Shown: positions 1 to 64,000 of the stretch, piece by piece | Numbering within the stretch: position 1 is the first letter of the stretch | How the letters are laid out: each line of letters opens with the position of its first letter | IMG/VR virus record: IMGVR_UViG_2684623011_000001 | Coordinates: 53,091-117,090 of that record | Length of the DNA stretch: 64,000 nt | From: a virus | Lineage: Duplodnaviria; Heunggongvirae; Uroviricota; Caudoviricetes | Strand: one strand, 5' to 3' | The notes under the pieces: model-generated | The model's database searches: none | What the model was told of the DNA's origin: nothing | The model's input: the letters and a program-made list of their open reading frames with translations, nothing else | Made by a program: the position numbers and the translations under genes

Positions 1-8
1 GAAAAAGT

Positions 9-1157
9 TTGACGCGGTTAAGTAGGGAACAATTAAACGAACTAAAAAAGAAATACAATGTGGATCGTATTTGGAGTTTTTCACGAGTAAATGCTGCTCA
101 ATCATGTTTTTGGGATTATTGGGCTAGATACGTAAAACACATGGATATTGATGGCAGTAGCATCTATACAGAGTGGGGAACTAATAGCCATGATTTAGTA
201 CAGGAATTTGTAGCTGGAGATATTGATGCTGAAGAAGTTCCTGTCAAATGGAAAGAATATATAGACAAATGGGAACAAGACCCAAATGCATTTCAATTTG
301 ATACTAAGCAGATTGAACGTGGCTACTTAAATAATTTAAAACATTATTTTAGCCACCTTACTACTATTAAAGGAACCAATATTCAGAATGAAAAACCAGT
401 TCTTGCACGTATTGGTGATAAGAAACAATTTGTGTTCGTTGGTTACATTGATACTCAATATACTGATGAAGATGGCAATACAGTGCTAGTTGATTATAAA
501 ACATCTAGCAAGAGTAGTTTTTCCAAAGCGAAGTTGCCTGAAAAGTCACGTCAACTTATGTTATATGCAATTGGTAAACATCAATACAATCATATTCCAT
601 ACGATAAGATTAAATGTCGTTTTGACATGATGAAATATTTAACTGTTCACTATCGCCAAGAGAATGGTAAGTGGAATACTAGCATTCAAGAACGTGCAAA
701 ATGGGTATCTAAGATGGAGAAGAAGCTTGTTACAAAGCTTAAAAAGTTAGACGTTGATCAAGATAACATAGAAGAATTGATTCAAGTTGCAATTGCGTCA
801 AATAACCTTGAATGTATGCCTAAGGAAATTCAAGAACAATTTTTTACTTCAAATTATTATATTGAAATTCCTATCAACGAAGAGCTGTGTGATAAGGTAG
901 CTCAAGATATTGCAGCTGATTGTACTGATATAGTTGATTTTGAAAAGATGTCATCTGCTGACCAAGAAGCATTTTTAGAGCTTAATTTTCCATATAACCC
1001 CAATAATTATTATGATAAGAAACTTTGCGCATATCATCGTAGTCAATACTTCAAGGATAGGGAGGCAACATTAGACGATATGTTAAAACCTGAAAATGAT
1101 GAGCAAATAAATACACTTTTTGAAGAAGATGAGATTGAAGAAGAGATCTTCTCATAG
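9..1157 (+). CDS. RecB-family PD-(D/E)XK exonuclease
   Basis: 382-aa ORF. Motif GYIDTQYTDEDGNTVLVDYKTS is a D...(D/E)xK nuclease core with the DYKT signature. Alternative TTG start lies at the window edge, so the gene may begin upstream. Confidence 0.6.
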   Translation: MTRLSREQLNELKKKYNVDRIWSFSRVNAAQSCFWDYWARYVKHMDIDGSSIYTEWGTNSHDLVQEFVAGDIDAEEVPVKWKEYIDKWEQDPNAFQFDTKQIERGYLNNLKHYFSHLTTIKGTNIQNEKPVLARIGDKKQFVFVGYIDTQYTDEDGNTVLVDYKTSSKSSFSKAKLPEKSRQLMLYAIGKHQYNHIPYDKIKCRFDMMKYLTVHYRQENGKWNTSIQERAKWVSKMEKKLVTKLKKLDVDQDNIEELIQVAIASNNLECMPKEIQEQFFTSNYYIEIPINEELCDKVAQDIAADCTDIVDFEKMSSADQEAFLELNFPYNPNNYYDKKLCAYHRSQYFKDREATLDDMLKPENDEQINTLFEEDEIEEEIFS

Positions 1158-1255
1158 ATATTAATAAAGAAAATTTATTAATATCTATACAAAGTAATGC
1201 TGGTGAAGAATACACTGGCAACAAGAATAAGATAATATTTTAAGGCGGGTAATGA

Positions 1256-4200
1256 ATGAATAATAAGCGTTGGACACCTCTCCATTTTCATTCGGATGAA
1301 TCAAATGGACTACACTATTTTGAAGTATGCAACAAATATAGTGATTATGTTAAATACTCTGTGGCTCACGGTATTAAATCAATTGCTGTTACTAATCATG
1401 GAACAGTAGCTAATTGGATCTCACATAAACTAGAAGCTGAAAAGGCAGGTCTTAAATTTATTGCCGGTGAAGAAGCTTATGTAACCATGTCTCTAGAAGA
1501 TAAGAGTCGTTATCATACAATCATTCTTGCTAAGAATTATGAAGGTGTAAAAACATTAAATCAGTTGTCTAGTGATTCTTTTAAACCCGATCACTTCTAT
1601 TACAAACCACGTATTACTTTTAACGAATTAAAATCAGCGGTAGAAAAGGGCAATATTTATATAACAACTGCTTGCTTAGCTTCTGGATTAGCACAATCAT
1701 TTCTAAAGCATGATGACGAAACGCATCAATTGTGGGTGGATTTAGCAATTAATAATAAAGAAAACGTGTTTTTAGAAGTCCAGCCTCATAATGATCCTGA
1801 GCAGAAAGTCTACAATCAGCACTTAATAGAACTTGCTGATAAATATGATCTACATCTTATCGCAAGTAATGATATTCATGCATTAGATCCTGAATCTGAT
1901 CGTATTAGAAAAATTATTAAAGAAGGTAAAGGATCAAAGTATGATGACGAAGATAATTTTGAATTATGGTGTAAAACTTATGACGAGATGTTCAGTGACT
2001 TTAAAAAGCAAGGTGTACTAAGCGATACTCAGATAGGTGAATCATTAAACCTTACTAATATTATTGCAGATAGTGTAGAGGAATTTGAATTAGACAGAAG
2101 TCATAAATATCCTCATTTGTATGAGAAACCAGAAAAGGAGTTTCAACGAGTAATTCGTGAAGGAATCCATAAAAGAGGTATAGATAAATTACCAAAAGAA
2201 CAACAAAAAGTTTATGTTGAACGAATCAATCATGAATATAAGATCTATAAGAATAATGGCTCAATAGATTATATGTTAACTGATAAAGCAATGATTGATG
2301 CAGCCAAAGAGCATGGTATTAATGTCTCATATGGACGTGGTTCTGTTTCTGGATCGCTGATTGCATATCTAACGGGTAGTACTGAAATGGACTCAGTTAA
2401 GTATGGATTAAGCTTCGAACGTTTTATGAATCCAGAGCGTATATCACTTGCGGACGTTGATCACGATTGGTTTTCAGAAGATAAAGAATGGATTCAACAA
2501 TGGTTGCTAACTAATAATCAATGGCACGCTGCTTCTATTTTGACGTTAAATACTTATGGACTTAAAGGAGCAATTAAAGCAATTGCTGATGGAATGCCGA
2601 GATACAAAGGAAAGCCAGCTTATATTCAATCTATTCGTAATCAAATAGGTGATGACGGCTTTATCCCGACTGCTCTATATGAGGAACATCAAGAATTAAT
2701 TGATTTAGCAAAAAAGATTGTTGGAGTTGTGGATTCATTCGGACGACATGCTGCTGGAATAGTTGTAAATACTGATACGATTGAAGATACTATGGGAACT
2801 ATGCGAGTCACTGGGTGGAATTATGCTGTGTCTCAAATAACTATGCACGATATTGAATATTGTGGCTGGGTTAAGTACGATGTGTTAGGACTAGATAATA
2901 TAGGGCTAATCTCACGTACCACTGAATTAGCAGGGATTCCATTCCCCACACCAGATAGTGATTTTATTGATTTTGAAGACGAAGCCGTATGGAATTCAAT
3001 GAGAGAAAACAACATTGGTGTATTCCAAATGGAAGGTGATCGTGCTGGTAAATTACTGAGTGATATGTTATCTCCAGAAACTATTCGGAATATTCGTTCT
3101 AATGAAGCTGGTAAAGATGTTAAGTATATGGACTTGTTAAGCTTGGTTAATGCTGCTCAAAGGCCATCAGGTGCCTCGTATGTTGATGCGGTTACTCATG
3201 GACGATTTAAGGATAATGATCATCCTGCGTTAAACAAGTTCTTAGCACCTACTCTTGGGAATCTTGTTTATCAGGAACAATTGATTCAGTTCTTAGTAGA
3301 ATTTTGCGGACGAAGTGCAGGTGAGGCAGACGTTCTCAGACGTGCGGTGGGCCATAAGATCAAGTCGGTCATTGACGAAGAAGTTCCAAAAATCCATAAA
3401 GACTTTCTTAATACTATGGTTACAAAATACAATGATTCACAAGAACATGCCGAAAAAATAGCCGATGATTTCATTCAAGTTTTCATGGACGCAGCCAATT
3501 ATGGTTTCTCCATCAATCATTCAATGGCCTATTCGTATATTGGTTATATTTCGACTTGGTTGCGTTATTACTACCCATTGGAATGGTGTACGGCAGCCTT
3601 CCAAATTTGGGAGGGCAAGCAAGATAAGTTAAATAAGGTAGTAAATTTTGCAAAAGAGCAAGGTATTGAGTTAAAACCTGTAAAATTTCGTAAGTCAAAA
3701 GGGAATTACTTTCTAGATAAATCTGATAAATTTATCTATGAAGGAACCGCTTCAATCAAGGGTGTTAACGGCTCTGATGGAGATGAGCTATACTTATTGC
3801 GCGATAAGGAATATGGCACATTTACCGATTTATTAATCGATATTTATGATAGTAAGAAAGTGAAGTATAAAAGTAATGGTATATATGTAAACGTTGATAT
3901 GAATACCATTTATAACAATTTACCAGAAGAGAAAATTAAGCTGATTGATAAATCAATCGCCAAGTCTGATGGTAGGTACGAACAAATGATCACAAAACCG
4001 ATTGACATAGTTTCATCTCATGTGATAAGTTTAATTTTGTTAAATTTCTTTGAAGAATTTGGAAAACCGAAGAAATTAATTCAAGTTTATGAGTTCTTCA
4101 AAAAGAATTACAAGCCTAATAATAAACGCTTACTAGGTAAATGCCAAAAATATAAAGCTTGCGTTTTGTATGAGAAACAACTTAAAGATGAAGATTACCC

Positions 4201-4525
4201 ATTATCTACTCAATTACAAAATGAATTTAAGCTTTTAGGACGTTGTATTACAAAGTCACCTAGTACGCCGGGAGGTTATGCGTTTATAACCGATGTGGTA
4301 ATGCGATCGAATAAGGCGGTTGTTAAACTCTATTCGATCAAGAAAGGAGTAGAAGTTCAATGCTTTGTATCAATAAGGGATTATGAACAAAGTCATTTGA
4401 ATAAAGGAAATATTATTAAAATTAATTCAGTATATAAGCGACCGAAAATGACAAAACAAAATGGTACATGGATTAGAACAAAAACAAATGAGCTATGGTT
4501 GAATAGTTTTACCATAGCTCAATAA
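1256..4525 (+). CDS. DNA polymerase, PHP-domain DnaE (Pol III alpha)-like
   Basis: 1089-aa ORF. N-terminal PHP signature (HFHSDESNGL, VTNHGTVAN). Size and fold-level resemblance to the Pol III alpha catalytic core. First in-frame ATG at 1252 hits a stop, so start set at 1256. Confidence 0.65.
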   Translation: MNNKRWTPLHFHSDESNGLHYFEVCNKYSDYVKYSVAHGIKSIAVTNHGTVANWISHKLEAEKAGLKFIAGEEAYVTMSLEDKSRYHTIILAKNYEGVKTLNQLSSDSFKPDHFYYKPRITFNELKSAVEKGNIYITTACLASGLAQSFLKHDDETHQLWVDLAINNKENVFLEVQPHNDPEQKVYNQHLIELADKYDLHLIASNDIHALDPESDRIRKIIKEGKGSKYDDEDNFELWCKTYDEMFSDFKKQGVLSDTQIGESLNLTNIIADSVEEFELDRSHKYPHLYEKPEKEFQRVIREGIHKRGIDKLPKEQQKVYVERINHEYKIYKNNGSIDYMLTDKAMIDAAKEHGINVSYGRGSVSGSLIAYLTGSTEMDSVKYGLSFERFMNPERISLADVDHDWFSEDKEWIQQWLLTNNQWHAASILTLNTYGLKGAIKAIADGMPRYKGKPAYIQSIRNQIGDDGFIPTALYEEHQELIDLAKKIVGVVDSFGRHAAGIVVNTDTIEDTMGTMRVTGWNYAVSQITMHDIEYCGWVKYDVLGLDNIGLISRTTELAGIPFPTPDSDFIDFEDEAVWNSMRENNIGVFQMEGDRAGKLLSDMLSPETIRNIRSNEAGKDVKYMDLLSLVNAAQRPSGASYVDAVTHGRFKDNDHPALNKFLAPTLGNLVYQEQLIQFLVEFCGRSAGEADVLRRAVGHKIKSVIDEEVPKIHKDFLNTMVTKYNDSQEHAEKIADDFIQVFMDAANYGFSINHSMAYSYIGYISTWLRYYYPLEWCTAAFQIWEGKQDKLNKVVNFAKEQGIELKPVKFRKSKGNYFLDKSDKFIYEGTASIKGVNGSDGDELYLLRDKEYGTFTDLLIDIYDSKKVKYKSNGIYVNVDMNTIYNNLPEEKIKLIDKSIAKSDGRYEQMITKPIDIVSSHVISLILLNFFEEFGKPKKLIQVYEFFKKNYKPNNKRLLGKCQKYKACVLYEKQLKDEDYPLSTQLQNEFKLLGRCITKSPSTPGGYAFITDVVMRSNKAVVKLYSIKKGVEVQCFVSIRDYEQSHLNKGNIIKINSVYKRPKMTKQNGTWIRTKTNELWLNSFTIAQ

Positions 4526-4552
4526 AGTATATTCTGGGGGAGATAAACGCAT

Positions 4553-5047
4553 ATGATGATCATGAACGTGAGGGTCGTTCAAGAAGCCTTTAGTAGGGAT
4601 AAGGAGTTCTACAATGCAGTTAGAAACTTCGAAACTTTACAATTGTTAGCATATAGTGACAAATCAGGCGATTCATATAACGCTTGTGTAAAGGTCGGAA
4701 ATGAATTACAACTTTTAATTCGCCGCCTCTTAAACATTACTAACAATCATATTGTTGTGTGTAGGACATATAATGATATGGTATGGATGTTAGAGCTGGA
4801 CTACTTTGATGATGGAGCAGATCTGTATTTATCAACTGAGTGGCCTGATATGACAGATTTAGCAGATGCAGGGTTAACTTCATTGAATGGTGAAATTTTA
4901 AATATCGCATGGTTCTCTGACATGATTCAAGAACAATATGATATCGCTAATGGTAGTGAATTTACAGAAGAAATAGATGGCTTGATTGACTTTATCCATC
5001 AATTAGAAATAGAAAAACAAAATACAAGATTGCTAAAAGAGGCATAA
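4553..5047 (+). CDS. hypothetical protein
   Basis: 164-aa ORF packed between the polymerase and ligase genes, same strand. Confidence 0.5.
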   Translation: MMIMNVRVVQEAFSRDKEFYNAVRNFETLQLLAYSDKSGDSYNACVKVGNELQLLIRRLLNITNNHIVVCRTYNDMVWMLELDYFDDGADLYLSTEWPDMTDLADAGLTSLNGEILNIAWFSDMIQEQYDIANGSEFTEEIDGLIDFIHQLEIEKQNTRLLKEA

Positions 5048-5051
5048 GAAA

Positions 5052-6407
5052 ATGAAAATTAAAGAGCTAAAAGAATTATTTAATCAATTGGGTAACACAA
5101 GTTCTAATACGGATAAAATTGCTATCCTAAAAGGTAATAAAGATAAAGAGCTCTTTGTGAAGACGCTTCAGTTCGTATATGATGACTTCATACGGACTGG
5201 AGTTTCTTTTAAGAGCTTAAATAGTAAAATAATAGACTTTAAGGCAGGGGAAATTGATACTGATAGTCAAGGTGAATATTCTCTAGAGTCTCTAATGGAA
5301 TATGTTAAGGAGCATAATACTGGGACACATAGTACTATCATGTTAATTCAGGATTTTGCAAGTATGTTTCCTGACGAAAAGGAATTTATCTACCATATAT
5401 TTGCTAAGGATATCAAAGTGGGTATCACAGCAAAAACTATTAATAAAGCTTTGGGTAAAGGATTTATCCGTGAATTTAGCGTTCAACTTGCACATCCGTA
5501 TCACAAGTATGCAGAAAAAGTTACAGGTAACGAATTTACCTTAACTCAAAAATTGGACGGTCATAGATCTGTATTCATTGTTAAGAATGGCAAGGGGCAA
5601 TTCTATACTCGTAAGGGATTACCTATTCATGGATTAGAGATACAAACCGCAGAAGCTATGAAGCTAGCAGAGGTATTAGGGAATAACGGTTCTATAGATT
5701 ATGTTCTTGATGGCGAACTAGTATTATCTAATGACGACAACTTAAAAACGAAAGATTTATTTAGAGCCACTTCACGTGTTCTGCGTAGTGAAACGGCAGA
5801 TAAAAGTCGAATTCAGTATAATATATTTGATGCTTTACCGACAGAAGAATTTGAACGAGGAAAATCAAAAGATACATTCAAGGTGCGGAAAGACTTTTTG
5901 TCAACTTTTATGGATGCCATCGCATATGATCATCCTGGGTCGCTTAACCATTTACATCTAGTGAAGAACCTTTACAGTGGTTCTGATATTTCAATAATTA
6001 AAAAATTACAACACGACCTTGTTGAAGCAAATGGCTGGGAAGGGCTTATGCTTAATCTTAATAATGAATATTATGTAACCAAGCGAACAAGTGGTTTACT
6101 TAAAATTAAGGAGTTCTTTGATGCTGACGTCTTGGTGAAGGATATATTCGAGGGAACCGGCAAGTTCAAAGGAACCCTTGGCGGAATTATTGCTGACTAT
6201 AAAGGTTATACTATTCGTATTGGTTCTGGATTTACTGACGCTGATAGAGGATATTATTGGAATAATCCAGATGAGATTATTGGCAAGATAGTTGATATTA
6301 GCTATTTTGAAGAAACACACAACCAGAAGAATGATGATATTAGTCTAAGATTTGGAACTTTTATTTCAGTAAGAACTGACAAAGATGAACCCTCATATGA
6401 GGTTTAA
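5052..6407 (+). CDS. ATP-dependent DNA ligase
   Basis: 451 aa. Motif I KLDGHR (TQKLDGHRSVF), EG-motif WEGLMLN, LLKIK motif near C-terminus. Confidence 0.8.
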   Translation: MKIKELKELFNQLGNTSSNTDKIAILKGNKDKELFVKTLQFVYDDFIRTGVSFKSLNSKIIDFKAGEIDTDSQGEYSLESLMEYVKEHNTGTHSTIMLIQDFASMFPDEKEFIYHIFAKDIKVGITAKTINKALGKGFIREFSVQLAHPYHKYAEKVTGNEFTLTQKLDGHRSVFIVKNGKGQFYTRKGLPIHGLEIQTAEAMKLAEVLGNNGSIDYVLDGELVLSNDDNLKTKDLFRATSRVLRSETADKSRIQYNIFDALPTEEFERGKSKDTFKVRKDFLSTFMDAIAYDHPGSLNHLHLVKNLYSGSDISIIKKLQHDLVEANGWEGLMLNLNNEYYVTKRTSGLLKIKEFFDADVLVKDIFEGTGKFKGTLGGIIADYKGYTIRIGSGFTDADRGYYWNNPDEIIGKIVDISYFEETHNQKNDDISLRFGTFISVRTDKDEPSYEV

Positions 6408-6492
6408 TTTTGATGTTTTTATAGTCAATTAATAGACTTTTTATAAAGTAATCAATATACTAAACTAGTAAATTAAAGGGGGAATCTAATCC

Positions 6493-6975
6493 TTGAAACA
6501 AAAAGCAGGAACATGGTTTGGTGAGAAAACTCATTATAAGGACTATGTATTTGACTCCAAGAAAGAAGAAGCATTTTTTAGAGGATTTATAGAGAATTCT
6601 GGATATAAGTTTGATGTACATAAGAGCTTTAAGCTTCATCCGATTATTGAAATGTGTAATGGCGTTTTGAAACTAAGAAGTAGTAGTTATGCTCCTGATT
6701 TTGTTTTATACGATGACAAGGGCAATATCTCCCACGTAATAGATGTTAAAAATAGTTTTACATCATTTGCTATTGATTCAGCTGCGGCTCTTAGATTTAA
6801 ACTCTTTGCGTTGAAATATAAGATTCCAGTTGAAGTTGTAGTTCCGCGTGTTAAATCTTTTCGAGTAAAGATAATGGGAACAACAAAGAAGTTCGAACCA
6901 ATTGTAAAGTATGACTTTAACTATAACGTCAACGATTTAGTTGGTGAAGCATACGAAGGGAATGCTACTCGTTAA
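6493..6975 (+). CDS. hypothetical protein, possible PD-(D/E)XK nuclease fold
   Basis: 160 aa. TTG start with a GGGGG RBS. PDFVLY...IDVKN resembles the (P)D-(D/E)xK pattern. Confidence 0.4.
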   Translation: MKQKAGTWFGEKTHYKDYVFDSKKEEAFFRGFIENSGYKFDVHKSFKLHPIIEMCNGVLKLRSSSYAPDFVLYDDKGNISHVIDVKNSFTSFAIDSAAALRFKLFALKYKIPVEVVVPRVKSFRVKIMGTTKKFEPIVKYDFNYNVNDLVGEAYEGNATR

Positions 6976-7030
6976 TGATTAGATGACACGGGTTACTTTC
7001 AACAACAATTCACGGAAAGGATGAAACAAT

Positions 7031-7348
7031 TTGGCTTCAATTTGGGAAAAGACATTTGGTAAACGAAATGCTAAGAAAAACGTTGCCCGAGAATTGTCTG
7101 AAAAGATTATTGAATACAAAAATGACTATGGTTACGAAACAATTGCAGAAGCAGTGGTTCAAGTAGGTAATTCATACGAATTTGCTAAAGATATGGATCA
7201 CGCAGCTCCAATTTATGCAGTATGGAGAAGTGCCAAGGAGCTAAATGTACTTGATATGGCCGTTATGAGAGCCATTACTGAACAGGATAAATATGAAGAT
7301 GAATCTGATGATAACGATGATTCGAGTGCAGCTTTAGCAACAGCTTAG
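7031..7348 (+). CDS. hypothetical protein with acidic C-terminus
   Basis: 105-aa ORF ending DESDDNDDSSAALATA. Confidence 0.45.
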   Translation: MASIWEKTFGKRNAKKNVARELSEKIIEYKNDYGYETIAEAVVQVGNSYEFAKDMDHAAPIYAVWRSAKELNVLDMAVMRAITEQDKYEDESDDNDDSSAALATA

Positions 7349-7369
7349 TTTAGTAAAAGGTGGATTTTA

Positions 7370-7639
7370 TTGAAAGATTGGTTAAAGAACAACAAGTATA
7401 AAATTATCATTTTACCTGCGGTTTTATTAGTTGGAATCTTTATTGGTACTTGCACTAATAAGACAGTATATGCAGATGAAGACTCACCATTAAAGTCAAT
7501 TGGTGGTTGGGCGTTTATTTACCGTTCAGGACTAGCTGTAGATAAAGAAACCCATGTTCAATACATTGTGGTAAAGAATGGCGACGGCATCTCTGTTACT
7601 CCACGGTTAAACGCAAATGGAAAGCCAATGACAAAATAA
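7370..7639 (+). CDS. small membrane/secreted protein
   Basis: 89 aa. TTG start after an AAGGTGG RBS. N-terminal hydrophobic segment. Confidence 0.45.
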   Translation: MKDWLKNNKYKIIILPAVLLVGIFIGTCTNKTVYADEDSPLKSIGGWAFIYRSGLAVDKETHVQYIVVKNGDGISVTPRLNANGKPMTK

Positions 7640-7660
7640 ATTTTAAGGAGAATTAATTAA

Positions 7661-7803
7661 ATGACAGGATTAAAAGCACAAATTAAGAAGTATTTACGTA
7701 GTAACGGAATCAACATGATTACTAACGATCAAGGTCGTTCAATTCGTTTGGGTAATGCGAAGACACAAGATTTACTCAAGGTAGCAGTAAAGCATGGCTT
7801 TTA
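7661..7803 (+). CDS. small hypothetical protein (47 aa)
   Basis: ATG preceded by a strong TAAGGAG RBS. Not in the supplied track because it is under 60 aa. Confidence 0.3.
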
Positions 7804-8021
7804 ACATAGTAGAATGGCTGGCTGAAAAACAGCTTTATTTCCAAAGTGGCTGCAAATATACATAGTTCTAATTGCTTCTGTTGGTTTATTTGCATTAATA
7901 CCAGTGTTAATTGCGTTGCCAATATGGGTAATTTTTCATGGGAACATAGTGCTTGGTATTATTTTAGCCATTTTTGTAAGTGGACCACTCATGACGGTAT
8001 TACTCACGGGGGAAGAGAGTG

Positions 8022-8333
8022 ATGTTTGGTATTAAAGATAATTTCTTTGGCGAAATAGAGGCCCAAGCGTTAGTAGACAGCTTACGAATGTCTAGGAGTA
8101 ACGCTGCGATTGGAGTTAAAAACGACTGTTCTTATTGCCAGGAACCTTACAGGAAAATGTGGCTATTTGACGGCTTACTCTATTTGCAAATTGAACACGC
8201 CGATGGTCTACATTACTTAAATGTGATACCTAATGGCGATTCAGAAGACGTGGGTTCCTTATATGACCTTTGCGCTAGTCAAGAAATATATTTTTGTCCT
8301 ATGTGTGGAGAAAAATTTGAGAAGGAAGAGTAA
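8022..8333 (+). CDS. zinc-ribbon protein
   Basis: CSYCQ ... CPMCGEK cysteine pairs. Start moved from the track's GTG to the in-frame ATG. Confidence 0.5.
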   Translation: MFGIKDNFFGEIEAQALVDSLRMSRSNAAIGVKNDCSYCQEPYRKMWLFDGLLYLQIEHADGLHYLNVIPNGDSEDVGSLYDLCASQEIYFCPMCGEKFEKEE

Positions 8334-8528
8334 ATGATGAAATTTATTTTAGGTCTGGGAATTGGAATATGCCTAAGTTTCCTGGTATTCACGACATACC
8401 TTTTAGCAATAAATAACATTAATGGGCTGAGTGCTAGAACCTGGGGAATGATTTTAGTAGGACTGGAACTAGGTTTAGCTGTTATTGGCTCGTGTCTTGT
8501 TCTCTACGCCTGGTGGCATTTGCGTTAA
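8334..8528 (+). CDS. small membrane protein
   Basis: 64 aa with two hydrophobic helices. Start abuts the stop of the upstream gene (TAAATG). Confidence 0.5.
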   Translation: MMKFILGLGIGICLSFLVFTTYLLAINNINGLSARTWGMILVGLELGLAVIGSCLVLYAWWHLR

Positions 8529-8552
8529 AGGAAATATCGAGGAGGAAGATTA

Positions 8553-8960
8553 ATGACCACGATTAAAGTAAATACATTATGCAGGATTGATGAAGAGAAT
8601 CCGACGCCCGTTAAAGAGCAAGAGATTGCCCTAAATGTTACGGCTGTTGACCCTAAAGCAGATTTTCAAAATTTCGTGTTGGGGATTGAAAACTATATGC
8701 AATGTTGTGAAGATTTCGGAACATTTTCAGATGATATTCCTGAGCAGTTATTTGTTAAAGAAATCCACTCTGATGTGAAGATAACAGAACAACAGGCAAA
8801 AGAGCTACTATCAGATACGTTTGCTGATCCTGGAGACGTTATAGCATATGAGCTAGTAGATAGCGATAATAAAAGCTACTTGTTCGGTGTTTATAATGCC
8901 CACAATGGCTATTATTCTCACGTCATTTACGAGAACGGTGAAGAAATCGACTATTTGTAG
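8553..8960 (+). CDS. hypothetical protein
   Basis: 135-aa ORF. GGAGGAAGATTAATG RBS. Confidence 0.5.
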   Translation: MTTIKVNTLCRIDEENPTPVKEQEIALNVTAVDPKADFQNFVLGIENYMQCCEDFGTFSDDIPEQLFVKEIHSDVKITEQQAKELLSDTFADPGDVIAYELVDSDNKSYLFGVYNAHNGYYSHVIYENGEEIDYL

Positions 8961-8971
8961 GAGGAAGATTA

Positions 8972-9250
8972 ATGACCAACGAAGAATTTATTGCAGTAGC
9001 AAAGGCGAAAGTCTTTGAAAACTATAGGGATAGAATAATCAATAATTTTGCTACGTTTCCCGACTCGCTAACGGTTTTTGTCGCTTGGTATACGAAAGTA
9101 TTACAAAATCACAAAGCATTATTAGGTATTTCTGATCCATATGATCAACATTATTACGAAGTCACATATAACGGTGACAAGGGTGAATTGTACCTAGACG
9201 TATATAGCAAAGAAGAAAATGTTTGCATCAAGGTAAATGAGAATGAGTAG
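8972..9250 (+). CDS. hypothetical protein
   Basis: 92-aa ORF. The same GGAGGAAGATTAATG RBS as the previous gene. Confidence 0.5.
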   Translation: MTNEEFIAVAKAKVFENYRDRIINNFATFPDSLTVFVAWYTKVLQNHKALLGISDPYDQHYYEVTYNGDKGELYLDVYSKEENVCIKVNENE

Positions 9251-9465
9251 TAAGAGAGCAGTAAATCATCAGGGGATAGTATGGAATGAACAACATTTGA
9301 AACATTCTCATCGTAGATATATTAAATACCATTTAACTCGCTCATATCATTCAAGAACTCGATGGCGTCAATTAAGGAGAGAATGTCATATGAATATTTT
9401 CTCTTACCTATATCTTCACGCCACTCGTATTAAATCAACACCTAGAGGAAAGTGGAGTGACAATA

Positions 9466-9672
9466 ATGAATAAATGGGGAATATTCGCTTCAGGATTTTG
9501 TGCGGCGGTCAATGCTTATGCGTTATTTATATCAGTGTTTGGTGATTTTACTCTGGTATTAATTACTAAAGCGGAATGGGTGTTATCTGAACATCCTGGT
9601 TGGCGATTTGCTCTAGCATCATTTTTCTTAGTTGGATTAGTTTGTTCAATTTATAGTGCTTGGAAAGGGTAG
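9466..9672 (+). CDS. small membrane protein
   Basis: Hydrophobic 68 aa. ATG after a GAGGAAAG RBS; the track's GTG start is 9 nt upstream. Confidence 0.45.
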   Translation: MNKWGIFASGFCAAVNAYALFISVFGDFTLVLITKAEWVLSEHPGWRFALASFFLVGLVCSIYSAWKG

Positions 9673-9682
9673 GAGAGATTAA

Positions 9683-10084
9683 ATGAGTAAAGAAAAATGT
9701 CCATACTGTCATTTTGTTGATGCTACTGATCCCGATAGCGATCCATTAGACACTATTATCAGTTCAGATAACGACGTAGAACTATTTATAAAGCCTGATC
9801 GAACATTTGAAGCTATTCTTAACTGTTATGACGGAGTTGATGGAGATTATAGTTTCGCATACAAGATTCCTGACACACTTAATTATTGTTATCACTGTGG
9901 TCGTCGCCTAGATGGAAAAGAGGGCATAGACTGGAACGATTTATTAATAAAGATTGGATTCACATTATCGTTACTTCTCGTCCCTATTAGCATAACTTTA
10001 GCAGTTACGGTTAGTCCAAACTTCTTATGTGGAGTTATGTTGGGTATTATTTTGCCAGTCATTTCTATTGTTTGGGTGGATTAG
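9683..10084 (+). CDS. zinc-finger protein with C-terminal transmembrane segment
   Basis: CPYC ... CYHCGRR motifs followed by a hydrophobic tail. Confidence 0.5.
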   Translation: MSKEKCPYCHFVDATDPDSDPLDTIISSDNDVELFIKPDRTFEAILNCYDGVDGDYSFAYKIPDTLNYCYHCGRRLDGKEGIDWNDLLIKIGFTLSLLLVPISITLAVTVSPNFLCGVMLGIILPVISIVWVD

Positions 10085-10191
10085 GGGGTTAATAAAATAA
10101 TGATTTTATCAATAAATCTCCAGCCGCAAACGTTTTAACATCAATGATTATTTTATAAAATCATTAATATATTCATGAGAGGGCTGATTTA

Positions 10192-10596
10192 ATGGCAAAA
10201 GACGATATTGCGAAAACAAGAAAGAAATTAACAAAACTAATTAGAAAATTTAACAAGGAACAAGTTGAGTATGTTGCTGTAGGAAAGCACGCAGACAATA
10301 CAGATATTGTAATGATTATAGATAGTTGGGGCGCAGATTCTCTACGGCATATCTTAACTATTCGTCCTGGTGGGATTTATTCTACAGATAGATCAACATT
10401 TAAGATTAATGACAACTTGTTAGAATTTATGACAAATTCCTATGAGTTGGTTAAAAAATTAAACGATACTGAAATCCACAGTGATAATATTCGAGGCTTA
10501 GATGCAAACGATATTCCAACAATTAAAAATCCATTTGGAAACAATAATTCAATTGCACAAGGTATTCAAGGGTTTAAACCCAAGGTAGAGTTATAA
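10192..10596 (+). CDS. hypothetical protein
   Basis: 134-aa ORF with an RBS. An AT-rich near-palindrome lies upstream. Confidence 0.5.
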   Translation: MAKDDIAKTRKKLTKLIRKFNKEQVEYVAVGKHADNTDIVMIIDSWGADSLRHILTIRPGGIYSTDRSTFKINDNLLEFMTNSYELVKKLNDTEIHSDNIRGLDANDIPTIKNPFGNNNSIAQGIQGFKPKVEL

Positions 10597-10618
10597 GGAG
10601 GAAATACATAAAGATTAA

Positions 10619-11437
10619 ATGAGAATAAATGAGTGTTATCCAGGATTAGAAGTGGGACATTTAACTCTATTAGAGCAGACACGGTTGCAAGTAGCAGGAG
10701 TCAATAGAACAGCCTATAAATGTAGATGTGACTGTGGTAAGTTGGTTACCCGATCAGTATTAAGTTTACATCCAGGGGCACATTGTGGAGCTAGTTTTCA
10801 TAATCGGAAATATTATCACCCAACTGGTATGTCTAAAGAAGATTTTAGAAAAGTTTATACAACTTGGTATAAGATCAGGACAAGATGCGAAGACCCCAAT
10901 GATAAGGATTATAAACGATACGGCGGGAGAGGCATTACCCTATGCGATGAGTGGCATGACCTAAATAACTTTACCAAATGGTATTGGAAGGAAAGTAATC
11001 ATCAGATTCTTCCGCCTAAGGATCAATCTGTGGATCGTATCGATGTTAATAAAGGATACTCCCCATCAAATTGTCGCCTACTAAATGCGGTTGATCAGTC
11101 CAACAACAAACGAACAAATAAAATAGTTGAAATTGATGGAGAAAAGTTAACGTATGCGGAGGCGGCCAGAAAATATAACGTAAAAAAAGATACAGTAAGA
11201 TGGCGTTACCTACATGGTAAAAGAGGATTAGATTTAGTCGACAAGCATCACAGTCAGAGGCATTATTTCGTAATTCACGGACAGGAAATGACGCTTGCTC
11301 AAATTAACGGAGAATTCGATATTCCAATGACGACACTATGGCATTGGGCTAAAAATAATCATGATTCCATCATAATGGAAAAGAAAATACATACATATCA
11401 GGAGGAACATAAATTTGGCAACAAACAAGCAGTTTAA
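10619..11437 (+). CDS. HNH homing endonuclease (HNH_3 type)
   Basis: SVDRIDVNKGYSPSNCRLLNAVDQSNN HNH motif. N-terminal Cys cluster. Confidence 0.75.
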   Translation: MRINECYPGLEVGHLTLLEQTRLQVAGVNRTAYKCRCDCGKLVTRSVLSLHPGAHCGASFHNRKYYHPTGMSKEDFRKVYTTWYKIRTRCEDPNDKDYKRYGGRGITLCDEWHDLNNFTKWYWKESNHQILPPKDQSVDRIDVNKGYSPSNCRLLNAVDQSNNKRTNKIVEIDGEKLTYAEAARKYNVKKDTVRWRYLHGKRGLDLVDKHHSQRHYFVIHGQEMTLAQINGEFDIPMTTLWHWAKNNHDSIIMEKKIHTYQEEHKFGNKQAV

Positions 11438-12566
11438 TTATCCAGACAAAGAAATATACGAATTTGTACAAAAAGAATTACATAAACGTGGTATTACAGC
11501 ATATTCTATTGGCGAAATTGCATACGAAATGCAACATGAGTATTTACCAGATTATGAAATTAGTGATTTCGCCGAACAGTTCAACGAAGTTCTAAAGAAA
11601 CGAGAAGTACTAAACCTTCTTGCGTTCGCCTTTGAATTGGACAATCTTGCTAATAAAGGCGCATTTAGTGAACCAATCCAATCCATTATTGAAAATGATG
11701 CTGGTTTCTGGCAAATCGATGAAATTTTAGCCTCGTCATTGGCTCAATTATTCGGAATGCTTGCGATTACCAATTATGGATATTTAGATAAAAAGAAATA
11801 CGGAATTGCAAAAGCGCTTGATGGGGCGAATAGCATTACTGTATTCTCGGACGACATTGTTTCTGCTCTTGCGTCAGCAGTAATTGGTCGCTGTGGTCAT
11901 GGTTCCAAGCTGGAGCTTGATGACAATACTGTAGAAGAACCTGCTAATGGCGAATTCAGTGAACTCAAGTTTGTGGTAAACGGTAAAGAAGTGGAACCCC
12001 AGGGTGATTTGGTATATTTTGCAAAGCCTATTAAGAGTGATCGCAGGTTACCTAATTGGGATCTAAATAAGTTTGTACATGATTTAGGAAAAGCAATTTA
12101 CGATTCACGGGAACTCGCTGATAGATTAGAAGAAGAATTCAATCATGATTATTATGTCAACTTGGAAGTAGGTATGGACGACGAATCTACTTGGCAACTA
12201 GTAATCGAACTTCTTGATAACAAAATGAAATTAGTTGATGTTATCAATATTGATGTAGACCATTTCCTTGACTACGTATATCTTGAAGTCGATTCGTCTA
12301 GTGAGTTTGTTGACACGGCACAAATGATTGCTCAATTTGTATTTGAACATGACCTATATCCATATCCAGAGGACAGTAACGATTTAGAAGAATCAGATGA
12401 CGAAGACAATGAACTCGATATGAGTGAAATGACCAAGGCACTTGCTGCAATCACCCCATTATTCATGGAACACTTCAACTCATTGATAAAGTCTGGATCA
12501 CTAGACAGTCTAATTGATATGTTGAGTGACAAAGAAGATAATCGAAAGGATGATGCTAATGAATAA
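11415..12566 (+). CDS. highly acidic hypothetical protein
   Basis: 383 aa with long D/E-rich stretches. TTG start 10 nt after AGGAGG. Confidence 0.5.
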   Translation: MATNKQFNYPDKEIYEFVQKELHKRGITAYSIGEIAYEMQHEYLPDYEISDFAEQFNEVLKKREVLNLLAFAFELDNLANKGAFSEPIQSIIENDAGFWQIDEILASSLAQLFGMLAITNYGYLDKKKYGIAKALDGANSITVFSDDIVSALASAVIGRCGHGSKLELDDNTVEEPANGEFSELKFVVNGKEVEPQGDLVYFAKPIKSDRRLPNWDLNKFVHDLGKAIYDSRELADRLEEEFNHDYYVNLEVGMDDESTWQLVIELLDNKMKLVDVINIDVDHFLDYVYLEVDSSSEFVDTAQMIAQFVFEHDLYPYPEDSNDLEESDDEDNELDMSEMTKALAAITPLFMEHFNSLIKSGSLDSLIDMLSDKEDNRKDDANE

Positions 12567-12921
12567 CGAAACACAAGAAAACATTGATATGAAATTGAGT
12601 CCAGATAATATTTACGGCTACATTTTTACAACCCAGGGCTATTCAGAAGATCAAGACGACAAACGTAAGAAACCGTTATTCTTCTGGAAAGGATTCCATA
12701 TGTATCCACTTGTTGTGCAAAATCCAGAAGACTATGATTTTGAAGATCCAGATTTTGATGCAACGGAATTGGAATTCTTGGTTTGTACAGAAGGTGGAGA
12801 CCAAGATAACTATGAGTATGTTGAAATGAATGCAACAGAACTGCGTGATTTCCTACGTGCGCATCCAGCATTCCGCATGTTCCCAGCAGCAGACTTATTT
12901 GAAGAATTACACGTGATTTAA
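12559..12921 (+). CDS. hypothetical protein
   Basis: Start moved to the ATG after AAGGATG to limit overlap with the upstream gene. Confidence 0.4.
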   Translation: MNNETQENIDMKLSPDNIYGYIFTTQGYSEDQDDKRKKPLFFWKGFHMYPLVVQNPEDYDFEDPDFDATELEFLVCTEGGDQDNYEYVEMNATELRDFLRAHPAFRMFPAADLFEELHVI

Positions 12922-12923
12922 TT

Positions 12924-13547
12924 ATGGCACAATTATTTTTTAAGTATGGAGCTATGAACGCTGGCAAATCATTGTCTCTATTGACTACAGCTCATAATTA
13001 TCAAGAACAAAATAAAGATGTTTTGATCATGACCAGCGCCATTGATGATCGCTATGGCGTTGGGAAGGTTTCAAGTCGAGTAGGATTAAGTTGTGAAGCA
13101 CAACCAATTAAACCAGAAGATAACGTAATTGAATTGATTACAAAGTTATTGAAGTTAGATACAGAAGGAAAAACTGTTTGGCCACACTGTATTTTAATCG
13201 ACGAAGCTGAATTCTTAACTGCACAGCAAGTCGTTGATTTAGCTAATATTGTTGACACATATTATATTCCTATCATTTGCTATGGTTTACGAACCGACTT
13301 TCAATGTAACTTATTTGAAGGATCAAAAACCTTATTCGAGGTAGCAGATAAGTTAGAGGAAATCAAAACAGTTTGTCAATGGTGTGACCATAAAGCAACA
13401 ATGAATTTAAGAATGGTAGATGGCGCCCCAGTCTATGATGGAGATCAAATTCAAATTGGTGATCAGGACTATATTTCGGTTTGCCGCTACCATTACACAA
13501 ATCCAGTAATTAAAGTAACTAAGAAAAATAAAGAAAAGGAAGTATGA
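12924..13547 (+). CDS. tdk: thymidine kinase
   Basis: P-loop GAMNAGKS. DEAEF(L) motif. C-terminal CxxC...C zinc ribbon typical of type II thymidine kinases. Confidence 0.85.
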   Translation: MAQLFFKYGAMNAGKSLSLLTTAHNYQEQNKDVLIMTSAIDDRYGVGKVSSRVGLSCEAQPIKPEDNVIELITKLLKLDTEGKTVWPHCILIDEAEFLTAQQVVDLANIVDTYYIPIICYGLRTDFQCNLFEGSKTLFEVADKLEEIKTVCQWCDHKATMNLRMVDGAPVYDGDQIQIGDQDYISVCRYHYTNPVIKVTKKNKEKEV

Positions 13548-13602
13548 TACTATTTTACTAAACACTAAGAATAACAACGGCGTAAAGATTGCATTAACAG
13601 CT

Positions 13603-14181
13603 ATGGGAGCATTAGCACTCGGTCTTGTAGCAACAGGAACAACAGCAAATGCCGACACAACTATTGACAGCAACCACGTGCAAGTAGAAGCGGGTGACAC
13701 ATTATCTGCAATCGCTCAAAAGTACGGAACGGACGTTGATACTCTTGTGCGTGATAATCATATTGCAAACAAACATTTAATTCACGTAGGAGATAAGTTG
13801 GTTGTTATGCCTGGTGTAAAGAACACCGATGTAAACGGGCAAGATACCGATAATCATGTAACGAACCCTGTAACTACACCAACTAGCGACCAACAAAATA
13901 CTACAACTAATACCACACCAGTTACTCAAACTACAAGCGGTGTTTCAACTGTTACTGACTCAGAAGCAGAAGCTAAAGCATGGATTGCTCAACGCGAATC
14001 TGGTGGTAGCTATACTGCCTCAAACTCACGTTACTATGGCAAGTTCCAACTCGATCTAGCGTACTTAAATGGAGACCTTAGCCCTGAAAATCAAGAAGCT
14101 ACAGCAGATCGGTATGTGGCTCAAAGATACGGTTCGTGGAATGCAGCCAAATCTCATTGGCTCTTGGCCGGATTCTACTAA
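13603..14181 (+). CDS. LysM-domain protein with Apf-like (aggregation-promoting-factor type) C-terminal domain
   Basis: Signal-like N-terminus. LysM (GDTLSAIAQKYGTDVDTL). T/N/Q-rich linker. C-terminus ESGGSYTASNSRYYGKFQLD...YGSWNAAKSHW resembles Lactobacillus Apf and surface proteins. Confidence 0.6.
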   Translation: MGALALGLVATGTTANADTTIDSNHVQVEAGDTLSAIAQKYGTDVDTLVRDNHIANKHLIHVGDKLVVMPGVKNTDVNGQDTDNHVTNPVTTPTSDQQNTTTNTTPVTQTTSGVSTVTDSEAEAKAWIAQRESGGSYTASNSRYYGKFQLDLAYLNGDLSPENQEATADRYVAQRYGSWNAAKSHWLLAGFY

Positions 14182-14184
14182 AAT

Positions 14185-15012
14185 ATGAGTAGAATAGTAA
14201 ATGGAGTAGTGATCTCTAAAAATCCGAGCCATGGAAAGCATGAGGTCAAAGATTATAAAGGTAAAGTATTTGGCGAACTTACCGTTGAAGAGTTTGACCA
14301 CAAAGATAAATGCCATAAAGCTGTGTGGCGTTGTATATGTTCTTGTGGGAAAGAATGTTTAGTACGCTCTAATAATTTGCAAAACGGTCAAATAATTTCA
14401 TGCGGACATATAAATCGACAAATGTCCGCCGAAAAAATAAGAAAAGTTAGTACAACTCATGGCGCCAGTAAAGAACCGTGGTATAACAATTATTCTGCAA
14501 TGCGTCATCGGGTAACTAATCCGAATAGTATAGATGCAAAGTATTATACTCATGAGCGTATTAAAGGAAAGCTCATTGAGCAATCATGGCTAGACGATCC
14601 ATGGGAGTTTTTCAAAGAGATTGGTGAAAAACCTGGGCCGAATTATAGTATCGATAGAATAAATAATAATCTTGGATATATTAAAGGAAATGTGCGTTGG
14701 GCTGACAAACATACTCAAACAGTTAACAGAAACACTGATTCAATCCACAAAAGTAAATCAGGTTACCGCGGAATAACACTTATTCCGAAAGGACGTAACA
14801 GACGAGCTCGCGATTGTTATTATGCACGTATTCGAGTTAATGGAAAGGAAATCAATCTCGGCTACTATGAAAAATTAGAAGACGCAAAGAGGGCAAGATA
14901 TGAGGCTGAGACAAAGTTCGGCTATCCTCATACATTCGAGATTTCAGATAAACGTCCAGATATTAATATTCAAATGATATTACAAAGTAATCGCGAAAAA
15001 AGCATTTCATAA
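14185..15012 (+). CDS. HNH homing endonuclease with AP2 DNA-binding domain
   Basis: YSIDRINNNLGYIKGNVRWADKHTQ HNH_3 motif plus an AP2-like GYRGI...YYARIRVNGKEINLGYYEKLEDAKRARYEAE. Confidence 0.75.
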   Translation: MSRIVNGVVISKNPSHGKHEVKDYKGKVFGELTVEEFDHKDKCHKAVWRCICSCGKECLVRSNNLQNGQIISCGHINRQMSAEKIRKVSTTHGASKEPWYNNYSAMRHRVTNPNSIDAKYYTHERIKGKLIEQSWLDDPWEFFKEIGEKPGPNYSIDRINNNLGYIKGNVRWADKHTQTVNRNTDSIHKSKSGYRGITLIPKGRNRRARDCYYARIRVNGKEINLGYYEKLEDAKRARYEAETKFGYPHTFEISDKRPDINIQMILQSNREKSIS

Positions 15013-15093
15013 TACTCATGGATGGTACTAATTTACAAATGTGATACAATAACATTAAGGAAATCCAAATGCGGATTCCTACCTTCCTAAGAT

Positions 15094-15121
15094 AGCTCCA
15101 CTTTATGTGGGGCTTTTTTAT
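15094..15121 (+). terminator. rho-independent terminator
   Basis: gctccac-tttat-gtggggc stem-loop followed by a T-run. Confidence 0.6.
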
Positions 15122-15264
15122 TTTGCTTATTTTTAGTTAAGAAGTGTTATTTGTTTGTAATAACACTTCCTAATTATCGCTATTTTAGCATCTATTTTTA
15201 TGATAAAATAAAGAGGTGTTATAATTCTATATATCAAAAAATAACACTAGTATTAGGTGGTTTT

Positions 15265-15858
15265 ATGAAACAGTTAGTCTTGCCTATAAAAGACTCTTAT
15301 GTGTTATCTGAAGTACAAGATACGTTATTAAATAACTTTAAATCTGGTGTTAGAAATTACACTATTTTCCAAGTCGGAAAGGCAACCTTACTTCGAGTAA
15401 GTGACGTACTCAGATTGAAACAGGAAGATGTCTATGATAAATATGGTGAGGTAAAAAGAAACGCATTTATTAAAGATAAGAAAACGGGCAAGCAAAATAC
15501 ATTGTATTTAAAACCTGTCCGTGAGGATTTAGAGAATTATAAAAAATGGTTAGAAGAAAATAATTATTATCAAACTACGCCCTGGCTATTTCCATCGACT
15601 ACCAGACCAAATAAACATATCGATGAAAGAAGATATTATACGATTATGCATAAAGTTGGAGATCTCCTGGACATTCCATATCTGGGAACACACACCATGA
15701 GAAAGACTGGAGCATATCGAGTTTACGTACAGAGTAATTATAATATCGGATTAGTTATGTCATTACTCAACCATTCATCAGAAGAAATGACTTTGAGATA
15801 TTTGGGGCTAGACCAAGTGTCTCGAGAAAGACTATTAGATAAAATTAATTTCGGATAA
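15265..15858 (+). CDS. small tyrosine recombinase (integrase-family catalytic domain)
   Basis: Start at MKQLVL after an AGGTGG RBS. R (LLRVSDVLRLK) ... GTHTMRKTGAYRVY (H-x-x-R, Y) catalytic signature. Confidence 0.6.
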   Translation: MKQLVLPIKDSYVLSEVQDTLLNNFKSGVRNYTIFQVGKATLLRVSDVLRLKQEDVYDKYGEVKRNAFIKDKKTGKQNTLYLKPVREDLENYKKWLEENNYYQTTPWLFPSTTRPNKHIDERRYYTIMHKVGDLLDIPYLGTHTMRKTGAYRVYVQSNYNIGLVMSLLNHSSEEMTLRYLGLDQVSRERLLDKINFG

Positions 15859-15867
15859 GGAGATAAT

Positions 15868-16125
15868 ATGCAGCCATTATATATTTTGCAGGGACTTATA
15901 AGTCTCATTATTCTATTTCAAATAATTGCTACTTCACTTTTTAATAGGAAGAAAAAGCATTGGATTGCCATTGCACAAATGAGTTTAAGCGTTGTTGCTT
16001 TAGCTCTTGTCTCAACAGAGTTATTTGTTATTGGACGTGTCAACTTTCCAGTAGTACTTACATTTATTATTCAATGCGCCTTAATTCGTATATTTTGGAA
16101 GACGCTTGGACAGTTCGAAAATTAA
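15868..16125 (+). CDS. small membrane protein
   Basis: 85 aa, hydrophobic. Confidence 0.4.
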   Translation: MQPLYILQGLISLIILFQIIATSLFNRKKKHWIAIAQMSLSVVALALVSTELFVIGRVNFPVVLTFIIQCALIRIFWKTLGQFEN

Positions 16126-16386
16126 CACTATATAATAGGAAGAAACTCGTTCAAAAAGAAAAAATAGTGATTATCGACAGTTCATATATTTATAAGGAAA
16201 AATTTAGAGACATTCGCGATATAATTGCGTCAAAATTGTCGCTAGATAATTAATAAACTTCCGTAGACTCAAAAAATGCTCCTCAGACGAAATGAAAAAT
16301 AAATTAACATATAGTTAATCATTTAGATTACGCTGAGAGGTTATTTTTAATGTTGAGTTGCAAGAAAAACTTCGGTAAAATAAAAA

Positions 16387-16418
16387 GGTGAGATATTTCC
16401 CCCCATAAATATCTCACC
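16387..16418. repeat. perfect 12-bp inverted repeat with C6 loop (ggtgagatattt/aaatatctcacc) followed by CCCC
   Basis: Read directly from the sequence; sits in the intergenic region downstream of the recombinase. Confidence 0.7.
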
Positions 16419-16487
16419 CCCCAATATTCATATACTAAAATATCCCCCAAGAAATTTTAGTGAAAATATGTTTCTTTATAACCTTTT

Positions 16488-16520
16488 GACATCCTACAAT
16501 GAGTAGGATGTCTTTTTTAT
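16488..16520 (+). terminator. rho-independent terminator
   Basis: gacatcctac ... gtaggatgtc plus TTTTTT. Confidence 0.65.
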
Positions 16521-16602
16521 TATTCTCTTTACGAACATATGTACGCATGATATACTTATTATACAAACGAACGTTCGATCAAATTGTTAAAGGATGATTG
16601 TA

Positions 16603-17037
16603 ATGAGTAATAAGATATACCGTGTTTTGGATGAAGAGTCAGGTACTTACATCAGTAAAGTTGCCGGATTTATACGATCAGAAAAATATACAAAAGTTGA
16701 TTCAGCCTATGTCTACAACAAAGAGCAAGCAACAAAGATAGTCAAACTAATGAATTATATGCGTGACCATATGTTGAAAGAAGAAAATTTACCTTCGAAA
16801 TTAGAGGAAAGTCTTCGAAACCAAACTCTTGCCATTATTGAGGTAGAACTAAAAGACGTAAAACTATCTTTAGAAGAAATTAGCAAGGCTCTTGAATCAG
16901 CAAAAGCAAAGAATATACCCGAAGAACAAGCTTTTAGGAATGCTCAATGGGAAAGAATCCGTCGATATCACGACTATTTTGATTACGAGATTAGTACCCC
17001 AAGTCACCAATATATCTATATGCATGATTTCTTTTAG
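16603..17037 (+). CDS. hypothetical protein
   Basis: ORF with start moved to the ATG at MSNKIY. Confidence 0.5.
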   Translation: MSNKIYRVLDEESGTYISKVAGFIRSEKYTKVDSAYVYNKEQATKIVKLMNYMRDHMLKEENLPSKLEESLRNQTLAIIEVELKDVKLSLEEISKALESAKAKNIPEEQAFRNAQWERIRRYHDYFDYEISTPSHQYIYMHDFF

Positions 17038-17051
17038 GAGATGTTTTTTAA

Positions 17052-17441
17052 TTGAAAGGACCAATTTTAAATCCTACTAAAAAATTATTACGAAGAGCCA
17101 ATAGAAAAATAGAAGAAATATACAATCCACGAAAAAAACAAGCTCTATTCGTGTTCACTACTAATCTTGACGGCTATCATCTTACCTATAAAATGAGTTT
17201 AGATACTTTTGCCGCCTTGGGAACGGCAATCTCTCCTGTTATGATAAGTGAAATTCCTGCTAAAGATATAGATAGCAAAGAATATATTTTATTTCTCTTT
17301 TCTATTTACAATAAATGGAACAGGTTACCCATGGTTTTTAGAGGGTATACTCCAGACCAGGTTAAATGGTTTATGAAGAAATTCGGAAATAGAATATATA
17401 ATGAGAAATCTACGGTTGACTGGTGGCGTAATACTTATTAA
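17052..17441 (+). CDS. hypothetical protein
   Basis: 129-aa ORF. Confidence 0.5.
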   Translation: MKGPILNPTKKLLRRANRKIEEIYNPRKKQALFVFTTNLDGYHLTYKMSLDTFAALGTAISPVMISEIPAKDIDSKEYILFLFSIYNKWNRLPMVFRGYTPDQVKWFMKKFGNRIYNEKSTVDWWRNTY

Positions 17442-17704
17442 ATAGCTATTTTGGTGTTATAATATAATTGGAGTATTATACATCGCACAGTTAAAACATA
17501 ATAAAAAATAGGTATCTATCATTACCTCAATTGTGAAGTATTTAATAGATACCTTTTTATTATTTCTATCAATTATCCTCTTGCGCAGTACACAAACCAC
17601 CAATTTTATCATAACACTGAAATAATACTATGATCAAGTAGAACAAATAGGGTATAATATACCTAGTTACTATTTAAAGTAACTATTTTCATCTTCATTG
17701 AAGC

Positions 17705-17741
17705 TCCAGGACATCTTCCCAGTCCTGGACTTCTTTTTTTT
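17705..17741 (+). terminator. rho-independent terminator (tccaggac ... gtcctgga, T8)
   Basis: Stem-loop plus T-run. Overlaps the stop of the convergent minus-strand gene. Confidence 0.55.
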
Positions 17742-18261
17742 ATCTGAATCCATAAAGAAACTGAACATACGAAAAAGAAGTTACCATATTGTCTCCAAAT
17801 CCATCTAACATGTTTTTATTATCCAAGATAGGATATACCTTAATTCTCAATCCGATTAGTTCCTTATCAGAAAAACTGTCTAAATGTTCATATACAGCTC
17901 GTGGTGAAGTAAACCATGTAGACTCTAAGTCTTTTACAACCTCGAACTTATAGTTGATTAGATGAACTTCAATGTTTTCCTTGCGTTTAATAGTTACTCG
18001 GAGCTTTCTAGAGAACTTCCATTCACCATATTTCATTCGTCCATGCATAGGTATTGATTGTTCTTGTCTTAAAGCAATCCACTTCTTGATTTGCATTCCC
18101 TTAGGGCGTGGCTGAAATTTCATAGTTCGTGCAAACTTTTCTTTTAATTGTTCTCTAGTCAAACTAGTTGATTTACGTTCTAATTCCTTAATTCGTTTTT
18201 GTAATTGTTCATATTCTTGCATTTCTTCTGGGGATAAATTTAATTTATTCATATTTTTCAC
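17740..18261 (-). CDS. hypothetical protein, left copy of an inverted paralog pair
   Basis: 173 aa. Basic coiled-coil N-terminus (LSPEEMQEYEQLQKRIKELERKS). Roughly 60 percent identical to the 18851-19390 product. Confidence 0.6.
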   Translation of the reverse strand: MKNMNKLNLSPEEMQEYEQLQKRIKELERKSTSLTREQLKEKFARTMKFQPRPKGMQIKKWIALRQEQSIPMHGRMKYGEWKFSRKLRVTIKRKENIEVHLINYKFEVVKDLESTWFTSPRAVYEHLDSFSDKELIGLRIKVYPILDNKNMLDGFGDNMVTSFSYVQFLYGFR

Positions 18262-18497
18262 CTCAAAAAAAATATATCATACTCAGATTAAAAAGTACGC
18301 AAATTTCAGTAATTGCTGAAAATGAAGTGAAATGCAGAAATTTTTGAAATTCTATTGACATCTTCATTTACAATACTAACTTTATAAAACATTCATTTTA
18401 TTTAATCAAAGTAGGACATGTATGTAGTATTGACGGAAAAGCAATTAGAACTGGTACAAAGCATTAAATTTAAGTGTGTGTTTTATTGACAATTTAT

Positions 18498-18526
18498 AGT
18501 TAATAATGTACTGTACTAGTGTACAG
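18498..18526 (+). promoter_or_regulatory. sigma-70-like promoter (TTGACA, 17-nt spacer, TACTGT)
   Basis: Consensus -35, 17-bp spacer and a TAnnnT -10, located in the spacer between the inverted paralogs. Confidence 0.4.
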
Positions 18527-18533
18527 AAAAAGC

Positions 18534-18643
18534 AATTACGATTTTTGCCTTTACGTAATTGCCCTCAATGCTAAACCACATTGCTGTGCGTCTTGATTGT
18601 ACCTTGCTTGACGGAGCAAGGTTTTTTTATTTTAAATTTTTAA
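18534..18643 (+). ncRNA. putative small RNA (about 105 nt) with a 9-bp hairpin (gcaattacg/cgtaattgc) and an intrinsic terminator
   Basis: Promoter upstream. Perfect hairpin at 18544-18573. Terminator ccttgct-tgacgg-agcaagg plus T7 at 18614-18640. No ORF. Confidence 0.4.
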
Positions 18644-18850
18644 TTAATGGTAGCGAATAAAGGTTGTTTCTTCAATGTAACAGTATTTTTTGTCGCATTA
18701 AAACAAAAATTTTAATGACTGGTTAACAACGGATAATATACTCCCTATTTTGTCAATAGAACTTCAATAATTTCTGAAATTTAACACGATTTCAGTGATT
18801 ACTAAAATTGTCGTACTTTTCGACAAGTCTATGATATATTTATTGTCGAG

Positions 18851-19390
18851 GTGAACGACATGGAAAAACAAAATTTAACCCCGGAAGAATTACTAGAATA
18901 TAAGCAATTAAAAACAAGAATTAAAGAGCTTGAACGCAAATCAAATGGTTTAACCCGAAAGCAACTAAAAGAAAAATTTGCAAAGATTATGAAATTTAAC
19001 CCTCGTCCTAAAGGTATGCGTATTAAAAAATGGCAAGAGTCGAGACGTAAGTCTGCAATAACAATGCACGGACAAATGAAGTATGGGGAATGGGCTTTTT
19101 CAAGGAAATTTAGAGTAACCATTAAGTATAAAAAGACTATAGAACTCTATTCAATCACCTACAGCTTTGAAGTATTGCACGGGAATGAACGTTTATTATT
19201 TACATCAGCTAAAGCAGTTTATAATTACCTTGACAAACTCTCCAAAAAAGAATTAATAGGACTTCGTATTCAGGTATATCCTTTATTAGATAACAAAAAT
19301 ATGCTTGACGGTTTTGGTCATATAATGGTAGCGTCTTATTCTTATGTTGGTTTTCTCTACCATGATAGTGGCATCTATAATTCTCTATAA
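18851..19390 (+). CDS. hypothetical protein, right copy of the inverted paralog pair
   Basis: 179 aa. MEKQNLTPEELLEYKQLKTRIKELERKS... paralog of 17740-18261. Its upstream region is also inverted-repeated with that of the left copy. Confidence 0.6.
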   Translation: MNDMEKQNLTPEELLEYKQLKTRIKELERKSNGLTRKQLKEKFAKIMKFNPRPKGMRIKKWQESRRKSAITMHGQMKYGEWAFSRKFRVTIKYKKTIELYSITYSFEVLHGNERLLFTSAKAVYNYLDKLSKKELIGLRIQVYPLLDNKNMLDGFGHIMVASYSYVGFLYHDSGIYNSL

Positions 19391-19465
19391 AATAAAAAGC
19401 CCAGGAATAACCTGGACTCTGGGAAAAATAAGATACTTTATCATTGGAGAAGTATCTTATCTTTA

Positions 19466-19945
19466 TTATACAATAAATTGATAATGGAATACCAACAATT
19501 CTAAAATGAACATTATAAAGTCAGAAACCGTATGTAAGTTTAGTACCTGTCGTACGTTATCGGCAATAGAATCAATTATCAAAAATGAAATTAACCATGA
19601 TACCAATTTAACACAAAAGACTACTGCTTTAATTCTCCTCTGTCGCATTTCCCTAATTTCTTGAATAAATTTTTTATTAATATTGGTAGTCTCTTCAACT
19701 TTTATCATATTTCTAAAAGAGAACTCCCATTTTACTCTGGTCCCTATATACAAACACCCGAGAGAGATTAGGAATAATAATATTCCTAAAGAGAAATCCG
19801 AGTGTATATTAACAGAACCGATTAAAAAAAACAAGGAAAGTAAAAGGAAGAATGGAAATAATTGGAATTTCCACATAACCATTATCGTATAATTTTTATA
19901 ATCATTTGAATCGGTATCGATAAATTTTTTCTTTAATTTTTTCAC
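19466..19945 (-). CDS. integral membrane protein
   Basis: 159 aa with several hydrophobic helices. Confidence 0.5.
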   Translation of the reverse strand: MKKLKKKFIDTDSNDYKNYTIMVMWKFQLFPFFLLLSLFFLIGSVNIHSDFSLGILLFLISLGCLYIGTRVKWEFSFRNMIKVEETTNINKKFIQEIREMRQRRIKAVVFCVKLVSWLISFLIIDSIADNVRQVLNLHTVSDFIMFILELLVFHYQFIV

Positions 19946-20067
19946 TTGAAACTAGCCCCCCTGTGATACAATATTTATATCAGAAGTTTTATGGACGGTG
20001 GCTGACAATTCTTATTAGTTCCGAGGTGATGTCTATTGACTAATAGGGAAATCCAAAGAAAGAATTT

Positions 20068-20154
20068 TTGCCGTTGAGTGTTTTCCAAGCTTTGATGCTT
20101 ATGCTAACGTTTGGTAGCTTCATTGTTGCTTTATTAGCTTACATCAAAAAGTAG
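20068..20154 (+). CDS. holin-like toxin (Hol_Tox family) type-I-toxin-like peptide, 28 aa
   Basis: LSVFQALMLMLTFGSFIVALLAYIKK matches the Hol_Tox consensus pattern (ALqLMl-FG-f-valla-I-K). Start codon uncertain: TTG at 20068 or ATG at 20095. Followed by terminator hairpins. Confidence 0.35.
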   Translation: MPLSVFQALMLMLTFGSFIVALLAYIKK

Positions 20155-20264
20155 GTAAAACAAAAGCCGTCCTATTAACTTTGGCGAGTTGTGTGACGAC
20201 TTATTGTTTATAATTTAGTTGTTAATAGCTTGTCACCGTCTTTGAAACGGCTGATAGCTCTATT

Positions 20265-20294
20265 GAGTCGTGCTACCAACGCGACTCTTTTTTA
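20265..20294 (+). terminator. rho-independent terminator
   Basis: gagtcg ... cgactc plus TTTTTT. Confidence 0.55.
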
Positions 20295-20389
20295 ATTTAA
20301 AAGTTATCATTATATAATTTTTGTACATTTTTATTATAACTTTTGCTAAACATAAATTCAACAAAAGTTATACAGAAAGTGTGCAAAAA

Positions 20390-20671
20390 TTATGCTGCTT
20401 GCTCCATTTTAGTTAACTTAGTCCTCATCATTGCGGCTGCATGGCAATAAATTTCGTAACAAGGATCATCTTTTTCAAAGATTAATGCTTCGTTTAAATT
20501 TGGCGTTAAATATACTTCATTAACCTCAACGTTAGACGTTTTCATACCAAATCTACTCGTTAGTTGCTTGCCATCAACTCCACATACATATAACTGTCCA
20601 ACCTTGATTAAATAAAATGTCTCTTTTATAAGGATCACCGTTCCTCTCTTGGGGTATCTAAATAGTCCCAC
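20390..20671 (-). CDS. hypothetical protein
   Basis: 93-aa ORF. Confidence 0.45.
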   Translation of the reverse strand: MGLFRYPKRGTVILIKETFYLIKVGQLYVCGVDGKQLTSRFGMKTSNVEVNEVYLTPNLNEALIFEKDDPCYEIYCHAAAMMRTKLTKMEQAA

Positions 20672-20819
20672 AATAGCTGTTTTACAAATGGTGGAGCCGC
20701 ATTAAAGTTAATTGCTGGTCGAATTAGCACATCTTTATTATCGCAAATACTAACCTCGACCTGTCCTCCAGCCATTTGTTCTAATCGTTGTTTGAATTCA
20801 GTTGCTAACAATTAACAAA

Positions 20820-20963
20820 CTCCTAACTAACTTCTTTAACTAAAAATCCTGTTGCAATGATAATTGGGACAATAATAAATAGGCTGATACCACCATATGC
20901 AATAGTAGATACGCCTAAAAACGCCAATATTACTAATAATGAAATAATTGCTGTATAGCTCAT
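20820..20963 (-). CDS. small hydrophobic peptide (about 47 aa)
   Basis: MSYTAIISLLVILAFLGVSTIAYGGISLFIIVPIIIATGF... Not in the track (under 60 aa). Confidence 0.3.
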
Positions 20964-20964
20964 G

Positions 20965-21249
20965 TTATGCTACCGCCCAATTAAAAATTCTTACATCATC
21001 TTTAATCTTATCAAGTTCTTTACGCATTCGCTTTTTGTATGTATCACCCATATCTATGTCATCTAGGAACTTTTCTGCTTCTGCAAAGGATCTGAAAATA
21101 TCATAATCACAGAAAAACGCATCTAATCTTTTAAACGTGATATACGAATCATACTCGTCACTATCGTTTACAAGTTCCCAAAAGTCACTGTTCAGGGCTT
21201 TATTTAGACGATAACTTTTATCAGTAGGTTGCACTAAGATAATTTCCAT
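20965..21249 (-). CDS. hypothetical protein
   Basis: 94-aa ORF. Confidence 0.5.
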   Translation of the reverse strand: MEIILVQPTDKSYRLNKALNSDFWELVNDSDEYDSYITFKRLDAFFCDYDIFRSFAEAEKFLDDIDMGDTYKKRMRKELDKIKDDVRIFNWAVA

Positions 21250-21256
21250 AATCCAC

Positions 21257-21496
21257 CTACCGTCTTACTACTTCGCCATCTACAATAATCTTGTAATGGT
21301 CATCGTCAGTATATAATCGAATAATCCCGTCAGACACTTCAAGGCGAACGCCGTTCATATTAATGATACTGCTACCACAGGAATGGTATTGATTCAAGCT
21401 TTTACCAGTACCCATGTTAATTGAAATTGCTTCTTGATCTAATACGTTTTTGATTTTTCTAAATAAGTTCTTCAAGTTCTCTCTCCTTCCTACCAA
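21257..21496 (-). CDS. hypothetical protein
   Basis: 79-aa ORF. Confidence 0.5.
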   Translation of the reverse strand: MVGRRENLKNLFRKIKNVLDQEAISINMGTGKSLNQYHSCGSSIINMNGVRLEVSDGIIRLYTDDDHYKIIVDGEVVRR

Positions 21497-21798
21497 CTTG
21501 CTTGAATAATTAAGAAAACTAGTGTAAAAACTACCCCTACAAGAAAAATGCCTATAATAACAATTCCAAGTTTTTCTTCTTTATCAGACATTTGATTATT
21601 AGAATTCTCATGCTCTTCTTCGTCCTGTTCCATATTGGCTGGATTTAACGGCGAGGCAGGATTAGCAGGGTTAAGTGGACTAGCTGGATTAGCGGGATTA
21701 GATGGGGACATCATATCAGCATGTACTGTTGGACTTAGACAAAAAGAAAAGCCAATAATGGCTAAAATTACTGTTAGGGTTGTAATTATTTTCTTCAA
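21490..21798 (-). CDS. secreted/membrane protein with PANPASPLN repeats
   Basis: Signal peptide, tandem PANPASPLNPAN repeats, C-terminal transmembrane segment. Confidence 0.5.
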   Translation of the reverse strand: MKKIITTLTVILAIIGFSFCLSPTVHADMMSPSNPANPASPLNPANPASPLNPANMEQDEEEHENSNNQMSDKEEKLGIVIIGIFLVGVVFTLVFLIIQASW

Positions 21799-22154
21799 GC
21801 GACATCTTCCTCATCTTTTGGCGTCTCTTCAGGCTTAACAGTGTAAGTAATTACTTTGCTAAGATCAATTCCAATACCAATCTTCTCTGCATATTGGTCT
21901 GCATATTGGAAAATACCTTCTGCGCCAAGGTTCTTCTGTGCAACTATCCATGCGACAGTCTCTTTGAATTGATGTAATAGATCATATTCAACGCCTTTTT
22001 CGAAAACAAAATGAATGGTGAAGAGCTGTTCGTCATTGAAATCGGAATAGTAATCAATAATTCGTTGTTTCGTAGCTTCAAAAGGTGATAACTCCTCTTT
22101 CTTCTCTGGTTCTTTTGCAGCCACATTTTCTGCTTTCTTATGAAAGAATCTCAT
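21795..22154 (-). CDS. hypothetical protein
   Basis: 119-aa ORF. Confidence 0.5.
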   Translation of the reverse strand: MRFFHKKAENVAAKEPEKKEELSPFEATKQRIIDYYSDFNDEQLFTIHFVFEKGVEYDLLHQFKETVAWIVAQKNLGAEGIFQYADQYAEKIGIGIDLSKVITYTVKPEETPKDEEDVA

Positions 22155-22184
22155 GTATTACTCCTCTTAAAATATCCGTTTTAT

Positions 22185-22661
22185 CTAGTAGACAGCTCCA
22201 TCATAAAAATCAAATGACGGCTTATTAAAGTCATAATTTTCTAGTTCAGATAGCTTAATAAAGTTGTCACCAACGCCATAAGTCATAAGATTAATAGGCT
22301 TACCCCAATCTTCATCTGGAATTACAATCAAATTATACTTACCTAATGCACGTGCCATTCCTAATTCGACACCCATTCCCACATCTTCCTCTTCGGGAAT
22401 ATAGATAGCTAAGATAACATCTGACGTTTGAACGCCTACACGATCACCATTGAATGTCGCATTAGACCATTCACGATCTTCTAGTAACTCTGGGTGCTCA
22501 TCAACTCGTAAGCCTTTGTATTGATGTTGAAGCGGAACATAACTGTTCGAAACATCAACCGTTGGGTTATTTTCAATAGCCTTCATAGCTTCTGAGTATG
22601 CTTTGTTTTGCTTTTCTGTAAACCAACCTGCACAAAAATATACTGTCTTGCTCTTAATCAT
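22185..22661 (-). CDS. ndt: nucleoside 2-deoxyribosyltransferase
   Basis: Near-collinear similarity to Lactobacillus NDT (YFCAGWFTEKQNKAY..., IYIPEEEDVGMGVELG, VIPDEDWGKPINLM, FDFYDGAVY). Start set at MIKSKTVYF. Confidence 0.85.
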   Translation of the reverse strand: MIKSKTVYFCAGWFTEKQNKAYSEAMKAIENNPTVDVSNSYVPLQHQYKGLRVDEHPELLEDREWSNATFNGDRVGVQTSDVILAIYIPEEEDVGMGVELGMARALGKYNLIVIPDEDWGKPINLMTYGVGDNFIKLSELENYDFNKPSFDFYDGAVY

Positions 22662-22665
22662 TCTT

Positions 22666-22950
22666 TTATTCCTCCGTGTGTTCTTCTTTACTACCTTTTG
22701 TACCCTTAAAAAATTCATCAAAGATACTTTCAAACCCAGTTGTTGTGCTTTTAACGTATTCAATTCGGTCGGCCAATACAGCTAAATAACCATACATTTC
22801 CTTAGTCTGCTGTAACAATAAATGCTTATGTTCCCAAGGTAATGCTTGATAATCATCTGTCACGCAAAATTCACGCAATTTACCAAGTTTGTTCTGTAGT
22901 TCGCCATATTCTTCAGCCAAATCCACTAATAATTGTTGATTTGTTGTCAT
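22666..22950 (-). CDS. hypothetical protein
   Basis: Start moved to MTTNQQ, 9 nt after a GGAGG RBS. Confidence 0.5.
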   Translation of the reverse strand: MTTNQQLLVDLAEEYGELQNKLGKLREFCVTDDYQALPWEHKHLLLQQTKEMYGYLAVLADRIEYVKSTTTGFESIFDEFFKGTKGSKEEHTEE

Positions 22951-22984
22951 ATTATGTATTCCTCCGTTTTTATGCATCTAATCT

Positions 22985-23142
22985 TTATCTTTTCGTTCGA
23001 AATAAATCGTGAATAATCCCTAGTTCAATTAGCACCCCCATCATTAACACTATCTGGTCTCCGTTTGGTTGAGCTAAATAATATACCGAAATCATCATTG
23101 GAACTGCTAAACTAGCCAGACTCTTTGCGAACCAATTATCCA
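22985..23142 (-). CDS. small membrane protein (52 aa)
   Basis: MDNWFAKSLASLAVPMMISVYYLAQ... Not in the track. Confidence 0.3.
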
Positions 23143-23217
23143 TTTATTCACCATTTCCTTCTTGAATTAATCAACACTAGCAAACAAAATATTGCTGCGG
23201 TGATAACCACTAAAACT

Positions 23218-23421
23218 TCATTCTTCATACCTTAGTCCCGCTTTAATAGATTGTTCAATGCCGTAATTACTTAAATCTAACTTACGCACTCGTTTATGTT
23301 TACCACACCTACAACATTGATAGATTTCTGACATGTTACTGCCGTCCCAGTAGGGGTAATAGATGTCATCTAACCACTTATAATCATGTTTACAAAATAA
23401 CTGGCTAATTTTCATCGTCAT
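23218..23421 (-). CDS. small zinc-ribbon protein
   Basis: CKHDYKW ... CCRCGKHKR. Confidence 0.5.
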   Translation of the reverse strand: MTMKISQLFCKHDYKWLDDIYYPYWDGSNMSEIYQCCRCGKHKRVRKLDLSNYGIEQSIKAGLRYEE

Positions 23422-23665
23422 ATACTCTCTTTAGCTCCCCGTCTTTATCTTTATAGATAACTTCGTCTTTAACTTCAAAAGATCGCTGTGGACGATATTG
23501 GTCAAATTCTAACGTAGAAATAGAAATATCTTCTTCACCAATTAGATAGCAAGTTGATCTCTTATGCTCTTTTGCATATTTGTCTGCAAATTGTAGAGCT
23601 GTTTGATAATCAGTTGTTGCGCCAATAATTTCTTTAAAATCATCGTCGGGGTCCTCGTAATTCAA
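23405..23665 (-). CDS. hypothetical protein
   Basis: 86-aa ORF. Confidence 0.5.
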   Translation of the reverse strand: MNYEDPDDDFKEIIGATTDYQTALQFADKYAKEHKRSTCYLIGEEDISISTLEFDQYRPQRSFEVKDEVIYKDKDGELKRVYDDEN

Positions 23666-23861
23666 CTCATTGTAAACAACTAAGTAAATATACTTATTTT
23701 TCGTCGTTCCACACCCTCTTTAGTTTCCGTCTCTCATAGCGGTTGGCAAGTTTTTTATGTTTCTTTAGCAACCATTTTCTAGGGTGTTCCCCATGATCCC
23801 ACCATTCAAACTTACCAATTGCTTTTCTTTTGTAATTATTAGTATTTTCCATCTATTTTTC

Positions 23862-24395
23862 TCACTCATTATCAATCAAGACATATTTGTTATCTTTTAC
23901 GACTAGCTTGTATTCTCCGTCCCATTCTCGCCATGATTTACCCAACCTATAGCTGCCATGAACGTGAAGTGTGATTGGAATAGTACGTGAATTATCTTGA
24001 ATCAAGTTAGAGGTGTCATGGTCGTTATTTTGTTTTGATTTCCACTTGAGACCAAATACATCCATATACGTGAGATATTTAATCGTGTAATCATGCTTTG
24101 TATAAGCAAAGTAATCAAAGCCATTGATCGTTTTTTTGTTCTCTAAAACATTGTCGGTTAGAAAGTCACTAGCATTTGTTAAATAATTATCATTAGCATC
24201 GCAAAAATCAGCATTGGTAATGTCAACTTGACAATAGTCGATTTCATCGTCGTCGTCATCGCGAACTTCGTTATCCCAATCAGATTGGGTTCCGTTATAG
24301 TCAATGTCTGCATCTATATAACTAACTTTGACTGGTCGGGAGTCATTTATATGAACGGTTTTTGTTTTGGTCGTTTTGATATTAATAGGTGTCAA
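23862..24395 (-). CDS. acidic hypothetical protein (possibly membrane-anchored, start may be upstream)
   Basis: TTG start. The upstream in-frame hydrophobic stretch suggests a longer N-terminus. Contains a DDDDDEIDY segment. Confidence 0.45.
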   Translation of the reverse strand: MTPINIKTTKTKTVHINDSRPVKVSYIDADIDYNGTQSDWDNEVRDDDDDEIDYCQVDITNADFCDANDNYLTNASDFLTDNVLENKKTINGFDYFAYTKHDYTIKYLTYMDVFGLKWKSKQNNDHDTSNLIQDNSRTIPITLHVHGSYRLGKSWREWDGEYKLVVKDNKYVLIDNE

Positions 24396-24498
24396 TACTA
24401 ATATCGATAAAATAACAAACGATCCAATTAATACTATGAATTGGCGTAATTCTTTACCTATAACAAATCAACTTCGCTCTCCTTATAAAACTGGCATT

Positions 24499-24753
24499 TT
24501 ACAAACCGTTATTTTCCCAATAATTGTTGTGCCAATATTCTGAAAAATTCAGAAAAGCACCACACGAAATCCAATCAATCAATACCCAATACGGGTAAAA
24601 GACCAATCGTACTAGTTGAAACAATCCAACCAAAGCCATAAATGGAAGAGCTATAATGATTGCCAACCATTGTCTAACGCTTAATCCCTTGAATTGTTCA
24701 AAGAAATCCTCGAAAAAATCCGATAATAATGTCATCACGCTACTCCTAACCAA
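24499..24753 (-). CDS. small membrane protein
   Basis: 84 aa, hydrophobic. Confidence 0.45.
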   Translation of the reverse strand: MVRSSVMTLLSDFFEDFFEQFKGLSVRQWLAIIIALPFMALVGLFQLVRLVFYPYWVLIDWISCGAFLNFSEYWHNNYWENNGL

Positions 24754-25537
24754 AATTAATCTTGTGACACCGATTAATTAAATTATCTTCCACAAAACTT
24801 AGACATTCATTGGTGTCTTTGACTGCCAGCAGTACCTTAATTAAAGAACAAATCAACCATTTCATAGCCTGCTTATAATCTCTCGACTTCATCTGATTAA
24901 TTAACTCGCTATCCAGCCTATCAACGTGAGTAAACGTTGCAGTCTTCTTAAACGGGGGAACCCCACGGACCACTACTTCACGTTCAGTGGCAATATATAG
25001 GTTGCTATCCATATTTTTAAGAGAGATACAGAATCTAGCATCACTAATTAGTTCTTCTGACTCATATAGCTCTAATGCAAAAGTAGTAGTATCAACCCAC
25101 TCTCTTGTGCCGATGCCATACACATGTAGATAGACATCACTATCATGTTTACAAATTTTGTTTTCTGTAAACAGACTTATCAGATTAGGATAAGCACGGT
25201 AGCTATGTATCGTCTTGAAATTAACAGGAAAGACTGATCCAAGTGTCAAAGAATCATTGTTCCGTTTCTGATACCGATTATTGAGAATTAAGTACCCTTT
25301 CCGAATTAGCGGAACTAATTGTTCGATGGTTTCTGTTAAGATACTCACCTGTTTTTCACTAATTGGAAGATTTTCTTCTTCGTAAAAATTGTTTTCTGAC
25401 AATGTTTTTAGTGTCGTCACAAGACCATCTATTTTTGGAGTGTTACTGAAGTCATACTTTTCAAGAGCAACGTCTTGCAAGGCTTCAACCAGATAGTTGG
25501 TTTCAACATCACTATAATTAACTTTCTCTTTACTCAT
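24746..25537 (-). CDS. hypothetical protein
   Basis: 263-aa ORF. Confidence 0.55.
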   Translation of the reverse strand: MSKEKVNYSDVETNYLVEALQDVALEKYDFSNTPKIDGLVTTLKTLSENNFYEEENLPISEKQVSILTETIEQLVPLIRKGYLILNNRYQKRNNDSLTLGSVFPVNFKTIHSYRAYPNLISLFTENKICKHDSDVYLHVYGIGTREWVDTTTFALELYESEELISDARFCISLKNMDSNLYIATEREVVVRGVPPFKKTATFTHVDRLDSELINQMKSRDYKQAMKWLICSLIKVLLAVKDTNECLSFVEDNLINRCHKINFG

Positions 25538-25647
25538 TAATATCTCCTCATATTTTCTTCTTTAACTACTAAGTCATCCAAGGCACCAACCTGGCGCGCA
25601 TGAAAAGCCACTTCACCGACAATTGTTGCACCAAGACCAATAACCGC

Positions 25648-25833
25648 CTACCACGGCATGAAAGACATAATGCCATAAATACCCAAAATAATAGGTGCTG
25701 ATAGCATTACAACACTTTCAGCGTTACTCTTTGTATGATTTTCTGATCCATTATCAACTATTCTTATAGTGAGATACATCGTCACTTCAATTACGAACGT
25801 TGTAATAATTGGAATTAATAAGTGTTCAATCAT
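25648..25833 (-). CDS. small membrane protein
   Basis: 61 aa. Confidence 0.4.
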   Translation of the reverse strand: MIEHLLIPIITTFVIEVTMYLTIRIVDNGSENHTKSNAESVVMLSAPIILGIYGIMSFMPW

Positions 25834-26212
25834 TAAAATTCACCGTTCTATCCTTATCTAAGTACACCAAACGAGGCTTAACAGAAATATCAGTTGCCCC
25901 TTCTTCACGTTGCTTTAAAACAAAAGCCCAGGCATCTATTTCTTCTGAAAAGACATCGGTTTCACGTAATGGACCATAGTCGTCATGAGTTGTGTACTCA
26001 GCAATGTAAATACGAGGTAAATTCGGCTTAGTAATTCTCCACATGTTTTTATGTATTTCTTCCTTGGCTTTCTCGTTTTCCTCTTGATAGTGTTCTATCA
26101 CCATTTTTATAGCCTCTACTTGTTCTGAACTTAAGACTAACTTATCTACTGGTGTTGTAACGAAATTAGAAACAATATTTCTTACTTCATTTCGTTTTTT
26201 ATCAAAATACAT
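25826..26212 (-). CDS. hypothetical protein
   Basis: 128-aa ORF. Confidence 0.5.
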   Translation of the reverse strand: MYFDKKRNEVRNIVSNFVTTPVDKLVLSSEQVEAIKMVIEHYQEENEKAKEEIHKNMWRITKPNLPRIYIAEYTTHDDYGPLRETDVFSEEIDAWAFVLKQREEGATDISVKPRLVYLDKDRTVNFND

Positions 26213-26226
26213 ATCTAATCCTCCGT

Positions 26227-26553
26227 TTATGAATCAATCTTGGCTTCCTTTTCATCTTTAGAAAGTGCAGCCCGATACCACTGAGCAAGCTCTTGATAGT
26301 CGAAATATAAAACAAGATCAACAAAGCTGGCCCACGTTTCTTTAATGTCGTTCCATGATTGCACATACTTCGGGTTAAATGCAGAAACTCCCAACAAAAT
26401 TATAAAAATGATCAATAATAATAGTTTGAAGATATACTCGAATACTTTACCAAGAGCTGCCTTAACTAGCGAAATCAAAGCTGCAATATGAAGAAGGAGG
26501 ATAATAATAGTGGCTGTAAAAATATCTCGTATATTAACTAGAAAGCGTAACAT
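26227..26553 (-). CDS. membrane protein
   Basis: 108 aa with two transmembrane helices. Confidence 0.5.
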   Translation of the reverse strand: MLRFLVNIRDIFTATIIILLLHIAALISLVKAALGKVFEYIFKLLLLIIFIILLGVSAFNPKYVQSWNDIKETWASFVDLVLYFDYQELAQWYRAALSKDEKEAKIDS

Positions 26554-26555
26554 AT

Positions 26556-27080
26556 CTAACCCTCCGCAATCTTTTGTTTAGCCTCAGAAATAACTTGCAT
26601 ACTTCCGTCCAGTGTTTGTCTAATTTCGTTGAATTCTTTCAATAACTGTTCCCAAGCAACATCAGCAAAACGGTGATTAACATGAGGACTTTTCATTCGT
26701 TCACAGTAATCCATCATTGCTTGAATATTGTCGTAGATTTTACCGGCAGTTTTCACTTTCTTTTGCTTTACTAACAGATCCAACGCTTCATTAATAGCTG
26801 ATTTGACTTCTGGATTAGTATTCACCTTGAACCCGTTATCATCATGTTCATTCTCTGAATAAACAGTAATAACCTGCTTCTGGCGTGTATTGATAATAAA
26901 TACAATATCATGTAGTCGATACTTTTCACGGTTATCTTGTTGTTTCTCAACGAATTCACCTTGTGATAATAAACGACTCATCCAGCCATCAAATTCAGTT
27001 TTAGTGATATTGAATCGTGTTAAGATTCGTTCTTTAGCATGTTCTGTTACTTTATAAAGCGGAAAGTTCTTAACTCCCAT
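26556..27080 (-). CDS. hypothetical protein
   Basis: 174-aa ORF. Confidence 0.55.
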   Translation of the reverse strand: MGVKNFPLYKVTEHAKERILTRFNITKTEFDGWMSRLLSQGEFVEKQQDNREKYRLHDIVFIINTRQKQVITVYSENEHDDNGFKVNTNPEVKSAINEALDLLVKQKKVKTAGKIYDNIQAMMDYCERMKSPHVNHRFADVAWEQLLKEFNEIRQTLDGSMQVISEAKQKIAEG

Positions 27081-27096
27081 CTAAAATCCTCCATTA

Positions 27097-27330
27097 TTAC
27101 ATTTTCATTATGTTATTTAACATCATTGGCGTTGTTGTAATACTATTTAGATCATCAATCTTGCAGGTAAATGATCCATCATTCCCAAAGTCAATCACAC
27201 ATACTCCCTTAATTGGTTCAGTAATGTTCTCAACCCTACCCGGGAACGACATAAGTGCTTGATGTTTCAAGCTAATTGTAGTTAACCAAGAAAAATCACC
27301 TGATACTGGTCTTCCTCGAAATGCTTTCAT
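27097..27330 (-). CDS. hypothetical protein
   Basis: 77-aa ORF. Confidence 0.45.
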   Translation of the reverse strand: MKAFRGRPVSGDFSWLTTISLKHQALMSFPGRVENITEPIKGVCVIDFGNDGSFTCKIDDLNSITTTPMMLNNIMKM

Positions 27331-27671
27331 TAATTCTCCGCCTTTACTGGTTCAATAATTGCCTTATCCCAGTCAATTGCTAAATCTTTTCGTTCTTTTA
27401 ACTTATCAATTTCTTCTTGAGTGAAATGAGTTTGAAAATCACTATCTTTATCAATGTTGTTAAGAACAATATCTTCACCCTGAAAAACATTTAAATATCC
27501 ACGTTCGCCAGGAAAGACTTGTACAGTATATTTTTGATTACTCAAAATTTGTCCACGAACTTTATAGAGCCAACTTAATGCGTCCTCGACAAGGATAGCC
27601 GGAGTCCCCTCATGTACATCCATGACAGCCTCTAATTGATTAATTTGGTCGTCAATTAATTTCATGTACAT
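27330..27671 (-). CDS. hypothetical protein, family B paralog (QTHFTQEEID motif, C-terminal EPV)
   Basis: Paralog of 29164-29583 and of the C-terminal part of 30113-30565. Confidence 0.55.
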   Translation of the reverse strand: MYMKLIDDQINQLEAVMDVHEGTPAILVEDALSWLYKVRGQILSNQKYTVQVFPGERGYLNVFQGEDIVLNNIDKDSDFQTHFTQEEIDKLKERKDLAIDWDKAIIEPVKAEN

Positions 27672-28384
27672 TACTCTTCCACCTCAATTGGCTTGATAGC
27701 TTTAACCCAGTCGGGTCCATCAAGGATGTCTCTGCCTTGAACGGTAAATGTATCATTATGGTAGAGACAAGTTGAATGAAACGCCTCTTCAGCAGTACGT
27801 CCGTCTCCGATAAAGATCCATTTATCGAGGTCTTTTTTAGCAAATCTATCTGAACCTTCCATTGGTAAAATATACTTTTTATCTGGATCGATTTTGGAAG
27901 ACATCAACTTGTTACCTTCGCCTCTTAGACAGATTTTAAGTCTTAACCCATAATCATCTTCAGGATCATAAATATCTACTCTATAACCATATTTACGCAA
28001 TGCTTCCGCTAAACTTTCGATATGGTATACGCGAACCATTTCATAACGAGGAAAATCGAAAGCAGTATAGCCATTATTTTCCCTGGTGTATTCGAACAAT
28101 ATTAAACTATCTTGCTCGTTGTTAATAGCTTCATCAATTGCAACAAATGCTTTGTTTAACTCTTTAGGTAATGCTTTATTTTCAATTTGTCGGAATCGCT
28201 CCGCTGCTTCTTCGGCAGTGATTACATTGGCTCGCCATGTAAGACTTTCTATCTTTTTCTCAAGATCATTCCACTGCCCTTCCAGTCTTCGAATAGCTTT
28301 TTCGGTCTCGGATGGAACCCTATGATGGTTCAAATATTCTTGCTTATTACCAAATAATCCCATTATCTTCCTCCAGCATTTCAA
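27671..28384 (-). CDS. hypothetical protein, family A paralog (KYILPMEGS ... WVKAIKPIEVEE)
   Basis: Paralog of 29583-30113. Confidence 0.55.
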   Translation of the reverse strand: MKCWRKIMGLFGNKQEYLNHHRVPSETEKAIRRLEGQWNDLEKKIESLTWRANVITAEEAAERFRQIENKALPKELNKAFVAIDEAINNEQDSLILFEYTRENNGYTAFDFPRYEMVRVYHIESLAEALRKYGYRVDIYDPEDDYGLRLKICLRGEGNKLMSSKIDPDKKYILPMEGSDRFAKKDLDKWIFIGDGRTAEEAFHSTCLYHNDTFTVQGRDILDGPDWVKAIKPIEVEE

Positions 28385-28550
28385 AGTATTCTTTAGGCGA
28401 AATTTGATGATACAGTTCTCGCAATGAACCTGCTCTACCTATACTTTCATACATATAATTTATACTCTCTACATGCCAGATTCCCTTATATCCTGAAGTA
28501 TATGCGGCAAGTGGTTCCTTATTCTGATGAAACCAACTAAATAATCTCAT
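28347..28550 (-). CDS. hypothetical protein
   Basis: 67-aa ORF. Confidence 0.4.
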   Translation of the reverse strand: MRLFSWFHQNKEPLAAYTSGYKGIWHVESINYMYESIGRAGSLRELYHQISPKEYFEMLEEDNGIIW

Positions 28551-28657
28551 TACGCTACCTCCTGTAATTCATCGCTCCAACAATAAGGGCAAACATTTAA
28601 TTCATCAGTATCTTCGACAAAGAAACGTTCACCACAATCAAGACAAATACGAATCAT
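28550..28657 (-). CDS. zinc-ribbon peptide (35 aa)
   Basis: MIRICLDCGERFF...CPYCWSDE. Not in the track. Confidence 0.35.
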   Translation of the reverse strand: MIRICLDCGERFFVEDTDELNVCPYCWSDELQEVA

Positions 28658-28848
28658 TTAAATCTCCTAACTATAATAAAGTTACAAATAATTCCGACAA
28701 ACATGGCAATCAAATAAATCCAAACAGTTATTTTTGATACTAATGCAAAGTTATTTATAGTAGCTGCTATCCATGATGCAATAATTAGCCCTGCAACCAT
28801 AACACTTACTCCATAGCAAAATCCCGAGAGAAAACTTAACTTATTCAA
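28654..28848 (-). CDS. small membrane protein
   Basis: 64 aa. Confidence 0.45.
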   Translation of the reverse strand: MNKLSFLSGFCYGVSVMVAGLIIASWIAATINNFALVSKITVWIYLIAMFVGIICNFIIVRRFK

Positions 28849-28850
28849 AC

Positions 28851-29171
28851 TTACTCCTCCACACGAATTGACTTCTTACTTTCTTGATTCTTTCGCAAAA
28901 TATAATTGTTAAAGACGTTCTTGTAATAATCAACTACGACACTAAAATCAACATCTTCCAGCTCTTCATCGAAATATTCCCATTTCATTGTTCCCCATTC
29001 CCATTCCGTAACATCGAAATTAGTCGGATATAAGATGATATAGAAAACAAAGAGAATAGCCTTGTAAATTACCATTCCTATCAATCTAAGCGTTGCGAGG
29101 ATTGGTAAACATACGGCTATCATAAGAAGCGCCCATGCTAAGAAGACAAATTTAACAAATTTCTTAATCAT
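28851..29171 (-). CDS. membrane protein
   Basis: 106 aa. Confidence 0.45.
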   Translation of the reverse strand: MIKKFVKFVFLAWALLMIAVCLPILATLRLIGMVIYKAILFVFYIILYPTNFDVTEWEWGTMKWEYFDEELEDVDFSVVVDYYKNVFNNYILRKNQESKKSIRVEE

Positions 29172-37026: not shown

Positions 37027-37835
37027 TACTTGTTACCTGTTTGATCTACAATCACACCATTTGCACCTTGAACAGTAACGAAACCATGCTTAAGGTGTGC
37101 TTGAGCTTCCATGTATTGAATATTCTTATCAGTGATTGAATCAGAAATCTTCTTATTTGCCTTAGCTTCCCCTTCTGCACGTGCGATCTTTGCATTTGCA
37201 TCAGCTTCGGCCTCGGTCTTCTTAGTCTTTGCTTCTAACTTAGCCCGTTCGTTATCTTGACTGGCCTTAATTAAATCATCAATTGATTTTTGAGTTTGAG
37301 CATCAACGTCAGGAACACCGAAACTTAAATCTTCAACAATGAATCCTTGATCTTCAACTGACTTTTGGAAGTCCTTCAAAATGGCGCCTTGGACCTTAGC
37401 AGAGCCAGAGCCCATTACATCAAGCAAACTATACTTGGACAGTTCATCACGACTAGCTTTTTGAAGTTTTTGATTAAGCCATCCGTTTTCGACAGACTTA
37501 ATGTCCGCAGAGCCAAACTTCTTATAAACTTTAGCTGCTTTAGTTGGGTCAACATGATAAGCGTAAGTAATATTAACAGTAGTCTTCTTGCCGTCTTTTG
37601 TAGCTGAACCAACTTTTTGCTTAACGGTTTGGCTACGAACAGGATATTGAGTTACCTTGTCCAATCCGACAAAATGAACCCCCTGGCTCAACGCAGAATC
37701 GCGGACCCCACCTGACATTGAATAGCGCACACCAACATTACCATTATCAATTTTTTCAAAGAAGCGGAAGCCACCAATCATGACACCCAACAATACAATA
37801 ACTGTTCCAATAGACCATTTAACTGATTTTTCCAT
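37026..37835 (-). CDS. SPFH/band-7 (prohibitin/HflK-like) membrane protein
   Basis: N-terminal transmembrane segment, an SPFH-like core, and a C-terminal coiled coil rich in A/E/K (KTKKTEAEADANAKIARAEGEAKA). Confidence 0.65.
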   Translation of the reverse strand: MEKSVKWSIGTVIVLLGVMIGGFRFFEKIDNGNVGVRYSMSGGVRDSALSQGVHFVGLDKVTQYPVRSQTVKQKVGSATKDGKKTTVNITYAYHVDPTKAAKVYKKFGSADIKSVENGWLNQKLQKASRDELSKYSLLDVMGSGSAKVQGAILKDFQKSVEDQGFIVEDLSFGVPDVDAQTQKSIDDLIKASQDNERAKLEAKTKKTEAEADANAKIARAEGEAKANKKISDSITDKNIQYMEAQAHLKHGFVTVQGANGVIVDQTGNK

Positions 37836-38046
37836 TTAGTTCCTCCTTATTTGGTAATATATGAATTTTACTTACAACAATCTTTTTAGCAGGTAATCCA
37901 GTCATTTCACGCCCTGTTCTAACATTAATTGCATCAATAAACTGAACCGTTCCATTGTCACCTGCTACTTCCCATTGTTTTACTGGCACAATTTGAATGC
38001 CTTTATAGTAAAAATACATAGTTTCTCTATTTAACTTCAGCGACAT
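37819..38046 (-). CDS. hypothetical protein
   Basis: 75-aa ORF. Confidence 0.4.
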   Translation of the reverse strand: MSLKLNRETMYFYYKGIQIVPVKQWEVAGDNGTVQFIDAINVRTGREMTGLPAKKIVVSKIHILPNKEELNGKIS

Positions 38047-38272
38047 ACCCTCCTATTAAAGTTAATAACACCACATTTGTGATCTGAGCTAATACAATAG
38101 CCCCAAGGTTTGAATGCGTTGGCTAATTAATTTTTTATACTCAATGTATAGAAACGAATCTTCTGGTAAACAACCCGTAATTCTCATATAATTCAGCATT
38201 TCCAACGCTTCAATTGTTGATATTCTTTTACGCATAATAAGTCCTTTCCGCACTCTCCCAGAGCGTTACGAC

Positions 38273-38584
38273 TTATTTATAATGAATAGTAAATCCCTTG
38301 TGAGTCTTGGTTACACCCTTCAAACAGTTCTCCACAAACATCTCTTTCAATTCATTTTCTTGTAAAAAATGTTTATAATCGATACTTCCTTTAATTAGTT
38401 CAATTACTTCGTCACCCTTTTCAAATGTAACGGCAACACCCTTGGGTTTATCTAACTCATCAACACGTATACCTTGAAATTCTTCACCATTTTGAACGTC
38501 TTTTAAATCAACGTACTGATCACCGCCGTAATCCCATATACGTTCAACCATTACTTGACGATCTTTATATTTTCTTAAATTCAA
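38273..38584 (-). CDS. hypothetical protein
   Basis: 103-aa ORF. Confidence 0.5.
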   Translation of the reverse strand: MNLRKYKDRQVMVERIWDYGGDQYVDLKDVQNGEEFQGIRVDELDKPKGVAVTFEKGDEVIELIKGSIDYKHFLQENELKEMFVENCLKGVTKTHKGFTIHYK

Positions 38585-40786
38585 TTACAATCCCTCTTTT
38601 AAAAAGTCTTCTAAGTTTGTCTTTGCGATTACACTACTAGTCTTTTTAACCGTAGATCGTAATGTCTTCATACTTGAAACGACATAACATTTCTCACTAG
38701 CTCGTGTAATTGCCGTATATAATAACTCTCGACTATTCAACATATACTGAAACGGTAGTGCAATAATGACACACGGAATAGTAGATCCTTGTGATTTATG
38801 AACAGTGATAGCATATCCAAGCCGAATGCTCGATAAATCGCTCTTATCAATTTGCACACGTCCAATGCCATCGAAATTGATAATAACTTCTGTCTTTGTA
38901 TTATCTGACTCAATTGATTCAATGATTCCTGTATTCCCGTTATAAATAGGGATTTCAACCGTCCCGCTTGGGTCGCACGTGTGTCTGTTGTTTTTTGTAT
39001 TAATCACTTTATCGCCAACCCTTAACGTATATGCACCTGGCAATTTAGGATACATTTGAACTGAAGGTTGTCCTTTATCTGGATTAACAATGTTCTGCGC
39101 ATAAGCATTCAATTTATCACAGACCCTTACAGTCGGTGATAAAATTTGAACATCAGTAATAGAGTAGCTATTTATGACATACTTAAATACACGTTTTGTA
39201 TCTTTAAGTATGTCATTCTCATTTTCTTCCAAAACATAACCTAAATCTCTATTACGACCCATCATGTGCCAATTAGATTTTTGTGATAATCCCGTTGGAA
39301 TATTGCCACTTCTAAATTGTAAAGAATGGGTGATAATTGCTGAGTTTTTTGCTTGTCGATGAATTTTATTCAGTGTAACTACAGTAAGTTTATTTGAATT
39401 CAAAATACCTTTCATTACACCAATTCCAATTGCATCAAGCTGAGCACTGTCACCCACCATAATAAGTTTTGTTCCTTTAGAAATAGCCCCAACTAACTTA
39501 GCAAACAAAGTAACGTCTACCATTGAAATTTCATCAACTATAACAACATCTTCATTAATACCCTCTCCATGAGAAAGTAATAGTGAATGAATTGTAGCAG
39601 AGCGCAATCCTGTCACCTTTGTAAGGTTATCTGCTGCCTTACCAGCTAATGCGCAAGCAGCAATGCTATACCCTTTTTCTTTCATTACAGTAACAATAGC
39701 TTTCAAAACTGTTGTCTTTCCTACACCACCAGGTCCCCGTAGGAGTACAACATTTTCTTTCAGTAATTGATTAATAGCTGTTATCTGTTCTGGAGAATAA
39801 TCCCAACCTTGTTCTTGTTGCAGTTTTTCTATAACCTGATCCGACCCATCTAATTCTAGCTTTGAATCTGCTTCAGCTAATCTTTTTAAATTTCGTGCTA
39901 CGTATTTTTCCATATCATAATACGTGCGCAAGGCAATTCTGATGCCTTCTGGTGCTTTATAGACAATAAATTCATCGTCTTTGTTTAGCATCGCAAATGT
40001 GTCAACGATATTACAATCAAAGATTTTCTTACGTAAATGGTCTTTTAGACTATCAATGTTTGTATAGGAACTACCGTCCTCAGCTAGATTTTGAAAATAA
40101 TCAATTAGATATGCTTTTACACGTCTAGGATCATTGTCAGCAATACCTTTTTCTCTCGCCTTATCGTCAATTGTTTTAAATCCAATTCCGGGGATTTTCA
40201 TTAACACATATGGATTCTTCTTAAATTTTTCAATTGCTAATTCCATAGAATTGAAATTGCTTACAATCTCTTTAATCTTTGCTTTAGTAAAACCCCATTG
40301 CCCAAAAATAGCAAAAGCCGTACTAAAATCTCGTTGTTCGTTATATTGTAATAACAAACTCTCCACCGTTTTCGGACCAATACCAGGTATTTCCATTAAT
40401 GCTTTTTTGTCTTGCTTCTCAAAGAGCTCACGAGAATCGGGATACATCTTATTAATCTTAAAAGCCTTGGATGGATTAACTGACACCAAGAAATCTCGAA
40501 ATTCTGATGCACTCATAGTTTCTATTGGTCGATTAAGACGACTTGTTATCAATTTATATTGTGGGCCATATTTCGGATGAACACTATATTCACATTCAAT
40601 AATATAGTCATAATTTAACACGATAGACATATCGCCAGTCAGGGTAATAGTATGACCATCATCATTATATACGGGCCTTCCTGCCTCTACTTTCTTGACA
40701 TATATTTGTGCTATTTTGAATGTATCACTTTCATAAATAAGGCGATTTAGGGAACCTATAATTGATATTGTTTTTTGTTCTTCCAT
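38585..40786 (-). CDS. RecD/TraA-family SF1 DNA helicase
   Basis: HhH motifs (IPGIGPKT). Walker A GPGGVGKTT. DEISMVD. C-terminal VHKSQGST motif typical of RecD2-like helicases. Confidence 0.75.
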   Translation of the reverse strand: MEEQKTISIIGSLNRLIYESDTFKIAQIYVKKVEAGRPVYNDDGHTITLTGDMSIVLNYDYIIECEYSVHPKYGPQYKLITSRLNRPIETMSASEFRDFLVSVNPSKAFKINKMYPDSRELFEKQDKKALMEIPGIGPKTVESLLLQYNEQRDFSTAFAIFGQWGFTKAKIKEIVSNFNSMELAIEKFKKNPYVLMKIPGIGFKTIDDKAREKGIADNDPRRVKAYLIDYFQNLAEDGSSYTNIDSLKDHLRKKIFDCNIVDTFAMLNKDDEFIVYKAPEGIRIALRTYYDMEKYVARNLKRLAEADSKLELDGSDQVIEKLQQEQGWDYSPEQITAINQLLKENVVLLRGPGGVGKTTVLKAIVTVMKEKGYSIAACALAGKAADNLTKVTGLRSATIHSLLLSHGEGINEDVVIVDEISMVDVTLFAKLVGAISKGTKLIMVGDSAQLDAIGIGVMKGILNSNKLTVVTLNKIHRQAKNSAIITHSLQFRSGNIPTGLSQKSNWHMMGRNRDLGYVLEENENDILKDTKRVFKYVINSYSITDVQILSPTVRVCDKLNAYAQNIVNPDKGQPSVQMYPKLPGAYTLRVGDKVINTKNNRHTCDPSGTVEIPIYNGNTGIIESIESDNTKTEVIINFDGIGRVQIDKSDLSSIRLGYAITVHKSQGSTIPCVIIALPFQYMLNSRELLYTAITRASEKCYVVSSMKTLRSTVKKTSSVIAKTNLEDFLKEGL

Positions 40787-41101
40787 CTAATATTTCAACA
40801 CCTTATTTAAAACGTCTAGTTCACTTGAATAGTTGTATACATCTAATCTTTTTTCTAATAGATAGTAAATCATCACTTTTCGACCCGCTTGAATTAGTTT
40901 AGAAACGTTATCTTCACTCAAAATAAGATTATTTGCTAATTTTACATTTGAGGTCGTATTCGTTCTTGTAAATTTATCTTTACCAACACGCTTACTTTCA
41001 AAAGCTTCTTCAGGTTTAAGCTCTAGCATAAATCCAGTCATGTTAAAATCATTCTTTAAAGTAAACGTAAAAGGCTCAGCCTTCAATTTTGATAATTTCA
41101 T
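40787..41101 (-). CDS. hypothetical protein
   Basis: 104-aa ORF. Confidence 0.5.
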   Translation of the reverse strand: MKLSKLKAEPFTFTLKNDFNMTGFMLELKPEEAFESKRVGKDKFTRTNTTSNVKLANNLILSEDNVSKLIQAGRKVMIYYLLEKRLDVYNYSSELDVLNKVLKY

Positions 41102-41633
41102 TATGTAAAACCTCCTCTAACGGCAAAGTAAAGTCTGGGTGTGCTTCTTTCCAGTCACGTGCCCTATACGCTTTAAAACCACGTTTTTCTTTCTTGGCAG
41201 TAATCATTGGACCCAGCGCACGTCTGTCACTAAATCCGATAAATTCAGCACCCGTTTGCCGATTTCGCATGAACCAACTTTGACCGTCTTCGCTACGTTG
41301 CATGATCACCCCGTGATACAACATATATAGGGATTCATAAAAATCATTTAACTCAAGCTCCTCAATACGTTGTTTTACAGTTGTATGATGCATACCAAGA
41401 TGTTTCCCAATTTTATTCACGTTATCATAACCATCTTGATAACATTGCAATAGAATATTTGCAAACGATTCTCGGTTTTCATATGGATATAATGTTTTAT
41501 GAATAAATGCTTGGCACCACTTTAGATCTTTATTGTCATCACTTACTCGTGTTACCCAAGATTCCTGTGTTGTGCGTAGCTCTTCTAGTTTATGAAGATG
41601 TTCGTAAAAATCGTCAGTCAGCAAAGATGTCAT
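41076..41633 (-). CDS. putative HTH regulator / sigma-like factor
   Basis: IGKHLGMHHTTVKQRIEEL helix-turn-helix segment. Confidence 0.35.
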   Translation of the reverse strand: MTSLLTDDFYEHLHKLEELRTTQESWVTRVSDDNKDLKWCQAFIHKTLYPYENRESFANILLQCYQDGYDNVNKIGKHLGMHHTTVKQRIEELELNDFYESLYMLYHGVIMQRSEDGQSWFMRNRQTGAEFIGFSDRRALGPMITAKKEKRGFKAYRARDWKEAHPDFTLPLEEVLHNEIIKIEG

Positions 41634-41714
41634 TTATATTCACCTAAAGTCTATTATTTTACTGGTAACTCGTATAAGAGTCTAACATATATATTTGTCA
41701 CTAACAAGTATTTA

Positions 41715-43217
41715 TCATTCTAAGTCATTGTCGATCTGTGTAAGTCCCACATCTCTAATTGTATTAAGACCACGATCAACCTCTAAAACAGCTTGCCGAT
41801 TTGTTTTTCCCTGTCTGTTCTTATCCCAAAATACAATCATGTAATCTTTATCTTCATCTAACAAATGCTGATGGTGATCTCTTCCTATAACTTTTAAAGC
41901 TTTATCACCCGTTTTCTCAGATAAACTAGCCATACGAATCAACATTAGTGATGAAACCACATCGGTCACATTTTTTGCCATTCCAATCATACTTTGATCT
42001 AAATAACGTGATCTCCGATTTGTTTTAGTCATCTGAGCTGTGACCCAAATATGTACATTTAGGTTGCTTGGTTTGATAACGTTATATAGCTTTACCATAT
42101 TTTGCTGAAGCTGCAACCATGAGTTATCGTTAACTCGACTATATGTATCATTGTCTAGTTTCAACGTATCTAAAATAAAATACTTAATATCATATAGCCG
42201 TGCATACTTCTTTATTAAGCGAATTGTTTTAGCCATGCTGAATTCATTCATGTTAACAAAATTTATCATGCCTTCTTCAACTTTGGAGTCATACCAATCT
42301 CTCGCCTCATTAAGGAGATCCCATTCCTCATCGCTGAATCCACCATTTAAGAATCTACTTTTATTAAATTCTGCTTCTGGATGATAACTGTTTATATATG
42401 CCGCCAATAGCCCCTGAAGATACCTACTTCTTTCTTCTTCGTTGGCAATTATTAATACTGGTTCACCATTTCTAATAGAGCTACGAATATGCAACATTGT
42501 TGTCAAGAAGGTTTTTCCTACCCCTGAATTTGCAGCAACCATTGTGATATTACCTAAAGCAAGTCCATTTTGTATTCCGTCTAGTAATCGACTACCGATA
42601 GGAAGGCCCTTTGCTTCTCCTTCATCTGACTTTTTAAGCATTTCATCAATGTCAGAGAACATATCTTCAACCTTGTCATTGCCTAATTGAGTATCAACAA
42701 ATGCTTCTGCGACTAGTCCCTCTAAGACTTCATTTAAAGTCTCTAAATCCATACTCTGGTAGGTTTTCCAATTTTTTTCAATCGGAAAACCGGCTTTAGT
42801 TAAGCGTAAAAGGGTCTTATATCGTTGTAGCTCACTAAAGTAACTTTCAATATTGGTATCCTCTACAATGTTCATACCCTTTTCTATCGTTTCGTATGAG
42901 CCACATTTCTTATAGAGATCCTGGAACTTTTCATTTTTAGTTGAAACATAAGCTGAGACCGAAACCGCATCCATCTTACGTAATTTACGATCTTCTACCA
43001 TTTCTTTCAGCATACGGTAGTAGAATCGCCACATAGAACTATCAAAGTCCTCTAACCTTAATTCGTAGTCATAATAATAATTTGTATTGGCATAAAGACT
43101 AAAGACTAGTTGACTTTCAATAATTGATTTTTCTTTTTCAAGTTCTTTATAAAAGTCGGTTTTTACAAAGCTGTTTTCCTTTTTCGTAGTTCGTTTCAAG
43201 TCTCCAGTCCTCTCCAA
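41715..43217 (-). CDS. DnaB-family replicative helicase
   Basis: 500 aa. Walker A AANSGVGKTF. Walker B ILDTL. Layout of a RecA-like C-terminal domain. Confidence 0.6.
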   Translation of the reverse strand: MERTGDLKRTTKKENSFVKTDFYKELEKEKSIIESQLVFSLYANTNYYYDYELRLEDFDSSMWRFYYRMLKEMVEDRKLRKMDAVSVSAYVSTKNEKFQDLYKKCGSYETIEKGMNIVEDTNIESYFSELQRYKTLLRLTKAGFPIEKNWKTYQSMDLETLNEVLEGLVAEAFVDTQLGNDKVEDMFSDIDEMLKKSDEGEAKGLPIGSRLLDGIQNGLALGNITMVAANSGVGKTFLTTMLHIRSSIRNGEPVLIIANEEERSRYLQGLLAAYINSYHPEAEFNKSRFLNGGFSDEEWDLLNEARDWYDSKVEEGMINFVNMNEFSMAKTIRLIKKYARLYDIKYFILDTLKLDNDTYSRVNDNSWLQLQQNMVKLYNVIKPSNLNVHIWVTAQMTKTNRRSRYLDQSMIGMAKNVTDVVSSLMLIRMASLSEKTGDKALKVIGRDHHQHLLDEDKDYMIVFWDKNRQGKTNRQAVLEVDRGLNTIRDVGLTQIDNDLE

Positions 43218-43223
43218 AAATCT

Positions 43224-43520
43224 TTATTTTAATAGTTTGGCCAAAATATAGCTGCGTTCCTCAGCAATAAAATTTTGAATTTCATGAATAGGGAATCGTT
43301 TAAATTGAATATCTTTTGCGTAATAAAATTCCAATTCTTCGAAAAATAAACTGATATTTGATGTTAAATCTCCAGATAAGCTTTCTAGAACTTCAACAAT
43401 TTTCTTCATTTTTAATTCTGACCTTACAATTCCATATAATCCAAAACTTGCTAATAAAATATCAAGGTTATCTTCAATTTTAGAATCAACTAATTTTAAT
43501 TTTGCTTCATTTACCATCAT
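43224..43520 (-). CDS. hypothetical protein
   Basis: 98-aa ORF. Confidence 0.5.
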   Translation of the reverse strand: MMVNEAKLKLVDSKIEDNLDILLASFGLYGIVRSELKMKKIVEVLESLSGDLTSNISLFFEELEFYYAKDIQFKRFPIHEIQNFIAEERSYILAKLLK

Positions 43521-43522
43521 TA

Positions 43523-44164
43523 CTATACTAAACTTACCTTTCGTTTCCCTGTGCCTTTCTTCTTATATGAAACACCATGATATGTCATATCCTCTTGTTT
43601 GAGCTTTTCCGCTTTCTTCTGCAATTGCTCTACTCGTTTCATGTTCTTATCAATTGTCCCAATATAATTTTCAAGGATGGTCATAATATAATTGATTTCA
43701 TGCCTCTCGTCTCGGAATCTCACAACCTTCTTACGTTGTTCGATGATCGGTTTACAGAATTTCATAGTATTTAGCATGGTGGCAAAACTATAACCCTGCT
43801 TTGTCCCACGTGTATTAGTGTTTTTCGGAGCAAATTTGCCTACCTTCAATCCCAACAGACGAGTAACGTAATATTTGCGAATGGTTTCATTTCCTCTTCC
43901 ACCATCAGCAGTAGCAGTATATAAATTATCTTGAAAATATCTATATACATCGTCCCATTCCGCACTATATATATGTTTGTCCTTATCACTCTTCTGCTTT
44001 TCTAGAAAAACTGGTAAGCAATCATAGTGGAACTTGCGTGTCACTTCTTCTTTTACCCCATTAGAATGAGTGATATAAATAGGCTTCAGTACCCAATCAT
44101 CATCAAGTATTTCTTTATCACAGTAGTAGCAGAACTCTCTTTGATCTTTTGGTAATTCTTCCAT
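43523..44164 (-). CDS. hypothetical zinc-binding protein (replication-associated?)
   Basis: CYYCDKE ... HYDC. Confidence 0.45.
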   Translation of the reverse strand: MEELPKDQREFCYYCDKEILDDDWVLKPIYITHSNGVKEEVTRKFHYDCLPVFLEKQKSDKDKHIYSAEWDDVYRYFQDNLYTATADGGRGNETIRKYYVTRLLGLKVGKFAPKNTNTRGTKQGYSFATMLNTMKFCKPIIEQRKKVVRFRDERHEINYIMTILENYIGTIDKNMKRVEQLQKKAEKLKQEDMTYHGVSYKKKGTGKRKVSLV

Positions 44165-44166
44165 AA

Positions 44167-45426
44167 CTACAATCCAATCGTCTTAATTTCAAAATTGCTA
44201 TCGTTAACAAGTACTATCCCTTGTGATCGGGAGGATTTGGCACCTAATTTAACTGAGTAATCATCCATTCCTTTAACTGAACCAAATGCTATTTGATATC
44301 GATTATTACCGACTTCAACCATATAATTGTGATGAATATGTCCTGAGATCACTGCATCATAATGTTTGTCATGGATTTCGCCCAATTCAGCTAAAGTAGT
44401 TGGTTTTTTAATACTGTTTCGATCACCATGTACAAATGCGAAATGAAACCCTCTTAAATCTAAATCGGTAAAATAGTCATCTGCGTCAATAAACTTTACA
44501 TCTGAGCCCGCTAACTCAATCCACATTTTAATAATGCTATTACTTACTCGAACTGCATGATCATTATTTAAGTTATTATTCTTATCACCCTGCATGCGAT
44601 CATGGTTTCCTGCAATGGCTCGATATGTTACTAATTCAACGTTGTCACGAATATATTGAATAAATTCAATAATTAATCTTGTTACATTAACAATTTGTTC
44701 TGACAATGTTTCTTCTGAATCAAATAGGTTTTGATTGCGCATATAAGCATGTTCTACAATGTCGCCTAAATTAACAATATCTACACTTGTTACATGGAAC
44801 CGCTTGATATTAGTGACAACCTTACGTGCATATTCTTCTAAAAGATATCGAACTGCTTCTGTATCATAGTAGTTTTCGGAAATATCAACGTGTGCCCCAT
44901 AATGAATATCCGATAAACATACAATCATTGAATTATCTTCGTCCGTTTCCCAATCTGGTAACACAACTGGATTATTAGGTTTAACTAAAGTAGTCGATTG
45001 TAGCGCTTTTGCTACTTCCTCAGTAAAGATAACACCTTTATTTGTGTCACGAATTAGCTTTCTAGTACGACGTGCTTGTTCTTGTAAGTCTAATTTAGTG
45101 CTATTAAGACTGCCAATTTCATTTTTAATAGCTTGCAACTTACCATCAGAAACTAATTCTGCGTGTGTCATTTGGCTTGGCAATACTCCTAGTTCCTTTT
45201 GACACCGTTTGATTAAACAACGGTAGTTTTCATTAGTATCGCTATCCGTAAAACCTTCTTGTTGCATCATACTCTTATGTTTAGCCCACGAACAACGTCG
45301 TGTAGGTGATAATTTTTGCAACTCTTCTTTAATTTTGATCGCAGTTTCAATGTGTTCAGAAGTTACAACAATCCGTTCACCCTTGCGATTTACGTAACTA
45401 CGTATTGTAATTTTCAAAACCTCCAT
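44167..45426 (-). CDS. Mre11/SbcD-family metallophosphoesterase nuclease
   Basis: Motifs LSDIHYG, GDIVEH, GNHD, GHIHHN. Confidence 0.75.
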   Translation of the reverse strand: MEVLKITIRSYVNRKGERIVVTSEHIETAIKIKEELQKLSPTRRCSWAKHKSMMQQEGFTDSDTNENYRCLIKRCQKELGVLPSQMTHAELVSDGKLQAIKNEIGSLNSTKLDLQEQARRTRKLIRDTNKGVIFTEEVAKALQSTTLVKPNNPVVLPDWETDEDNSMIVCLSDIHYGAHVDISENYYDTEAVRYLLEEYARKVVTNIKRFHVTSVDIVNLGDIVEHAYMRNQNLFDSEETLSEQIVNVTRLIIEFIQYIRDNVELVTYRAIAGNHDRMQGDKNNNLNNDHAVRVSNSIIKMWIELAGSDVKFIDADDYFTDLDLRGFHFAFVHGDRNSIKKPTTLAELGEIHDKHYDAVISGHIHHNYMVEVGNNRYQIAFGSVKGMDDYSVKLGAKSSRSQGIVLVNDSNFEIKTIGL

Positions 45427-45494
45427 TGTTTTTGTTTAATATGTACACGGGAATAATCCCGCAAGTTTTATATGTTTATTTCTATAAAGTCTAT

Positions 45495-46448
45495 TTATTT
45501 ACTCATTAAAGCTAAAACTTTATCCTGTTGTTCTTTATTCATTTCCTTAATCTTCTTAGTTCCTGTTGCAGCAACCATGTCTTCAACAAATTTCTTCTTT
45601 GTGTCTGCATCAATTGTTGCAAAGTATTCCTTTACACGATCTGCAAAACTCATCTCGCCCTTTACTTCTTCATAGTAGGCCTTTTGAGATTTTTCAGCAT
45701 CTTTACTAAAATCTTTAGCAACTATTTCTCCTTGGTTGTCCTTAGATTCAAGGCGGTGAGCCCAATTTTGATAACTTGGATTTTCAACAATATCACCACG
45801 TTCAAATACTTCTAAACGATCCTTTTCGATTTCGCCATAGTACTTGTTATCCTTGGTAAATAACCGAATTACTACATCGTAGTCAAAACGAGCTCTTTTA
45901 TCCATGTTTGGCTTTTCTCCGACCTTTACACGTTGACCATTACCAGCATCTTCCATTTCATCAGCTGCCTGTGCAACTGAAATGATATTGATTCCCTGAC
46001 TTGCTAAACGAAGTTTTGCGTTTTGGAGACGACCTGACAATTGACCTATCTTTCCATAGGAACGCATGGATAAATTAGCATCGAGTACATCTCGACCTTT
46101 ACGCGCCGCACGTGTTTCTTCAACATTTTGTAATGCCTCTTTAATGTTTTCATAGACCTTGGTCTCTGAATCGATAACAAGTGACGAAAACTCTTCATCG
46201 TTTGCATCATCTAATTCGTCCATCAAATTTTCAAGATCGTCATACGATTGCGAATCTAATATACCAACAACATTACGCGTACGTTCTGTTCCTTCATACC
46301 ATGAATACCCATCTTCGCTGTCAACAACGATTGATTTTGGAAATGATAATGCGAATACCGTCTTACCACTACCGGATTCACCGTAAATAAGAATCTTCAT
46401 ACCCTTTTTACGACTGTTAGGTTTGCGCAATCCACTTAAAATACTCAA
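45495..46448 (-). CDS. RecA-like / Sak4-like P-loop ATPase
   Basis: Walker A ILIYGESGSGKT near the N-terminus. 317 aa. Located in the recombination block. Confidence 0.45.
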   Translation of the reverse strand: MSILSGLRKPNSRKKGMKILIYGESGSGKTVFALSFPKSIVVDSEDGYSWYEGTERTRNVVGILDSQSYDDLENLMDELDDANDEEFSSLVIDSETKVYENIKEALQNVEETRAARKGRDVLDANLSMRSYGKIGQLSGRLQNAKLRLASQGINIISVAQAADEMEDAGNGQRVKVGEKPNMDKRARFDYDVVIRLFTKDNKYYGEIEKDRLEVFERGDIVENPSYQNWAHRLESKDNQGEIVAKDFSKDAEKSQKAYYEEVKGEMSFADRVKEYFATIDADTKKKFVEDMVAATGTKKIKEMNKEQQDKVLALMSK

Positions 46449-46466
46449 TTAATTTCCCCCCCTATA

Positions 46467-47612
46467 TTATGCAAATAAATCATCATCTGAAAATACATCG
46501 TCTTCTTCACTGTCAACGGTAGTATCTACTGTTTGATCGTCCTCTTCATTATCAAATTCGTCTGTTTCGTCTTCTAACATCACAAGTGCTTCTGGTGAAT
46601 AAGTATCGCTAAAGAGTGGTAGAATTTTACCATCTTCAGAATGAATCATTGGATGATCAAACACATTTTCTTCAATGCGATTTTCTGTAATCGTTGCTTC
46701 ATTTTGCACCTGTTCCAATGTCATAATCCCAGCATCAATAAGATCTTGAATTTCCGGTGTAACCTCAATGTTGCCTGTAGAACTTTCATACCCAAAGAAT
46801 AGCTTAGTAACAATATCCATCTTGCGTACTACGCCCTTCTTTACTGTGAACCACTCTTCAACTTTTGACATGAACTTTTCACGATTTTCATCATCTTCAT
46901 TAGTCTTAATTACAATCTGCTGTGGCATTGCAACAGTTTTCTTAATCTTCTTACCGTTGTACTTCCCAACATATTGTGGAACAAAAAGATTAACCTTGAT
47001 TTGTCCATCTTCTTCAATCTTCTTTTTCCATTGACGTGGGAGAGCATTACTATCTACTAAGTACATTTGCGACATTGTTGCCAAGTCATCATTTTCTGGA
47101 TTCTTAAGATAGATCTGCGTTACGTTCAATCTTTGTTGAGTACGTCCATTGTATTGTTGGTATTCAACATCACCACGGATTTCAACAGGTGTACCATCTT
47201 CTAAATGTTCTGCAAGATATTCGATAGCATCAACTGGTGATAAGAACTTCTTCAATGTAGCCTTATCACTACCTTCTTGTTTCTCAATAGCAATACGAAT
47301 AAACTCTCTATTTGGAATATTTTCTAGGACTGTCTTATTAGTTCGTAAATCCCACTTAACTTGAATTGGTTCATTATCATTATTCATAGTATAAATAACC
47401 GGGTTTTCCGAGCTACGACCACCCATAATTTCTACGTATTGATAGTTATTGTCACCGACTTTAATAGCGAAAGAAGATCTACGATACTTCCAACCTGAAT
47501 CTGAAACAGTATCCTCTCGTGGGAATGTCTTATCATCAACTACTGCGGTTCCTCGTAATACAAAACGAGAAATACCTGAGCGAAGTTCTGTTTCTAATTT
47601 AGTTTTTGCCAT
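46467..47612 (-). CDS. putative ssDNA-binding protein (acidic DDDLFA C-terminal tail)
   Basis: The C-terminus resembles the SSB acidic tip DDDIPF. Located in the replication/recombination block. Confidence 0.35.
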   Translation of the reverse strand: MAKTKLETELRSGISRFVLRGTAVVDDKTFPREDTVSDSGWKYRRSSFAIKVGDNNYQYVEIMGGRSSENPVIYTMNNDNEPIQVKWDLRTNKTVLENIPNREFIRIAIEKQEGSDKATLKKFLSPVDAIEYLAEHLEDGTPVEIRGDVEYQQYNGRTQQRLNVTQIYLKNPENDDLATMSQMYLVDSNALPRQWKKKIEEDGQIKVNLFVPQYVGKYNGKKIKKTVAMPQQIVIKTNEDDENREKFMSKVEEWFTVKKGVVRKMDIVTKLFFGYESSTGNIEVTPEIQDLIDAGIMTLEQVQNEATITENRIEENVFDHPMIHSEDGKILPLFSDTYSPEALVMLEDETDEFDNEEDDQTVDTTVDSEEDDVFSDDDLFA

Positions 47613-48231
47613 CTAATACCTTCTCCGTTTCTTTTTCTTTAATGATTTCGAATGTCATATTTTCCTTACGATCAACGAAATTGATAATCGCTAATTGGTT
47701 AGCGTCTAATTCGTCGAAATCAATCTCCACATCGTCATCTAATCCAGCTAATTCTTTTAATTCATCAGGAGCAACGAGATAAACAACATAATTACCATTA
47801 ATAGTAATAGTTGTGATTTCTAAGTTCTCGTTATTCGCCTTTTTAAGAATAGGTTTTAGTTGATCTAGTAAGTATGCATTTACATCGTAGTCAATTTCAT
47901 TAATTGTACTTTTGGATGATTCAGACTTATGTTTATCTTCTTCGTTTGTTTCTGACGCTATTTTTTTCACAACAGGCTCAGTTGCCGTAGGATTTTCACT
48001 GTTATCTGATTGTTGGATCTGATCAAAATCAGCTTCGATTATTTCTAAACCAGTTCCTTGTAAAGCCTTTTTTATTTTTGAATATTGATCTTGAGCAATT
48101 GCATTTACTAATTCAGCATCATTATCAATACCTAAATATGCTTTTACACCGGGGATATTCTTTGGTGATAGTAGCTTTGTTAGCTCCAAGCCAATGCCCA
48201 ATCTAATCATATGTGTATATTGTTTAGCCAA
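47599..48231 (-). CDS. hypothetical protein
   Basis: 210-aa ORF. Confidence 0.5.
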   Translation of the reverse strand: MAKQYTHMIRLGIGLELTKLLSPKNIPGVKAYLGIDNDAELVNAIAQDQYSKIKKALQGTGLEIIEADFDQIQQSDNSENPTATEPVVKKIASETNEEDKHKSESSKSTINEIDYDVNAYLLDQLKPILKKANNENLEITTITINGNYVVYLVAPDELKELAGLDDDVEIDFDELDANQLAIINFVDRKENMTFEIIKEKETEKVLDGKN

Positions 48232-48799
48232 CTAATTTCCACCACTTTTCTACTTGTTCACGCGTTTCTTCAATGCTGCGTGAATTATCGATGATATAAA
48301 TATTATTAAAAATTCCCGAATCATTTACTTTGTAAAGTGAGCAATCGCCAACTCTCGTGGCCGGCAATTCTTGAATAAAATTCATTTGTGTCTCAATGTT
48401 TCGTTTTAAATCCCGTTCATTAAAAGATCCATCTCTTGCTTTTAATCGGTTACGAGTAATTTCTGGATCTGTATATACGTAAAGTGGCAAAAAATCTCTT
48501 TCAACAACATAATGAGAATATTCTAGTAATTTACGTATATCAGGTACGATAGTTGGTCCATGCATAGTCCTATCGGTGAGATCCATCCATACATTTTCTC
48601 CAAAAATATCTCGCATGGATTCACCAACAGCTTGTAATTCGTTCCGTTGAGGGTTGGAACTTAATTTATTACAAATTTTATGTATTTCTTGCGCCAAACT
48701 GATTTTTTGATAATCAATTCCTGTAATATCTGTAATTATATCTGCAACAGTATCTTTTCCAGCGCCACCGCTGGAGCCCATAATAGCAATATTTTTCAT
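48224..48799 (-). CDS. P-loop nucleotide/nucleoside monophosphate kinase-like
   Basis: Walker A MGSSGGAGKDT at the N-terminus. 191 aa. Confidence 0.45.
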   Translation of the reverse strand: MKNIAIMGSSGGAGKDTVADIITDITGIDYQKISLAQEIHKICNKLSSNPQRNELQAVGESMRDIFGENVWMDLTDRTMHGPTIVPDIRKLLEYSHYVVERDFLPLYVYTDPEITRNRLKARDGSFNERDLKRNIETQMNFIQELPATRVGDCSLYKVNDSGIFNNIYIIDNSRSIEETREQVEKWWKLVG

Positions 48800-48933
48800 T
48801 GCGTCCTCCTTCTTCTGTTGTTTACTAAATTAATATATATTTTTCTTTATCGAAAGTCTATTATTTGACTAAAAAGACATTTAAAGAAAAAAGAGCCCCT
48901 TCGGACTCTCTTCACAATTATTTAATTTTCATC

Positions 48934-50163
48934 TTATACAGTAACGTATTCTGTATACTTCTTATATAGATTAGTCATTTGACGTCTTCTCTTAGCAATG
49001 CCCGAATTACCCTTATAATCCATTATATTTTGGCTATCCATTGGAATCACACCATATTCTCGGAAACACTTATCTATCGCTCGTATGATCGCTATTTTAT
49101 CCGCATTAGCGTTTAACTCTCGTTTTAATTGATTGGCAATATAGTAAACCTCACCACTTCGTCTAATCATATTATAAGTTGGCTTCTTGCCCAATATGTT
49201 ATCTACCTGGCGCATTCTCTTATTAAGGAGAGCCCAAGTTTTGAGAGGTTGTTTTTTCTCCTGTTCGGTTAATTTAGGAGACTCATTTCGGAACACATAA
49301 TCATTTTCAGAGGCACCTTTACACAATCTTCCAATATATCTAGCCTCATCTTCAGCAAGATATATTGTTCTAGGCATATCACCATTTATTGTAATTTGAT
49401 TACCTTTAATATCTCCAACTTTTAACGTTGAAATTTCTTTATTATATTTATTTTCTCGTAATCCTCTAAAGATTAAGACAAAAATAGCTCCAATAGACGC
49501 TGGTTTTCTTTCCATAACCTCTTGGACATCATCTATTGTAACAAAAGGAATTTCTCCATTCGCCAAGGCGGTATTACCATACTCTTGTGTAGCATAATTT
49601 TTTGTCGTCTTTAGAAAAATGTTAATGAATGTTTCATCATAAACTTTTTTACTTTCTGGTAAATATTCTCCAGCGAATTCATGTAATTCTTTTACTAGTC
49701 GCGAAAGCAGATATATTCTGTTATTTGCTGTATATACAGATGATCCTTGTTCTATTTGATTTTTAGCAAAACTAATTATGTCATCTTGATTAAAATTACG
49801 GAACGCTTTATCTATCGATTTCTCTTCTTTAGAGACAATGTTCATGGTTGTCTTGAAAGAAAGTACCGTTGAAAATGGTATTTCTTGCTTTACACAATAA
49901 AATAAGAGTGCTGTTTTCAAATTGTCTTCATATTCAAATTCAGTATTTAATATTTCAGATTTCTCAGTATCAAAAATATTAATCGAAAAGTCCTCATTAA
50001 ACGTATCATTGTTATTTAGCACATTTTTAAAAATAATTTTCTCATCTTGTTCTTCAGAAATAATTTTTTCAGAAGTTAAATCAATGAAATCATTCCCTAT
50101 TAACGCTGTGGTTTTTCTCGATATATTATCTACTTTTTTTTCAATTTCCAATACATATCTCAT
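48934..50163 (-). CDS. tyrosine recombinase (divergent)
   Basis: Box I-like IGAIFVLIFRGLRENKYNKEISTLKVGDI. C-terminal NMIRRSGEVYYIANQL region. Confidence 0.5.
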   Translation of the reverse strand: MRYVLEIEKKVDNISRKTTALIGNDFIDLTSEKIISEEQDEKIIFKNVLNNNDTFNEDFSINIFDTEKSEILNTEFEYEDNLKTALLFYCVKQEIPFSTVLSFKTTMNIVSKEEKSIDKAFRNFNQDDIISFAKNQIEQGSSVYTANNRIYLLSRLVKELHEFAGEYLPESKKVYDETFINIFLKTTKNYATQEYGNTALANGEIPFVTIDDVQEVMERKPASIGAIFVLIFRGLRENKYNKEISTLKVGDIKGNQITINGDMPRTIYLAEDEARYIGRLCKGASENDYVFRNESPKLTEQEKKQPLKTWALLNKRMRQVDNILGKKPTYNMIRRSGEVYYIANQLKRELNANADKIAIIRAIDKCFREYGVIPMDSQNIMDYKGNSGIAKRRRQMTNLYKKYTEYVTV

Positions 50164-50259
50164 TTTACCAAAACCTCTATTTTTCTTACCTAACTTACAT
50201 CGCTGATTATAACAGCAAAAACAGTAAAAACATAGGCTTTTTGTTAAATTTAAAGATAA

Positions 50260-51312
50260 TTAAAAAGTTAAATGAAATTTACTTCCTGTTCTCATAATCG
50301 TATTTTCAATTTCTGGTTGAGAGTGGATAATCATCAATAGTTGTTCTTTTGATAAGTCGTCTATCTTGTCAGCGTCAAAATTCTCTGTTAAGATTGCTGT
50401 TCCCATATGATTAGGATCTTCTTGTTGATGAATATAATTTTCAGTTGTGCTTACACTTTCGTGATCACAAAAATCACGTACCAATAAAATGTCTTTTGTT
50501 TGAGCATATAGAGTCGTAGCAGCCCCCGCTTTTAGTGAGTGAATGACTAGGTGACGTCCCTTCTTTTCACTAAATTGTTTAAAGAAACTTCTTAGGCTAT
50601 GTTGGCTCAATTCATCAAATAATTTTTCATCTTTATTATTTCGATAAAAAATTCTATGCAGCTTATCATAATAAGCTCTAGTTAAGTACTTAGTATTTAA
50701 CTTTGATCCTTTATCAAGAACTTCTAATTGCGCCCAATCTCCACCATACGGAGAATTCATTAAAGTGAAATCACTCCAAGTAATGTTAAAAGTTGCGGTA
50801 ACACGAATTCCTGTTTTGTACATAAAATCAATTAACATGGCATACTTTTCTCCAGCGTTATCCACTTTTGTATTGAAATAATTTTTACCCTTTAACCATT
50901 CCTCCATTTCATTTAAGTCCGTCAGCGAAATGGGTTCATAATGTTCTACATTATTCATGCCCAAACTTTGAACCTTAAAAACATCATTAGAGATTGAACT
51001 CATGTTTAACCCCGGAAAAATTTTCTCTTTACGAATAATGTTTAAGTACGACCGCATAGCAATAAGGTGCGATTTAATAGTAGAATCCTTAATGTCTTTA
51101 TCTCGTAGCGGCTTAACAAATTTATTAATTGTGTCACTATATCGTAAATTCTCAAAATCATCTCTTGTCAGTTCATCTGGTTTTTTACCAAAAACCAGAT
51201 CGCAATATATCTCCACAGAACCAGTATATTTCTTTAACGTATTTGGTGAATTAATAGAATTTTTCCACGTTAAATATGCAACTAATATGTCTTTCATATT
51301 TGAGACCTCCAT
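50260..51312 (-). CDS. tyrosine recombinase / integrase family
   Basis: N-terminal SAM-like core-binding domain. TGIRVTA (R). HSLKAGAATTLY. Signature DHESVSTTENYIH. Confidence 0.7.
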   Translation of the reverse strand: MEVSNMKDILVAYLTWKNSINSPNTLKKYTGSVEIYCDLVFGKKPDELTRDDFENLRYSDTINKFVKPLRDKDIKDSTIKSHLIAMRSYLNIIRKEKIFPGLNMSSISNDVFKVQSLGMNNVEHYEPISLTDLNEMEEWLKGKNYFNTKVDNAGEKYAMLIDFMYKTGIRVTATFNITWSDFTLMNSPYGGDWAQLEVLDKGSKLNTKYLTRAYYDKLHRIFYRNNKDEKLFDELSQHSLRSFFKQFSEKKGRHLVIHSLKAGAATTLYAQTKDILLVRDFCDHESVSTTENYIHQQEDPNHMGTAILTENFDADKIDDLSKEQLLMIIHSQPEIENTIMRTGSKFHLTF

Positions 51313-51441
51313 TATTTTTGCAAATACAAATTTTATAAAGTATAGTTTGCTCTGGGAGATTTAATTTGTTCCATAAAATAGGTATTTCAGAGATATTGAA
51401 TTTGACTTATTTTTAATAAGATTATATAAAATGAGTATACT

Positions 51442-51477
51442 AAAAAACGGAGCCATGTAATATAGCTCCGTTTTTTA
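51442..51477. terminator. bidirectional intrinsic terminator (cggagc ... gctccg flanked by A6 and T6)
   Basis: Read directly from the sequence. Confidence 0.6.
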
Positions 51478-51528
51478 GTGTTTATTCTATAAATATTTTA
51501 ATGGTACTTTATAAAATTTGTATTTTAT

Positions 51529-52125
51529 TTAGTTGATTCTTCCGTTTACTATCTCGTCTAATTTACGAATAGTTTTAGCATAATTTTTTATGTGTAAATC
51601 ATCTCTCTCAGGCCTATATGGTCCCACTATTGTTTTTAGATCATAACGATCTCCTTCATTGGTGGTTACTATTACCCCTAAAGAATCAATCGAATTATTT
51701 TGACCACTACCAGATATCGCTCCAATAATTCCTCCGATTGGTCCAGCAATAACGCCACCTAATAGCGCTCTACCAATAACATTTTTATTTTCACCATGTT
51801 CATACTTATATGGATCATATGATTTGATATCTGTATAAGGAATGTCTGCCCCTGTTAACCTTCCTCCACTGACTTCTTTCTCCACAACTAAATAAGGGTC
51901 TTTACCCGATAGCCAATATTGACCATATTTTTTATTCCCTGCACTTATGGTATCCGAATTCCATTTTGCTCTTTGCTTTAATTCTTCATGGAAATCCCAA
52001 CCAGTTTTACTGTAATCTGGTTCCTCCGGTGCTTCTTTGTCATGATGAGAATCACTTTGTATTTTAATTATCGCCCCAGCAACTATTAATACCCATAAAA
52101 CAATAAATGTAATAATGTATGCCAT
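51529..52125 (-). CDS. membrane-anchored hypothetical protein
   Basis: N-terminal transmembrane helix followed by a soluble domain. Confidence 0.5.
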   Translation of the reverse strand: MAYIITFIVLWVLIVAGAIIKIQSDSHHDKEAPEEPDYSKTGWDFHEELKQRAKWNSDTISAGNKKYGQYWLSGKDPYLVVEKEVSGGRLTGADIPYTDIKSYDPYKYEHGENKNVIGRALLGGVIAGPIGGIIGAISGSGQNNSIDSLGVIVTTNEGDRYDLKTIVGPYRPERDDLHIKNYAKTIRKLDEIVNGRIN

Positions 52126-52137
52126 AATTTTACCCCC

Positions 52138-52431
52138 CTATGATAACTTTAGCTCGTACACTGTTCCGTTAATTTTCTCTAAATAAGCAGTAGCTTTTTT
52201 TATTTTCTCTGTATAATCTAAGTTTTCATCTAGGAACATATCCATATCAGAAACATCACAGCCACATTCATTATCACTAAAGCCACGCAAAGCCATATGG
52301 AATTTCAAATCCTCTTCAGCTAATTTTAGGATTTCAGAAGCAAGCACTATATGATTACTCACAATGTCATCGAATCTATTATCATTAAAATATTCATAGA
52401 ATTGTGTCGTAGGTTTTACTATAATCTCCAT
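52138..52431 (-). CDS. hypothetical protein
   Basis: 97-aa ORF. Confidence 0.5.
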   Translation of the reverse strand: MEIIVKPTTQFYEYFNDNRFDDIVSNHIVLASEILKLAEEDLKFHMALRGFSDNECGCDVSDMDMFLDENLDYTEKIKKATAYLEKINGTVYELKLS

Positions 52432-52548
52432 AATATAAATATCCTCCTAAACATACAAAAATGGTCAATCAGCGTAGCTAATTGCGTCGATTGACCATTT
52501 AGTTTTAAAACTTCTTTATTTTACCAAAAATTTCTTCTGACGAAAACG

Positions 52549-52896
52549 CTATACACAAAAATCATTAATGACTCGGCCGATTTGACGTTTTACCTTATCA
52601 AAATCTTCTAGTCGCAATCTTTCCATTGGTAACGACCTAGCTCTCTCTTGAGAGTAACAATGAATCTGTGTTGCATTAACTCGACCATATATATTTTTAT
52701 AACCATTCAAATTAACATAACCATTAAAACAAGTTCCACCTGATGTAATTGGTACAACCATCAAATAGTTAGTATTTCGATTGTATCGATCGTTAGAAAT
52801 AATTACCGCTGGGTGGATCCCTTCCATTTCTGTGTCAACAGCAGGACTAAAGTCCAAATAAATAATATCTCCTTGCTTGTAATGTACTTTACTCAT
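52549..52896 (-). CDS. MazF/PemK-family endoribonuclease toxin
   Basis: GDIIYLDFSPAVDTEMEGIHPAVIIS...VVPITS aligns with MazF GDLIWVDFDPTKGSEQAGHRPAVVLS...CVPCTT. Confidence 0.8.
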   Translation of the reverse strand: MSKVHYKQGDIIYLDFSPAVDTEMEGIHPAVIISNDRYNRNTNYLMVVPITSGGTCFNGYVNLNGYKNIYGRVNATQIHCYSQERARSLPMERLRLEDFDKVKRQIGRVINDFCV

Positions 52897-52898
52897 AA

Positions 52899-53041
52899 CT
52901 TTTCCTCCATAATCTAAAAAGACGATCGTTTTGCATGACGACCGCCTTTTTTCTTTTCTTGTTTATCAATTTTTCGTTTCTCTGTAATACTACCAATCAA
53001 CGCTACAAATAGTACCACTGTATCGAATATAATGAATCTCA
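52899..53041 (-). CDS. small hydrophobic peptide upstream of mazF-like gene
   Basis: MRFIIFDTVVLFVALIGSITEKRK... Not in the track. Unlike MazE. Confidence 0.25.
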
Positions 53042-53047
53042 TTTTCT

Positions 53048-53398
53048 CTAAATCCTTCCCATTAATTCCAAAACACCTTGTCTAAATTTATTAAAAAACT
53101 TTCTATCCTTATAAGTTAATTCCATTGGTGATGTGTCTACTCCACAGCCACCTGACATGAACTTAGTTAATAAATCTCTTCGTATTTCATAGATTGCTTC
53201 ACTTCTATCAAGTCCATCCGTTAAAAAATCTAGCCATTCTACTCGACATGGAACAGCTCTAATTGCTCCGTTTGGTGCAACTATTACCATATATTCCAAA
53301 CCATTGTTATCATGAGCAAATTGTCCTCGTACACCCAATTCATTACACATAATCTCGAAAAAATTATATTCTTCTTGAATTAATCTTCCTCTATTCAT
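53048..53398 (-). CDS. hypothetical protein
   Basis: 116-aa ORF. Confidence 0.5.
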   Translation of the reverse strand: MNRGRLIQEEYNFFEIMCNELGVRGQFAHDNNGLEYMVIVAPNGAIRAVPCRVEWLDFLTDGLDRSEAIYEIRRDLLTKFMSGGCGVDTSPMELTYKDRKFFNKFRQGVLELMGRI

Positions 53399-53410
53399 AA
53401 ATTTCTCCTC

Positions 53411-53593
53411 CTACATTAATAAATCTGCAATTGCTACCAAAAAGCAAGCTAACAATAACCCTACCTTTACAAAATTAAAGGCAAAGCCTAATTCTTCACC
53501 GATCCGATTAATTAAATTCATAATATATTTCCTCCTAAATAATAAAGACTTCATTTGAATGCTGCCTAGTTTTCTCGCTAAACATAATTCCAA
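53411..53593 (-). CDS. small membrane protein
   Basis: 60 aa. Confidence 0.4.
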   Translation of the reverse strand: MELCLARKLGSIQMKSLLFRRKYIMNLINRIGEELGFAFNFVKVGLLLACFLVAIADLLM

Positions 53594-53634
53594 TGAAGTC
53601 TTTTAACTTCTATTAAAATTTCTTTTCCCACATG

Positions 53635-54018
53635 CTAGTTCAAAAAATCTTTAACGTTAATTCCAACGGTCGTATTATCTTTCCAATCGCCATTTTCGTC
53701 AAAGAATTTTTCTTGGGTGTGCTTTACATATTCAACGACTCCATTCCAAATTTCGCCGTCTGGATCATTTTCACTTGCTGCAAAGTTTACAACTTTTGCA
53801 TAAGCAAGACGCACCGCATTATTATAAGTCAACAATTTTTCTTCTACATCATCAACATGACCATTAACCTTATAATCCACCCAATGTTCTACTTCCGTGT
53901 TGGCTTCTGGGGCACTGTAATAAATCAAACCATTCTTGTTACTGAAATCTGTTATCTTTTTCTTGCTATCGTCAACAATTACTTCTTGCCTTGTTAGTAA
54001 ATCGGTTACTTTAATCAT
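53635..54018 (-). CDS. hypothetical protein
   Basis: The 127-aa minus-strand ORF looks coding. The overlapping plus-strand ORF is low-complexity. Confidence 0.55.
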   Translation of the reverse strand: MIKVTDLLTRQEVIVDDSKKKITDFSNKNGLIYYSAPEANTEVEHWVDYKVNGHVDDVEEKLLTYNNAVRLAYAKVVNFAASENDPDGEIWNGVVEYVKHTQEKFFDENGDWKDNTTVGINVKDFLN

Positions 54019-54106
54019 AATGCTTCCTCCGTTTATTCGTTACTACCAATATTTTACCAAACTCAAAATTGCTATGAAAATTTCTTTTCTAAAAGACGTG
54101 TTTTAC

Positions 54107-54436
54107 CTATGACATCTCATAACGATCACGTACAAATCTAATTAACGCCTCAATATCTCGAAGTGATAATTCACCGACAAACTTAAATTTGATTTCTTCT
54201 TTTGATAACTTAGCAATGTTTCCAACATCTACATATGACTGTTTGATAAGTCCTTCTTGATGCCAGTCTTTAAGTGGAAAATAATTTCGTTTAATTTTCT
54301 CTGATTTCCGAGAAAACTTACTCGTTATCTTATAACAAAAAACATTATTTCCCCTATCTTCTATTATTAAAACAGGGCGCCGTTTGCCACTGACACCCCA
54401 TGACACATAAGCCGTGTATATTTCATTAATCCTCAT
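54107..54436 (-). CDS. MazF/PemK/EndoA-like toxin
   Basis: YVSWGVSGKRRPVLIIEDRGNNVFCYKITSK pattern. Start set at MRINEIY, overlapping the antitoxin stop. Confidence 0.65.
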   Translation of the reverse strand: MRINEIYTAYVSWGVSGKRRPVLIIEDRGNNVFCYKITSKFSRKSEKIKRNYFPLKDWHQEGLIKQSYVDVGNIAKLSKEEIKFKFVGELSLRDIEALIRFVRDRYEMS

Positions 54437-54686
54437 TGAAAAATTCCTCAAAATCTTCTTTTGACTTAATCTCTCGAATTGGTACCTTCTTTGATACTTC
54501 TCTTAGCTCAAGCTCCGCTCTTTGTTTGGGCGTTAAGGAAAAGCTAAGTGGAATTCTTCCTGTAGCAACAATTTCTTTATACATTCCATTTATTACAGCC
54601 GTTGGTGTTAAACCAATCTCTTTGATAATATCCTCGGCTGAATGTTTTAACTCTGAATCAATATTAACTTGAACTTTTGAACTCAT
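54426..54686 (-). CDS. DinJ/RelB-family antitoxin
   Basis: VQVNIDSELKHSAEDIIKEIGLTPTAVINGMYKEIVATGRIPLSF matches the DinJ N-terminal region. ATG after a GAGGTG RBS. Confidence 0.75.
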   Translation of the reverse strand: MSSKVQVNIDSELKHSAEDIIKEIGLTPTAVINGMYKEIVATGRIPLSFSLTPKQRAELELREVSKKVPIREIKSKEDFEEFFNED

Positions 54687-54874
54687 TATAATCACCTCAT
54701 AATCATGATATAATAAAATATGATTATATTCAACTTCTATATCATTTTATATCCTTTCTAAAATACGTGTTTACAAATTCTTGAGCGCATCTATTAATTC
54801 TGCATCTTCTTCAAAGATTTTATCTATCATTTCTTGTGTTGCCGGTTCCACGATTTTTCACCTTTTCTTTCTAC

Positions 54875-55057
54875 TCATGGTTCATTCCAAACCCTATCAA
54901 AATCTTCCTCTTCATCATTTTCTCGCTTTTTAATTTGTTCAGCTACGCCCTGATTAACAAGAAGAAGTGTTTCTTTAACAGCTTTTCGACCTATTGAATT
55001 ATCACTATAAGTCGATTTCTTTTTCAAATTCTTTCTTGTCCATTGAATCATTATCAT
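54875..55057 (-). CDS. hypothetical small protein
   Basis: Overlaps the upstream gene by about 50 nt in another frame. Confidence 0.3.
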   Translation of the reverse strand: MIMIQWTRKNLKKKSTYSDNSIGRKAVKETLLLVNQGVAEQIKKRENDEEEDFDRVWNEP

Positions 55058-55214
55058 CTTCCGCCTCTTCAATTAACTCGTCCATTGCAATGGACATTTT
55101 CTTCTTCATTTTCTCAAATTTGCTAGTAAGCTGCTCACCCTTATATCCTTGTTCTATCAAATCTTTTCTAATATCCTCGTCAAAATTAAAAAAATCATCA
55201 TTATTGTTTCTCAT
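55005..55214 (-). CDS. acidic small protein
   Basis: AGGTGA RBS. Confidence 0.5.
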   Translation of the reverse strand: MRNNNDDFFNFDEDIRKDLIEQGYKGEQLTSKFEKMKKKMSIAMDELIEEAEDDNDSMDKKEFEKEIDL

Positions 55215-55263
55215 GTTATCACCTAAGATTATTATCTCACCAGCCCTATATCATAAATAATTT

Positions 55264-55563
55264 TTACCAGTTAAGTTCTTCCCAAGTGGACCAATCATCG
55301 TAGTAATCAACAGTTCCGTCAACGTAATTGTCGATTTCCTTATCTTCACCGCCGTTTTCCCAATAATTATCAAATTGTTCTTCAGTCCAATTTAAGTCAT
55401 ACATATAATAATCAATAGCGGAGTCGTACACTACCCCTGATAAACCAGTTTCAGCAATAACAAGTTCTTTTTCTTCTTTACCACGTTGCATTGTCAAAAT
55501 GGCCTCGCCATAAGTTGTTTCCACAAGACTTACTAATTCTGTACGTAATTTTGTTTTTATCAT
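55264..55563 (-). CDS. small early protein
   Basis: Start at the ATG after the shared GGAGGAAATTATC cassette. Confidence 0.5.
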   Translation of the reverse strand: MIKTKLRTELVSLVETTYGEAILTMQRGKEEKELVIAETGLSGVVYDSAIDYYMYDLNWTEEQFDNYWENGGEDKEIDNYVDGTVDYYDDWSTWEELNW

Positions 55564-55590
55564 GATAATTTCCTCCAATTCTTACCTTTT
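55561..55590 (-). repeat. repeated 5'-UTR/RBS cassette (copy 1 of 3: ATAATTTCCTCCAATTCTTACCTTTT)
   Basis: Near-identical copies at 55827-55856 and 56108-56137. Confidence 0.7.
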
Positions 55591-55607
55591 GTAAAGGCGT
55601 GTTTTGT

Positions 55608-55829
55608 CTAATAGTGAAAACAATATAATTGCTTATTAGTTAATTCGTGACCATAAGCAAAAGCATCGTAAGTTTCTTCAGGGACAATTGGTTCTTCATC
55701 ATAGACAAACAATTGTAAATCTGCATCTCCATTTTCATGTTCGTCGTACCAATCGACGGCTTCCACCTCATCATTTGATGCAAATAATTCATTGCCTAGC
55801 CAATCACAAACTGAATAATACTTTCTCAT
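55608..55829 (-). CDS. small early protein
   Basis: Same RBS cassette as 55264-55563. Confidence 0.5.
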   Translation of the reverse strand: MRKYYSVCDWLGNELFASNDEVEAVDWYDEHENGDADLQLFVYDEEPIVPEETYDAFAYGHELTNKQLYCFHY

Positions 55830-55870
55830 AATAATTTCCTCCAATTCTTACCTTTTCTAAAATATCTCTT

Positions 55871-56110
55871 TTACCATACAACCTTACTGAATACTTCAAT
55901 AATTCTTGGCTGTTCACCATCGTCTTGCATTCTCCATGAGTTTTCATCATCTTGGATTACTCTATCGTATAGATTTTGACCTTCCTTGATAGTATCTTGA
56001 ACATATTTCAAAGCCTTTTCATAAGTGCTAAATAGCATCGTATCAAAGATAAGCTCTTCCATATCACGATCTAATACCATATAACAAGTCTTTTCTTTTA
56101 AATTCTTCAT
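55871..56110 (-). CDS. small early protein
   Basis: Same RBS cassette as 55264-55563. Confidence 0.5.
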   Translation of the reverse strand: MKNLKEKTCYMVLDRDMEELIFDTMLFSTYEKALKYVQDTIKEGQNLYDRVIQDDENSWRMQDDGEQPRIIEVFSKVVW

Positions 56111-56156
56111 TATAATTTCCTCCAATTCTTAACTTTTTCAAATGTATCCGTTTTAT

Positions 56157-56381
56157 CTAATGCAAATTGTTAAATAAGGTCATAACAGATTGCCAAATTT
56201 CTGCAATTTTCTCATCTTCGGTAACTGCTTCACTTTTACCTTTAATAACGTCACTAACCCAATCAAGGGTGCCTTCTAAGTCATCTAAATCATGTTGCGC
56301 TGAAAGCTCATCAGCTCTTGTATTAACGATTTCTTTTGCTTCTTGCATTAATTTTTCTTTTTGTCCTGCTAAATTTTCCAT
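56157..56381 (-). CDS. small early protein
   Basis: AGGAGAGTGAATAAAATG cassette. Confidence 0.5.
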   Translation of the reverse strand: MENLAGQKEKLMQEAKEIVNTRADELSAQHDLDDLEGTLDWVSDVIKGKSEAVTEDEKIAEIWQSVMTLFNNLH

Positions 56382-56449
56382 TTTATTCACTCTCCTAGAT
56401 TTGCTTTTAATAATTGATTTTTTCTCGGAAAATTTCTTTTGAGATAGAC

Positions 56450-56854
56450 CTATTTATCTGGAACATCAATACCATTGCAGTAGTAAAAATCTGCTGAAAA
56501 ATCATTGACGTAACTAGGGTCATCATCACCTAATAACCGAGTAATTTCCTCCGCATTCTGTTTATAAATTTTCTTTACTTGTTTAATAATTTTCTTAGGG
56601 TGTAACATTGATCTTAGTAACCATTGATCATATTTTTCATATGAATCCCAACAGCCAGTAATCTGTCCTGGCAAATTAATTAATTCTGTATTTACATCGT
56701 AAACCCAGTCCATTAATACATAACCAATAAAAGCATTCTTAATATTTTCTTCACGATCAAACCCGTTAAGTGATTTATCAATAAATTTTTCTGCTTTTGC
56801 GTCCCAAAATGCTTCATGTGCTTTTGCAAATAGTGACTTAGTTTGTGTTTCCAT
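56450..56854 (-). CDS. small early protein
   Basis: Same AGGAGAGTGAATAAAATG cassette. Confidence 0.5.
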   Translation of the reverse strand: METQTKSLFAKAHEAFWDAKAEKFIDKSLNGFDREENIKNAFIGYVLMDWVYDVNTELINLPGQITGCWDSYEKYDQWLLRSMLHPKKIIKQVKKIYKQNAEEITRLLGDDDPSYVNDFSADFYYCNGIDVPDK

Positions 56855-56882
56855 TTTATTCACTCTCCTGAATTATTTTTCC

Positions 56883-57098
56883 TTACACTTCTCGTTCGAA
56901 TAATTTCTTATATTTCCAACCATTAGCATCAAATTCAGCAATAACCTGCTCTGTATCATCACTGGTATATTCTGATTTCAAAAATTCTTTCCAATTGCCA
57001 ATTCCCCAACCAGCTAAAACCTTGATTAAACGCTTCTTGTTAAATAAGTAGGCTGCTTCTATGTCAGTTTCATAATTTCTTACAAACATTGGTTCCAT
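56883..57098 (-). CDS. small early protein (paralog of 57605-57814)
   Basis: WGIGNWKEFL / NGWKYKK motifs. GGTGTGGAG RBS. Confidence 0.5.
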   Translation of the reverse strand: MEPMFVRNYETDIEAAYLFNKKRLIKVLAGWGIGNWKEFLKSEYTSDDTEQVIAEFDANGWKYKKLFEREV

Positions 57099-57306
57099 TT
57101 TCTCCACACCCCTAAATTTATTTCTTAATATTAAATACGATGGAATTTTTCTCCATATCGTCCAAACCAACTAAGTATTGCCAATCTGGATTAATTTTCA
57201 CTACATTCATTGACTTATCAAAGTAACAATAATCGCCTTGACTTTCCTCAAACTTAATCATGTCTTTCCCATTCATCCAAATTGGCTCCATCTTACTCAG
57301 CCTCCT

Positions 57307-57573
57307 TTATTTATTCATTAGTTCGTTCAAGTCAACTGAAATTCTTTTTGGGTCTGATAATTCATTTAACTCTTGTTCCCAAATCTCAATTGACCCTACA
57401 AGATCATCATCAAATTCATCAGTATCCTCTAAATAATTATTGAATAGCAGCCAATTCTTTAATAATTCTTTTGCCTTATTCAATGAAGTTGCACTAGTAA
57501 CATAATCTGATTTACTATCCCAAAATCCCTGTTCATCCACGATTACTACACTGAAAATCTTTTGTTTCTCCAT
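57307..57573 (-). CDS. small early protein
   Basis: AGGAGAGTGAGTAAAATG cassette. Confidence 0.5.
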   Translation of the reverse strand: MEKQKIFSVVIVDEQGFWDSKSDYVTSATSLNKAKELLKNWLLFNNYLEDTDEFDDDLVGSIEIWEQELNELSDPKRISVDLNELMNK

Positions 57574-57604
57574 TTTACTCACTCTCCTGAATTATTTTCC
57601 TAAC

Positions 57605-57814
57605 TTAAAATAGCAGTGTTTCTTTCTTAAATTTCCAACCACGCTTTTCAAATTCGTTCATTATCATTTCTGTATCATCGGCATTGTAGTTATACAGGAA
57701 TTGTTTCCAATTACTAATTCCCAAACTATTCAATACCTTGATTAACTTCTTCTTGTTAAACCAACATTGATATACGTTGCTTCCTTCTTCCCAGGTAACT
57801 AATTCCATAAACAT
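57605..57814 (-). CDS. small early protein (paralog of 56883-57098)
   Basis: GISNWKQFL / RGWKFKK motifs. Confidence 0.5.
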   Translation of the reverse strand: MFMELVTWEEGSNVYQCWFNKKKLIKVLNSLGISNWKQFLYNYNADDTEMIMNEFEKRGWKFKKETLLF

Positions 57815-57819
57815 AGCTT

Positions 57820-58068
57820 TCACTCTCCTAAAATTTCTTTTTCTTTTAACTGTTCTACTTTGTACCCAACATTTTCTAACGCTTCAATTGCCTCGGTTAA
57901 TGTCATTTCCAACCCAATTCCAAATGACTCGCCCCACTTGATTAATTCTTGTTCATTAACTCGTTCACGAAATCCATCGCCAGTGTCAATTAAAAATCTC
58001 ACTCTAAAATCACCACCAAAAATTCTTTTAGTATGTCCGAATAGGACAAATTTCACCAATTCCTGCAT
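57820..58068 (-). CDS. hypothetical protein
   Basis: Overlaps the 3' end of the clamp-like gene; start uncertain. Confidence 0.35.
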   Translation of the reverse strand: MQELVKFVLFGHTKRIFGGDFRVRFLIDTGDGFRERVNEQELIKWGESFGIGLEMTLTEAIEALENVGYKVEQLKEKEILGE

Positions 58069-58870
58069 TTTCTCGAATAAAGGTAAATGGTCGTAATGTT
58101 CCACTAAATGAGAACTTTAGAAATTCTGTGCTATCACATTTCTGAACCAATTCAATTAGATACTTCAAATTAAAATTAATTTCAAAATTAAGTCCCTTGT
58201 CATTTTCTACAATATGTTTCTCATCAATAAATAAATTCTTTTGCTTAATTTCTTGAATACTACTGTCGTCGCCATCAACGCCAATAACTACTCCCGAATT
58301 GTCTTGAATTTCAAGACGAACAACATTGCCATACTTTGCATTGGTAAATTTCTTCAATTCTTTTAACACTGGCAATAATTCTTTTTTCCGTGTTTCAAAA
58401 CTGAAGTAAGTACGATCTGGAATTACTCGTTCTAGTTCAGGGTAAAAATCATCGCTGCCATGATTATCAATAAATGTTTCGTTGTTACCGTCAATGAATG
58501 TGACCTTACCAACTGACCGTCCATTAGAATTAAATTCCGGCTTAATAAGTAAATATTCCCCGTGTTTTGTCGGTGTCTTAGATAAGTTTTTAGCAAACTT
58601 TCCATCAACCAAAAATTCTTTACTAGATAACTCAGATGGAATACTTGCCCCCACCTTTAAATACGTCAATTTGTGTGAATCCGTTGCGCCAAGGACCAAT
58701 TCATTCTCATTAATACCCACATGAATGTTCATTAGTGTTGGCCGGGACTTCTTCGTGCTTACACCAACCGTGACGAACCTAAGAGCTTTCAAAAATTCTT
58801 TTGCGTTTACAATAATTGCGTCGTTGTTTGTAGTAGTTGCTACGTTGTTTAATAGTGTTTGTGTATTCAT
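58028..58870 (-). CDS. possible sliding-clamp (DnaN-like) protein
   Basis: N-terminus FLKALRFVTVGVSTKKSRPTLMNIHVGINENELVLGATDSHKL resembles the DnaN N-terminal pattern (ILsnvLl...l.ltaTD). Confidence 0.4.
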   Translation of the reverse strand: MNTQTLLNNVATTTNNDAIIVNAKEFLKALRFVTVGVSTKKSRPTLMNIHVGINENELVLGATDSHKLTYLKVGASIPSELSSKEFLVDGKFAKNLSKTPTKHGEYLLIKPEFNSNGRSVGKVTFIDGNNETFIDNHGSDDFYPELERVIPDRTYFSFETRKKELLPVLKELKKFTNAKYGNVVRLEIQDNSGVVIGVDGDDSSIQEIKQKNLFIDEKHIVENDKGLNFEINFNLKYLIELVQKCDSTEFLKFSFSGTLRPFTFIRENAGIGEICPIRTY

Positions 58871-58932
58871 GATAATTACCTCTTAATAGTGAATTTATTT
58901 TTAATAGTGTTTTTGTTAATAAAATTTCTTTT

Positions 58933-59205
58933 CTATGCAACTTTTACAATCTCTAAATAATCAAGTTGAATTTCAGTTGGTTCAGTTTCATTCGGATAAT
59001 CATTGTCTCCGATCCACTCTGCAATATAGTGTCCCTTTAATTTCATTCCCCACATATCAATGGCAAACTCACAAAATTCTCCATTGGGAATATCTGAATT
59101 ATGTTCGTTATTAATTGCGCACCAAAAAGCCATATTAAAATCATCAATGTTTTTCTCCGTGACAATTCCGCGACTTTTCTCAATAACCAAATCATTCCAA
59201 CTCAT
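58933..59205 (-). CDS. hypothetical protein
   Basis: 90-aa ORF. Confidence 0.5.
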   Translation of the reverse strand: MSWNDLVIEKSRGIVTEKNIDDFNMAFWCAINNEHNSDIPNGEFCEFAIDMWGMKLKGHYIAEWIGDNDYPNETEPTEIQLDYLEIVKVA

Positions 59206-59241
59206 TTTCTATTTCCTCCAAAATTTCTTTATATCTAAACG

Positions 59242-59664
59242 TTAAATTGCAATCGTTAACAGCTCATCACCAACATTATTGAAAAATTCATCATCTTCTA
59301 TCAACATATCTGCAAATTCAAATGGCCCGTATTCAAAACTCACCGACCATAGTTCCTTAAATGTTTCCTCGGCGTCCCATTCTTCGATTGCCTTATGAAT
59401 TTCACTTGCTAAAATTCCTCGAACTGTTGAACTATCTTCTAATTCTCCATTTTCATCGTTGAATAATGCTTGATAATCACTCCCCTCAATAACTACTTGA
59501 ATTGTGGTATTATTAGGCGCTTCAATTGCTGCATTAATCCAAGGTTCACCATCGTTTTCAAACGTAATTTCTCCATTCCCATAATTAAGTGAATACTCAT
59601 CAACCATATCTTGAAAAATTTCTTCTACCTTACGGGCTTGCATATTATTTAATTTTTTTGTCAT
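59242..59664 (-). CDS. acidic hypothetical protein
   Basis: 140-aa ORF. Confidence 0.5.
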   Translation of the reverse strand: MTKKLNNMQARKVEEIFQDMVDEYSLNYGNGEITFENDGEPWINAAIEAPNNTTIQVVIEGSDYQALFNDENGELEDSSTVRGILASEIHKAIEEWDAEETFKELWSVSFEYGPFEFADMLIEDDEFFNNVGDELLTIAI

Positions 59665-59740
59665 TATTCATTTCCTCCAATTCACAAATGCCGTTATATC
59701 AACGTTTTTAGCAACTAAATTTCTTTATAAAATACATATT

Positions 59741-59995
59741 TTATAAATTGGCAATAAATGCTCGCACATCTTCATCATCAAACAAAGTTGGTTTATAGCC
59801 ACTGATTAACTCACCATCTGGGTCAAGAATGTCGTAACTAACTGGCTTGCTGTCGTCAATCCAGGTATCTATAACTTCGCCTAAATTGTCTCCCACATCT
59901 TCCTCTAAGTTCTCTAGGTCAACTTCGTGGGTTTCAACGACCGGTACTTGTGCATTGATTGTGTATCCTTTGCTAATAAATTCTTTTAATTCCAT
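59741..59995 (-). CDS. hypothetical protein
   Basis: 84 aa. Starts inside the 40-bp repeat copy A. Confidence 0.5.
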   Translation of the reverse strand: MELKEFISKGYTINAQVPVVETHEVDLENLEEDVGDNLGEVIDTWIDDSKPVSYDILDPDGELISGYKPTLFDDEDVRAFIANL

Positions 59996-60032
59996 CTTAA
60001 TTTCCTCCGTTTATCTAAAAATTCTTTTCGCT
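59993..60032 (-). repeat. 40-bp exact direct repeat spanning start codon, RBS and upstream element (second copy 60630-60669)
   Basis: catcttaatttcctccgtttatctaaaaattcttttcgct is identical at both sites. Confidence 0.8.
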
Positions 60033-60068
60033 CCAGCCTATGGAAATATCTAATTTTGTTAATTGTTT

Positions 60069-60632
60069 TTATGCTTCAATAATTTCCAAGCCGTAACGCT
60101 CAACCCAACCAAGGTCAGTAAGTTGTTTCATCATTTCATTTGCCGCATCAAGGCTGTAAAATTTCTTCCAACGATCATAGCTTAATTTTGTGTAGCGTGG
60201 AGTCACCTTTACTCCGATTTTGTCGCCGTTTGAAATTACCCACTTCCTTGGCTTGACACGTTTTTCTCCAACCAGCACCTTAAATGTTTCCTCGTTTCGC
60301 TCCACTGCAAACCATTCTTTATACCAGGCATCCTCTGGGTTATTGGACTTAGCTTTTTCTGGATAACGGTATCGCAATTTATTATTCTGAGATAACCAAG
60401 TTAATCGCTTGCTCATTGTACTGGAGCTACTAAATCTTAAGCTGCCATTAAGTGCATCATCAGCAAAATCAAAAACGCCCTTTTTAAATTCCTCGGGCGT
60501 CTTATAAGTATTCGTGTAATCCTCAACAACACGTCGATCAAACATATCGAAACAATTACTCGAACGATAGCGTCCAGTAATCGTCATGTCTTTGCGGTTA
60601 ATCTTAAAACTTAATACAGTATCGTAACTCAT
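60069..60632 (-). CDS. hypothetical protein
   Basis: 187 aa. Starts inside the 40-bp repeat copy B. Confidence 0.5.
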   Translation of the reverse strand: MSYDTVLSFKINRKDMTITGRYRSSNCFDMFDRRVVEDYTNTYKTPEEFKKGVFDFADDALNGSLRFSSSSTMSKRLTWLSQNNKLRYRYPEKAKSNNPEDAWYKEWFAVERNEETFKVLVGEKRVKPRKWVISNGDKIGVKVTPRYTKLSYDRWKKFYSLDAANEMMKQLTDLGWVERYGLEIIEA

Positions 60633-60670
60633 CTTAATTTCCTCCGTTTATCTAAAAATTCTTTTCGCTT

Positions 60671-61006
60671 CTACCAGTTAGGAAAAATATATTTTTCTTT
60701 GACAATAGTTGTTTGACTAATGGGCATTCCTCCTGCAACACCAACCAATTCATGCTTTTCTACACTTTCACCATCTTCTTGTGGATAGGCGAAAATTTGA
60801 ATATCATCTAATTCTTCATCTGTTAATTGTTCCCAATATTCCAGCAATTCATTTTCATCGAAAAACCCTTCAAGTTCATTACCGATCCAATCGCAAACAC
60901 TGAAATACCAGGATTTACGAATTAATTCACCATCAAAGTAGTCGTCTGGCTTTGTGTATCTGAAGACGATGGGGTAGTTTTCTTTAACAATGTGAAATGT
61001 TTTCAT
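60671..61006 (-). CDS. hypothetical protein
   Basis: 111-aa ORF. Confidence 0.5.
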   Translation of the reverse strand: MKTFHIVKENYPIVFRYTKPDDYFDGELIRKSWYFSVCDWIGNELEGFFDENELLEYWEQLTDEELDDIQIFAYPQEDGESVEKHELVGVAGGMPISQTTIVKEKYIFPNW

Positions 61007-61032
61007 GATCTAATTCCTCCTCAAAAATTCCT

Positions 61033-61581
61033 TTATGCCGCAACTTTGTTTTCTCGCTTTACCGTGCATTCATAATCAATTGACCAATCGTTGTCCTGGA
61101 TAACTTCGCTCAGCATTTCTACGTCCTCATCGCGTAAGTTGCCGACCGGCGTATAAATATCTTCGTTATCGTTGTAATAACCAACGGTGCCAGTTGCCAG
61201 ATCAATTGCTCCATCAATGTAAAGCCAGCCAAACGTTGAAAAGCCTAACAAAAAGTTCTTTTCGCCCTTGTCATAAATCAGGCATTGGCAACTTTCCATC
61301 ACTTCAATATCTCGATAATGTGCATATAAGTGATCGTCCACAATTTGAAGGCAATCAATTTCATCATCGTCCGGTGATGGTTCGATATAACCTTCGTCCA
61401 GTAATTCTTGAACCAGTTCAGACTTTTCCTCGTCGTCAACGTCCCACGGGTAAACCCCGTCAAACAAGTTCTCTAATTCTTCCCGACTTTCAAACTTGCC
61501 CTGGTCAATAAAGCTGAGTCCCATGTCCCAGCTACGGTCTAAAAGCACGTCAATTACTCCGTTGTTCACTTTTGTAGTCAT
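61033..61581 (-). CDS. acidic hypothetical protein
   Basis: 182-aa ORF. Confidence 0.5.
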   Translation of the reverse strand: MTTKVNNGVIDVLLDRSWDMGLSFIDQGKFESREELENLFDGVYPWDVDDEEKSELVQELLDEGYIEPSPDDDEIDCLQIVDDHLYAHYRDIEVMESCQCLIYDKGEKNFLLGFSTFGWLYIDGAIDLATGTVGYYNDNEDIYTPVGNLRDEDVEMLSEVIQDNDWSIDYECTVKRENKVAA

Positions 61582-61608
61582 AATTTAATTCCTCCTGAAA
61601 ATTTCTTC

Positions 61609-61818
61609 TTAGTGTTCGATACGTAGGCACCACCAGTAGTTATCAACTACCGCTTGATTAATTACGTCATACTCCCACAACTTGTTGAATGTAAAAACTG
61701 CGATTGCGTCATTACATAAGCTCGCAATTCTAATACCCTTTTTGTCAGCTTTCGTTAAGACAAGTTCGATAAACTTATCAAGTTTCTTCTGGCTCGCTTT
61801 TGTCTTAAATTCATTCAT
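61609..61818 (-). CDS. hypothetical protein
   Basis: Start moved to MNEFK after a GGAGG RBS. Overlap with the upstream gene removed. Confidence 0.4.
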   Translation of the reverse strand: MNEFKTKASQKKLDKFIELVLTKADKKGIRIASLCNDAIAVFTFNKLWEYDVINQAVVDNYWWCLRIEH

Positions 61819-61849
61819 TTTTATTTCCTCCAATTGTTCAATCTTGCTT

Positions 61850-62260
61850 TTATAACTGAAATTGTGCGAAAAACTTCTGTGTTGCTTGCTCAAAGGTATC
61901 AAACCAACGTCCTGCAAGTTCTGGATAATAACGATATTCTCCATCATCTGGATCAAAATCTGGACTATCCTCATCGTTATAACTATCCTGCTGCTTTTCG
62001 TATTCTTCGATAAACTCGTTGGCAATTTTCTCGGAATCCGTCAACATTGCATGATAAGCATTTGACCATTCATTCTGAAATTCTGGAATAACTACTAACC
62101 AGTGGCGACGCACCCGTCCATAGTGCAGGTTGCTAAAGTCAACCATGTAAGCAAAGGCTGTTCCCGTGTCAATTGGATATACGTCCCCATCTGATAAATT
62201 GATTACATTTTGAATCCATTCACTACTTACTTCATTCGTAATTACATAATTTTTCTTCAT
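61850..62260 (-). CDS. hypothetical protein
   Basis: 136 aa. AGGAGG RBS. Confidence 0.5.
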   Translation of the reverse strand: MKKNYVITNEVSSEWIQNVINLSDGDVYPIDTGTAFAYMVDFSNLHYGRVRRHWLVVIPEFQNEWSNAYHAMLTDSEKIANEFIEEYEKQQDSYNDEDSPDFDPDDGEYRYYPELAGRWFDTFEQATQKFFAQFQL

Positions 62261-62289
62261 GATTAATTCCTCCTACTAAAATTTCTTTT

Positions 62290-62445
62290 CTAGTTGACTT
62301 TGGTTAATTCAATTTCTCCATTGGTCGCTGCTTCAATAATCCACGGATAATTTTCAAGTAATACACGGCCACGGATATGGTCAACACCGCCTCCATGTGT
62401 TCCCTTGTAATCAACTCGGTATAATTTCGTTTTGAAGATACGCAT
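62290..62445 (-). CDS. hypothetical small protein
   Basis: Start moved to MRIFK after a GGAGG RBS. Confidence 0.4.
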   Translation of the reverse strand: MRIFKTKLYRVDYKGTHGGGVDHIRGRVLLENYPWIIEAATNGEIELTKVN

Positions 62446-62461
62446 TTTTATTTCCTCCGTC

Positions 62462-62986
62462 TTATAAGTTCTCATTCTTAAATTCTTCGATGATTTCACT
62501 TGCATGATTGTTAAGCATTTCTTGATAGTCGTATTCGGTCATGCTTTCACAATTACCGCAACCGTTAATAAAGATGTAACGGTCAAGCCAATTGTGAATA
62601 TCGCCAAAGAACACGGCTCGCGCTACTTCTTGCTTACTAGCAAACATCGTGTCGAAGAATTCATCATCAAAGTCGTATACGTCCTCGCAACCGGTTGCTT
62701 CACGATCGTCAAGGGCGTTGTATACGTCCTCAATGCTGTCGTAATCTTCAAGTGCTTCGGCCAATTCATTCAGAGCGTATAGGTTGTCGTATTCATCAAT
62801 CTTGAAAGGTGCTTCATAATCACTGATAAACCATTCATCGTGGTAGCCGTGCTTGCTATCACCGCCCAGGTCTAACTTGTCCAAAATATCCTTGTTTACG
62901 TCATCAACTGGCAAAGTTGTCCATTTTCCAGTAAGTTCACCATCGTTGTACTTCGCTAAGTTTGATACAAATACTTTAATTTTCAT
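62462..62986 (-). CDS. hypothetical protein
   Basis: 174-aa ORF. Confidence 0.5.
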   Translation of the reverse strand: MKIKVFVSNLAKYNDGELTGKWTTLPVDDVNKDILDKLDLGGDSKHGYHDEWFISDYEAPFKIDEYDNLYALNELAEALEDYDSIEDVYNALDDREATGCEDVYDFDDEFFDTMFASKQEVARAVFFGDIHNWLDRYIFINGCGNCESMTEYDYQEMLNNHASEIIEEFKNENL

Positions 62987-63050
62987 GATATTTACCCCTT
63001 TATTTTATTTAAAGTCTATTGTTTTACTGAATTAATAGTGTAAGATTACA

Positions 63051-63254
63051 TTAGTTTAGTAGGTTCGTCAATAGCGCCCGTAAAAGTGGGAACGTTATTG
63101 CAACAACAATAACTGCAATGAATCCAGCTAAAATGCTGTACTTCTTAAACTTGATTAGCTTTTCGCTATCCTGTTCTAATTGCTTAATGTATTCAGGATC
63201 AACCAACTTGTAATCCTGTTCAGCGTATTTTTGTAGTTCTTTTTGTGACATCAT
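63051..63254 (-). CDS. small membrane protein
   Basis: 67 aa with a C-terminal transmembrane helix. Confidence 0.45.
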   Translation of the reverse strand: MMSQKELQKYAEQDYKLVDPEYIKQLEQDSEKLIKFKKYSILAGFIAVIVVAITFPLLRALLTNLLN

Positions 63255-63307
63255 AATATCAAAACCTTTCTAATTTATTCAACGGTTATTATTAATCGCT
63301 TTACATA

Positions 63308-63332
63308 GAGTCTTATCGTGCTGATAAGGCTC
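63308..63332. promoter_or_regulatory. 10-bp-arm inverted repeat (gagtcttatc-gtgct-gataaggctc), possible operator
   Basis: Read directly from the sequence; upstream of the last minus-strand gene. Confidence 0.4.
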
Positions 63333-63350
63333 TCTAAAAACAATTAATAG

Positions 63351-63396
63351 TGTTCGTTAAGCGTCGTCAGTGTTCGTTAAGTGTCGTCAGTGTTTG
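63351..63396. repeat. 20-bp tandem direct repeat x2.3 (tgttcgttaag[c/t]gtcgtcag)
   Basis: Read directly from the sequence. Confidence 0.8.
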
Positions 63397-64000
63397 TATG
63401 TATAAACCCCGTCCAGTTCAAGCCCCACTTAATAGGCTAATCTTCCCCTTTTATGGTCCATACTCACGATTTATATGCTGCCACCATATAACCCGCCTAT
63501 CTACTCCACACGATATTTCGCAACATGATGCAAGTCTGATAGTTTTATTAAGTTTTCAAAGTTCAGCATATGTTGGTTTGAAAGTGATTGAGTATGCTCT
63601 CGCTCACACTGTCCGCCACCTTAATCCTTGCACTAACGGTAGTTATGGCTTTATCCTACCCCTACTCATACGAACTAATGTATCCCGTCGGTACGGTTTA
63701 TAGTGTTTAAATTAAGCCTGTCCAGCCCATTGACTTATGCGACTTACTAACGTTTTTTGAATTGGTAACTTTCCAATTAATCTGAACATTTTATATAACA
63801 TCGTAAGTTATATAAACTAACCTTTTATTTCTTAATCGCTTCAAGGCTTGCGATTACCTTAATCAACTTTACGGCTTTCATTATAACATCCGATGTTATA
63901 ATTGTCAAGACTTAATTTTTGAATTTTTTAGTGGTTGACCTCGGCGGCAAATAATATAGCTGAGTGAACTCACTTTTTAATTCATTTATTAAGTTTGTGC

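Follow-up and report, generated by a model that had tools for sequence, protein, structure and literature searches.

[quoted passage not shown] A described example is bsrG/SR4 (PMC3834814), and the same 3'-overlap class includes yonT/SR6 (PMC5848175) and txpA/RatA (reviewed in PMC6562991). An RNA antitoxin can also be carried by a phage in the absence of a toxin gene: pseudo-ToxI of phage PhiTE mimics an RNA antitoxin and overcomes the type III system ToxIN (PMC3475682).

Both kinds of system can be compared with the window, the 64,000-nt stretch of DNA from a large Limosilactobacillus reuteri phage that was analysed here, where a small RNA gene lies between two inverted paralogous genes (A and B). 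The RNA has relatives in L. reuteri prophages, next to a gene for a membrane protein. By sequence, these prophage modules are like bsrG/SR4, yonT/SR6 and txpA/RatA: a small membrane-protein gene and an RNA gene of about 100 nt are convergent, with transcripts predicted to overlap at their 3' ends, the module is prophage-borne, and the protein gene has a 5' UTR capable of sequestering the Shine-Dalgarno box (L105, L102, L162, L166, L168). They differ from the B. subtilis modules in having no sequence relationship to them (no Rfam or Pfam match) and in the protein, which is longer (70-79 aa) with a hydrophobic membrane helix at its C-terminus. In addition, the window keeps only the RNA half, the protein gene being deleted. 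Like PhiTE, the window phage carries a homologue of a host/prophage RNA antitoxin, in its case a putative one, without the toxin. However, the window RNA would act as an antisense, while ToxI is repetitive, binds a protein toxin, and had its function shown by genetics (PMC3475682).

The inverted genes and their mirrored upstream regions

Gene A (17740-18252, minus strand) and gene B (18860-19390, plus strand) encode basic proteins of 170 and 176 aa, stop codons included, and A is a monocistronic unit. Shine-Dalgarno boxes (GAGGTGA) lie at 18258-18264 (reverse complement, A) and 18848-18854 (B). From their positions, ATG 18252 and ATG 18860 are the start codons and the GTGs further upstream are not. 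The pair had been recognised in the initial annotation, but its limits there (17740-18261 and 18851-19390, 175 aa each) had to be corrected at the starts and in length. The paralogy also stands, at a measured protein identity of 67% (112/167, E 1e-82) in place of "about 60 percent". Directly after the B stop codon a terminator hairpin (19396-19420, minus strand) closes the minus-strand gene block.

The proteins had been described as of no recognisable family, and the searches agree. Pfam, PHROG, PADLOC and NCBIfam gave no match to A or B, and profile and structural searches gave no significant family or fold match. Both proteins have a pI of 9.8-10.0 and their most conserved portion is strongly basic (pI about 11). 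In protein searches the family was represented by four clusters among 5.8e9 proteins and by three among 1.84e9 representatives. B is 100% identical to an NCBI protein labelled as a Limosilactobacillus reuteri hypothetical protein. Judged by these searches, A and B form a tiny, lineage-restricted orphan family of basic proteins.

The inverted arms (17753-18360 against 19359-18751) align with 69.1% identity over 611 columns with 5 gaps (E 3e-67). With synonymous sites saturated between A and B (dN 0.26) and a longest common exact run of 12 nt in the arms, the duplication is evidently ancient. Among the A alleles of relatives dN/dS is 0.15-0.39. The mirror similarity extends beyond the coding sequences, reaching 108 nt upstream of both start codons, and the non-coding arm parts (18267-18360 and 18751-18844) are 76% complementary. 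The mirrored upstream regions reported earlier are thus borne out by the self-alignment that had been suggested as a check. The motifs quoted for them are also present in both arms: TGTCAATAGAA at 18751-18761 (plus) and 18350-18360 (minus), CGTACTTTT at 18812-18820 (plus) and 18291-18299 (minus). With 76% identity kept over these 94-108 nt while dS is saturated, the upstream regions are under constraint.

Upstream of A, a putative promoter/operator region (18253-18360, minus strand) occupies the non-coding part of the left arm and contains blocks that are conserved in the family-wide alignment. It includes two imperfect, operator-like palindromes of the ATTTCAG-N6-CTGAAAT type (18303-18322 and 18331-18350), 28 bp apart. 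The corresponding putative region upstream of B (18751-18859, plus strand), likewise conserved, contains the TGTCAATAGAA box, palindromes at 18761-18780 and 18789-18808, the Shine-Dalgarno box, and two promoter-like sites (TTAACA-16-TAAAAT and TTGTCG-16-TATGAT). These four palindromes, two upstream of each gene, are the only good matches in the 64 kb; between the two arms of the duplication they differ in the spacer and in their own arms. In the family-wide alignment (A, B, P0004, P0005) the TTGTCAATAG box, the palindrome half-sites and the Shine-Dalgarno box are all kept. The B module also has a distal upstream element (18686-18750, plus strand), which holds the palindrome CATTAAAA-N6-TTTTAATG, and a copy of this element is found upstream of A in relatives that possess A only. 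The TTGTCAATAG box and TATGATAT were considered as phage-wide promoter motifs and rejected, as neither is convincingly enriched away from the locus. A and B would each be transcribed from a sigma-A-type promoter of their own. The shared palindromes suggest co-regulation, most simply by the products of the two genes, and autoregulation is the most economical guess.

The locus in related phages

The locus coincides with a convergent strand switch and with the maximum of the cumulative GC skew. Neither megablast nor tblastn matched the locus to any of 50,697 phage records; the DnaE gene alone has distant matches (37%), to large Bacillus siphophages. In most related L. reuteri phages only one of the two genes is present, either A or B, always in the same orientation. 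The A-only relatives (L009-L023) match the window only up to 18400, with 99.7-99.9% identity over 17401-18400 and divergence thereafter. The B-only relatives (L005-L008) match it only from 18685/18696 (99.3-99.6% to 19508), and distant P0004-type relatives are likewise homologous from there onward. The sole relative with both A and B is L004, which is also the only one sharing the centre between them, in the same orientation as in the window.

As a whole, the locus is probably best explained as a hypervariable junction with two ancient paralogue cassettes and a patchwork centre that includes a TA-like relic. The plus- and minus-strand gene blocks of the large L. reuteri phage would converge at this junction. 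A and B would each be a self-contained cassette, in which an ORF is preceded by about 110 nt of conserved promoter/operator sequence. The A type is always found on the minus strand next to the left block, and the B type always on the plus strand next to the right block. In most relatives there is just one of the two cassettes, and the presence of both in the window genome and L004 would produce the picture of an inverted duplication.

The initial annotation had proposed instead that the inverted pair is a unit controlled by the central small RNA (sRNA), and that the symmetric segment could undergo recombinational inversion as a switch. Site-specific inversion switches are represented by fimS with FimB/FimE, Hin/hix and the Rci shufflons. 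The locus resembles them in that a segment with outward-facing genes lies between inverted repeats and a tyrosine recombinase gene is nearby; this gene is short (15265-15858, 2.4 kb from the locus) and its orientation differs in L125-L127. The repeats of the window, however, are diverged paralogous genes in place of the short, identical core sites of such switches. Inverted core sites of this kind, identical or nearly so, are absent from arms which are only 69% identical, with the longest exact match and the saturated dS given above, and in which even the palindrome spacers differ. The recombinase has its own perfect 11-7-11 palindrome (15141-15169), which is its likely site; this is single-copy and absent from the arms, and the idea of a recombinase site there was rejected. 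In about 25 related contigs A and B keep their usual orientation relative to the flanks throughout, no inversion isomers were seen among them, and protein searches found no A/B chimeras. The DNA of the A/B locus does not look invertible.

The position of the locus also allows a different function to be considered. A and B could be DNA-binding proteins that act on their own palindromes at the point where replication forks, or transcription from the two gene blocks, meet, and would then serve as a fork trap or insulator. An analogy is found in B. subtilis, where rtp adjoins the inverted TerI/TerII repeats. The convergent strand switch with its skew maximum, the paired palindromes that occur in the inverted arms and nowhere else, and the strongly basic conserved part of the proteins would all fit such a role. 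Nevertheless, it is highly improbable: the proteins resemble no DNA-binding or terminator protein in sequence or fold and their structure model is of low confidence, most relatives have one arm only, and gene orientation alone explains the skew pattern.

The central RNA gene and its prophage relatives

The unique centre spans 18361-18750; its existence had been noted correctly, but its size is 390 nt and not roughly 430 bp. A predicted promoter on the plus strand (18486-18514) consists of TTGACA (18486-18491), a 17-nt spacer and TACTGT (18509-18514). It is followed by a predicted small non-coding RNA of about 110 nt (18521-18632, plus strand). This RNA has its homologue in the antisense RNA of a type I TA-like module of prophages, and the window contains it as an orphan. 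Hairpin 1 (18532-18562) has a perfect 9-bp stem (18532-18540 with 18554-18562). The intrinsic terminator (18601-18630, plus strand) has its stem at 18601-18622, followed by a T run, and is kept in the homologues. The promoter, the perfect hairpin and the strong terminator of the initial annotation are therefore all present in the sequence. The RNA (about 112 nt) folds with -31.2 kcal/mol (z = -3.65 against shuffles), and one hairpin 1 pair is changed on both sides in L001. On the minus strand, hairpin 1 is followed by TTTTTCTGT; in the prophage relatives such a hairpin with its T run would end the convergent membrane-protein mRNA.

Homologues of the sRNA were found in L105, an L. reuteri 105k prophage whose cassette is 89% identical to the window, in L102 (L. 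caecicola, 74%), and in L162, L166 and L168. The covariance model score of the sRNA is 122.7 bits. Besides the 5' end and hairpin 1, its most conserved stretch is ACATTGCTGTGCGTCTTGATTGT (18578-18600, plus strand); the 14-nt core ACATTGCTGTGCGT is invariant in six close homologues, with at most three substitutions in the 3' part. The terminator loop is the exact reverse complement of that of L105. Pattern scans of genome, metagenome and viral collections with the hairpin and a conserved 19-mer returned almost exclusively chance matches, the useful ones being L102 and L105. Rfam 15 gave no match to the RNA at gathering thresholds, and the best hit of a permissive search was RprA (25.2 bits, where the gathering score is 70; E 1.6).

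In five further distinct homologues, all close, the -35 box and its 17-nt spacing to a TAnnAT -10 box are retained, as are the RNA body and the terminator. With these elements kept and with homologue indels that are not multiples of three, the central RNA gene is very likely discrete and non-coding, which agrees with the ORF-free transcript proposed earlier. A 33-aa ORF within the RNA (18559-18660) was rejected as coding on account of the same indels. The -10 box of the window (TACTGT) is the weakest in the sRNA family, so the sRNA may be decaying.

In every prophage copy a conserved, convergent membrane-protein gene adjoins the sRNA terminator, and in L105, L102, L162, L166 and L168 the stop of its ORF is set against that terminator. 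The prophage RNA of about 110 nt would be fully antisense to the 3' UTR of this gene, whose mRNA would end at the 5' end of the sRNA. An invariant anti-Shine-Dalgarno stretch lies in the 5' UTR of the gene. In L105 the cassette appears to lie between hicAB-like ORFs, as read from the sequences, and late-regulator/terminase genes; the module was also found in L. reuteri chromosomes. The type I TA label is an architectural call only and the protein is best termed "toxin-like". Both this sRNA/membrane-protein module of L. reuteri prophages and the orphan basic-protein family with its conserved palindromic promoters are newly defined and uncatalogued (Rfam, Pfam, PHROGs, NCBIfam, PADLOC).

These relatives also bear on the proposed control of the gene pair by the sRNA. 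No A-only or B-only relative has the centre, which is shared with L004 only, and the natural partner of the RNA is another gene, the convergent membrane-protein gene of the prophages. Predicted duplexes of the RNA with the translation-initiation regions of A and B rank 64th and 73rd among 78 window genes. With duplex energies this unremarkable and no extended antisense match to the sRNA anywhere in the window, A and B were rejected as targets. The RNA does not appear to control either gene. The inverted paralogues, the mirrored regulatory regions with their promoters, and the central RNA gene are supported as described in the initial annotation. Its model of an sRNA-controlled and/or invertible unit is largely refuted by the comparative data and now has very little probability; an attractive but wrong model of the gene pair is thereby removed.

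Relics in the centre and possible fate of the orphan RNA

Two other relics were found beside the RNA gene. The first (18381-18452, plus strand) corresponds to the first ~26 codons of an 82/93-aa gene and is inverted relative to the intact copy (20390-20671, minus strand), with 75% nucleotide identity over 72 nt. In tblastn the translation FIKHSFYLIKVGH--VCSIDGKAI was aligned to LIKETFYLIKVGQLYVCGVDGKQL (E 3e-8). The second (18644-18668, minus strand), aligned to L105, L166 and L162, comprises the last 5-7 codons (..FIRYH*) of the membrane-protein (toxin-like) gene. These codons are all that the window retains of the protein encoded next to the RNA gene in the prophage relatives: the remainder of the gene and its promoter are missing from the centre, and a tblastn search across the 64-kb window found no other homologue of the gene.

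Under the favoured explanation of the locus as a hypervariable junction, the centre is probably a patchwork and not a control region. Its 390 nt would be a leftover of illegitimate recombination, composed of the inverted 5' fragment of the neighbouring gene (20390-20671), the relic of a type I TA-like module acquired from temperate L. reuteri prophages, and B's own distal upstream element. The deletion of the partner protein gene in the window would have orphaned the RNA gene.

The orphan RNA is probably still transcribed, and in that case its only obvious targets would be the membrane-protein mRNAs of resident prophages. It could then be kept on purpose as an antitoxin mimic that silences the toxin mRNA in infected lysogens and blocks abortive infection, a strategy with a phage precedent in pseudo-ToxI of PhiTE (PMC3475682). 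The promoter -35 box, the spacing and the terminators are intact, the toxin-like gene was cleanly removed, and the alignment with an L. reuteri prophage copy contains identical runs of up to ~33 nt. The occurrence of the prophage module in L. reuteri chromosomes is also consistent with such a role. Nevertheless, the RNA is carried by only two of about 25 close relatives, its -10 box is degraded to TACTGT, its surroundings are obvious junk fragments, and the toxin/Abi nature of the module is itself putative. A history in which a large L. reuteri phage captured the antisense-RNA half of the prophage module, dropped the toxin gene and retains the RNA as a mimic acting against the lysogens' toxin is rather unlikely. 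If the orphan RNA is functional, it would exemplify a phage that turns a stolen antisense antitoxin into a means of counter-defence. We know of no earlier antisense (type I) counterpart of the pseudo-ToxI strategy, and the window RNA would be the first if it is such a mimic.

The distant P0004-type phages have a second, diverged orphan copy of the sRNA at the same junction, their strand switch (L001 7655-7789, 32.6 bits), which hints at retention, not decay. Given this homologue, the RNA may have a longer history in the phage lineage than a recent capture implies.

The convergent junction of this large lactobacillus phage illustrates how cassettes are gathered and eroded, among them orphan genes, Hol_Tox genes, restriction-modification genes and antisense RNA modules. 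Since Hol_Tox type I toxin genes occur at the same junction in relatives and in the window, it has the appearance of a hotspot that collects small toxin/RNA cassettes. The junction of the relatives also bears MmeI-type restriction-modification and RNA-repair genes. In the window the Hol_Tox gene lies at 20074-20154, 680 nt to the right of B and outside the inverted pair; Hol_Tox proteins (PF16935) are holin-like type I toxins unrelated to the 70-79 aa protein of the prophage module.

Genes A and B and their relatives

The locus of the divergent paralogous genes A and B consists of an orphan paralogue pair and the relic of an antisense toxin-antitoxin-like module, located at a phage recombination hotspot. 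Both parts belong to known kinds. The window represents the part of a large, phage-like Limosilactobacillus reuteri element that is devoted to replication and nucleotide metabolism: the B protein is 100% identical to one that NCBI labels L. reuteri (the longest contig with B is 117 kb), and DnaE (37% identity to large Bacillus siphophages), an ATP-dependent DNA ligase, a RecD2-like helicase and a DnaB-like helicase are all encoded. Up to 17441 all genes are plus-strand, from 19466 onward minus-strand; the A/B locus is therefore exactly at the convergent strand switch, at the maximum of the cumulative GC skew. Further into the minus-strand genes, a tmRNA gene (31944-32321, minus; 74 bits, tag peptide ANNHRVTALAA) adjoins a tRNA gene cluster (31550-35574, minus; Ile-TAT, Tyr, Trp and Arg-TCT by ARAGORN, with additional tRNA matches in Rfam).

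Gene A (17740-18252, minus; start ATG 18252) encodes 170 aa and gene B (18860-19390, plus; start ATG 18860) 176 aa, both starts being fixed by a GAGGTGA Shine-Dalgarno box. The proteins are basic (pI 9.8-10) and 67% identical (E 1e-82). The initial annotation described an inverted paralogous pair with mirrored upstream regions, and this was borne out. One inverted alignment pairs 17753-18360 with 18751-19359 (69.1% over 611 columns, E 3e-67) and reaches 108 nt beyond each start codon on its upstream side; complementarity is 76% in the non-coding part, and the upstream boxes quoted in that annotation are present. Comparing A with B gives a dN of 0.26 and saturation at synonymous sites; A alleles of other contigs have dN/dS of 0.15-0.39. 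A and B are therefore real genes under constraint, and their separation is old.

Comparison with relatives is what decides the interpretation of the locus. The A-bearing contigs (L009-L023) match window positions 17401-18400 at 93-99.9% and diverge beyond, and contigs with B and no A (L005-L008) match 18685/18696-19508 at 99.3-99.6%. Among the relatives both genes and the centre occur together only in L004 (99.75% identity). In every case A converges with the left block's 129-aa gene, and B with the right block. The stretch between the blocks is variable, containing an MmeI-type restriction-modification gene or a polynucleotide kinase/RNA ligase gene depending on the relative; Hol_Tox type I toxin genes and other small membrane peptides are also found there. 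The A-only and B-only relatives and the variable junction thus indicate that a recombination hotspot harbours A and B as cassettes independent of each other, the symmetry of the window reflecting one of each. They are most likely accessory paralogues, transcribed separately and co-regulated. Because the island otherwise carries conflict genes, they are suggested to act in interactions of the phage with its host or with other phages.

In A-only relatives (L016 4900-5049, minus; L009, L020-L022) the counterpart of the centre is occupied by a gene for a 49-aa membrane peptide and by several ORF-free promoter and terminator pairs. Small cassettes for peptides and RNAs seem to accumulate at the junction. 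In the window, an intact Hol_Tox-type ORF, (M)SVFQALMLMLTFGSFIVALLAYIKK, lies about 680 nt right of B (20074-20154, plus; PF16935, E 2e-13, above the gathering score) and has its own terminator (20265-20287, plus). In many relatives (L005, L009, L016-L020, L022) a member of this family adjoins A or B. On the other side, 300 nt separate the 129-aa gene from the 3' end of A (17442-17740, plus); they contain a long hairpin rich in A and T (17500-17519 with 17545-17564), a TATAAT (17653-17658) and a hairpin followed by a T run (17705-17712 with 17722-17729). Taken together, these elements could mark a further short transcript that runs on the plus strand and converges with A.

The A/B family is very small: a word-indexed search of 5.8e9 proteins found four clusters, and searching 1.84e9 representatives exhaustively with a profile found three, the sole addition being P0005. 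No match was found in Pfam, PHROG, PADLOC, NCBIfam or PDB sequences. Two AlphaFold models, with pLDDT of only 56 and 63, both have two N-terminal helices, a disordered, very basic linker and an alpha/beta C-terminal domain. Conservation peaks in the linker (RPKGM..KKW, SRKFRVTIK). As this conserved core is basic, the A/B products are predicted to be probable nucleic-acid binders.

The upstream regions of A and B are better conserved than synonymous sites. When all four types of the family (A, B, P0004, P0005) are aligned, a TTGTCAATAG box, two imperfect palindromes (ATTTCAG-N6-CTGAAAT) at 28-bp spacing, a TATGAT resembling a -10 box, and the Shine-Dalgarno box are retained. In the scanned 64 kb the palindrome is well matched only at 18303, 18331, 18761 and 18789. 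We infer that a dedicated regulator acts on these palindromes, most simply the A/B products themselves.

The central small RNA and its origin

By its sequence matches, the centre (18361-18750) is a patchwork. A diverged in-frame remnant (18381-18452) corresponds to the first ~26 codons of an 82/93-aa gene (E 3e-8) that is intact at 20390-20671 on the opposite strand; as read from the sequences, its junction with the A flank is apparently within a short common CATTTTA stretch. The small RNA (sRNA) cassette (18481 to ~18668) shares 89% identity with part of an L. reuteri 105k prophage (L105), and from transcription start to terminator it has 74% identity to a Limosilactobacillus caecicola contig (L102). 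The distal upstream element of B (18686-18750) accompanies B in every B-bearing relative, including distant P0004-type phages.

The claimed elements of the sRNA gene are all there: the promoter (TTGACA at 18486-18491, 17 nt, TACTGT), a perfect 9-bp hairpin (hairpin 1, 18532-18540 with 18554-18562) and a terminator (18601-18622, then a T run). The fold beats shuffled controls (z = -3.65). In six distinct close sequences the -35 box is invariant, and the 17-nt spacer, a TAnnAT -10 box and the terminator are conserved, the TACTGT of the window being the weakest -10 box of the six. The sRNA body is nearly invariant, with a 14-nt core, ACATTGCTGTGCGT, unchanged in 6/6. The terminator hairpin is the exact reverse complement of that in L105 (5892-5913), keeping the stem and flipping the loop. 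A 33-aa ORF overlapping the sRNA was rejected as coding, with indels among close homologues that are not multiples of three. No Rfam family matched the sRNA.

A covariance model built from the six sRNAs detected a diverged seventh at the strand switch of the P0004-type phages (L001 7655-7789, minus; 32.6 bits). With this copy, five pairs have changes on both sides (equalled in 5 of 500 shuffles; slid controls 0-2); because the alignment was fitted to the model, this test lends modest support. The L001 copy lies directly 3' of the stop codon of a 120-aa gene, has one hairpin 1 pair altered on both sides, and has no adjacent membrane-protein gene.

In L105, L102 and the prophage variants L162, L166 and L168 (reached via the protein neighbouring the sRNA), the stop codon of a conserved convergent gene abuts the sRNA terminator. 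This gene encodes a protein of 70-79 aa with a C-terminal hydrophobic helix. On the opposite strand hairpin 1 is followed by TTTTTCTGT, and would terminate the membrane-protein mRNA at the sRNA 5' end; the sRNA would therefore be fully antisense to the mRNA 3' UTR. The gene has an extended -10 promoter and an invariant 5' UTR element, ACCTCTTACTGTGCG, that could base-pair with the Shine-Dalgarno region, CACAGG(G)AGG. B. subtilis prophages have type I toxin-antitoxin modules of this 3'-overlapping architecture, bsrG/SR4 (PMC3834814) and yonT/SR6 (PMC5848175), but there is no sequence relationship and the module is toxin-like by architecture only. The modules adjoin terminase genes in temperate phages. 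That of L105 is between the terminase genes and an ORF (7314-7859) which, from its sequence alone, we take to be an ArpU-type late regulator; the ~900 nt between the membrane-protein gene and this ORF (6400-7300) contain no convincing ORF.

The window keeps only the last 5-7 codons of the 70-79 aa gene (18644-18668), and tblastn found no other copy in the 64 kb. At the sequence level, these comparisons show that the central RNA derives from a prophage type I toxin-antitoxin-like module that lost its protein gene. Its retention as an antisense antitoxin mimic is unlikely; this would parallel pseudo-ToxI of phage PhiTE, a type III antitoxin mimic (PMC3475682).

Proposed sRNA control and inversion

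The observation in the initial annotation was confirmed and its interpretation only partly supported, with the exception of sRNA control and inversion. Control of A and B by the sRNA has no support: the sRNA is absent from nearly all genomes with A or B, and its cognate gene is another. Predicted duplexes with the translation-initiation regions of A and B rank only 64th and 73rd of 78 window genes. Recombinational inversion fared no better: the arms are too diverged, their longest exact match (12 nt) being insufficient for homologous recombination, about 25 related contigs showed no orientation variant, and protein searches yielded no chimera.

The window does encode a short tyrosine recombinase (15265-15858, plus; 197 aa, catalytic domain only). 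About 100 nt upstream of it is a perfect 11-7-11 palindrome, GAAGTGTTATT-TGTTTGT-AATAACACTTC (15141-15169), single-copy in the window. Its resemblance to a lox/dif-type core site suggests a system for resolution or circularisation. The recombinase gene of L125, a P0005-type relative, comes with the same arm sequence. A second, full-length tyrosine integrase (350 aa, N-terminal SAM-like domain; 50260-51312, minus) is located within the replication module, and the element carrying it may be temperate or plasmid-like. In L125, among the most distant relatives, the short recombinase gene (3663-4256, minus) is inverted relative to the TK-LysM block and adjoins a perfect 16-nt inverted repeat (4269-4284 with 4373-4388) containing the GAAGTGTTATT arm.

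Follow-up and report, generated by a model that had tools for sequence, protein, structure and literature searches.

The window (the whole stretch of 64,000 nucleotides analyzed here) encodes three proteins related to tyrosine recombinases, two of them in adjacent, co-oriented genes followed by a terminator hairpin and preceded by a pair of inverted repeats, and the third in a separate, shorter gene (Table 1). The three open reading frames (ORFs) of the first-pass annotation were confirmed with lengths of 409, 350 (50260–51312, minus strand) and 197 aa.

At both the protein and the DNA level the window matches plasmids of Limosilactobacillus reuteri from replicon cluster 2483, which encode RepA/RepC/ParM, and the complete records of the element are circular plasmids with RepA/ParM. 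The source is a family of L. reuteri plasmids with phage-type replication genes and not a lytic phage, so that the earlier description of an otherwise lytic-looking genome was wrong. Megablast searches of both regions under study against 50,697 phage records gave no match. The same plasmid carries SPbeta-like replication and recombination genes (DnaE/YorL-like, YorH) and a MazF toxin gene lies near the gene pair; no arbitrium genes were seen within the window.

Table 1. Genes, sites and predicted regulatory elements of the locus (window coordinates).
Feature	Position	Strand	Basis or detail
Terminator hairpin and U-run after the 409-aa gene	48886..48913	-	-15.3 kcal/mol, z -2.65
YopR/MrpR/SroF-like recombinase-fold protein, 409 aa	48934..50163	-	profile, model, hhalign
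Conserved extended -10 TGTTATAAT, candidate promoter of the 409-aa gene	50206..50214	-	in the 96-bp spacer
YopP/SroD-like tyrosine recombinase, 345 aa	50260..51297	-	PF00589, tblastn, alignments
Inverted-repeat arm adjoining the recombinase gene, AAATACAAATTTTATAAAGTA on the plus strand	51322..51342		perfect 21-nt repeat
Invertible segment, 162 bp	51343..51504		window in orientation A
Internal arm-like box AAATACCTATTTTATGGA in the segment	51370..51387	-	fuzzy matching to the arms
Promoter-like element P	51402..51432	+	TTGACT, then TATAAA after 17 nt or TAAAAT after 19 nt
Terminator-like hairpin of the segment, bidirectional	51442..51477		folding; stem covariation among variants
Distal inverted-repeat arm	51505..51525		4 nt past the stop codon of the upstream ORF
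Small tyrosine recombinase of 197 aa with only a catalytic domain	15265..15858	+	PF00589, phrog_216
Core-type palindrome AAGTGTTATT-TGTTTGT-AATAACACTT	15142..15168		~100 nt upstream of the small recombinase
Perfect 9-6-9 palindrome TTTATAAAA-TACATA-TTTTATAAA	59724..59747		best member of its family
Further 9-6-9 palindromes	10089, 18381, 20609, 24482, 32788, 43146		also both switch arms

The YopP-Like Recombinase

The ORF of the upstream member of the pair can be read from 51312 (350 aa) but probably starts at M6, an ATG at 51297 served by the ribosome-binding site GGAGGT at 51305–51310; the resulting protein of 345 aa is the one annotated in RefSeq plasmids. The recombinase signature noted earlier, DHESVSTTENYIH, is present in the 350-aa ORF. 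The protein matches Pfam PF00589 (2e-13; 50.9 bits against a gathering score of 27.1) as well as SAM-like N-terminal domains above the Pfam threshold, and its PHROG matches are the integrase families phrog_1 and phrog_216, in line with the annotation "site-specific integrase."

In tblastn searches the 345-aa protein aligned with recombinases of SPbeta-type phages, Geobacillus E3 and Sundance at 22–27% identity over 90–99% of the query (E 1e-11 to 3e-15). This homology, together with a position upstream of and co-oriented with a yopR-like gene, identifies it as a YopP/SroD homolog. For the 345-aa protein the best score against the NCBIfam models XerC/XerD/XerS/XerA was 65.5 (cut-offs 220–335); the score on integron integrase TIGR02249 was 16.5 (cut-off 265), and neither member of the pair reached the Xer, integron or invertase cut-offs of NCBIfam. 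A search of GTDB representative genomes with the recombinase as query found no relative.

The predicted active-site residues are R165, K196, H253, K256, H279, and Y288, with K256 at the Arg II position, where it is aligned to the Arg of XerA/XerH. Among homologs this position is Lys in the SPR YopP protein and Arg in E3 GP148; as the SPR homolog has the same Lys, the substitution is taken as a trait of the family. Replacement of Arg II by Lys weakens well-studied recombinases, a point that counts against the 345-aa protein as an active enzyme.

A Recombinase-Fold Look-Alike

Taken alone, the 409-aa protein had no match in Pfam, PHROG, NCBIfam, or by tblastn in phages. A profile of its family (13 distant relatives) matches XerA structures and catalytic domains (E 4.6e-8), and Pfam MrpR_N_CB (PF22822) is matched by 6 of the 13 relatives, not by the window protein itself. 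The AlphaFold model (pLDDT 80) has as its top Foldseek matches 9rd5 (SroF), 8a0a (MrpR), 8bj6 (YopR) and XerA, all with probability 1.0, and hhalign relates the family to SPR YopR (93%, E 2.7e-7), E3 GP146 (92%) and a Staphylococcus SPbeta-like protein (86%). The same method finds no profile similarity to the 345-aa neighbor (probability 0.1%), nor does the family match YopQ. An N-terminal extension of ~80 aa is present.

The active site is degenerate in the 13-member alignment: the Lys and His II positions are occupied by N260 and N331, both variable, and no column holds a conserved Tyr, most relatives having F at Y384 and Y, F, S, L, or H near the C-terminus. What the alignment does retain is R334 and, as R or K, Arg I. 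Fold, homology and loss of recombination residues all place the protein with YopR/MrpR/SroF, and it is probably a non-catalytic DNA-binding regulator with a recombinase fold. The earlier count of three tyrosine recombinases thus holds by fold and fails by chemistry; of the two neighbors, only the 345-aa protein is plausible as an active recombinase.

The extended -10 element TGTTATAAT is conserved even in lineages whose 409-aa protein is just 74% identical and is probably the gene's own promoter. The order recombinase, look-alike, dNMP kinase, Sak4, Mre11, YorH is retained in L. mucosae pLM1 and in a lineage just 27% identical, and synteny of yopP-like and yopR-like genes extends to SPR, E3, the Staphylococcus SPbeta-like phage, pLM1, and locus L052. 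Homology, model and synteny concur in making the pair a yopP–yopR-type module without yopQ. Small derivative plasmids have retained this pair and lost the phage-like genes, which would be the targets of a repressor, a point against such a role for the 409-aa protein.

An Invertible Segment Upstream of the Recombinase Gene

Upstream of the recombinase gene lies a perfect inverted repeat of 21 bp (21/21 identical; 0.05 matches expected by chance at ≤3 mismatches). Its two arms enclose the entire upstream region of that gene, with the hairpin, as a unit of 204 bp. Folding supports the previously noted hairpin on both strands (-23 to -25 kcal/mol, z -8 to -10, A6/T6 flanks). The view that this terminator insulates the pair was too simple, since the terminator is part of an invertible cassette.

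Wherever a variant has retained element P, P outscores the rest of the region by position weight matrix (PWM), and it is conserved. A PWM search for a convincing gene-strand promoter of the recombinase in orientation A found none; at the equivalent place pLM1, which has no switch, carries a plain TTGACA-17-TACAAT promoter. Reading against P, the hairpin is followed by an uninterrupted T5–7 run in every variant; reading with P, most variants have an interrupted one. Promoters here are predictions in AT-rich DNA, that of P resting on PWM score and conservation.

Relative to the recombinase gene, the segment is in orientation A in 30 and inverted (orientation B) in 10 of 40 related loci (window included), and two B-state records are complete plasmids. 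The unit has an identical position in all lineages. Breakpoints fall within the arms: when loci L012 and L013 are compared, the inner half of each arm moves with the segment and the outer half stays with the flank. Both segment type 1 and segment type 3 are known in either orientation, which requires at least two independent inversions. These comparisons of sequence define the 204-bp unit as an inverton at which inversion has recurred in nature.

The window's exact allele was found in four samples, all in orientation A. A metagenome scan for the type-1 B-state junction gave 0 matches, and a second scan added one A-state locus (included among the 30). No closely related A/B pair was found, the closest having recombinase genes 95.5% identical. 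The only hint of both orientations within one population is contig L017, whose first nucleotide coincides with the inner edge of the proximal arm. Every B-state lineage is damaged, by deletion of P, deletion of the -35 of P, an IS605 insertion, or arms with 4–5 mismatches; the tally of intact lineages is 5 of 8 in state A against none in state B (Fisher p ~0.04).

The Small Recombinase and the Dispersed Palindromes

The 197-aa protein (PF00589 7e-19, 68.7 bits; phrog_216 2e-37) has R, K, H-x-x-R, H, and Y all present and lacks a core-binding domain. Its family is common in temperate phages of Streptococcus and Clostridium; neither the NCBIfam Xer models (best 43.3; cut-offs 220–335) nor the FimB/FimE-type invertase model NF007370 (18.6; cut-off 221) were reached. 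In addition to the upstream palindrome, GTGTTAT half-sites overlap the extended -10 of its gene (15215–15224). Both arms of the palindrome are changed together in the pAN417A counterpart, ACGTGTTATT-ATTACAA-AATAACACGT, and the half-sites are unrelated to the TTTATAAAA switch arms. The small recombinase is most likely a separate single-site system that serves multimer resolution.

In an unbiased scan no other palindrome family recurs as often as the 9-6-9 palindromes, which have nine sites at ≤3 mismatches (0.9 expected) and seven at ≤2 mismatches (0.08 expected) relative to composition-preserving local shuffles. They are possibly operators, and the 409-aa protein is probably what binds them. 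For repression by this protein the only pointer is the over-represented palindrome upstream of genes. The site at 59724 is weakly conserved in pLr03 and consequently no recombination is claimed there. The SHOCT gene upstream of the switch was considered as a cassette shuttling between two recombinase sites, an idea that was rejected; the two SHOCT genes have no DNA similarity.

A Model for the Switch and its Alternatives

The overall reading, with a probability of about 0.6, is that of a yopP/yopR-type module with a 204-bp inverton on an L. reuteri plasmid, in which the YopP-like protein would flip the segment, orientation B would be ON, the 409-aa protein would be a regulator and the small recombinase would act at a site of its own. 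The YopP-like protein is most likely the invertase because its gene is adjacent and the other recombinase has a distinct site. In orientation A, that of the window, P faces away and the terminator, presenting its strong face, would stop read-through, leaving the recombinase gene OFF; in orientation B, P would be directed at the gene and turn it ON, an assignment inferred from the layout of P and hairpin. The window hairpin is a good terminator both ways and sits between P and the gene once inverted, so that ON may be weak or need antitermination. An intact switch in B would reset itself to A. The 409-aa protein, its chemistry lost, would be expressed from its own promoter and bind the dispersed 9-6-9 palindromes as operators.

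Other explanations differ in what flips the segment, or in whether anything dedicated does. Should a real switch be flipped instead by the 197-aa or a host recombinase, the 345-aa protein would have some other job (integration, resolution). The small protein is of FimB/FimE size, has a complete catalytic set and is kept alongside the switch in small plasmids, and Lys replaces Arg II in the 345-aa protein; however, that Lys is shared with the SPR YopP homolog as a family trait, switches usually adjoin their invertase genes, and the 197-aa recombinase has its own covarying palindromic site, unlike the switch arms, which leaves this explanation unlikely. It is quite improbable that the 204-bp unit is passive, i.e., a MITE-like insertion in either orientation or a rare RecA-mediated flip with no dedicated recombinase or regulatory role. 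A passive unit would account for near-identical strains never differing in orientation, at a spot often struck by IS elements, but there is no second copy within the window and no target-site duplication, and the unit keeps the same position in all lineages. Fixed outer and moving inner arm halves speak for crossover inside the arms and not for re-insertion, and at least two independent inversions are needed; 21 bp is short for homologous recombination, and within the cassette both the promoter-like element and the structure of the hairpin are conserved.

Conventional roles for the proteins of the pair have less in their favor. The two sites stand in inverted orientation with a 162-bp segment between them and the complete records are circular plasmids with RepA/ParM, both of which oppose the very unlikely reading of the 345-aa protein as a temperate-phage integrase with one repeat arm as attP for chromosomal integration, notwithstanding its "site-specific integrase" annotation and its phrog_1 and phrog_216 matches; moreover, the integrase of SPbeta is SprA and not the homolog YopP (PMC8612738; PMC10516654). 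The three proteins were not all found to be canonical phage integrases with an attP, the outcome that the first-pass annotation had set against its own reading. An active XerC/XerD-like pair resolving plasmid or phage multimers at a single site would suit tandem genes with a recombinase fold in both products, and large low-copy plasmids need multimer resolution. This reading is hardly credible for a 409-aa family without conserved Lys, His II or nucleophilic Tyr, whose best homologs are the non-catalytic repressors YopR/MrpR/SroF and which has no profile similarity to its neighbor; besides, the Xer cut-offs of NCBIfam are missed by far, the sites are an inverted pair with no single dif-like site, and I5007-type plasmids contain the 409-aa gene without the recombinase gene. 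Among the earlier readings of the tandem pair, an invertase system is supported for the 345-aa gene, the segment occurring in both orientations, and the XerC/XerD-type pair is not.

A further-reaching proposal, tentative and on balance doubtful, is that YopP-type recombinases are promoter invertases, one of which uses two operator-like core sites shared with its recombinase-fold repressor paralog, thereby wiring a heritable flip into the dormancy or repression module of a phage-derived plasmid. If true, a lysis-lysogeny-type switch would gain a DNA-inversion layer.

Comparison with Known Systems

Single-site recombinase systems are known from plasmids and phages, including P1 Cre/loxP and XerS/difSL. 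The 197-aa gene resembles them in lying beside a single putative core site, palindromic, with arms of ~10 bp and a spacer of 7 bp, and differs in that its product has no core-binding domain and falls far below the Xer and FimB/E-type cut-offs.

Invertons flipped by tyrosine recombinases include Escherichia coli fimS with FimB/FimE, and the cwpV and flgB switches of Clostridioides difficile with RecV. As in these, short inverted repeats surround a 150–300-bp segment with a promoter and/or terminator, a recombinase gene is adjacent and both orientations occur in nature. Unlike them, the gene directly downstream is the recombinase itself and not one for a surface structure, the enzyme belongs to the YopP type and is full length (CB plus CAT), the arms are similar to dispersed operator-like sites, and both orientations are known from comparison between strains.

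The closest counterpart of the pair is the "sro" operon of SPbeta/phi3T, comprising YopP (SroD), YopQ (SroE) and the master repressor YopR/MrpR/SroF, which has an integrase fold (PMC8612738; PMC10516654; bioRxiv 10.1101/2025.11.27.690993). Both have a Xer-like recombinase gene followed by a co-oriented gene for a recombinase-fold protein with a degenerate active site, and both adjoin SPbeta-type replication genes (DnaE/YorL-like, YorH); the MazF gene nearby recalls the phi3T circuit, which includes MazF. On the other hand, the L. reuteri pair has only a 96-bp spacer in place of the ParB-like yopQ, its host is Limosilactobacillus and its carrier a RepA/ParM plasmid, and its look-alike is a protein of 409 aa with an extra N-terminal region and both arginines kept. 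Like SPBRE, the DNA motif is repeated across intergenic regions, though as a 9-6-9 palindrome and not as an asymmetric 26-bp box; SroF binds its asymmetric box as a monomer (bioRxiv 10.1101/2025.11.27.690993), a difference that counts against the operator reading.

An invertible cassette upstream of the recombinase, as found here, is not reported in the SPbeta papers cited (PMC8612738; PMC10516654; bioRxiv 10.1101/2025.11.27.690993). Upstream of yopP homologs an equivalent switch is absent in pLM1, SPR, Sundance, and phage 949; single genomes of Geobacillus E3 (31-nt inverted repeat, 136-nt spacer, ~500 bp upstream) and of the Staphylococcus SPbeta-like phage (28-nt repeat, 47-nt spacer) do carry repeats there.

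Detailed work on the integrase-fold repressor of SPbeta/phi3T dates only from 2021 onward. Its operon was reported to be confined to B. subtilis arbitrium phages (PMC8612738), and a function for the partner YopP is given in none of the papers cited here (PMC8612738; PMC10516654; bioRxiv 10.1101/2025.11.27.690993). In Lactobacillales plasmids the recombinase and its look-alike form a conserved module. L. reuteri serves as a probiotic and as a gut model organism, its plasmids of this family carry traits such as histidine decarboxylase, metal resistance and restriction systems, and a heritable switch on them may affect strain behavior. The naturally polymorphic 204-bp inverton would be the first concrete, testable candidate substrate for a YopP-type enzyme, and the locus also supplies a candidate set of operators for the look-alike.

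The Invertible Segment and Its Two Orientations

The whole intergenic region preceding the gene of the 345-aa YopP-like recombinase, beginning 4 nt past the stop codon of the upstream gene and ending 25 nt short of the recombinase start, is enclosed by a perfect 21-nt inverted repeat (AAATACAAATTTTATAAAGTA; 0.05 expected by chance) and contains the terminator hairpin noted in the first-pass annotation, which is real and symmetrical. When plasmid records and contigs encoding the same proteins were compared, the 162-bp segment had the window's orientation (A) in 30 loci, the window counted, and was inverted relative to the recombinase gene (orientation B) in 10, including two complete plasmids. 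Two distinct sequence types of the segment are each represented in both orientations, which, by sequence comparison, implies at least two independent inversions. The breakpoints fall within the arms: between loci L012 (A) and L013 (B) the outer arm halves (AAATACAG left, AAACACAA right) remain with the flanks and the inner halves change sides along with the segment. This pattern points to crossover there and excludes re-insertion of a mobile element. The recombinase genes of the closest A/B pair are 4.5% different, and the four samples carrying the exact allele of the window are all in orientation A. One contig begins precisely at the inner boundary of the proximal arm, as would be expected of an assembly bubble, which is at most a hint of switching.

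The switch region is also an insertion hot spot, with IS200/IS605-TnpB insertions in or beside it in at least three lineages (L004 10556-12336; L014 1-410; L038 657-1712; L039 1-301) and replacement of the switch by IS3 and IS30 elements in L001, L005, and L011. Between conserved flanks, the gene directly upstream varies among plasmids (equivalents in L007, L009, and L012), the alternatives being a 198-aa glycine-zipper membrane protein, a 204-aa protein, a 331-aa SHOCT protein, a 219+65-aa pair or none. The hairpin loop and mismatched stem positions are flipped among otherwise co-oriented variants (window 51448-51471 vs. L003, L035, and L036): over 48 nt, L035 and L036 are exact reverse complements of each other, and the loop in the window runs opposite to that of L003, as if produced by template switching at a quasi-palindrome or by a nested inversion.

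Features of the window related to the recombinases, the switch and the source element
Feature	Position	Strand	Remarks
ORF	11415-12566	+	N-terminus matches phosphatidylglycerophosphatase A
HNH endonuclease gene	14185-15012	+	Adjoins small recombinase
Palindrome AAGTGTTATT-TGTTTGT-AATAACACTT	15142-15168		~100 nt upstream of small recombinase
Small recombinase, 197 aa	15265-15858	+	Catalytic domain only; PF00589 7e-19; phrog_216 2e-37; all catalytic residues present
tRNA-like genes	31550-35573		Seven by Rfam; four by ARAGORN (Ile-TAT, Tyr, Trp, Arg-TCT)
tmRNA, full-length	31944-32321	-	Rfam 74 bits vs. 47; tag peptide ANNHRVTALAA
Second terminator	48886-48913		3' of 409-aa gene
409-aa ORF	48934-50163	-	YopR-like
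350-aa ORF, tyrosine recombinase	50260-51312	-	PF00589 2e-13; SAM-like N-terminal domains
Switch arms	51322-51342; 51505-51525		Perfect inverted repeat
Promoter-like element P	51402-51432	+	TTGACT/TTTACT, then TATAAA after 17 nt or TAAAAT after 19 nt
Terminator hairpin	51442-51477		Inside the switch
Gene directly upstream of switch	51529-52125	-	Variable among plasmids
PemK/MazF-type toxin genes	52549-52896; 54107-54451	-	Just upstream of recombinase/repressor module
Sliding-clamp-like protein gene	58028-58870	-
Palindrome TTTATAAAA-TACATA-TTTTATAAA	59724-59747		Perfect
ArdA antirestriction gene	62462-62986	-	First of a long array of small co-oriented ORFs common to small plasmids

Proposed Switch Logic and Candidate Flipping Enzyme

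P is the sole conserved, high-scoring promoter-like element of the segment; in the window it is directed away from the recombinase gene, and the gene strand has no comparable promoter. In the L. mucosae plasmid pLM1, where the switch is absent, a conventional promoter (TTGACA-17-TACAAT) occupies the equivalent position. In the direction opposing P the hairpin is followed by an uninterrupted T5-T7 run in all variants, and in the P direction the run is interrupted (CATTTTATT) in most of them, the window having T6 on both sides; in orientation B the hairpin lies between P and the recombinase gene. Each of the five B-state lineages shows damage (loss of P in the L002 type and of its -35 in L008, an IS200/605 insertion in plasmid pAN417A, arms 4-5 mismatches apart in L010 and L013), whereas arms and P are both intact in five of eight A-state lineages (Fisher p about 0.04, in a small sample). 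Orientation A would be the resting OFF state, the terminator facing the upstream operon and P facing away; orientation B would switch the recombinase ON, and an intact switch in B would then flip itself back to A.

The obvious candidate for the flipping enzyme is the adjacent YopP-like recombinase. A host enzyme is a possible alternative, and the small recombinase encoded elsewhere in the window could be invoked as well, but it has a site of its own, with half-sites unrelated to the switch arms, which argues against it.

The Recombinase and Its Probably Non-Catalytic Neighbor

The three ORFs initially annotated as tyrosine recombinases were all found where they had been placed; the 350-aa and 197-aa ORFs are indeed members of this family (PF00589), the latter a small, catalytic-domain-only protein as described (although given as 198 aa), whereas the 409-aa ORF has the recombinase fold but lacks conservation of the catalytic Lys, His II, and Tyr.

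The true start of the recombinase gene is most likely the ATG at 51297, since the first ATG overlaps the ribosome-binding site GGAGGT and RefSeq plasmids annotate a 345-aa protein. This protein has R165, K196, H253, H279, and Y288, with Lys256 at the Arg II position, as in YopP of Bacillus phage SPR, and falls below every Xer, integron and invertase cut-off. Its relatives among phage genomes, 22-27% identical across 90-99% of the query, are recombinases from Bacillota phages with genomes of about 130 kb (SPbeta-type, Geobacillus E3, Brevibacillus Sundance, Lactococcus 949-type, and Staphylococcus and Mammaliicoccus SPbeta-like). In SPR, E3 and the Staphylococcus phage the recombinase heads a trio, followed by a ~440-aa and a ~330-aa protein, equivalent to yopP-yopQ-yopR of SPbeta (PMC8612738).

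E3 carries a 31-nt inverted repeat (L041 3233-3263/3400-3430; 90% complementary, 136-nt spacer) ~500 bp upstream of its yopP homolog GP148, within a 1.2-kb gap without genes, which may be an analogous inverton in this single genome. Three independent assemblies of a distant lineage that also has this gene pair (L052, L053, and L054, first 170 nt) stop 139-172 nt upstream of the recombinase, where two different sequences meet at one point (…ATTT|TATAAATTGAA vs. …AAGC|TATAAATTGAA) beside a terminator hairpin; this junction may be another recombination site.

The 409-aa ORF alone has no match in Pfam, PHROGs, NCBIfam or phage genomes, and only 16 matching proteins were recovered when 1.8 billion cluster representatives were searched exhaustively. 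A 13-member family profile hits archaeal XerA structures in their catalytic domains (E 4.6e-8, 2.8e-7); six of the 13 members match Pfam MrpR_N_CB and two match PF00589. Profile comparison detected SPR YopR (93% probability over 223 columns), E3 GP146 (92%) and a Staphylococcus homolog (86%), and neither YopQ nor the neighboring recombinase. The best structural matches of the AlphaFold model (pLDDT 80) are, in order, DNA-bound phi3T SroF, the SroF-Sar complex, XerA, SPbeta MrpR, YopR, and Cre. Conservation in the family alignment is limited to Arg I (R236, a Lys in most relatives), E243, and Arg II (R334); the catalytic Lys and His II positions (N260, N331) are variable and there is no conserved Tyr column. 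MrpR/YopR has lost recombinase activity and represses SPbeta by binding the repeated element SPBRE (PMC10516654), and monomeric SroF wraps around a 26-bp box (bioRxiv 10.1101/2025.11.27.690993). Model and profiles show the fold and the homology to the YopR type, and the protein is concluded to be a YopR-type non-catalytic DNA-binding regulator with a ~80-aa extra N-terminal region, which would function as a repressor. An extended -10 (TGTTATAAT) conserved in the 96-bp spacer before its gene suggests a predicted promoter of its own.

Both pLM1 and a lineage with just 27% identity share the order recombinase, look-alike (the 409-aa protein), dNMP kinase, Sak4, Mre11, YorH, which makes the pair a conserved module. 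The proximity of the two toxin genes (see table) may not be accidental, because host MazF belongs to the arbitrium/SroF circuit of phi3T (bioRxiv 10.1101/2025.11.27.690993).

Dispersed Palindromes

Read as a core-type site, each switch arm would consist of an imperfect outer element and the inner element TTTTATAAA, separated by the 6-bp spacer TACAAA. The pattern TTTATAAAA-N6-TTTTATAAA has nine sites at ≤3 mismatches (0.9 expected) and seven at ≤2 (0.08 expected), as judged against shuffles preserving composition in 50-bp blocks; only six sites are independent, as the pattern was built from the other three. An unbiased scan gave this palindrome family as the most recurrent one. Gene starts follow the sites at distances of 20-120 nt, the true DnaB start probably among them. 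Because this arrangement resembles that of SPBRE and the SroF box, they are proposed as candidate operators of the 409-aa protein. The 59724 site is poorly conserved in the related plasmid pLr03.

The Small Recombinase and Its Site

Both arms of the palindrome upstream of the small recombinase are altered together in pAN417A (ACGTGTTATT-ATTACAA-AATAACACGT), which marks it as a predicted protein-binding site. Additional GTGTTAT half-sites overlap the extended -10 of the gene, and stripped-down plasmids keep both gene and palindrome. By analogy with single-site systems such as Cre/loxP, the most likely role would be multimer resolution with autoregulation. Related plasmids carry a second paralog beside a DUF262 gene (L042 46077-46664; L043 13613-14200; ~66% nucleotide identity to 15265-15828), absent from the window.

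The Source Element and Comparison with Known Systems

The 409-aa protein is 96-100% identical to Limosilactobacillus reuteri proteins on contigs of up to 139 kb, and the window DNA has its matches in 52-98-kb L. reuteri plasmids that all belong to replicon cluster 2483 and encode RepA, RepC, a ParA-like ATPase, and ParM; the earlier description of a lytic-looking genome is therefore wrong. The window also carries phage-type genes absent from the smaller plasmids, namely DnaE (~37% identity with its counterparts in large Bacillus siphoviruses and in 132-kb phages of C. difficile), ligase, DnaB, RecD-like helicase, Mre11-like and Sak4-like proteins, a YorH domain, tmRNA and several tRNAs, and no virion gene was seen within the 64-kb window. 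The source is a plasmid with an SPbeta-like module, possibly a phage-plasmid.

The recombinase/look-alike pair adds to the YopP/YopR module a new member that lacks yopQ and is found outside Bacillus, on a plasmid. Nothing relevant was found in the literature on invertons in L. reuteri. The inverton is of a known kind, like fimS- or RecV-type switches; its setting is new, upstream of a YopP-type recombinase, beside a putative recombinase-fold repressor and with arms from an operator-like repeat family.
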